Part shown: positions 1 through 29,550 of the stretch, one piece after another
Layout: each line of letters starts with the position of its first letter
How positions within the stretch are numbered: position 1 is the first letter of the stretch
Assembly (NCBI GenBank): GCA_020348985.1
Contig: CP070761.1
Coordinates: forward strand, 2,988,564-3,018,113
DNA: 29,550 nucleotides
Direction: 5' to 3'
Source: Candidatus Thorarchaeota archaeon
Lineage (GTDB): Archaea; Asgardarchaeota; Thorarchaeia; Thorarchaeales; Thorarchaeaceae
Program-made: the position numbers and the translations under genes
Notes under the pieces: model-generated
What the model saw: only the letters and a program-made list of their open reading frames with translations
Told to the model about the DNA's origin: nothing
Databases searched by the model: none

Positions 1-211
1 GGATGGCTTTTCCGTTTCTTACTCCCTCATAAACATAGCCGTTCGGCGTCAGAAGTATAGACTACCGTTTCAATGTCCTTCACCTGCTAAACATCTGTCA
101 GCCTTGCAGATGATCCAGCTGAGAAGAGCCATAGCTTAAGTGCAGTCGATTCTAATTGTTGAATATCGCAAGATGTTCCGGGAGTATCGACAAGGGGCTG
201 ACGGATTAGCC

Positions 212-1774
212 ATGGGGACCGGTTTGAGAATTGCATGTGGCATAATCTATGTTCTTTTTCTAGTCCATTCACAGCTATTCTTACCGTCTATTGGAGCAGA
301 TCTTTCTTCAATTGATGTGACTTCGCGAGGAATGTATCAATCCAATTCTAATTGGACAACTACGCCCCACGAGAGAATATCAATTGGATCTGACATTGAC
401 TTCCACAACCTTGCTGCAGAAGAAGAGTGGCCAGGAATAGGACTAGAGAATAACCCGTACATCATCGAAGGATTTGAGATATCTGACGTTGGGCCGGGAA
501 TAAGTATCGATGACACAACTGTCTATTTCGTCATCCGTCAATGCATCATCTCATCCGATGAAGAACCCTCTGGTACTGGAATCTACCTGTATAATGTCAC
601 TCACGCATCAGTTGAAGACACGATAATAGACACGAAAGCCAGAGGAATCTATCTAATATTCACGTCAAACTCAACGATCCAAAACGTTACCATCAGAAAT
701 GCCGAAGAGGAAGCATTATACATTCGCGACTCGGCAAGCTTAGTCCTGATTGGTAATTCTGTAAGTGACTGCAATCGGGGAGGGGTTGTTGTAGATAACT
801 CGGCAGATTGCACTCTAGCCGGAAATAGAGCATTTAGATGCAGTCAGGATGGTTTTGTACTTCACCGAGCATTGAATGCCACTCTTTTGAATAACACATC
901 TTCGGAGAGCGTGGGAAACGGAATCAGTCTTCTGTCCTCCTCGAGTAGTAGTCTCTACAACAATACTGCTGATAGAAACTCATACACGGGGATTCACCTG
1001 GAAGAGTCTGACGATACTATTCTAGCAGGCAATTCGGCTTTTGATAACTCGGGTTATGGAGTTTCCTTAATCCAGTCTAGTTCTTGTATAATGATCAGTA
1101 ACTCAGTCTTCAGGAACAGTCTTGACGGATTCTTCCTCGTCGAGTCTGACTCTTGTAGCTTGACCGTGAATGAAGTACACGGAAATTCGGAAGTAGGAAT
1201 CAGACTGTTTGTCATTCTGAACAGCATTCTCTACGAGAACAGCATAGGATGGAATAGCGGCGGAAATGCCTACGACGATGGCATCAACAGTGTCTGGGAT
1301 GACGGCATTAGCAAAGGCAATCGCTGGAGTGACTACGAAGAAGGGGACACATACGTTATTCCAGGCACGGCTATGAGTATTGACAGATATCCAGCAATTC
1401 TATTGGATACGTTTTCACCTACAATAGATCACCCTCCCGACATTCAGTATGATTTCGGGGCAGCTGGTCAAAGCATCTACTGGAACACATTCGACTATGA
1501 ACAAGACTTCTACGAAGTCTCAGTTGATGGGACAAACATTCTCACAAGTGAGTGGAACACTCGCGGAATAAGGGTGGACGTGAGTGGGCTTGAACAAGGA
1601 GTCTATACCTACACTTTGAGAGTTCATGATATGTCGGGCAATACTGCGGAAGACTCTGTCGTTGTTACAGTATCAGGACCTCCAATTTCCATGGCCGCAA
1701 TCACTGTAATTATCGGCGTGATCGTCATAATCGTGATCCTAGCTGTTGAGATTAGAGGAAGAGAAGTGCTATGA
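212..1774 (+). CDS. Secreted, C-terminally membrane-anchored right-handed parallel beta-helix (NosD/PbH1-like) protein with Ig-like domain
   Basis: The track ORF is 140..1774; ATG 212 gives a hydrophobic signal-like N-terminus (MGTGLRIACGIIYVLFLV). It has many GIxLxxSxxxxxxxNxxxxN repeats, a GNRWSDY...DRYP motif, an Ig-like segment (YTYTLRVHDMSGN) and a C-terminal TM helix with a short basic tail. Confidence 0.85.
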   Translation: MGTGLRIACGIIYVLFLVHSQLFLPSIGADLSSIDVTSRGMYQSNSNWTTTPHERISIGSDIDFHNLAAEEEWPGIGLENNPYIIEGFEISDVGPGISIDDTTVYFVIRQCIISSDEEPSGTGIYLYNVTHASVEDTIIDTKARGIYLIFTSNSTIQNVTIRNAEEEALYIRDSASLVLIGNSVSDCNRGGVVVDNSADCTLAGNRAFRCSQDGFVLHRALNATLLNNTSSESVGNGISLLSSSSSSLYNNTADRNSYTGIHLEESDDTILAGNSAFDNSGYGVSLIQSSSCIMISNSVFRNSLDGFFLVESDSCSLTVNEVHGNSEVGIRLFVILNSILYENSIGWNSGGNAYDDGINSVWDDGISKGNRWSDYEEGDTYVIPGTAMSIDRYPAILLDTFSPTIDHPPDIQYDFGAAGQSIYWNTFDYEQDFYEVSVDGTNILTSEWNTRGIRVDVSGLEQGVYTYTLRVHDMSGNTAEDSVVVTVSGPPISMAAITVIIGVIVIIVILAVEIRGREVL

Positions 1775-1810
1775 CGACGGTGTAAGGATTCCCATGTTTA
1801 TGGCTATTGA

Positions 1811-1829
1811 AACATTGGAGTCCAATGTT
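1811..1829. promoter_or_regulatory. Perfect inverted repeat AACATTGGA-G-TCCAATGTT, putative transcription-factor site upstream of atpI
   Basis: 9-bp arms with a 1-nt spacer, intergenic, about 15 bp upstream of a TATA-like TTTATCTA (~1844-1851). Confidence 0.5.
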
Positions 1830-1945
1830 ACTCTGTCACAATCTTTATCTATACGCCTCATGGCCCTTCTGCAGCGCACCGGCCTCTGTGTTTCAGAGCG
1901 TTGGGGTTTTCCCCTCTCTATCAAGACATCTTGGTGAACTATGAC

Positions 1946-4090
1946 ATGGGCATCTTGAACATGAGTCCAGCAAAAATGCTGGTTGCAAAGGTTGTTTCTC
2001 ATAGAGACTTGGATAGAAAGGTGATTCTTGCTCTCGAGGAATTCGCCAGAATGGAGTTCATCGACGTTCGTCGCCAGGCCGGTCTTGTTGATGTAAAGAA
2101 ATCACGCGATGAGCAGACTGTATACACAATACGTGACAGACTGATCCGAATCATCGAGACCCTAGGCATAGACAGAGACCGCAGAATGGGCGACAGGACG
2201 GAGGTTGAGGATGCCGACCTGGAACCATCACTTCGTCAGGTAGCTGAGGTCATTGCTGCCATCGAAGAAGAGGTTCTTGAGATTGAGAAAGACATCGCTC
2301 AGTCTAGCCTGGAGCTAGATCATCAGTGTGCAACAAGAGATGTTGCGGCCTCCTTGAAGCCACTTGGTATCGACCCTCGCAGACTAGGCGCAACTGAGTT
2401 TACCTTCACAATCGCAGGAGTCATCCCATCTGGCAATCTATCACAACTTGAGTGGAGTCTCAAAGAAGTCACAGAAGAGACCTACGCATTCAAGTCCATG
2501 CCCCCAAAGAAGGGAACCTGCGTCTGCAGTCTTAGCGTGCCTGTGGACAGAAAGGATGCAATTGAGAGAATCCTCTCAGCGCTAGGATTCATAGCTTTCG
2601 ATGTTCCCGAGGGGTCGGAAGGCCGACCTGAAGAGATAGAGCAAAACGCTGCAAGTCGGATTGCTGAGATTGAACAGGAGCTAGAGAACCTTGAGGCTCG
2701 AAGAGAGACAATCTCGCACGAGTGGGGAACTAGAATTCTCGGTGCTTGGGAACAGATGGATGTCGAGCAAGCCAGAATTGATGTGAAGTCCTATTTCGTT
2801 TACACAGAGCAATCTGTCAAGCTCTGGGGTTGGATTCCTGATGGCACACAAGAAGAGCTTGAGACAATCTTGCGTGCACGAGTCGGCGCAGCTCTCGAGG
2901 TCACGTTTGAGCACCCAGATTTCGCCGAACATGACTCGCCAACTTATCTTGACAATCCTTCATACATGGAGCCCACAGAGGACGTAGTGTGCGCATATGG
3001 TGTGCCCGACAAGGACGATCTTGATCCAACCAAGATTCAGTGGCTCTCATTTCCGTTCATCTTTGGACTGATGCTTGCTGATGTCGGTCAGGGATTCCTT
3101 GTTCTTCTGATTGGGTTTGCGGCACTTCGCGCCAAGAGACGCGGAGATGATTGGGGCCAGATTATGGGCTATATCCAGAGTGGTGCCGAAGGCCTGATTT
3201 TGATGGGCATCTTCGCAATGATTGGGGGTCTCTTATTCGGCAGTCTATTCGGTGCAGAGGTTATAGAACCATTATGGCCTGTCTTTGCTCACACGATAAA
3301 TGGAGAACACAATCCCTATCGTGCCGCGCACATGCTTAAGCTCTCAATTGAGATTGGAGCGATTCAGATTGCCTTGGGTATATTCCTCAAGATCTACAAC
3401 GAACTGAAGCACCGCCACGTGAAAGGAGTGATTGTTGCGATATCCTACTTCTGGCTCTACCTCGGATTCATCAATCTTCTTTTTGGAGTTAGTTACAACA
3501 ACATTGAGGCCTGGTTTGATCCGTCCGGCACAGTCAATCTTTGGATTCCAATTGCTGGAATAGGCTACGGTACAGGCAACAATGGAGTCTACCCGCTACT
3601 GCCTCTCAGTGCGATGACTTTCACTTTGATTGCCTTCCTCGTGCCTTTCATAATCATGGCCTTGGTGTCTTTCGCTGGTGGAATGGACGGCGTTGTCCAC
3701 TTCCTAGAATACGCCATTGGAATGATAAGCCACACAGTTAGCTACGCTCGAATCTTTGCTCTAAACACGGTCCACGTTATCCTGAGCGAAGTCTTCTTCA
3801 CGCTTGTGCCCGGAATCATTGATATTCCGCTTCCACATATCGCTCTAGGAGGCATCGAGATAATCCCCGAGGGAATGGTGCTGCCCCTCATGGGGGCCAT
3901 TGTCGGGACTTTCATAGTGGGTATCATTGAAGGTCTTCTGGCATTCATGCATACTCTTCGTCTTCATATGGTTGAATGGTATAGCAAATTCTACCACGCA
4001 GGAGGCGTTGCGTTCAGACCCTTCAAAGCGTTCAGAAAGCATACAATTGCCATAGCTCTTGAACCTCTCCCGACGAACATTCCTGCCTAG
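1946..4090 (+). CDS. atpI: A/V-type ATP synthase subunit I (subunit a family)
   Basis: Soluble helical N-terminal half followed by a multi-TM half. Motifs: FGLMLADVGQG, SHTVSYARIFAL (essential Arg), HTLRLHMVEWYSKFY..GG..FRPF. ATG 1946 is preceded by an SD-like GGTGA (track start 1901). Confidence 0.93.
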   Translation: MGILNMSPAKMLVAKVVSHRDLDRKVILALEEFARMEFIDVRRQAGLVDVKKSRDEQTVYTIRDRLIRIIETLGIDRDRRMGDRTEVEDADLEPSLRQVAEVIAAIEEEVLEIEKDIAQSSLELDHQCATRDVAASLKPLGIDPRRLGATEFTFTIAGVIPSGNLSQLEWSLKEVTEETYAFKSMPPKKGTCVCSLSVPVDRKDAIERILSALGFIAFDVPEGSEGRPEEIEQNAASRIAEIEQELENLEARRETISHEWGTRILGAWEQMDVEQARIDVKSYFVYTEQSVKLWGWIPDGTQEELETILRARVGAALEVTFEHPDFAEHDSPTYLDNPSYMEPTEDVVCAYGVPDKDDLDPTKIQWLSFPFIFGLMLADVGQGFLVLLIGFAALRAKRRGDDWGQIMGYIQSGAEGLILMGIFAMIGGLLFGSLFGAEVIEPLWPVFAHTINGEHNPYRAAHMLKLSIEIGAIQIALGIFLKIYNELKHRHVKGVIVAISYFWLYLGFINLLFGVSYNNIEAWFDPSGTVNLWIPIAGIGYGTGNNGVYPLLPLSAMTFTLIAFLVPFIIMALVSFAGGMDGVVHFLEYAIGMISHTVSYARIFALNTVHVILSEVFFTLVPGIIDIPLPHIALGGIEIIPEGMVLPLMGAIVGTFIVGIIEGLLAFMHTLRLHMVEWYSKFYHAGGVAFRPFKAFRKHTIAIALEPLPTNIPA

Positions 4091-4099
4091 AGACGTGGG

Positions 4100-6376
4100 C
4101 TATTGAGCTCCCCCTTGGTACAGGGCAGTAAGCTGAGCATCTTCAAGATAGGAAGGCTCTTGATCGCGCTCGATTCTTTGCCTATTGTCCCAAACTCCTC
4201 TCGCAAGAAGGTCGGCAACCTTTGCGTTGCCGTCAACTCTTTGGGCGGCCTGTGAGTCACCCACTTGCTGAAACACTTGTACGGCGACCGTGTAATTCCC
4301 TACAGCCTCTCTCAGGGCGTCGCTTGCATCTGTGTAGTATTTCTGAGCACCCGGCATGTCTCCCTTTCTCGATCGGAACTCCGCTAGGAAGTCACTCTTA
4401 GCGCCCTCCATTCTCGAAAGATCTCCACGGAATTTCATCACAACTCCTCGTAGCTGAGTCACTTGTGCTTCTACATTGTTGTTCTTCTTGATTTCTTCGC
4501 CTCTTACACTCCCTAGCTCACCTGCAGCCGCTTGATAAGAAGCCACAGCCTGCTTCAGCTTGAGGATTGTCTTGTCATGAGATCGCAACACACCTTCAAT
4601 TGACTCTTGATCGAAGTCATCGGGATGCTGAGCGAGGATACGAAAAGTATTGGCACGTTCCAATTGAGCACGAAATGCCCATTGCTCTGAGAGCCTCGAG
4701 AAAATCTGAGCTTCCGATGCGTATGCGGTGGCGAGAGCGAGGCGGCCTAGATCCGTGAGTTCATCGGCTGGCTCGAGATCATCAACAACTTTGTAGTAGG
4801 AAGCCGCCTCTGCGGCGTGAAGATTCTCTAGAATTCTTGATTGTATGAATTTGACACCCTGCTCAAGCTGCCCACTCAATTGAAACTGGATTACATACTT
4901 CACATTGTTCAGCAAAGCAAGGGTCTTATTCCTGAGGCCTCCAACTTCTTCATCCTCGGATTCTAGACTGAGAAGTATTCCGAGGCTAATCAATCCCTCC
5001 CTGATTGCTTCTAGAGCATCAGACGGGTTCTGTGTTAGTTGTGACGTCGCTTCGTCAAGCGCCTTGCCCACATCCGAAATGAGACCAGTCTTCCTCAAGT
5101 CTTTTGCAAACTCAATCTGTTCTAAGATTCCGGAGAGCTCTCGGTCCTTCTTCTTCAGCAATTCCTCAACAAAGGAGAATGTCCTCAAGTTCTCTTTGAT
5201 TGCGTTCGACAGCTCTCTAGTTTTTGAGAGTTTCTCGGCCTTATTCAGGTCCTTGAAAATGGATTGCAGTGTGGACAAGGATTCCTCTCTGTTATCCACC
5301 ATAAGGAGTCTCGTGAGTTCTAGAACTGCCGCCTCGGCGCGACAATAGAATGCTTGAGCCTTCTTGTGCTCTTTATCGATCTTGGATTGATCTGCGTTAG
5401 ATACGAGCGTTGGTACCTTCCTGAATAACTTCTCTGCCCTGCCAAACGCGTCAGACGATGTTGTGTAGAGTTGCGACGCATCTTCGAGATTTCCAGATCT
5501 CATCTGTGCGTCGGCGATATCATTGTAGGTCATCGCAAGATACACTTCGCTCAGTCCCGCAGTGTTTTTCTTCCAAGAATCGATCAATGACATCTTTGCT
5601 TTGTCGAATTCCTTGCTTTTTTTAAGGTGCGGAATAGCTTCATTGTATAGATCTGTTGCTTGTTCGAAAATGAACGATGCAAGCATATCTCGCCACACAA
5701 GTTCGTCAAAAGGGTTGAATGCCTGCCTAAAGGTGCTCTCTACTCCTATGAGCTCGTTCAGAAATTCATCATAGAATTCGGCTTCGGCAAGCTTGTTCTT
5801 GCCAAGTATTTCGGCAAGCTCCGTTTCTTCAGCATATTTCTTCTCACTTACTAGTGAATATGCCTTGTGCCCAAGCGCTACACGTCTCAGCTTCTGTGTG
5901 CCATCAACCTTGGCCGGTATCGCTGAGAAAGGCCGCTCCAGCATAGTGTAGACAGCTGACAAGGCCTTCGATGCAGACTTGATCTTTTCCTCATGTTCCT
6001 CTTCCACAAAGGGTCCGCTTGCCGCGGCTGCTTGATGGAGCCATGAAAGAACTTTCGATAACCACACATCTGCCTGCGTATTCTGTGCCTGAGTAGTAAG
6101 TGTATCAAAAACTTCCTGAAGCTGCTGCTGTTGTTCCCCTTCAATCTGCGAGATTCTTTCCCGAAGATATGCTAGATGGAAGTCCTCTATCATGGTCTCT
6201 TCATTGAAGTTTGCTAGTTCCTCATAGAGTGAGGAAAACACATCGTGCATTTGGATTCGCTTCTTTTCCAGCCCTGCCTTGTCGTCGATGTCATGCAGGG
6301 AGAAATCTCGAACCGCTTCCTGAGCTAGAACATTCAGTTCAAACAGCTTGCTCGTATAGACAGTGACCCCTGTCAT
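4100..6376 (-). CDS. Large all-alpha hypothetical protein with TPR/SNAP-like helical repeats
   Basis: 775-aa ORF (likely ATG 6376), rich in A/E/L/K. TPR-like segments are ADAQMRSGNLEDASQLYTTSSDAF and AEFRSRKGDMPGAQKYYTDASDAL. No TM segment or catalytic motif seen. Confidence 0.75.
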   Translation of the reverse strand: MTGVTVYTSKLFELNVLAQEAVRDFSLHDIDDKAGLEKKRIQMHDVFSSLYEELANFNEETMIEDFHLAYLRERISQIEGEQQQQLQEVFDTLTTQAQNTQADVWLSKVLSWLHQAAAASGPFVEEEHEEKIKSASKALSAVYTMLERPFSAIPAKVDGTQKLRRVALGHKAYSLVSEKKYAEETELAEILGKNKLAEAEFYDEFLNELIGVESTFRQAFNPFDELVWRDMLASFIFEQATDLYNEAIPHLKKSKEFDKAKMSLIDSWKKNTAGLSEVYLAMTYNDIADAQMRSGNLEDASQLYTTSSDAFGRAEKLFRKVPTLVSNADQSKIDKEHKKAQAFYCRAEAAVLELTRLLMVDNREESLSTLQSIFKDLNKAEKLSKTRELSNAIKENLRTFSFVEELLKKKDRELSGILEQIEFAKDLRKTGLISDVGKALDEATSQLTQNPSDALEAIREGLISLGILLSLESEDEEVGGLRNKTLALLNNVKYVIQFQLSGQLEQGVKFIQSRILENLHAAEAASYYKVVDDLEPADELTDLGRLALATAYASEAQIFSRLSEQWAFRAQLERANTFRILAQHPDDFDQESIEGVLRSHDKTILKLKQAVASYQAAAGELGSVRGEEIKKNNNVEAQVTQLRGVVMKFRGDLSRMEGAKSDFLAEFRSRKGDMPGAQKYYTDASDALREAVGNYTVAVQVFQQVGDSQAAQRVDGNAKVADLLARGVWDNRQRIERDQEPSYLEDAQLTALYQGGAQ

Positions 6377-6533
6377 GTCTATCTCTTTGGCAGGCTTCGC
6401 CCCAATGATGTTACCCACTATGAGCACTCCGAACGTGTTCTGGGTAACGTGCCCCAGCCATACCTATTAAGAATACCTAAGATTATGGGGGTTTTGCGCA
6501 AAAGCCGACACGTGCGAGGTTTAGAGGTCTTCC

Positions 6534-6920
6534 CTAAATCTCGTCTTCTGATGCTGCGAATTTGATTTCTCGACCATCTCTGAACTTGACAAGATAGCCT
6601 TCTTCTACCAGTTTATTCAGTACTTCACTGGTCCTTGACCGTGACTTGCCCCAGAGGCCTGCAAGCTCGGTGGCAGTTAGCCCCTCCTCAGATTCCTGAA
6701 GAAGGTTGACAAGTCTGTTCCAGCTAACGTCTCTCTCAATTCCTGATTCACCTTCTGAGAATATGTCATACTGACCACGTGCCCTCGTTTGTCCTGCAAC
6801 GGGCTGCGCTGGATGAAGTCTTGAAGTAAGATCCTCAACTGTTTGTTTGAGCACTGTTACGGTCTCTCTAAGCTCCTCGATTTCGTTCTTGAGCAAATCC
6901 AGCTCACTGTTTCTTGACAA
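6534..6920 (-). CDS. Coiled-coil plus winged helix-turn-helix DNA-binding protein
   Basis: N-terminal heptads (LDLLKNEIEELRETVTVLKQTVEDL) and a C-terminal wHTH (GLTATELAGLWGKSRSRTSEVLNKLVEEGYLVKFRDGREIKF). TTG start with a GGAGG SD, 2 bp after the upstream ORF. Confidence 0.85.
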   Translation of the reverse strand: MSRNSELDLLKNEIEELRETVTVLKQTVEDLTSRLHPAQPVAGQTRARGQYDIFSEGESGIERDVSWNRLVNLLQESEEGLTATELAGLWGKSRSRTSEVLNKLVEEGYLVKFRDGREIKFAASEDEI

Positions 6921-6922
6921 TC

Positions 6923-7276
6923 CTATTCCTCCTGAGCCTCGTAGTCCTCACGGAATTCAAGGTAGTTGCGGCCCTTCTTCTTTTTCTCAAAGACCTCTTG
7001 AGCTTCCTTTGGTTCGAAATCCATCTCACGAATAGGAGCATAGTGTTCCATCACATTGATTTCATCTGAAGACTCCTCTGGATCTACAGCCTTTTCGGAC
7101 TCCTTCTCAATCCTCTGAGACTCTATGGTCACAGAGTCATCGTCCTCCTTCTCTGCTTCACCTCGAGAGACGCCTGACATAGTGATTTCGTACTCTGATT
7201 TTCCGAATCTCATTATGTCTCCAATGATCTCCTTCGTTTTCTTTGTGCATATTGCATGTTTATGCTCGTATGTCAT
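6923..7276 (-). CDS. Acidic, probably partly disordered hypothetical protein
   Basis: 117-aa ORF with ATG start, abutting the wHTH gene, with a TATA-like element upstream. Confidence 0.65.
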   Translation of the reverse strand: MTYEHKHAICTKKTKEIIGDIMRFGKSEYEITMSGVSRGEAEKEDDDSVTIESQRIEKESEKAVDPEESSDEINVMEHYAPIREMDFEPKEAQEVFEKKKKGRNYLEFREDYEAQEE

Positions 7277-7280
7277 TTAA

Positions 7281-7330
7281 CTAACACCGTCAACAATAAT
7301 CGACAACTACCAACAATTACCAACAAACCG
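7281..7330 (-). repeat. Four (possibly five) direct repeats CRACAA at a 10-bp period in the promoter
   Basis: 7291 caacaataat, 7301 cgacaactac, 7311 caacaattac, 7321 caacaaaccg, plus a degenerate off-phase copy at 7281 (ctaaca). They lie between the minus-strand TATA-like CTTAAATA (7331-7338) and ATG 7276. Confidence 0.7.
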
Positions 7331-7352
7331 TATTTAAGAGTTGTGAATCGAA

Positions 7353-8132
7353 CTACTCAATTGCCATGGATCTTGCAAAGGTCATGTAACCAGTGTGGGC
7401 AATCATCCAGGTTGTAGGTCTTGTCTTGTTTTCTCTAACCATGATTTCTCTTTGTAGGACCTCGAGGGTCTTGATCATGCCCCACTTACTGCTTTCTCCA
7501 AGTGCTTTGGAGGTCTTCATTACCTGTTCAATCGTGGGACTGTAACTAGCAATGAAATGACTTGGTTTCAAGGCCCGATGAGCCACGTCCACTACAAGCC
7601 ACGGTGTTGCCATATCCAGAACAACAGCATCGACATTCTCCTCCTTGATTCCCTCCAGAATGTCTTTGTTGTGCATCGTGATTCTGTCCATGGAAGCATA
7701 GCGTTCCAAGTTCTTCATGGCGCTATTGAACATGTCTTCTCTCAGTTCATATGTGTAGACTTGGCCAGTCGGTCCTACTGCTTCTGAGAGAACCCAAGTT
7801 AGTGCCCCCGAGCCAGTCCCAGCTTCTACGACTCTGCTCCCGCCTCCTATTCCTGCTTCTACGAGAATGATACCTGCATCCTTAGAGTAGATGATCTGCG
7901 TATTCCGTCCAAGAGAGGTTTGAATATCCGTTTGGCTCGGACGATGTATCTGAAACACTTTCCCTGAATGGCTCTCGATTTTGATTCCAAATGGGCGTCC
8001 AATTAGGTCATCGTAGGCAATGACTCCCTTGTTGGAGTGAAAACTCTCTCCCTTCTGCACCTTGCGAATCCATGTTCTCTTAGCATCCAAGAATATGTAG
8101 ACATAGCTTCCGTCCTGAATCAGCTCAGACAT
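7353..8132 (-). CDS. trmI: tRNA (adenine-N1)-methyltransferase, TrmI/GCD14 family
   Basis: Motifs: TQIIYSKD, VVEAGTGSGAL (SAM-binding), LDMATPW, YSPTIEQV, RPTTWMIAHTGY. Likely start is ATG 8132 (track start 8183 overlaps the divergent gene). Confidence 0.93.
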   Translation of the reverse strand: MSELIQDGSYVYIFLDAKRTWIRKVQKGESFHSNKGVIAYDDLIGRPFGIKIESHSGKVFQIHRPSQTDIQTSLGRNTQIIYSKDAGIILVEAGIGGGSRVVEAGTGSGALTWVLSEAVGPTGQVYTYELREDMFNSAMKNLERYASMDRITMHNKDILEGIKEENVDAVVLDMATPWLVVDVAHRALKPSHFIASYSPTIEQVMKTSKALGESSKWGMIKTLEVLQREIMVRENKTRPTTWMIAHTGYMTFARSMAIE

Positions 8133-8224
8133 GATCCCTGATTGCGTCGGTGTCGTTTTGAGTGTTGCGCGCGCTCGTGCCAATCTTTATTGGAGTTCAG
8201 AAGCCTCCACGAAGGGGGACACAG

Positions 8225-10399
8225 ATGGACGACCGCGACACCAGAGAGAATCCAGACGATGAGTTGCCTCCGTTCGAAGAAGAATGGCAATACGACATGC
8301 CAATTGAGCTGATTCCCAAGACAGTCCTCGATTATAGGCCAAGAGTCAGTGACCCTCCCGATCTACACATTGACCTGAGTGTCGGAGTAGTCCTAGGCAG
8401 ATCGGATTCATTCCATCAGGACTATCGGGGTAGTGGGCTGGGAATGATTGGGGCCATCACAGAGTCCTCCGACGACTCTTTGACATCGCTTCTTGGGATG
8501 CCCGTCAGTCTCGACCTTGTAAGTCCTCACGTCATGTTTGTATCTGGAAAGCGAGGGTCGGGGAAGAGCTATACCCTTGGAATCATAGCCGAAGAGCTGG
8601 CTAGAACCATGGAGAGGCGAGAGATCGAAGTAGCAGCTGTCGTGATTGACACAGTTGATGTCTTTAGACAATCGGTTGATCCAAATCTGGACCAAGCGGA
8701 AATGATTCAAAAGTGGGGGATGGAAGCCAGGGGCTTTCCCGTGAATGTGTACATTCCACGCCTTACTTACATTAGTCTACCGGATGAAGTCAAGAAGAAA
8801 TCCCGACTATTTCCATTGTCAATAAGTCCGTCAGAACTCTCTGCGTCAGACTGGGGATTCATTCTCGAGAAAGGTGGTCAGCTCAGCACGACAATGGAGA
8901 ATCTAATTGGTGACGTCCTGGATGGCTTAAGACGAGGTTACACGCTTGTGGATGGTGAGAAAACCGCTCCAAACCGCGACTTCAGCATTCAGGCGATGAT
9001 CAAGTGCATTGAGCTAAGTCCGCCTATTGGAGAATTATACAAACTCTCAACAAGAACTGCAATGATTCAACGACTCAGAAGAGCAGATAGGCTGGGAATC
9101 TTCCGCCCCGGCGGTACTAGCGCACAAGATCTTGCAGTGGCAGGACAGATAGCTGTCATAGACGTTGCTCCACTCGGTTCAGACGCTGAGGCTGTTTTAG
9201 CCATCTTGACAAACATGCTCTGTAGGCAAGTTCTAACATACAGAATGGCGTGGACAGAAGAAGGGACTAGTGCGAGGGAAGAACTACCTCCGACCTGGCT
9301 CATCGTGGATGAAGCTCACACATTGGTACCGCGGACTGGTTCTACGCCCGCCAAGAGCGCAATCGTAGGATATGCAAAGCTTGGGCGCAGATTCGGATGT
9401 AGCCTTGTTCTTTGCACTCAGCAGCCGTCTGCGGTTTCAGATGATGCAATATCTCAGGCTGATATCATAATTTCCCACGCACTGTCACATGACAATGACA
9501 TCAAGGCACTCCAGCAACGGGCTCCTGCAGTAATGCCAGACCAGTTTCGTGACAAAGTCTTCATCAGCAGTCTTCCTCGTGGGGTTGCCATCGCATTCGA
9601 CCAAAGCACTGAGAACAAACGTGGCTTTCTCGTTCAGATTCGGCCGAGGCTATCGCAGCACGGAGGAACAGACAGGCTATCGAGCCTCTTCGAGGCAGCT
9701 CAAATTGTGCCTATGAGTCCTGACGATGAAGTAGTTGAGGAGGCTCCGCTTGAGGGTGAAGCATTTAACGAGGAAGTGGATGAACTGCCTGCTGTTCCAC
9801 AGCCCCCTATAAAGCTGAGCAAGGAGGGATGGGACCAGCTGGAAGAACGAATGAAATCCTATGTTGAAGATCTCTTTGAGCGCGAACAGCAGGAGTTTGC
9901 CGTGACTGACGAGCCTTCGCCTGTGCCCACAGAAGCAGGCAGTCCCGATGTGAGGCCCCTCGAGTCGATAGGCAGAGAGGCCACGATTGCTATTGGGGAC
10001 GAGAGCGTTCCTGACATCGATCTGAAGGTGAAGCAGTTTGGTCCTTTGCCTCTGTCAGTGCTGGAAAAGGCAATGGTCAGGCAGGTCTTCTATTCGAAGC
10101 GTCCACGAGAGTTCCTCTTTGGCAAGCACGGAAAAAGCCGTGATGCTCTCTTCTATCGGAAAGAAGAAGTGCTCCCTGAGAAGCTGGCGGCTGCCGTTCT
10201 CAACAAACTCCTCTCTTATGGTCTAGCCTTGGATGAAGTGCACCATGACTACGGATTCACATTTGTCCTTCTTAGCAATGAAGAGGTTCGAGCTGCACTG
10301 ACTGTCTGTGAATCGGATTCGATCGCCTGTGTTCCGCTTGCTATTGTAGGTGGCGACAGGAAGACAGTGACCAGACTAGTGAGCGCTATGAAATCCTAG
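8225..10399 (+). CDS. HerA/FtsK-superfamily ATPase (DUF87-like) with acidic linker and unknown C-terminal domain
   Basis: Walker A GKRGSGKS, Walker B LIVDEAH, Arg-finger/Q motif GRRFGCSLVLCTQQPS, and R..S.HGG. ATG 8225 follows a G-rich SD. Confidence 0.88.
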   Translation: MDDRDTRENPDDELPPFEEEWQYDMPIELIPKTVLDYRPRVSDPPDLHIDLSVGVVLGRSDSFHQDYRGSGLGMIGAITESSDDSLTSLLGMPVSLDLVSPHVMFVSGKRGSGKSYTLGIIAEELARTMERREIEVAAVVIDTVDVFRQSVDPNLDQAEMIQKWGMEARGFPVNVYIPRLTYISLPDEVKKKSRLFPLSISPSELSASDWGFILEKGGQLSTTMENLIGDVLDGLRRGYTLVDGEKTAPNRDFSIQAMIKCIELSPPIGELYKLSTRTAMIQRLRRADRLGIFRPGGTSAQDLAVAGQIAVIDVAPLGSDAEAVLAILTNMLCRQVLTYRMAWTEEGTSAREELPPTWLIVDEAHTLVPRTGSTPAKSAIVGYAKLGRRFGCSLVLCTQQPSAVSDDAISQADIIISHALSHDNDIKALQQRAPAVMPDQFRDKVFISSLPRGVAIAFDQSTENKRGFLVQIRPRLSQHGGTDRLSSLFEAAQIVPMSPDDEVVEEAPLEGEAFNEEVDELPAVPQPPIKLSKEGWDQLEERMKSYVEDLFEREQQEFAVTDEPSPVPTEAGSPDVRPLESIGREATIAIGDESVPDIDLKVKQFGPLPLSVLEKAMVRQVFYSKRPREFLFGKHGKSRDALFYRKEEVLPEKLAAAVLNKLLSYGLALDEVHHDYGFTFVLLSNEEVRAALTVCESDSIACVPLAIVGGDRKTVTRLVSAMKS

Positions 10400-10485
10400 A
10401 TTGCACATGGGAACTCTGGGACGCATTACGGGCGTTACATCAGCATTATGTATAGTTATAAGGGAAGCACCCGGAGTCCCACTCG

Positions 10486-10851
10486 GTGCAAAAAGTGAGT
10501 AAGGCAGACATTCGTCCACCAGTCAACCTGAAACTTGCATCTATGCGTGACCTCGCTAGAATGCTGGTGTCTTGGTCTCAGAGGGACCGGCCCGCAAGCA
10601 TGCTCTACTTCGAGCACAACGGCAAGCACATCTATGGGACCCTGATTTCGAATCATGGCTACTATGAGTACTACGGGATGCCAATGTGGGTCTACACTGA
10701 AGGCGAAGGGCCTCCTGAAGGCAACTTCCTTTCGTACAAGTCAAGACCTGAAGAGTCTGTTCAGTTCATGCAAGCCATCGAATCTGAACCGATGGTTGTC
10801 TATCTACCAATCATCACGCTTGCAGACAAGCTTGAAGTCCTTGACCTATAA
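10486..10851 (+). CDS. Small archaeal hypothetical protein
   Basis: 121-aa ORF; TATA-like TTATAAG at 10456-10462, about 24 nt before the GTG start (leaderless geometry). From memory it resembles uncharacterised small TACK-archaeal proteins (S.DLAR...P.YY...PII). Confidence 0.75.
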   Translation: MQKVSKADIRPPVNLKLASMRDLARMLVSWSQRDRPASMLYFEHNGKHIYGTLISNHGYYEYYGMPMWVYTEGEGPPEGNFLSYKSRPEESVQFMQAIESEPMVVYLPIITLADKLEVLDL

Positions 10852-10869
10852 GTCGCGCCCTCTGCTGTC

Positions 10870-10893
10870 CTTGTCCGTATCAAAGTGGACAAG
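10870..10893. terminator. Possible hairpin between convergent genes
   Basis: CTTGTCC-N10-GGACAAG, a 7-bp stem with no U-tract. Confidence 0.2.
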
Positions 10894-10956
10894 TCAGTAT
10901 CAACCTCAAATCACCCTCTGTGACTGTTCTTGGGAAGTCCAAGTGAAGCGGTCAAG

Positions 10957-11922
10957 CTATTGTGTAAAATCCATTTCAATCCCAAGCTTTCTGACAAGGT
11001 CCTTGTATCGATTTCTAATTGTTACCTCTGTAACACTTGCTGCATTACTTATCTCGCGTTGAGTACGTCTATCATTCTCTAAGATGCAGGATATGTACAA
11101 TGCTGCGCCCGCGATGCCCGCAGGGGCTTTTCCATCTGTGACGCCTACTCTTCTTGCGTCATCGATAATCGAGGCAGCTCTAGTCACAGTTCTCCCCTTA
11201 AGCCCCAAATCAGAAGAAATCCGAGGTATCAGAGTTATAGCTGAAGGCACTGGGACTCGTATACCTGTGCCCCGCAGAATCCTCCTAACGGACATTCCTA
11301 GTCCTTTCTTGTCTACCTTTGCCACAGAAGCGATTTCAGCAAGCTGTCTTGGTGCCACATGAATTCGACATGACAGGTAGATCGATGCGGCAACAATACC
11401 ATCGATGCTTTGTCCTCTGACTAGTCTCTTGTCAAGAGCCTTTCTATAGATGTGAGCCGCGGTTTCTCTAATACTGTTTGGAATTCCCAATTGTGAGCTC
11501 AGTCTATCCAATTCACTCATAGCCAGTTTGAGATTCCTTTGTTTCGAGTCGTGTGTCTGACTTCTGATTTGCCATTTGCGCATTCTGTAGATTGCTGTAC
11601 GCCCCTTGCCCCCAAGGGACCGACCATTTGCATCTTTGTTGCCCCAACCGATTACTGTTGATAGTCCCTTGTCTGCGCGTCTGAGAGACATTGGTGCACC
11701 CGTTCTAGCTCTGAGGTCTCTCTCTTCTCGTGAGAAAGCTCTCCATTCAGGACCTGTGTCAGCCATTCCATGGGCCAAGACCGACCCGCAAGAGACACAT
11801 ATTCTCTCGCCACGAGTTCTGTCCTCAACAAGCTCTCCGTTGCCACAATTTGGGCATACCGCGGAAAGGGATCGCTTCCTGACTCTCACATTAGCTGTCG
11901 TTGTCATCTTCATTTCACCCAA
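10957..11922 (-). CDS. tfb: Transcription initiation factor IIB (TFB), probably a paralog
   Basis: Zn ribbon CPNCG...CVSCG, B-reader GPEWRAF...R.RTGAP, two cyclin repeats, and the C-terminal HTH RTQREIS...VTEVTIRNRYKDL. The start may be ATG 11913 or 11907. Confidence 0.95.
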   Translation of the reverse strand: MGEMKMTTTANVRVRKRSLSAVCPNCGNGELVEDRTRGERICVSCGSVLAHGMADTGPEWRAFSREERDLRARTGAPMSLRRADKGLSTVIGWGNKDANGRSLGGKGRTAIYRMRKWQIRSQTHDSKQRNLKLAMSELDRLSSQLGIPNSIRETAAHIYRKALDKRLVRGQSIDGIVAASIYLSCRIHVAPRQLAEIASVAKVDKKGLGMSVRRILRGTGIRVPVPSAITLIPRISSDLGLKGRTVTRAASIIDDARRVGVTDGKAPAGIAGAALYISCILENDRRTQREISNAASVTEVTIRNRYKDLVRKLGIEMDFTQ

Positions 11923-11930
11923 AAAGGATT

Positions 11931-12446
11931 CTATCTTCCGTTCTCCAGCCGAAAACTCTGAATGAGATTCTTGTGAATTGGATGTTGTTTCACATCGAAA
12001 TTCCTTGGATTTGTTCTTGCTCCAACATAAACGCCAAACATGACCAATAGCCCATATGGTCCACCGTCAGGAGACGGCACAAGAGCTGCGGACCACTTCT
12101 TGCGGGAAACATTACCCCCAGTTACGAAGCTTATTGCTAGTCTCTCTATCCCAGAAAGCTCAATGGTTGACCTATTGCCAAGTTCTACTGGAGCATGACG
12201 TCCATTCTTGAAGCATCGTTCAATGTGAGTCTCTAATGATTCATAATCATGGTTCATGCTTCTATACGACCTGACCATGAATGAGAGAGGACCTCTCGGT
12301 AATCGCTCAAGAGACAGGTAGCAATTGGGAGACGGAAATCTTGACAGGATTAACCCTGTACCAGATCGATTCAACGAAAAGCCTACTGGAGGAAGGCCGT
12401 TGACAAGTGCTTCAGTTAGAGTTGAACGGATGGAATCAGAGTCCAT
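11931..12446 (-). CDS. Hypothetical protein upstream of tfb
   Basis: 171-aa ORF whose ATG directly follows the upstream TAA and which ends 8 bp before tfb. Confidence 0.6.
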   Translation of the reverse strand: MDSDSIRSTLTEALVNGLPPVGFSLNRSGTGLILSRFPSPNCYLSLERLPRGPLSFMVRSYRSMNHDYESLETHIERCFKNGRHAPVELGNRSTIELSGIERLAISFVTGGNVSRKKWSAALVPSPDGGPYGLLVMFGVYVGARTNPRNFDVKQHPIHKNLIQSFRLENGR

Positions 12447-12695
12447 TTAGTCGAGATCTCCTGGAGGCCCTTCATCTTCAGGCTCGAAATACGGACGATC
12501 TGCGCTCGTACTGTCATTGATTTCCATCTTTCCTTTTATGGCGACCCACTTAGCAAGTGGTTTCCCACTACTGGATTTTTCATCTTCCTTCATAGTCTTC
12601 ACCGTCTTCTGTTCACTGATGTCCTTCTCTAAGATCAAAGAAGCCCGTCTGCTAGTTCTGCTGAGGGATTCTGAACGATTCCCTTTCATGTCCAA
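12447..12695 (-). CDS. Small charged hypothetical protein
   Basis: 82-aa ORF abutting the next gene (TAA-ATG); minus-strand TATA-like TATTTAAG at ~12781-12788. Confidence 0.5.
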   Translation of the reverse strand: MDMKGNRSESLSRTSRRASLILEKDISEQKTVKTMKEDEKSSSGKPLAKWVAIKGKMEINDSTSADRPYFEPEDEGPPGDLD

Positions 12696-13082
12696 TCAAA
12701 ACAGACAGCACAAAGGATTTGCCGTCCCTAGCGAATCACATCTGATCCTTTCCTCGGTCGACTGGATATCAGAGAATTGACTTAAATATGCTTGCTTATT
12801 TGACCAAAAAAAGAAATCAAAATTCCGATTGGGTTCTCATAAGTTCTATAGATGCTCATTCAAATCTCGTTTCGATTGCTGACGAGCTTTCCCCACCTTT
12901 GACCGGCTCTTCAAACCATCAAAGGGGGATTCGCCGTTGTCACCGTATGTGATGACATCTGCGGGAACCTGATCCACCCATTCTGTTGTCATTCCTCCAA
13001 CAAGAGATGAATAGCAGGTGGCTCTCTTTCTGCTAGCTATGAGTGAATACAAAGAGAAACTCAGGCACTAGATGAGCGACCC

Positions 13083-13265
13083 GTGACATCGGTGTCGACT
13101 GATAGGGTCAAGGAGATAGTAGATCGACTCAGCGGACAGGATGAACCTCTGGAAGATGAGGCTGCATCTGCGCAGACAACTGCGCCCTCTGATGGACAGG
13201 TCACCGATGATCAGACTACGGAATACATCAACACGCAGAAGGAACCTCCGGACGCTACTAACTAG
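13083..13265 (+). CDS. Small acidic hypothetical protein (start uncertain)
   Basis: 60-aa acidic ORF in an otherwise empty gap, convergent on the NUDIX gene. Confidence 0.35.
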   Translation: MTSVSTDRVKEIVDRLSGQDEPLEDEAASAQTTAPSDGQVTDDQTTEYINTQKEPPDATN

Positions 13266-13315
13266 CACTTATCCGAAACCAATGCTGCAGACCTTGCATT
13301 GTTCAGCAGACTTGT

Positions 13316-13750
13316 TCATCGTTTTGACGACCAATAGGTTCCCTTCTGCTTGAGCCACAGTTTCAGGTCTGTTACTATCAGGTCGTGATCGAACCCTAGG
13401 TCTCCCTGTCCAAGGCTAGACAGATTTCTCCATTCGGCCTCAGCCGCATCGTCTCCACCCTGAGGTTCTCCCTCTATCGGTTTTGCCACGAATACGACGT
13501 TCACATGATGCTCTCTAGGGTCTCTGTCCGGGGCACTATAGACACCAAGAATCTCCTGCAGCTCCACTCGCACACCTGTTTCTTCCAAGACCTCCCTTAC
13601 TGCGGCATCCTCAACGGTTTCATTGTAGTCAACAAAACCCCCGGGGAAAACCCACTTCCCTTTGAATGGCTCCTTGGCCCGTTTGACAAGAATCACTCTC
13701 TTACCGTCAGTCACTGCGACATCGATTGTTGGCTTCGGATTTCTGTACAT
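13316..13750 (-). CDS. NUDIX hydrolase (ADP-ribose pyrophosphatase-like)
   Basis: Nudix box GGFVDYNETVEDAAVREVLEETG, plus RDPR, GGDDA and FDH. ATG 13750 lies 1 nt after the upstream stop. Confidence 0.92.
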   Translation of the reverse strand: MYRNPKPTIDVAVTDGKRVILVKRAKEPFKGKWVFPGGFVDYNETVEDAAVREVLEETGVRVELQEILGVYSAPDRDPREHHVNVVFVAKPIEGEPQGGDDAAEAEWRNLSSLGQGDLGFDHDLIVTDLKLWLKQKGTYWSSKR

Positions 13751-13751
13751 C

Positions 13752-14792
13752 TCAATACATCTCCCTCGAGGATGCTCTTGCAAAGTTGACAAAAGCCACG
13801 CCGGCGAAGAGCAAGAATGCCAGCCAGATAACAACGGTCTCAATTAGCCGAGTCTTGAAGAATAGCTCGACTACCAGGAATAGTCCTATGATGAAGATGT
13901 TAGAAGCTCCACCCATTGTGCTAGAGTCTTTCACTCCGAGAATTCTGCGCACGAGAATCATTATGACAACTATGCCCATTGATATCCAGTTTATGTACAT
14001 CGTGAAGAGGATTGACAGATCGAGAAAGTCTAAGGTTCCAAACATAGTGGGGATGTCGGGCAGATATAGGTAAAGAAACAGAGTAAACAGCAACAGCTCT
14101 CCGAATCGAATCCATCTTGTTGGTGTCTTCGTGTAGGTCGTTTCAAAGACCCCTCTTTCGTATTCTCTGGCCGCGAAGAAGATGAAGTAGATCGGGGCGC
14201 CAAAGCTCAGAGAATTCACAAGACACTGGGCAACTCCATATATCACCACAATCCAGAATGTGTTCCATGACTCAACAATAGCGGTCCACACATTGATGTA
14301 CTGCGGAAGGAATTCGAGCATAACAAACGTAGGAAGAATGCACAGTGCAATTGCTACAATTATGGCCACCACTGCAGCAAGTTTTCCTCCGCCCATCTTG
14401 CCCAATCCCACAGTATAGAAGAGGTGTCCTGCGACATAGAGCCCTCCAACCACAGCCAAGGGTGGGGCAGTCAACGGCAGAATGAAGAATACCAACACAA
14501 ACGCGGCATTGGTACCGTAGAAGACTCTCCAACGTAGCGGAACCGTACTCGTGCTATCATGCATTAGATGAATAGTATTGGCCAGTCGATAGCGAGAGTA
14601 GTAGATTAGTCCAAGCCAAGGTGACGCGAATACTAGTGGTACAACAATGAAGTGGAAAATGAGATTGTACGTGGGGTCGGCGAATGGGGCTAGCTGAAAC
14701 GGCAAGAAGATCACTAGCAGGAAGAAGTAAATGGTTGCAAAGATAGCAAGCAAAACTACTGTTAATCGGGTAATCATCCAATCCGGACTCAA
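13752..14792 (-). CDS. Multi-pass integral membrane protein of unknown function
   Basis: 346 aa with roughly 9-10 hydrophobic segments; abuts the NUDIX gene. Confidence 0.8.
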   Translation of the reverse strand: MSPDWMITRLTVVLLAIFATIYFFLLVIFLPFQLAPFADPTYNLIFHFIVVPLVFASPWLGLIYYSRYRLANTIHLMHDSTSTVPLRWRVFYGTNAAFVLVFFILPLTAPPLAVVGGLYVAGHLFYTVGLGKMGGGKLAAVVAIIVAIALCILPTFVMLEFLPQYINVWTAIVESWNTFWIVVIYGVAQCLVNSLSFGAPIYFIFFAAREYERGVFETTYTKTPTRWIRFGELLLFTLFLYLYLPDIPTMFGTLDFLDLSILFTMYINWISMGIVVIMILVRRILGVKDSSTMGGASNIFIIGLFLVVELFFKTRLIETVVIWLAFLLFAGVAFVNFARASSREMY

Positions 14793-14870
14793 TTAGTACT
14801 CGCCGACCCAATGATTAAACACATTGATATAAGTGTGCACGACCATACCGCAACGGGAGGAGAGTTCAAC

Positions 14871-15665
14871 TTGAGTAGTCAGGTTTTCAAAAGGAAGCTC
14901 TCGGCTGCCACGTTTGTGAGAAAGAGCAAGCTCATTATTGGCCTCGACTTGGTTCTTGACACGTCACGCACTGTTGAGGCGCAGTTGGAGTCGGAGAAGA
15001 ACAAACTAGAACAGAAAGCACTACAGCTAATTCAAGATACTGCAGAACATGCTGTAGCTTTCAAATTCAATCGTCACCTTGTACTGCCATTGGGCTTAAC
15101 CGACAGAATTCCACGACTCATTGAGCGAATCCATGGTGAAGGGCTTTCTGCAATTATGGACTGCAAGATCAATGATATTGGAAACACTAACGAATGGATT
15201 GCCAAGTACTACTTTGATGCTGGTTTTGATGCTGTGATTGCGAATCCGTTCGTGGGATGGGAGGGTGGCATGGACTCAGTCTTTGAGGTCGCTCGAAGCA
15301 GAATGAAGGGAGTCATTTGTCTCTGTTATATGAGTCACCCAGCCGCCGATGAGGGGTACGGTCTGGATGTTAAGATTGACAAGAAGAACTCTGAACCGAT
15401 GTATATCAGCTTTGCAAGAAGGGCCGTGAAGTGGGGTGCCGATGGCGTAATAGTCGGAGCAACTTTCCCGGATAAGATTAGAGAGATTAAGCAAGTTGTT
15501 GGTGATGAGGTACCCATTATATCTCCCGGGATTGGAGCTCAAGGCGGCGGTGTAAGAGAGGCTATGGATGCAGGCGCCTCCTATGTCATTGTTGCCAGAT
15601 CAATCGTCAACTCGGATGACCCTGCTTCGGCTGCCAGCTCTTTCGCAGCGGAAACCAGAGGCTAG
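14871..15665 (+). CDS. pyrF: Orotidine 5'-phosphate decarboxylase
   Basis: Motifs: IIGLD, DCKINDIGNT (DxKxxDIxNT), VGAT, SPGIGAQGG, IVARSI. Likely TTG 14871 after GGAGAG (track start 14811). Confidence 0.93.
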   Translation: MSSQVFKRKLSAATFVRKSKLIIGLDLVLDTSRTVEAQLESEKNKLEQKALQLIQDTAEHAVAFKFNRHLVLPLGLTDRIPRLIERIHGEGLSAIMDCKINDIGNTNEWIAKYYFDAGFDAVIANPFVGWEGGMDSVFEVARSRMKGVICLCYMSHPAADEGYGLDVKIDKKNSEPMYISFARRAVKWGADGVIVGATFPDKIREIKQVVGDEVPIISPGIGAQGGGVREAMDAGASYVIVARSIVNSDDPASAASSFAAETRG

Positions 15666-15775
15666 GTAGCTGTCCATTGGCGGACGATTGTGTACATCAA
15701 CGCTCCAAAGGCAGCACCTAGAATTGAAAAAGGTCAGAAACAGATAAAGGCTAAGTCAGCACTATTACTCACGAG

Positions 15776-15795
15776 CATGTACAAATCTGTACATG
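15776..15795. promoter_or_regulatory. Inverted repeat CATGTACA-AATC-TGTACATG ahead of the aminotransferase
   Basis: Perfect 8-bp arms with a 4-nt spacer, ending 20 bp before the start codon. Confidence 0.45.
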
Positions 15796-15815
15796 GAGCT
15801 GCATGACGGGAAGAA

Positions 15816-17123
15816 GTGGTGGAGCGCATCGCTTCCAAGGAGCAGTTTGTGATGGCAAACAAAACTGGCTATTCCTTTGCCACTTGGACTGGTTTCATCG
15901 AGGAGTCAGAGATTCGTTCTCTTCTGAGATATACTGTCAAGTACTACTTCGCTGGTGGCAAGCCTGGCATAATACCAACTGAGATTTTCGCCAACATAAT
16001 GAAGGACCTTAGCGAGAGATACAAGGCTGATCCAAAGCTCGCTCTTGAAGACTTGAACTATGGACCCACTGGAGGTCAGTCGTGGTTCCTGAAAACCCTG
16101 GCAAAGCGTCTCCATGACGTGCGGGAAGTGCCGATTGATTGTGAGACCGAATGGGAGTGTGTGACGATTACCAATGGGTCACAGCAAGCACTATATGCAC
16201 TGATTGATACAATGATTGATCCAGGTGATATCATAATCACCCCATCCCCCTCGTATTTGGGCTTTCTAGTTCCTGCAGTGAAGCTCGGGGGCAGGATCGT
16301 TACCATCCCCACAGACATGAATGGCATCATCCCCGAGTATGTGGAAAAAGCGATTCTCATATCGAAGAGGAAATTCGGGAAGACTCCGGACATTATGTAT
16401 GTCGTACCCGATTCTGATAATCCTAAGGGCACAACCCTACCTGCTAGCCGAAGAAAGAAACTCTACGATATCGCCGAGAGTCACAATATCCTGATTATCG
16501 AAGACTCGGCTTATGCTGAGATTCAATTCAAAGAGAATCCCAAACCTATCAAGACGTTCGACAAGGACAACAAACGTGTTGCGTACCTTGGTACGACTAG
16601 CAAGGAGGCAGCTGTTCTCCGGGTTGGCTATTCGGTTCTTCCAGTCAATGTAAGAGAACAAGTCCTAAAGGACAAGGGGTATCTTGACTTGTGCACTTCG
16701 ACCCTCGTCCAACGAATCCTCGATGAATACTATAAACATCACATTGATGATGCTATGAAGACTGCCATCCCGCTATACAAGGCACGATACGAAGCCATGG
16801 CTAAGGCAATCGATTCCTCGTTTCCAGCAGGTGAGCGCACTGACCCCACTGGAGGCTTCTTCATCTGGTGGCAGAGTGAGGACAAGTCCTTTAGCAGCAA
16901 GGTCTTCATGCAGGATGTGGCTATTCCAAACGACATCATCTATGTACCTGGCGGTCCATTCTACCCAATCACTGGTTACAAGCTGAATGATGGAGGGAAT
17001 GAGCTTGTACCAGCTAGGCCAGAACTCAATACAATGCGAATTGGGTACTCATACGCCGAACCAGAGCTTATCACAGAAGGGATTGAACGTTTGGGAGGCC
17101 TGCTATCCAAGGCCCTAGGTTGA
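15816..17123 (+). CDS. PLP-dependent aminotransferase class I/II (LysN/ARO8-like)
   Basis: Motifs: FAGGKP, NYGPTGG, TNGSQQAL, NPKG, IIEDSAY, GTTSK(PLP-Lys)EAAVLRVG, PTGGFFIW, MRIGYS. Confidence 0.9.
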   Translation: MVERIASKEQFVMANKTGYSFATWTGFIEESEIRSLLRYTVKYYFAGGKPGIIPTEIFANIMKDLSERYKADPKLALEDLNYGPTGGQSWFLKTLAKRLHDVREVPIDCETEWECVTITNGSQQALYALIDTMIDPGDIIITPSPSYLGFLVPAVKLGGRIVTIPTDMNGIIPEYVEKAILISKRKFGKTPDIMYVVPDSDNPKGTTLPASRRKKLYDIAESHNILIIEDSAYAEIQFKENPKPIKTFDKDNKRVAYLGTTSKEAAVLRVGYSVLPVNVREQVLKDKGYLDLCTSTLVQRILDEYYKHHIDDAMKTAIPLYKARYEAMAKAIDSSFPAGERTDPTGGFFIWWQSEDKSFSSKVFMQDVAIPNDIIYVPGGPFYPITGYKLNDGGNELVPARPELNTMRIGYSYAEPELITEGIERLGGLLSKALG

Positions 17124-18845
17124 GAAGTTCACGAACAGAGTTGCACCATTTCTCATCTCAGGAACATATGCCCTCATATAAGGTCCAAATGGGTCGGCGA
17201 GTCCCGAGTTCACTGTCCATTCTATCCATAGCCACGCAGATTCTTGGCCGAACTTACCTTGAGAATACTGTCCAAAGGCCCAGCTTAGATAACGTTCCAT
17301 ATCCAGCTTTGCCAGATGCTCCTGACTCGAACCATTCTTCTTGACCTTCTCTCCCTTCTTGGCAATCGCCGTCACTTCGGCATTGAGCGCATCGTGTCTT
17401 TCATTGACGAAGTCGTGAAACTCTCGCAAGGCATCATTCATCTCATCACTCTTGCCTTTCTTCTTAGAACGATTAATCTTTCCTGTAATCTTGAACATCT
17501 CTGGAGAGTGAAGAGCTGGGAGGTCTTTCTCCTTGAGTTGGCCTGCAAGGTCTTCATTCCAGGGAGTGTTGAAGTACACTCTGGGATACTTCACGAAGAC
17601 TGGGAACGGAACCTTCAGCTCATTTGCTATCGGAATGACCTGAGCATAGTAAGCTGTCTCACCTTCGCCGCCGACATGTGCGATGACTGGAAGCACGGTG
17701 TCAATAGCAAACTGCCTGGAATCGACCCTTGGCGATAACAAGTGCGCGAATTCCTTCAGGTCGGGATCGGTGGTCGAAACCTCAATTTCGACCAATTCGC
17801 CACATGTAGGACACTTTCCTGTAAGGAGTCCACTGCTGCCGCGAGTCTCGTAATTCATCTCGACTCTGCTTCGATGACAGTTGGAACCAGGACATTCGTA
17901 GAAGAACGGTACATAGTTGGTCTGTCTATCTCCCGCACCAGGGATGAAGCCGCTGCTCTTTATTCTCTCTGTGATCTCCATATGTACTCTCAAGAACTTC
18001 TCTCTGATATCTTCTCTCAGGAGAAACTCGAATCCGTTCGACATCAGTTTCCTGATTCTCTCATCGCTGGCGGAAATCAGAGGTATACCAAGATTTCCCT
18101 CAACATTAAGCAGACGGGCTAGAATCCGTTCGGAGAAATCACCCAGACAACTAGAATTGACAAAAGCGTGCCTGATGAGGGCCAAACCAGCTTCAAGTCT
18201 TTCTTCAAACAGCTTTCGTGTATTCATTTCTAATGACTTGAACATCGGGCGATAACTGGCCTTCATGCCTTCTTCTACGTCCTCTAGCCATTCATAGTTC
18301 GGCAAAGGAAGTGATCCGGCAGGCGAATTCTCATACCCTTTTGGAACTGGAATGCTGATCAGGTTCCCTCCTTGTCCCATAATCGGAGTCCTGATTTTGA
18401 TGAGCTCAGTTTGAACAACATCATAATCGGCCACGAAGAAGAACGGGGTGAGTTCATTCTCCTGCCCTACGCTCATATCGGCGATTCTTCTTGCTGTTGC
18501 CGCCTTATTCAGTACGTAGCATGGGCCTCCTGCAATGACACTCTGATGAGCTGCCTCAATCGCACCACTTCCAAGAGCATCAATGCTCCTTCCTACTCGA
18601 GGAGTCAATCCGCCAAGGTCGTGGTTGATTTCAACAAGTGCTTTCGCTAGTGAGCCTTCTCGCGTTGGGTCGTGCCAGCCTTGCTCTTCGTACTCAGCTA
18701 AAATGGGTGATACAAGTTCCATAATCTCTCCCATGGTCTTTGGAGGATTGCCGTACAGATCACTTGCAAGCGCACTTCTTTGGTCCTTCCAAATGAAATC
18801 TGAATAGACTGTGCTTACACTATCCCCCAATAGGCATGCCTCCAT
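17115..18845 (-). CDS. bshC: Divergent BshC-like (bacillithiol cysteine-adding) enzyme
   Basis: AHQSVIAGGPCYVLNKA (cf. GQQ..L.TGPLY..HK), PFFFVADYD (cf. PIFW.AGEDHD), SPRVDSR...LPVIAHVGGEGETAYYAQ...PR (cf. SPNV..RP...PT.A..GPGE..YW), a helical region, then GQES (cf. LQER). Lies 2 bp downstream of bshA. Confidence 0.78.
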   Translation of the reverse strand: MEACLLGDSVSTVYSDFIWKDQRSALASDLYGNPPKTMGEIMELVSPILAEYEEQGWHDPTREGSLAKALVEINHDLGGLTPRVGRSIDALGSGAIEAAHQSVIAGGPCYVLNKAATARRIADMSVGQENELTPFFFVADYDVVQTELIKIRTPIMGQGGNLISIPVPKGYENSPAGSLPLPNYEWLEDVEEGMKASYRPMFKSLEMNTRKLFEERLEAGLALIRHAFVNSSCLGDFSERILARLLNVEGNLGIPLISASDERIRKLMSNGFEFLLREDIREKFLRVHMEITERIKSSGFIPGAGDRQTNYVPFFYECPGSNCHRSRVEMNYETRGSSGLLTGKCPTCGELVEIEVSTTDPDLKEFAHLLSPRVDSRQFAIDTVLPVIAHVGGEGETAYYAQVIPIANELKVPFPVFVKYPRVYFNTPWNEDLAGQLKEKDLPALHSPEMFKITGKINRSKKKGKSDEMNDALREFHDFVNERHDALNAEVTAIAKKGEKVKKNGSSQEHLAKLDMERYLSWAFGQYSQGKFGQESAWLWIEWTVNSGLADPFGPYMRAYVPEMRNGATLFVNFST

Positions 18846-18847
18846 CC

Positions 18848-20020
18848 CTACTTCCGAACGCTTTCGAGTACTCTTTCGTATTTCGAGACAATCTGCTCGG
18901 CTGAGAAGCTTGTCTCCACGCGTTTTCGGCCGCTAGCTGCTATCTCCTTTCTGAGCTTTTCGTTCTCAAGAAGGTCTATAATTGCTTCAGCAAATTCGTC
19001 TTGCTCGAACCCTTTGGTGACTATGCCGTCAATTCCAGGTCTTACGAGTTCAGGAATCCCGCCAGCAGGTGTAGTCACGACTGGAAGACTGCAAGACATG
19101 GCCTCCAATAGAGTAAGGGGCATTCCTTCGAGTGTGGAGTTCAATAGGAACACATCAGCTGAACACATTATTTCCTGCATATTGCTCTTGATTCCTAGAA
19201 GATGCACGTTGTTACAGAGGTCAAGCTCCTCAATCTTTCTTTCAACTTCGATTCTTGTTGGCCCGTCTCCGGCAATGATGAGTCTTGTATTCGGGAGGTG
19301 GTCCACTACTATCCTCATGATTTCAACTAGCCCGACAACTCTCTTGACACGCCTGAAGTTGGAGGCATGAAGCAAGATCATCTCATCCGGCTTAATCTCT
19401 TGGAGATCTTCCGTTTTGCGAAGTGAAACACATCCACTCTCAACCGTAAGTCGAATTCCATTAAGATGGCTGAACCTCTCGATGTCAATGAAATTGGGGA
19501 TGACTTCTATATCCCGTTCGATTCCAAGCTCTTCTTTCGCCTTTTTCTTCAAGAACTCAGAAACGCATGTTACGGCGTCAGCGTTTTCTACTGCATGTTT
19601 GACTACTGGACGATATGCTGGGTCAAGACCCAGTGTGTGAACGTCCGAACCATGGAGTGTTACAGCATAGGGAATCCCACATATTTCCCGAGCCATATAG
19701 GCTGACATTGCATGAGGTATCGCATAGTGTGAATGAACGACATCTAGCTTTGCGTCATGTGCCACTTTGATTATCTTTGAGGTGAGTGCCATTGTATACG
19801 GTGGCCCAATCGTCTTAAACAAAGGATAGTCAAACCGGTCCACTAGATCTACGTAGACTCCACTTGTCTGCTCCCACATCAAAGAAAATGGACGCTCATA
19901 CGAAATGAAATGAATCTGATGGCCTCTCTTTGCCAGGCTTTGACCAAGTCGCGTGGCAAGATAGCCTGAGCCGCCAACCCCTGGGTACAGGTTGACCCCT
20001 ATCCTCATGCGTTCACCCAT
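18848..20020 (-). CDS. bshA: N-acetyl-alpha-D-glucosaminyl L-malate synthase-like GT4 glycosyltransferase
   Basis: BshA-specific motifs: YPGVGGSG..AT.LG..LA.RGH.IHFI, YPLF...PPY..AL.SK, HSHYAIPHA, TLHGSD..LG.DP, HASNFRRVKRV; also the EX7E motif EGMPLTLLE. Start is ATG 20020 or 20008. Confidence 0.92.
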   Translation of the reverse strand: MGERMRIGVNLYPGVGGSGYLATRLGQSLAKRGHQIHFISYERPFSLMWEQTSGVYVDLVDRFDYPLFKTIGPPYTMALTSKIIKVAHDAKLDVVHSHYAIPHAMSAYMAREICGIPYAVTLHGSDVHTLGLDPAYRPVVKHAVENADAVTCVSEFLKKKAKEELGIERDIEVIPNFIDIERFSHLNGIRLTVESGCVSLRKTEDLQEIKPDEMILLHASNFRRVKRVVGLVEIMRIVVDHLPNTRLIIAGDGPTRIEVERKIEELDLCNNVHLLGIKSNMQEIMCSADVFLLNSTLEGMPLTLLEAMSCSLPVVTTPAGGIPELVRPGIDGIVTKGFEQDEFAEAIIDLLENEKLRKEIAASGRKRVETSFSAEQIVSKYERVLESVRK

Positions 20021-20119
20021 GCGCAAGAGGCTCGTCTCATTCCCTTTAAGGAAACTGGTTTCGACATGATGATTCAAGAATGAAATACTTTGATTAGATA
20101 GGACTACAGTCTTCACACC
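20021..20119. promoter_or_regulatory. Divergent promoter region between bshA and the bshB-like gene
   Basis: 99-bp gap between head-to-head genes; minus-strand CTTAAA at ~20044-20049, about 24 nt from ATG 20020. Confidence 0.5.
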
Positions 20120-20788
20120 ATGGGCGAGCAAAAAGATGCTTCGATTCTGGTTGTAGTAGCTCATCCTGACGATGAGACGTTAGGGGCGGGCGGCACAATT
20201 CGTGCGCATACGGAACAGAGCAAACCAGTTGATGTGCTCTGCATGACTGGTAGCGACATGCGGAATAAGGAGCTTCAGGCAGCGGGTGAGAAACTAGGAG
20301 TAAGGTATCTCTACCTAAGTGAACGTGATGACTTCGCAATTGGCAATTCTCTCATACATGAGGTTGTAGGTGCGATTCTCAAATCTCAGCCCAAGATTCT
20401 AATCACACACTCGACATCTGACTACAACCGTAACCACTCAAATTGCGCACAGATTGTGTTCGAAGCAGTTGAGTGGGCATCGCATTCCACCATCTTCGAG
20501 AACGCTCACAGAGTGGAACGAATCTACAACATGGAAATTAATACGCTGCTCTCGAGACCGAATGTGTTTGTCAATGTGACAAAGCAATACAAGATCGCAC
20601 TTTCAGCACTCCGAGAGCACAAATCCCAAACTGGAAAATCTGACGACTACTATCTAAAGCTGTACGATGCAAGAACCAGGTTACGTGGTGTTCAGTCCGA
20701 ATGCGAACGAGCCGAGGCTTTCTCAATAACATTGCCTGAGCATGCTGGACCATTCTATCCTGAGAATCACGTGACAAGTCTGATTTAG
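20120..20788 (+). CDS. bshB: PIG-L/LmbE family deacetylase, BshB-like
   Basis: Motifs: AHPDDE..G.GG, R..E...A, HKSQ and AEAF; divergent from bshA. The second motif reads NRNH rather than HxDH. Confidence 0.8.
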   Translation: MGEQKDASILVVVAHPDDETLGAGGTIRAHTEQSKPVDVLCMTGSDMRNKELQAAGEKLGVRYLYLSERDDFAIGNSLIHEVVGAILKSQPKILITHSTSDYNRNHSNCAQIVFEAVEWASHSTIFENAHRVERIYNMEINTLLSRPNVFVNVTKQYKIALSALREHKSQTGKSDDYYLKLYDARTRLRGVQSECERAEAFSITLPEHAGPFYPENHVTSLI

Positions 20789-21195
20789 GATTCGCTTCCT
20801 TCTGACTTTCTTCTCCTAGCTGCTAGGAGGGACTTGAGCTCGCCCATCAAACTTGTCGGACCGCCTGGACTGGCGGCAGGCGCAGGACTAGGTGCTCTAG
20901 CAATCGGTTCACCCGCTGCGGCAGGAGATGGTGTGGGCGCAGAAGATACGCCAGCAGGAGCTCCCTGGGCTAGCCGTGCATAGTTAGATTCAAGCTGGGC
21001 AATTCTGCCATCAATTTCACTGATTTTAGCATTGACTGAGTTGACGATTTCTTGTAGCTCTCCGATCGCATCCACAAGCTTAGTCGTAATGGTGCTGACC
21101 ACTTCGCCTAATTGACGGATACGGACCTCGTTTGGGTCGCTTAGTGCCCACTCGAAATCTTCCATTATGCCAAGTTCGTCTTTTTCCTTTGCCAT
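20785..21195 (-). CDS. Coiled-coil + Pro/Ala-rich + basic amphipathic C-terminal helix protein (candidate actin regulator)
   Basis: 136 aa from ATG 21195 with its own TATA box (minus-strand TTTTATA, 21237-21243). The ORF is well supported; the function is inferred. Confidence 0.8.
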   Translation of the reverse strand: MAKEKDELGIMEDFEWALSDPNEVRIRQLGEVVSTITTKLVDAIGELQEIVNSVNAKISEIDGRIAQLESNYARLAQGAPAGVSSAPTPSPAAAGEPIARAPSPAPAASPGGPTSLMGELKSLLAARRRKSEGSES

Positions 21196-21280
21196 CCGGC
21201 TAGCTCCGTGCAATACCTCGCTTGTAGCAGTTGTGCTATAAAACTATCTCACACGTAAAAATGAAACCATTTCGATTGGA

Positions 21281-22660
21281 CTACTTGGAGATAGCTTTCT
21301 CTACGATGGATTTTGCGCCTTGAAGGATTCTCTCAGTTACTTCGTCTGACGACCCCTCGCATGTAACTCTGATAACAGGCTCTGTGCCTGAAGGTCGCAC
21401 CAAGGCCCAGCCGTCCTTCAAAGACAAGCCAATCCCGTCGACTGTCAACACTTCAACAACATCAGGCATTCCGCTAGGCAACTCCTCAGCCAGTGTCTGC
21501 ATAACATCTCCTTTCCGATTGTTGGGACATTCGATTTTAGCTTTCAACAGAGAGTAGATCGGGATGTCAGAGATAAGATCTCCAAGGCTTCGCTTGTGCC
21601 GTGCCATCATCTCAAGAATCCGACAGATTGCCAAGAATGGTTCGGGTGCGAAGTGAAACGCAGGGAAGATGAATACTCCTGCCGCTTCCCCTCCCAATAC
21701 TGCTGCCGTCTCTTTCACTTTGACAGCGACCTGAATGTCTCCAACGGGGGTCCTTATTGTTGTACCACCAAGACTCTTGACGGTCTCATCGAGCACTTTC
21801 GAGCTGTCGACGGTCGTCACAACTGTCTTGTTTTTCGATGATGGCACCATTTCGGTAGCCAAGAGAGCTATTATTCTGTCCCCTCTGATGACTTCTCCCT
21901 TCTCTGTGACGAAGACCACTCTATCAGAGTCACCATCGTGTGCGATCCCAAGATTTGCATCAGTCTGCTGGATAGTACGAATGAGATCACCAAGGGTTTC
22001 TTGTTCTGGTTCTGACTTCCTTCCCGGGAAATGCCCGTCAAGCTGCCCATTGATTGTGATGACCCTGCAGCCAAGTCTTCTGACAAGATATGGTGTCAAC
22101 ACACAAGCTGCACCATTTCCCGGGTCAACAACGACTTTGAAGTGGCCAGACTCGATTAGGTTTTGGTCACACTTTGAAATAATGGCCTTGATGTGTTCAT
22201 CTGCAGCATTGTCTATTGTCATTGTCTCGCCGAGACTGTCCCAGGAAGCAGACCTGAAGTTCTCTGAGAAGTAGAACTCAGCAATCTTGTCTTCCTCCTC
22301 TGAAGTGTATCCTGTGCTGTCTGATGACCAAAACTTGATGCCCGTATACTCTGGTGGGTTGTGTGATGCCGTGATCATCGCTCCTGCGCTGAATCCACCC
22401 TCTCTTGTCATGAACGCTAGTGTTGGGGTTGGGATTATCCCCGCTCGTTTCACGGATACTCCAGTTGACAACACACCTGCCGAGAAAGCATCTGCGACCA
22501 TTCTTCCGGTAGTTCGTCCATCTCTTGCCACCAAGACTGTGCCCTCTTCTAGGTGGCTTCCCAAGGCCTTGCCCAGCTTCATTGCCATATCAAGTGTGAA
22601 CTCACTTCCGTAGACTTTCCTGACTCCAGTCGTACCGAAGAGACCCGTCATTTCACTCAC
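21281..22660 (-). CDS. glmM: Phosphoglucosamine mutase / phosphomannomutase (alpha-D-phosphohexomutase)
   Basis: Motifs: LFGTTGVR, ITASHNPPEY (phospho-Ser), metal loop DGDSDR, GGEAAG, VRPSGTEP..R. Substrate specificity cannot be determined from sequence. Confidence 0.9.
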   Translation of the reverse strand: MSEMTGLFGTTGVRKVYGSEFTLDMAMKLGKALGSHLEEGTVLVARDGRTTGRMVADAFSAGVLSTGVSVKRAGIIPTPTLAFMTREGGFSAGAMITASHNPPEYTGIKFWSSDSTGYTSEEEDKIAEFYFSENFRSASWDSLGETMTIDNAADEHIKAIISKCDQNLIESGHFKVVVDPGNGAACVLTPYLVRRLGCRVITINGQLDGHFPGRKSEPEQETLGDLIRTIQQTDANLGIAHDGDSDRVVFVTEKGEVIRGDRIIALLATEMVPSSKNKTVVTTVDSSKVLDETVKSLGGTTIRTPVGDIQVAVKVKETAAVLGGEAAGVFIFPAFHFAPEPFLAICRILEMMARHKRSLGDLISDIPIYSLLKAKIECPNNRKGDVMQTLAEELPSGMPDVVEVLTVDGIGLSLKDGWALVRPSGTEPVIRVTCEGSSDEVTERILQGAKSIVEKAISK

Positions 22661-22792
22661 CGATTCTGACCAATTCCCAACAAGAAAAACGTACCTACTT
22701 TATGGCGGCCTTGAGTCGATAACTGCAACTCACGTGGTCTAGATACTCCTAAATAGGATAGTTGACTCGAGTTCCCAAGCAGGGCCAGTACG

Positions 22793-23587
22793 ATGTCAAT
22801 CTTGGAATTCAACGGTGCCAGAATCGCCTACTATGAGTCTGATGACCGTGAGGACAAGACTGAGGGTTTCCCAGTAGTCTTTGTACATGGGGCTGGATCG
22901 TCACACGCAATTTGGGGGATTCAGGTTAAAGTATTCAGGAGGAGCCATAGAGTGATCACAATTGACCTCTCTGGTCACGCGGCGTCCGAGCTGACCGAAG
23001 GTGAGCCAGACATCAAGGAAGGGTTTGCGAAAGAAGTTGCTGCATTGGTCGAACATCTCGACCTTGAGAATTTCGTCCTAGTAGGTCACAGCATGGGTGG
23101 TGCTGTTGTGATGGCCTATGTATTGAACAAGGAGTTCAGAAGTCCTCGGGCCATTGCATTAGTCAATACAACTGCCGAACTGAACTTGACAAAACTGACT
23201 CCTGGGCTTGCCATCGAAGCGGTTGAAGAGGCTTTTGTTCGACTAAAGGCGAAGCTTCAGGGGAAGGACACTATGGCTCTTCGAATTATAAATGAAGAGA
23301 AGAAGATGAAGGACGAAAACCCAGAGATGATGCTTCGAGACCTCAAAGCGTGCGCCAAGTTCAACGTAAGTGAGAGGCTATCCGAAATAGAGGTTCCAAC
23401 ATTGATCATTCACGGAAAAGATGATGACATAGTCCGTGCAGGCTACGCGCAGCAACTCGAGAAGTCCATTAAGCGCTCTGACATTGCATTCGTAAAAGGG
23501 GCAGACCATCAACCACATGTGGAAAGGCCTGTCCAGTTCAATGTCCTACTCAAAAGATTCCTAGACTGGGTTGACAAGAACACATAG
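22793..23587 (+). CDS. Alpha/beta-fold hydrolase
   Basis: VFVHGAG, nucleophile elbow GHSMGG, Asp in HGKDDDIV and His in ADHQP. Confidence 0.92.
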   Translation: MSILEFNGARIAYYESDDREDKTEGFPVVFVHGAGSSHAIWGIQVKVFRRSHRVITIDLSGHAASELTEGEPDIKEGFAKEVAALVEHLDLENFVLVGHSMGGAVVMAYVLNKEFRSPRAIALVNTTAELNLTKLTPGLAIEAVEEAFVRLKAKLQGKDTMALRIINEEKKMKDENPEMMLRDLKACAKFNVSERLSEIEVPTLIIHGKDDDIVRAGYAQQLEKSIKRSDIAFVKGADHQPHVERPVQFNVLLKRFLDWVDKNT

Positions 23588-23602
23588 ACGTGTGCGATTA
23601 AC

Positions 23603-24583
23603 TTGGATGTCATTATGATGGAGCTAGAAACCGAGGTAAGGAAGTTTGGAGAAATTAACGTCCAAGAAGTGGCCAAACTCACATTCGATGCCAGACAGAA
23701 TTCCGACCTAAGAAACGAAATGATTACTTTGGAAGGCATGATCGCAGAGCTGGAACTTGGCAAAGAGGATGATGTAGACAAGTTTGTGATACAATCCCTT
23801 GATACTACAGGACAACTCAAGGGATGGCTAAGCATTTACACCGGCTTTCCGGGTATCCATTTCATAGGGGCATGGCAACCGATTGTTCCTGAAGGCAGTG
23901 ACCAAGGAGACATTGCATCTGCTCTCATCGAGCGAGCAATCGGGTATACTAAGGAAGCCGGCGTCAAACGACTTGAAGTGCTGTTTGACAATCTAAGTGA
24001 AGATATTCGCGACCTGTGTGGAAGAATGGGCAAGTGGTATGAAGAAAAGGGCATGCGTTTCACGACTGAGGAAACGCGAATGGTCGCTGATTTGAATTCG
24101 CTTCACCTAGAAGAGCACCCTCTCCCGTCAGACATCGATGTGGTTACTATTGCTGAGACCAGCAACGAAGAAATGCGCAAACCATTCTTCGACACATTCC
24201 TCGCTAGCAAAGATCGACTCTTTCTGGACCTTGAAGATGAGAATCAGCTTGTGGCTTTCGACTGGTGGTTTGAGAGGACTAGGCCGTTCGACAAGGAGTC
24301 AACGATAATTCTCAAGGACGGTGACGCGATCGTTGGGTTCTGTGTCGTTCGACCAAGCCTCAAGTCCGCGTCAATTGGTCCCTTCGGAGTCCATCCTGAT
24401 TACCAAGGCCGTGGGCTCGGGAAAGCACTTCTCTCAAGGAGCCTTCGGGCCATGATTCGGAAGGGTCTGAGAACAGTGGAACTTGAGATGGATATTGAAA
24501 ACACACCCGCACACAATCTCTACACCAGTTTTGGATTCGAATCAATCCACAGTACCATCTACTACAGCTGGAAGGCGCCCTAG
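23603..24583 (+). CDS. Tandem-domain GNAT N-acetyltransferase
   Basis: C-terminal motif A GVHPDYQGRGLGKALL and N..A..LY...GF; degenerate N-terminal GNAT domain. Confidence 0.88.
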   Translation: MDVIMMELETEVRKFGEINVQEVAKLTFDARQNSDLRNEMITLEGMIAELELGKEDDVDKFVIQSLDTTGQLKGWLSIYTGFPGIHFIGAWQPIVPEGSDQGDIASALIERAIGYTKEAGVKRLEVLFDNLSEDIRDLCGRMGKWYEEKGMRFTTEETRMVADLNSLHLEEHPLPSDIDVVTIAETSNEEMRKPFFDTFLASKDRLFLDLEDENQLVAFDWWFERTRPFDKESTIILKDGDAIVGFCVVRPSLKSASIGPFGVHPDYQGRGLGKALLSRSLRAMIRKGLRTVELEMDIENTPAHNLYTSFGFESIHSTIYYSWKAP

Positions 24584-24654
24584 CCGCATCCTTCGTTCGT
24601 TCCGTACACAAAAGATTCCCATTGTGCGCAAAGAACAGAGGCGCGCAGAGAGAG

Positions 24655-24670
24655 CAGCGAAACCTTATTA
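24655..24670 (+). promoter_or_regulatory. BRE/TATA-like promoter of the small GTPase
   Basis: CAGCGAAACCTTATTA, about 65 nt upstream of ATG 24734. Confidence 0.5.
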
Positions 24671-24733
24671 GAGGCGAGCCACCTTTGTCGCTGCTAGAAG
24701 TCGCCAGACTCAACCGAGACGGAAGAAGGTCAT

Positions 24734-25282
24734 ATGAGCAGTGCTTACGATTTCCTGTTCAAGATTGTCGTCCTAGGCGAGGGTGCTGTTGGGAAGACCG
24801 CCATTGTGACTCGCTTCAGTCACGGTTTCTTCCGTACCGACTACAAAACCACCATCGGCTCCCAGTTCGCAGTCAAGAATATCGAAATTGTCGATGATGC
24901 GGGCACTCGGACTACTGTTAAGTTGCAGATCTGGGACGTAGCTGGCCAATCTCGGTTCCAGATTCTCAGGCCGATGTACTATCGCGGAGCAAGTGGTGGG
25001 CTTCTGGTATACGATGTCAGTCGAAAGAGGACATTCATTGTACTTGATGAATGGCTCGACGAGTTAACGAAGGCTATCAACAAGGAAATCCCGCTGGTTC
25101 TCGTGGCAAACAAGACTGACCTTCCAGACCGAGTTGTGGAACCTGCGGAAGGACAGGAGTACGCGAGAGGGAAGGGCATGCCCTATGTCGAGTCCTCAGC
25201 CAAGACTGGCGAAGGAATCGTAGATATCTTTGAAGAGCTTGCGAAGGTACTTGTCTCAACTCGCAAGAAAGGTTCAGATTAG
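24734..25282 (+). CDS. Rab-like small GTPase (eukaryotic signature protein)
   Basis: G1 GEGAVGKT, G2 TTIG, G3 WDVAGQ, G4 NKTD, G5 SAK; RabF-like KLQIW, YYRGA and LVYDV. Confidence 0.95.
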   Translation: MSSAYDFLFKIVVLGEGAVGKTAIVTRFSHGFFRTDYKTTIGSQFAVKNIEIVDDAGTRTTVKLQIWDVAGQSRFQILRPMYYRGASGGLLVYDVSRKRTFIVLDEWLDELTKAINKEIPLVLVANKTDLPDRVVEPAEGQEYARGKGMPYVESSAKTGEGIVDIFEELAKVLVSTRKKGSD

Positions 25283-25384
25283 CTATCGTCTCGCTTCGTG
25301 GCTGTGTTTTCCGGTCACACGTTATGCTAAAAGAGTCAATCCCAACGCTAATTTGGGAGAAGTCTGCAAGTTGGAACTTGAACG

Positions 25385-25969
25385 ATGTCAAGGGTTGAAG
25401 AGTACTACGGCGTCAACGTTTTACCTCCCATAGCCTGGGCTCTCGACCTCTACCTCAAGAAGTTCCCAAAACTCAAGAAGTCTGGCGCAATTGAAGTCAC
25501 ATTCACTGCAGAGAGTCATAGAGAACGCCTATCAGCGAAGGGCCAGCACGAGATTGTAGTATGGTTCACAAACAAGGAGCTCTTCGCTAGGGGCAGGTGC
25601 ACCTTTGAAAAAGAATGCAAATTCAACACGGAGCGCGTCAGTGCCAGGGACCGGGAAGGGTTGAAGGAACTCGACTGGAGCAAACTGAATAATCGGCAGC
25701 TATTCAAAGCTCTGACGAAGCTCTTGATGAAACTAGACCTTGACTTCGTGACACTCATTCGTGCCCTGAATACAGTTAGTGACCACAAGGTAAAGATCCC
25801 GCACACGACAAAATGGGACCGGACATTCGAGAAGTTCGATGATTATCGCAAGAACCGATGGCCAGAAGACGTTGACACTAGCGACAGAGCAAGATTCATC
25901 GAGGAAGTGCTTGTCAGAGTCTGTTTCTGGTTCATGTCGGCTGCGGCGGTTGGAGACCTCAAAACCTAG
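25385..25969 (+). CDS. Hypothetical protein
   Basis: 194-aa ORF with ATG start, first gene of a tightly spaced run; no family recognised. Confidence 0.75.
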   Translation: MSRVEEYYGVNVLPPIAWALDLYLKKFPKLKKSGAIEVTFTAESHRERLSAKGQHEIVVWFTNKELFARGRCTFEKECKFNTERVSARDREGLKELDWSKLNNRQLFKALTKLLMKLDLDFVTLIRALNTVSDHKVKIPHTTKWDRTFEKFDDYRKNRWPEDVDTSDRARFIEEVLVRVCFWFMSAAAVGDLKT

Positions 25970-25975
25970 GTAAGT

Positions 25976-27118
25976 GTGAATGAAATGGATGTTGGCCTCC
26001 TCGTGAACCCAATCGCTGGAATGGGCGGTAAAGTTGGTCTCAAGGGGACTGACGGTGTTGTTGAGGAGGCAATTGAAAGAGGTGCAGAGCCGATTGCTCC
26101 AGGTCGCGCAATGGAGTTTCTCAGAGCACTTTCCGACATATACGATGTCGGTGGCAGTCCTCCGGTTCGCATAGTCACATGTGGCGGTGTAATGGGTGAG
26201 GATGTCTGCAAAAAAACCAGACTTGGTCACATTATTGCCATCAAGGATGTGAATGAGAGAACCACAGCCGAGGACACTAAACGATGCGTTTTGGCTCTCT
26301 ATGATGCAGGTGTTAGACTTCTTGTATTCGTAGGCGGAGATGGAACCGCACGTGATATCCTTGATGCCGTTCAGGACAACAAGATAGACGATCTACTCAT
26401 AATAGGAGTCCCTTCAGGAGTCAAGATGTACAGCGGTATCTTCGTCGTCCACCCAAGAGATGCTGCCGAAGTTGTTCGACTCGTGCACGACGGGACAGCT
26501 ACTGCTGCCGAATTCGAGGTAATGGATGCAGACGAGAGTGCTATCAGGGAAGACAGATTCGTCATTCAGCTTTACGGCTTTCTCAAAGGGCCCTCTGTGC
26601 CTGCACGCTTTCAAGGAGCCAAACAGGCGAGTCCCGAAACTACTGATGAGTTTGAAGCACAAGAGGCCATAGCCAACTACATCATCGAAGAGATGAAACC
26701 AGGAAACGCCTACATTCTTGGACCTGGCACATCTGTACGGACATTTGCAGAGATTCTGGGCATCAAAAAGACTATGCTTGGCGTTGACCTCTACATGAAC
26801 GGTACCGTTCACAACGATGTGAACGAGAGTCAATTGATTGAGCTCATAGGGGATTTTGACAACGCCTGGATCATCGTGTCTCCTATTGGCCATCAAGGAA
26901 TTCTCTTTGGTCGGGGTAACCAGCAAATCAGTCCAACCATTATTCATAGAGTTGGTAAAGATCACATCATGATCATTAGTACACCTTCGAAGCTTTCTAG
27001 CATTGAAGGTGAGACGCTGAAGGTTGACACAGGCGACTCCGAAGTAGATGATATGTTGCGCGGCTACATTAGAGTCATCACAGACTACAACGAGTTTCGT
27101 TTGATCAGAGTGGAATAG
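25976..27118 (+). CDS. ATP-NAD/AcoX kinase family protein
   Basis: Motifs: NPIAGMGG.VGLKGTDG, GGDGTARD, GVPSGVKMYSG, QG.LFGRGNQQIS, L.VDTGD. Confidence 0.9.
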   Translation: MNEMDVGLLVNPIAGMGGKVGLKGTDGVVEEAIERGAEPIAPGRAMEFLRALSDIYDVGGSPPVRIVTCGGVMGEDVCKKTRLGHIIAIKDVNERTTAEDTKRCVLALYDAGVRLLVFVGGDGTARDILDAVQDNKIDDLLIIGVPSGVKMYSGIFVVHPRDAAEVVRLVHDGTATAAEFEVMDADESAIREDRFVIQLYGFLKGPSVPARFQGAKQASPETTDEFEAQEAIANYIIEEMKPGNAYILGPGTSVRTFAEILGIKKTMLGVDLYMNGTVHNDVNESQLIELIGDFDNAWIIVSPIGHQGILFGRGNQQISPTIIHRVGKDHIMIISTPSKLSSIEGETLKVDTGDSEVDDMLRGYIRVITDYNEFRLIRVE

Positions 27119-27131
27119 AATCGAGGTGAGC

Positions 27132-27869
27132 ATGAAACTGATAGTCCTCTTGACAGATTTTGGAGAGTCAGAGTACGTTGGAATGATGAAGGGAGTAATC
27201 TACTCAGTAGATCCAGACGCGAAAGTAGAAGACTTGACCCACAGCATTCCTCCGCAGTCTGTAAGGGAGGGCGCCTGGGTCCTTTTGCAGAGCTACAAGT
27301 ACTATCCTAGGGGGACCGTGTTTGTCTGTGTGGTTGATCCAGGTGTGGGGACCGAACGCGACGCAGTAATTGTGGACACGAAGAACTACAAGTTCATTGG
27401 CCCAGATAACGGACTACTTCATCCTGCTGCTGAACAAGACGGGATTCAACAAGTGTTCAGTATTTCAATTGAAAGCAGTGTATCTAGGACTTTTCATGGA
27501 CGTGATGTCTTTGCGAAGGCTGCTGCCCACATCTCAATTGGACGAACATCAGAATCGATAGGCAAAGAGAAGCAGAAGCTCGATGACCGAATTGAGTTCT
27601 ATCTCAAGGAGCGTGTTGGTGAAATAGTCAGAATCGATCGATTTGGGAACATCATCACCAATCTTCCGCCATTGGAGAAACCAGAAATGTTGTTCTCAAC
27701 CACAACAGTTCAGGAGAAGATACGGGTTTGTGGAACCTTTGCCGAAGGGCCTGACATTGGACTATTTGTCGTGACTGGGAGTTCTGGTACGCTCGAAATA
27801 GTCTCCAAGAATACAAGTGCTGCAGCGGAGCTCTATCTCAAGATTGGAGATCGTGTCTCACTTGAATAG
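27132..27869 (+). CDS. DUF62 SAM hydroxide adenosyltransferase (chlorinase/fluorinase superfamily)
   Basis: Motifs: LLTDFG, VVDPGVGTER, GPDNGLL, TFHGRDVF, IDRFGNIITN. ATG 27132 follows GAGGTGA. Confidence 0.92.
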   Translation: MKLIVLLTDFGESEYVGMMKGVIYSVDPDAKVEDLTHSIPPQSVREGAWVLLQSYKYYPRGTVFVCVVDPGVGTERDAVIVDTKNYKFIGPDNGLLHPAAEQDGIQQVFSISIESSVSRTFHGRDVFAKAAAHISIGRTSESIGKEKQKLDDRIEFYLKERVGEIVRIDRFGNIITNLPPLEKPEMLFSTTTVQEKIRVCGTFAEGPDIGLFVVTGSSGTLEIVSKNTSAAAELYLKIGDRVSLE

Positions 27870-27936
27870 AATTGACGAAGCTCGGCTGCCCCGAGAGATT
27901 GACATTAACTGGCGGTTATGAGACAATTCATTCAGC

Positions 27937-28479
27937 ATGTATTTCAGAGTGTTCGAGACCGCCTTTGGGTTTTCAGCCATAATCTACAAAGAAACGAAAG
28001 ACGCAGAGATCGCTAAGGAGATTCTGCTGCCAAGAGACATTAGGGCAATTCGTTCGAAGGTGAGGGCGCTGAGTCCTGAGGCAAAAGAGACTGTGACGGG
28101 CGCAGAACTGCTCGTCTCATTGATAACACGCTTCTTTGATGGTGAAGGCATTGAGATTCCTTGGTCGCTGGTTGACAGGTCCGTCTGCTCAGACTTTCAG
28201 CTACGCGTCCTTGATGCAGAATGCACTGTGCCTCGCGGAAAAGCAATCTCGTATTCCGAGCTCGCAAGGAGGGCAAACACAAAGTCCGCTCGAGCAGCAG
28301 GAAGTGCCCTGGCTAGAAATCCGTTCCCGATTGTCGTTCCCTGTCACAGAGCAATACGTAGCGACAGGTCTCTCGGAGGATATCAGGGTGGACGCGCGAT
28401 GAAGAAGCGAATCCTGATTATGGAGGGCGTTTGCTTCGACGAGAATGGTCGTGTACTCCCAGATAGCTTCATACGATGA
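27937..28479 (+). CDS. ogt: Methylated-DNA--protein-cysteine methyltransferase
   Basis: Active-site NPFPIVVPCHR, plus SY.ELA, ARAAG and LGGY.GG...K..L..EG. Confidence 0.93.
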   Translation: MYFRVFETAFGFSAIIYKETKDAEIAKEILLPRDIRAIRSKVRALSPEAKETVTGAELLVSLITRFFDGEGIEIPWSLVDRSVCSDFQLRVLDAECTVPRGKAISYSELARRANTKSARAAGSALARNPFPIVVPCHRAIRSDRSLGGYQGGRAMKKRILIMEGVCFDENGRVLPDSFIR

Positions 28480-28545
28480 TAGCTGTCGCTTTGGATTGTA
28501 ATGCTGTTCGACATACCTAAATAGAAGACAACCTCCCGCCAGCTC

Positions 28546-29550
28546 ATGGCGCGAGTTGTAGTCATCGGAGGCTGTGGCACAGTAGGCACGATTGCTGTTA
28601 GGACACTGGCTTCGTTCGATGATTTTTCGGAGATAGTTGTAGCAGATTTGGACTATGAGGGTGCACAGACTTGTGCATCCGAGGTGGATGAGAACACATG
28701 TTCCGCCGAAATGATTGACGCTACGAATCCGGATAACATCAAAGAAGTCATCAAAGGCGCAGATGTGGTGGTCAATTGCTGTGGCCCCTTCTACAAGCTA
28801 GGACCGATTGTCCTCAAAGCAGTGATTGAGGCAGGTATCGACTATGTTGATGTTTGCGATGATTACGACGCAACTGTAAAGCTGCTGGAAATGGACGAAG
28901 CGGCCAAGAAAGCAGATATGATTGCAGTGACTGGCCTTGGTAGCTCTCCGGGTATTGCTAATCTGCTTATCAGACTCTGTGCAGACCATATGCTCGACAC
29001 AGTTGATACAATAGACATTCTTCACGCTCATGGCGGAGAGCCCACAGAAGGAGCCGCAGTAGTAGCTCACAGAATCCACGGAATGCTGGCTGATATTCCC
29101 ATGTACCTAGATGGCAAGTTCACGACAGTGAAGTACTTCGAGGAAACCGGCAAGGCACTCGAGGAGGACTTCGATTTCCCCGTTCTTGGGAAGTATCCAT
29201 GCTATCCCTACCCCCATCCGGAGACAATCACCCTACCGAAATACATTGATTGTAAGAGAGTCACTAACCTAGGATGTGTTATTCCCCTTGAGTACTACGA
29301 TCTCATCCGTAGAATTGTGCGCCTTGGTGTCGTTGAGGACGAACCCATTAGCGTTAAAGGTCAGATGGTTTCGCCTCTGGACTTCACAATCGCCTACATT
29401 CTCGAACAGCGAGAGCGAATTCTCAAGGAAACCAATTTCGGTATCCAGCGGGGCTGTATGACAGTAAGAATGATCGGCACCGTTGACGGCAAACCACACC
29501 AGTTTAACTTCTCTCTCGCTTCCAAGGGACAGTCGATGGGTGAAGGGACT
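28546..29550 (+). CDS. Saccharopine dehydrogenase family oxidoreductase (truncated by window end; absent from ORF track)
   Basis: My translation from ATG 28546 is open to the window end: MARVVVIGGCGTVG (Rossmann), VVNCCGPFY, YVDVCDD, GLGSSPG, HPETITLP. Confidence 0.88.
   Translation, partial: MARVVVIGGCGTVGTIAVRTLASFDDFSEIVVADLDYEGAQTCASEVDENTCSAEMIDATNPDNIKEVIKGADVVVNCCGPFYKLGPIVLKAVIEAGIDYVDVCDDYDATVKLLEMDEAAKKADMIAVTGLGSSPGIANLLIRLCADHMLDTVDTIDILHAHGGEPTEGAAVVAHRIHGMLADIPMYLDGKFTTVKYFEETGKALEEDFDFPVLGKYPCYPYPHPETITLPKYIDCKRVTNLGCVIPLEYYDLIRRIVRLGVVEDEPISVKGQMVSPLDFTIAYILEQRERILKETNFGIQRGCMTVRMIGTVDGKPHQFNFSLASKGQSMGEGT

What the first reader, a model, noticed from the sequence alone, without database searches (positions are those of the whole stretch)
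20785..21195. Miniature WASH/WAVE/Ena-VASP-like protein: candidate archaeal actin nucleation or elongation regulator
Seen: three modules. These are a ~55-aa amphipathic coiled coil (EVRIRQLGEVVSTITTKLVDAIGELQEIVNSVNAKISEIDGRIAQLE), a Pro/Ala/Ser linker (APTPSPAAAGEPIARAPSPAPAASPGGP) and a terminal helix SLMGELKSLLAARRRKSE. From recalled eukaryotic sequences, the tail resembles the VASP F-actin-binding motif ([15 protein letters not shown]) and the WASH central helix (DLMSDLFNKLVMRRK). The N-terminal helix resembles the WAVE/WASH homology helix (IRQLG...GEL...N...RV..L.ERV..L). The module order matches WASP-family proteins, and Asgard archaea encode actin, profilin and gelsolins. Inference: a proto-WASH/WAVE or VASP-like factor that oligomerises and binds actin. 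Caveats: coiled coils match spuriously, and there is no true poly-Pro run, LKK-type WH2 motif or acidic-Trp tail.
Basis: partly seen in the sequence, partly recalled or inferred. Interest (0 to 1): 0.82.

Follow-up and report, generated by a model that had tools for sequence, protein, structure and literature searches.

The report
Asgard coiled-coil protein, VASP-like tail
This small gene is the Thorarchaeota member of an unnamed protein family found in most Asgard archaea. It has a pairing helix, a floppy arm and a nearly invariant end helix that resembles the filament-binding motif of animal VASP, so it is a good but unproven candidate for a missing archaeal actin or membrane adaptor.

Summary

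- **Structure:** the AF2 model shows a helical head (residues 2-76), a disordered Ala/Pro/Ser arm (77-114) and a terminal helix (115-132).
- **Conservation:** the gene is single-copy with its own conserved TATA promoter. It is found in 78-79 of 85 genomes of its own (Thor) family and, with a phylum-wide profile, in 297 of 400 Asgard genomes.
- **Loki-type orthologs:** they keep the head and tail but carry true GPPPPP tracts in the arm. In some lineages the whole module is fused to Arf-like GTPases or sits beside an arfaptin-like BAR gene.
- **Known families:** no Pfam, NCBIfam, PDB-sequence or Atlas family matches. The WASH/WAVE likeness is not supported and the tail is not a WH2.
- **VASP likeness:** the published human VASP F-actin-binding motif scores 17.8 bits against the tail profile. 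Only 4 of about 1 million background windows and 20 of 200,000 shuffles reach that score.
- **Not tested:** actin binding.

My best reading (about 0.35) is an oligomeric adaptor that displays several actin-docking helices. The main rivals are a membrane anchor or a tail that docks on another partner.

This scan has already found the family on other DNA many times, including a Thor member. I found no paper that describes it.

The parts
20785..21195 (-). Complete CDS, 136 aa plus TAA stop (protein P0001)
   Evidence: The start at ATG 21195 agrees with the N-termini of homologs. The upstream TTG at 21213 adds 6 residues that are not conserved.
21142..21192 (-). N-terminal acidic/aromatic helix (residues 2-18) with invariant F14-E15-W16-A17-L18, ending at invariant D20-P21
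   Evidence: AF2 helix 2-18; invariant columns among 34 Thor sequences. Loki-type orthologs begin M-A-E-E-F at the equivalent place.
20968..21135 (-). Long heptad helix (residues 21-76). The first half (L29-Q48) is invariant in Thor; the second half is variable but keeps the heptad pattern.
   Evidence: AF2 helix 21-76, pLDDT above 90 over about 30-70; alignments A1 and A2. The nearest PDB sequences are parallel trimeric coiled coils.
20854..20967 (-). Disordered Ala/Pro/Ser/Gly arm (residues 77-114), variable in length and sequence; no Pro run longer than 1 in this protein
   Evidence: pLDDT below 50 for 83-113; Pro fraction 0.20 and longest Pro run 1. Loki-type orthologs have Pro fraction 0.3-0.44 and runs of 4-5 Pro.
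20800..20853 (-). C-terminal basic helix (residues 115-132); core motif L116-K130 lies at 20806-20850
   Evidence: AF2 helix 115-132. M117, G118, E119, L120, K121, L124, A126, R127, R128 and K130 are invariant in Thor. L120 is invariant, and E119, K121, L123 and R127 are at least 90% conserved, across the phylum. The human VASP FAB scores 17.8 bits against its profile.
21236..21243 (-). TATA-like box TTTTATAG about 45 nt upstream of the ATG, in the 85-bp spacer after the phosphoglucomutase-family gene
   Evidence: The same G-T-T-T-A-T-A-G-C element lies about 47-50 nt upstream of the start in 22 of 27 Thor loci, and a TTAATAAC variant in the others.
21204..21207 (-). GGAG, a possible ribosome-binding site 9-12 nt before the ATG
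   Evidence: GGGG or GGAG occupies the same position in other Thor loci. The function is inferred.

Best explanation
The gene encodes the Thorarchaeota form of an undescribed, nearly pan-Asgard 'head, arm, tail' adaptor. The N-terminal helices (residues 2-76) form a parallel oligomer, and a trimer is suggested. Each chain throws out a flexible 40-residue arm that ends in an almost invariant basic helix (consensus M-G-E-L-K-x-L-L-A-A-R-R-R-K). I propose that this helix docks on actin as the F-actin-binding motif of Ena/VASP does, or in the manner of the C-terminal helix of arcadin-2 on crenactin. The oligomer would then bind several actin subunits or filaments at once and tether or bundle filaments, possibly at a membrane site set by small GTPases and BAR-like proteins. 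In Thor the arm has no polyproline, so profilin-actin delivery, which is plausible for the Loki-type orthologs, is not expected here. The Thor protein would be a filament tether or bundler and not a polymerase. Shown: the gene, the modules, the conservation, the distribution, the fusions and the motif likeness. Inferred: oligomerisation, actin as the partner, and the activity.
For: (1) The tail is conserved residue by residue, including an acidic and a glycine position, across lineages whose arms are unalignable. This pattern fits a docking peptide for a very conserved protein, and Asgard actins are 72-95% identical across the phylum. (2) The published human VASP FAB sequence (PMC10340426) fits the tail profile without gaps at 17.8 bits. 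Only 4 of 996,453 background 15-mers of this genome reach that score, one being the gene itself, as do 20 of 200,000 shuffles of the same residues. Thor-only and non-Thor-only profiles both give the signal. (3) Loki-type orthologs place GPPPPP-type tracts, the classic profilin ligand, directly before the tail. (4) The family is confined to Asgard genomes, which carry actin. This genome has actin and gelsolins. (5) There is an archaeal precedent: arcadin-2 has a core, a non-conserved linker and a conserved 17-residue C-terminal helix that binds the hydrophobic groove of crenactin at 31 nM (PMC5173319). (6) In Loki-type genomes the module is fused to Arf-like GTPases and lies next to an arfaptin/I-BAR-like gene. 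A Lokiactin co-immunoprecipitation enriched an ARF GTPase significantly and detected two BAR proteins below significance (PMC13716822). (7) Papers up to September 2026 name only profilins and gelsolins as Asgard actin regulators and note the lack of formin or Ena/VASP-type factors.
Against: There is no direct evidence of actin binding. The FAB likeness rests on 15 residues and was noticed after the fact. At this score a whole eukaryotic proteome would hold tens of chance matches. No profile method links the family to Ena/VASP, WH2 or WASP families. The module order differs from VASP, with the coiled coil first and no EVH1 or GAB. The gene is not next to actin, profilin or gelsolin here or in the loci examined; in Thor it lies between sugar and thiol metabolism genes. 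The published Lokiactin co-immunoprecipitation does not list such a protein in its main text, and in the genome I take to be L. ossiferum no GTPase carries the tail. A flexible linker plus a terminal basic helix on small GTPases is also the classic layout of a membrane anchor. With the profiles used, the family was not detected in several actin-bearing Asgard families.
Confidence: 0.35

Rival explanations
1. The tail is a membrane-targeting helix. The protein would be an oligomeric peripheral membrane scaffold that works with BAR-like proteins and Arf-like GTPases in membrane shaping, with no direct actin contact.
For: The tail is terminal, follows a flexible linker, carries a net charge of +4 and is moderately amphipathic (best 11-mer hydrophobic moment 0.35 in Thor and 0.44 in Loki-type). 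The same module ends Arf-like GTPases, where a linker plus basic helix would be expected to anchor the G-domain to a membrane. In Loki-type genomes it neighbours a BAR-like gene. One relative is itself membrane-anchored.
Against: Lipid-binding helices are usually conserved in character, not letter by letter. Here G118, E119, L120 and K121 are invariant or nearly so across the phylum. The whole-helix moment is low (0.10-0.14 over 18 residues) and the mean hydrophobicity is modest. The invariant head would still need a partner.
Confidence: 0.25
2. The tail is a docking peptide for another conserved Asgard protein, for example a small GTPase, the BAR-like protein, or an ESCRT or trafficking component. 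The family would be a generic tether unrelated to actin.
For: The conservation pattern says 'specific partner' but does not name it. Fusion to Arf-like GTPases is a Rosetta-stone hint of a GTPase-linked pathway. The arfaptin-like fold of the neighbour recalls a BAR domain that binds Arf/Arl/Rac. A Ras/Rab-like GTPase lies 3.5 kb away in this window.
Against: No specific alternative partner is indicated by any test. By eye the tail does not fit the ESCRT-III MIM1 pattern (D/E)xxLxxRLxxL(K/R), which I cite from my own knowledge. The FAB likeness would then be coincidence.
Confidence: 0.25
3. The protein is a true evolutionary homolog of WASP-family proteins (the WAVE SHD or WASH WAHD helix plus a C helix), a proto-nucleation-promoting factor for an Arp2/3-like complex.
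Against: There were no WAHD, SCAR, BRK1 or WH2 hits for 32 members at E up to 10, and CCDC53 appeared only at noise level. The PDB profile search gave only generic trimeric coiled coils. There is no WH2 and no C-terminal acidic-Trp, and the order of elements is reversed. The presence of Arp2/3 subunits was not examined here.
Confidence: 0.03

Closest known systems
Ena/VASP EVH2 module (human VASP: GAB 223-239, FAB 259-278, tetramerising coiled coil 343-380; PMC10340426)
   Same: Both combine an oligomerising coiled coil, a flexible Pro-containing region (true GPPPPP tracts in Loki-type orthologs) and a short basic helix. The FAB 15-mer fits the family tail profile without gaps at 17.8 bits.
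   Different: There is no EVH1 domain and no GAB/WH2-like motif (GAB scores -6 bits). The coiled coil is N-terminal and looks trimer-like, whereas VASP has a C-terminal right-handed tetramer. The protein is 136 aa in all. The Thor arm has no polyproline. No profile-level homology was found.
Arcadin-2 of Pyrobaculum (crenactin regulator; PDB 5LY3; PMC5173319)
   Same: It is an archaeal protein with a core, a non-conserved unstructured linker and a small conserved C-terminal helix that is the only actin-binding element.
   Different: Arcadin-2 belongs to another lineage and another actin (crenactin). It is encoded in the arcade cluster next to its actin, its peptide relies on a Trp, and it depolymerises filaments.
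WH2 domain (Pfam PF02205; thymosin-beta/WASP type)
   Same: Both are short amphipathic helices followed by basic residues after a Pro-rich region. The Loki-type tail begins R-G-A-I-M-x-E-L-K, which by eye recalls the start of WH2 helices (a resemblance from my memory, not a test).
   Different: The defining LKK(T/V) motif after a short linker is absent. No WH2 match appeared for 32 members at E up to 10.
C-terminal extensions of Asgard Arf-like GTPases (P0143; L091:373-1611; L092:217-1626)
   Same: They carry the same head, coil, arm and tail module, with tails such as S-L-R-G-A-I-M-G-E-L-K-E-L-F-A-K-K.
   Different: There the module is covalently attached to a G-domain. The Thor protein stands alone, and no fused copy was found in this genome.
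MIM / IRSp53 type I-BAR actin adaptors
   Same: In Loki-type genomes a BAR-like gene lies directly beside the family gene. It is arfaptin-like, with IRSp53 and MIM I-BAR domains among the top fold matches. Together the two genes give the parts list BAR + Pro-rich + terminal actin-motif-like helix.
   Different: The parts are split over two genes. The BAR-like neighbour was not found in this Thor genome with the query used. The fold matches are weak in E-value (0.005 and above).

Membership tests
Ena/VASP | N-terminal EVH1 (WH1) domain | tested here: not met
   No WH1/EVH1 hit in Pfam at E up to 10 for this protein or for 32 family members. The 136 aa are fully accounted for by helices and a linker.
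Ena/VASP | Proline-rich region with GPPPPP-type profilin-binding tracts | tested here: not met
   This protein has a longest Pro run of 1 and a Pro fraction of 0.20. Loki-type orthologs do meet the feature, with runs of 4-5 Pro and up to 8 PPP windows.
Ena/VASP | G-actin-binding site (WH2-like, KLRK/KLKK) | tested here: not met
   No such motif is present. The human GAB scores -6 bits against the tail profile, and 3.7% of background windows score as high.
Ena/VASP | F-actin-binding motif (human 259-278) | tested here: inconclusive
   The motif-level likeness is strong: 17.8 bits, reached by 4 of 996,453 background windows and 20 of 200,000 shuffles. However, it covers only 15 residues, was chosen after the fact, and binding is untested.
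Ena/VASP | C-terminal tetramerisation coiled coil (Pfam VASP_tetra) | tested here: not met
   The coiled coil is N-terminal. No VASP_tetra hit was found. The nearest PDB sequences are trimeric coiled coils. The oligomeric state itself was not tested.
WH2 domain | Amphipathic helix followed by LKK(T/V) | tested here: not met
   No LKK(T/V) is present. WH2 was not among the Pfam matches reported for the query (all families at E up to 10) or the 25 families listed for the 32 members.
WASP family (WAVE SHD, WASH WAHD, VCA) | SHD or WAHD N-terminal homology region, and C helix plus acidic-Trp tail | tested here: not met
   No SHD or WAHD hits were found, and CCDC53 appeared only at noise level (3 of 32 members, best E 0.02). 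The PDB profile search gave no WAVE, WASH or BRK1 chain among the best 60. The C-terminus is basic, not acidic-Trp.
Pan-Asgard head-arm-tail family (unnamed) | Acidic/aromatic N-terminus, conserved head helix, heptad coil, variable Pro/Ala/Gly arm, and a terminal (I/L/M)(M/Q)x(E/D)LKxL(F/L)xx(R/K) helix | tested here: met
   Alignments A1, A2 and A3. The A2 profile gives E 5.7e-40 on this locus and matches 297 of 400 Asgard genomes.
Membrane-targeting amphipathic helix (MinD/FtsA type) | Terminal helix with a high hydrophobic moment and flanking basic residues; lipid binding | tested here: inconclusive
   The best 11-mer moment is 0.35, the 18-mer moment 0.14 and the net charge +4. Lipid binding cannot be tested with these tools.
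Arcadin-2-like actin-groove binders | Conserved C-terminal helix after a non-conserved linker that binds the actin hydrophobic groove | not testable with these tools
   The architecture matches.

The most novel reading that the evidence does not exclude
The family is the archaeal forerunner, or an ancient functional equivalent, of the Ena/VASP EVH2 module. On this reading it is a multivalent coiled-coil protein whose tail binds actin filaments or barbed ends, and whose polyproline arm (in Loki-type lineages) recruits profilin-actin. It would then be the first filament tether or polymerase of the Asgard actin cytoskeleton beyond profilin and gelsolin, wired to Arf-like GTPases and BAR-like proteins.
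Probability: 0.15. Interest if true: 0.9.

Novelty: new variant of a known kind. Interest (0 to 1): 0.62.

Why it matters
[quoted passage not shown] Cultured members build dynamic actin-filled protrusions and crawl. The papers read here, up to a Nature paper of September 2026, name only profilins and gelsolins as their actin regulators and point out that formin or Ena/VASP-type polymerases are missing.

This family is small, highly conserved and nearly phylum-wide, and it has no name and no Pfam model. Its layout and end motif mirror an animal actin-assembly factor, and its module is also attached to Arf-like GTPases and partnered with a BAR-like gene. That makes it a cheap, concrete candidate to test.

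- If the tail binds actin, a core piece of eukaryotic actin-membrane coupling logic would predate eukaryotes.
- If the tail binds membranes or another partner, it still defines a new Asgard adaptor.

Tried and rejected
1. Complex prediction of the tail (alignment A3) with this genome's actin (A4) and ATP. The tool did not fold it, because it will not pair a eukaryote-like chain with a microbial one.
2. RNA evidence: no RNA holder was listed for the locus.
3. Pfam, NCBIfam and PDB-sequence searches of the protein, of 32 members and of the tail profile. They gave only coiled-coil noise (DEC-1_N, TRPM_tetra, Baculo_PEP_C, NPV_P10, trimeric viral and adhesin coils) and nothing for the tail.
4. ESM Atlas: only unnamed Asgard clusters, no named neighbour, and structure hits that are generic long helices.
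5. Fused forms of the Thor-type tail in proteins longer than 238 aa: none. There is no second copy of the tail or module in this genome. Gelsolin or profilin fusions reported in earlier scan notes were not seen in the five Loki-type genomes I searched.
6. SNARE-like reading, prompted by the invariant Q48 in mid-coil. I rejected it because there is no membrane anchor after the coil and the Q is not conserved outside Thor.
7. ESCRT-III MIM1 reading of the tail. I rejected it by eye because the spacing of Leu and Arg does not fit the consensus, which I cite from my own knowledge.
8. Functional linkage to the neighbouring genes in Thor (phosphoglucomutase family upstream; PIG-L deacetylase and GT4/BshC-like genes downstream). 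The synteny is conserved in 27 loci, but the gene has its own promoter and the neighbours differ completely in other Asgard lineages, so I treat it as synteny only.
9. The Elf1-like zinc-ribbon gene that often neighbours the family in Loki-type genomes. I saw no functional connection.

Full report
**The object**

The finding's coordinates match a 136-codon ORF on the minus strand, with ATG at 21195 and TAA at 20785-20787.
- AF2 with a 34-sequence alignment predicts helices 2-18 and 21-76 (pLDDT above 90 over about residues 30-70), a disordered stretch (83-113 below pLDDT 50) and a terminal helix 115-132 at moderate confidence.
- The gene follows a phosphoglucomutase-family gene after an 85-bp spacer that holds a TATA-like box about 45 nt before the ATG and a GGAG 9-12 nt before it.
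- The same G-T-T-T-A-T-A-G-C element sits about 47-50 nt upstream in 22 of 27 Thorarchaeota loci, and a close variant sits there in the rest. The gene therefore looks independently transcribed.

**A conserved gene in a narrow family**

- A word-indexed search found 164 clusters of 123-163 aa. Nearly all that carry a name are from Thorarchaeota.
- An exhaustive HMMER pass over 1.84 billion representatives found only 17 clusters at E up to 0.001. Several of those are long coiled-coil proteins that match only the coil.
- Among 34 Thor sequences, 28 columns are invariant. They fall into two blocks, F14-Q48 (head) and M117-K130 (tail), separated by a variable heptad coil and a variable Ala/Pro/Gly arm.
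- A Thor-only profile hits 79 of 85 genomes of the window's own family.
- A phylum-wide profile hits 297 of 400 Asgard genomes at E up to 1e-5, and 74 of 90 high-quality genomes. Some families gave few or no matches with this profile.
- The genome is a single 3.16-Mb contig and has one copy.

**What the relatives add**

The non-Thor orthologs are 121-170 aa.
- They begin M-A-E-E-F and keep the head helix and a heptad coil.
- Their arms are truly polyproline, with GAPPPPPG and GGPPGGPP repeats, a Pro fraction of 0.3-0.44 and runs of 4-5 Pro.
- They end in a tail such as N-P-V-S-L-R-G-A-I-M-G-E-L-K-E-L-F-A-K-R-K-K.
- Across the phylum L120 is invariant, and E119, K121, L123 and R127 are at least 90% conserved.

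The Thor arm is a degenerate Ala/Pro/Ser version.

**Known families**

- Pfam and NCBIfam gave only sub-threshold coiled-coil matches for this protein and for all 32 aligned members. No WH2, VASP_tetra, WAHD or SCAR match appeared, and CCDC53 appeared for 3 of 32 members with a best E of 0.02.
- PDB sequences gave nothing for the tail profile. For the whole profile they gave only parallel trimeric coiled coils: coronavirus HR1, trimeric autotransporter stalks, reovirus sigma-1 and influenza HA2. This hints at a trimer but proves nothing.
- The ESM Atlas returned only unnamed Asgard clusters.

**The VASP likeness, tested**

A review prints the human VASP motifs: GAB 223-APGLAAAIAGAKLRKVS-239 and FAB 259[20 protein letters not shown]278 (PMC10340426). 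I built a weighted 15-column log-odds profile of the tail from alignment A3. I scored it against every 15-mer in all open frames of at least 150 aa in this genome, 996,453 windows in all.
- The FAB core [15 protein letters not shown] scores 17.8 bits. Only 4 background windows reach this, and one of them is the gene itself.
- Only 20 of 200,000 shuffles of the same 15 residues reach it, so the order of residues matters as well as the composition.
- Thor-only and non-Thor-only profiles both give the signal, at 17.7 and 16.1 bits.
- The GAB scores -6 bits, which is no likeness.

The resemblance is real at the motif level, but it is short and was picked after the fact. A eukaryotic proteome would contain tens of chance matches at this score. 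What makes it notable is the context: a coiled coil and, in the orthologs, GPPPPP tracts right before it.

**Context and fusions**

*In Thor.* The order 'phosphoglucomutase-family gene, this gene, PIG-L deacetylase (opposite strand), GT4 glycosyltransferase' is kept in 27 loci. The neighbours are entirely different elsewhere, so I read this as synteny only.

*In Loki-type genomes.*
- A 206-228-aa gene lies directly beside the family gene in 9 loci. It has a weak FCH/F-BAR Pfam hit. Its AF2 model has pLDDT 90.7 and three long helices. Its best PDB fold matches are BAR domains: arfaptin at TM 0.60-0.66, FAM92A, and IRSp53 and MIM I-BAR, although the E-values are only 0.005 and above.
- A length-shifted search with a Loki tail found a 426-aa Arf-like GTPase whose C-terminal 110 residues are the whole module.
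- Scanning five complete or near-complete genomes with the tail profile found two more such GTPases (412 and 469 aa) and a 697-aa membrane-anchored protein with an internal tail-like motif.
- I found no gelsolin or profilin fusion in those five genomes, and no fused form of the Thor-type tail.

**Literature**

- Papers up to a Nature article of 30 September 2026 describe Asgard actin regulation as resting on profilins and gelsolins, and they note that formins and Ena/VASP-type polymerases are part of the eukaryotic machinery. In that study a Lokiactin co-immunoprecipitation enriched a profilin, five gelsolins and an ARF GTPase, and detected two BAR proteins below significance.
- Thor and Heimdall profilins bind a VASP polyproline peptide weakly, and Loki and Odin profilins were reported not to bind (PMC8410842).
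- Arcadin-2 of Pyrobaculum is an archaeal precedent for a conserved C-terminal helix on a floppy linker that plugs the actin hydrophobic groove (PMC5173319).
- I found no paper that describes this family.

**Mechanism and odds**

The letter-by-letter conservation of the tail, including Gly and Glu positions, argues for a specific protein partner rather than a generic lipid-binding helix. The hydrophobic moment is only moderate.
- **Actin is the best-motivated partner (about 0.35).** The points in favour are the FAB likeness, the polyproline in orthologs, the restriction to Asgard archaea and the arcadin-2 precedent. In Thor, without polyproline, I expect a multivalent filament tether or bundler rather than a polymerase.
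- **A membrane anchor (about 0.25) and an unidentified protein partner (about 0.25) remain serious rivals.** The GTPase fusions and the BAR-like neighbour fit all three readings.
- **True WASP-family homology is unlikely (about 0.03).**

No RNA run was listed.

**Relation to earlier scan notes**

This scan has flagged the same family on other DNA in at least 28 genomes, including a Thor member.
- I re-derived the family, the BAR-like neighbour and the GTPase fusions independently here.
- My profile test disagrees with notes that say the tail fails every sequence test for a VASP motif. It fails WH2 and GAB tests but not a FAB comparison.

Noticed in passing
window 17115-20788: A BshC-like gene (Rossmann-like_BshC, E 1.4e-13) and a GT4 glycosyltransferase lie on the minus strand, with a divergent PIG-L deacetylase. 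This looks like a bacillithiol-type thiol pathway in an Asgard genome. The PIG-L and GT4 genes keep this position in 25-28 Thor loci.
   Followed up: partly
window 24734-25969: A Ras/Rab-like small GTPase (182 aa, Pfam Ras E 3.5e-49) lies 3.5 kb from the gene, followed by a 194-aa ORF with no Pfam match. No link to the finding was shown.
   Followed up: no
L001:5-1000 (+), own genome, convergent with the actin gene at L001:1495-2631 (-): A 331-aa protein with no Pfam match lies directly beside the genome's only actin gene. It has a long Pro/Ala/Glu-rich region, then a coiled coil and a lysine-rich end, so it is another possible actin-associated protein.
   Followed up: no
G000:C1:1009140-1009661 (L051/L052) and 2888302-2888487 (L053): A two-domain gelsolin lies about 14 kb from the actin gene, and a second single-domain gelsolin hit lies elsewhere. 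Pfam Profilin found nothing, but the control genomes were also silent, so that says nothing.
   Followed up: no
L035:3761-4444 (-), L045:3523-4140 (-) and 7 further loci: A BAR-like gene of about 206-228 aa sits directly beside the family gene in Loki-type genomes. Its model has three long helices, and the best PDB fold matches are arfaptin and IRSp53/MIM I-BAR. It was not found in this Thor genome with the protein query used.
   Followed up: yes
L090:694-2787 (+), genome G143: A 697-aa protein with a C-terminal transmembrane segment carries an internal Pro-rich stretch followed by a tail-like motif (S-P-Q-T-L-R-G-G-M-T-E-E-L-K-T-L-F-S-K). It looks like a membrane-anchored relative of the module.
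   Followed up: partly
L002-L031, about 47-50 nt upstream of the family gene: A strongly conserved promoter element (A-A-A-C-A-A-G-G-T-T-T-A-T-A-G-C-G or close variants) and a GGGG/GGAG box about 10 nt before the start occur across Thor genomes. This suggests strong, independent expression.
   Followed up: partly
window 4100-6427 (-), 11931-12446 (-), 13752-14792 (-): Three sizeable ORFs (775, 171 and 346 aa) have no Pfam match at E up to 1e-4.
   Followed up: no
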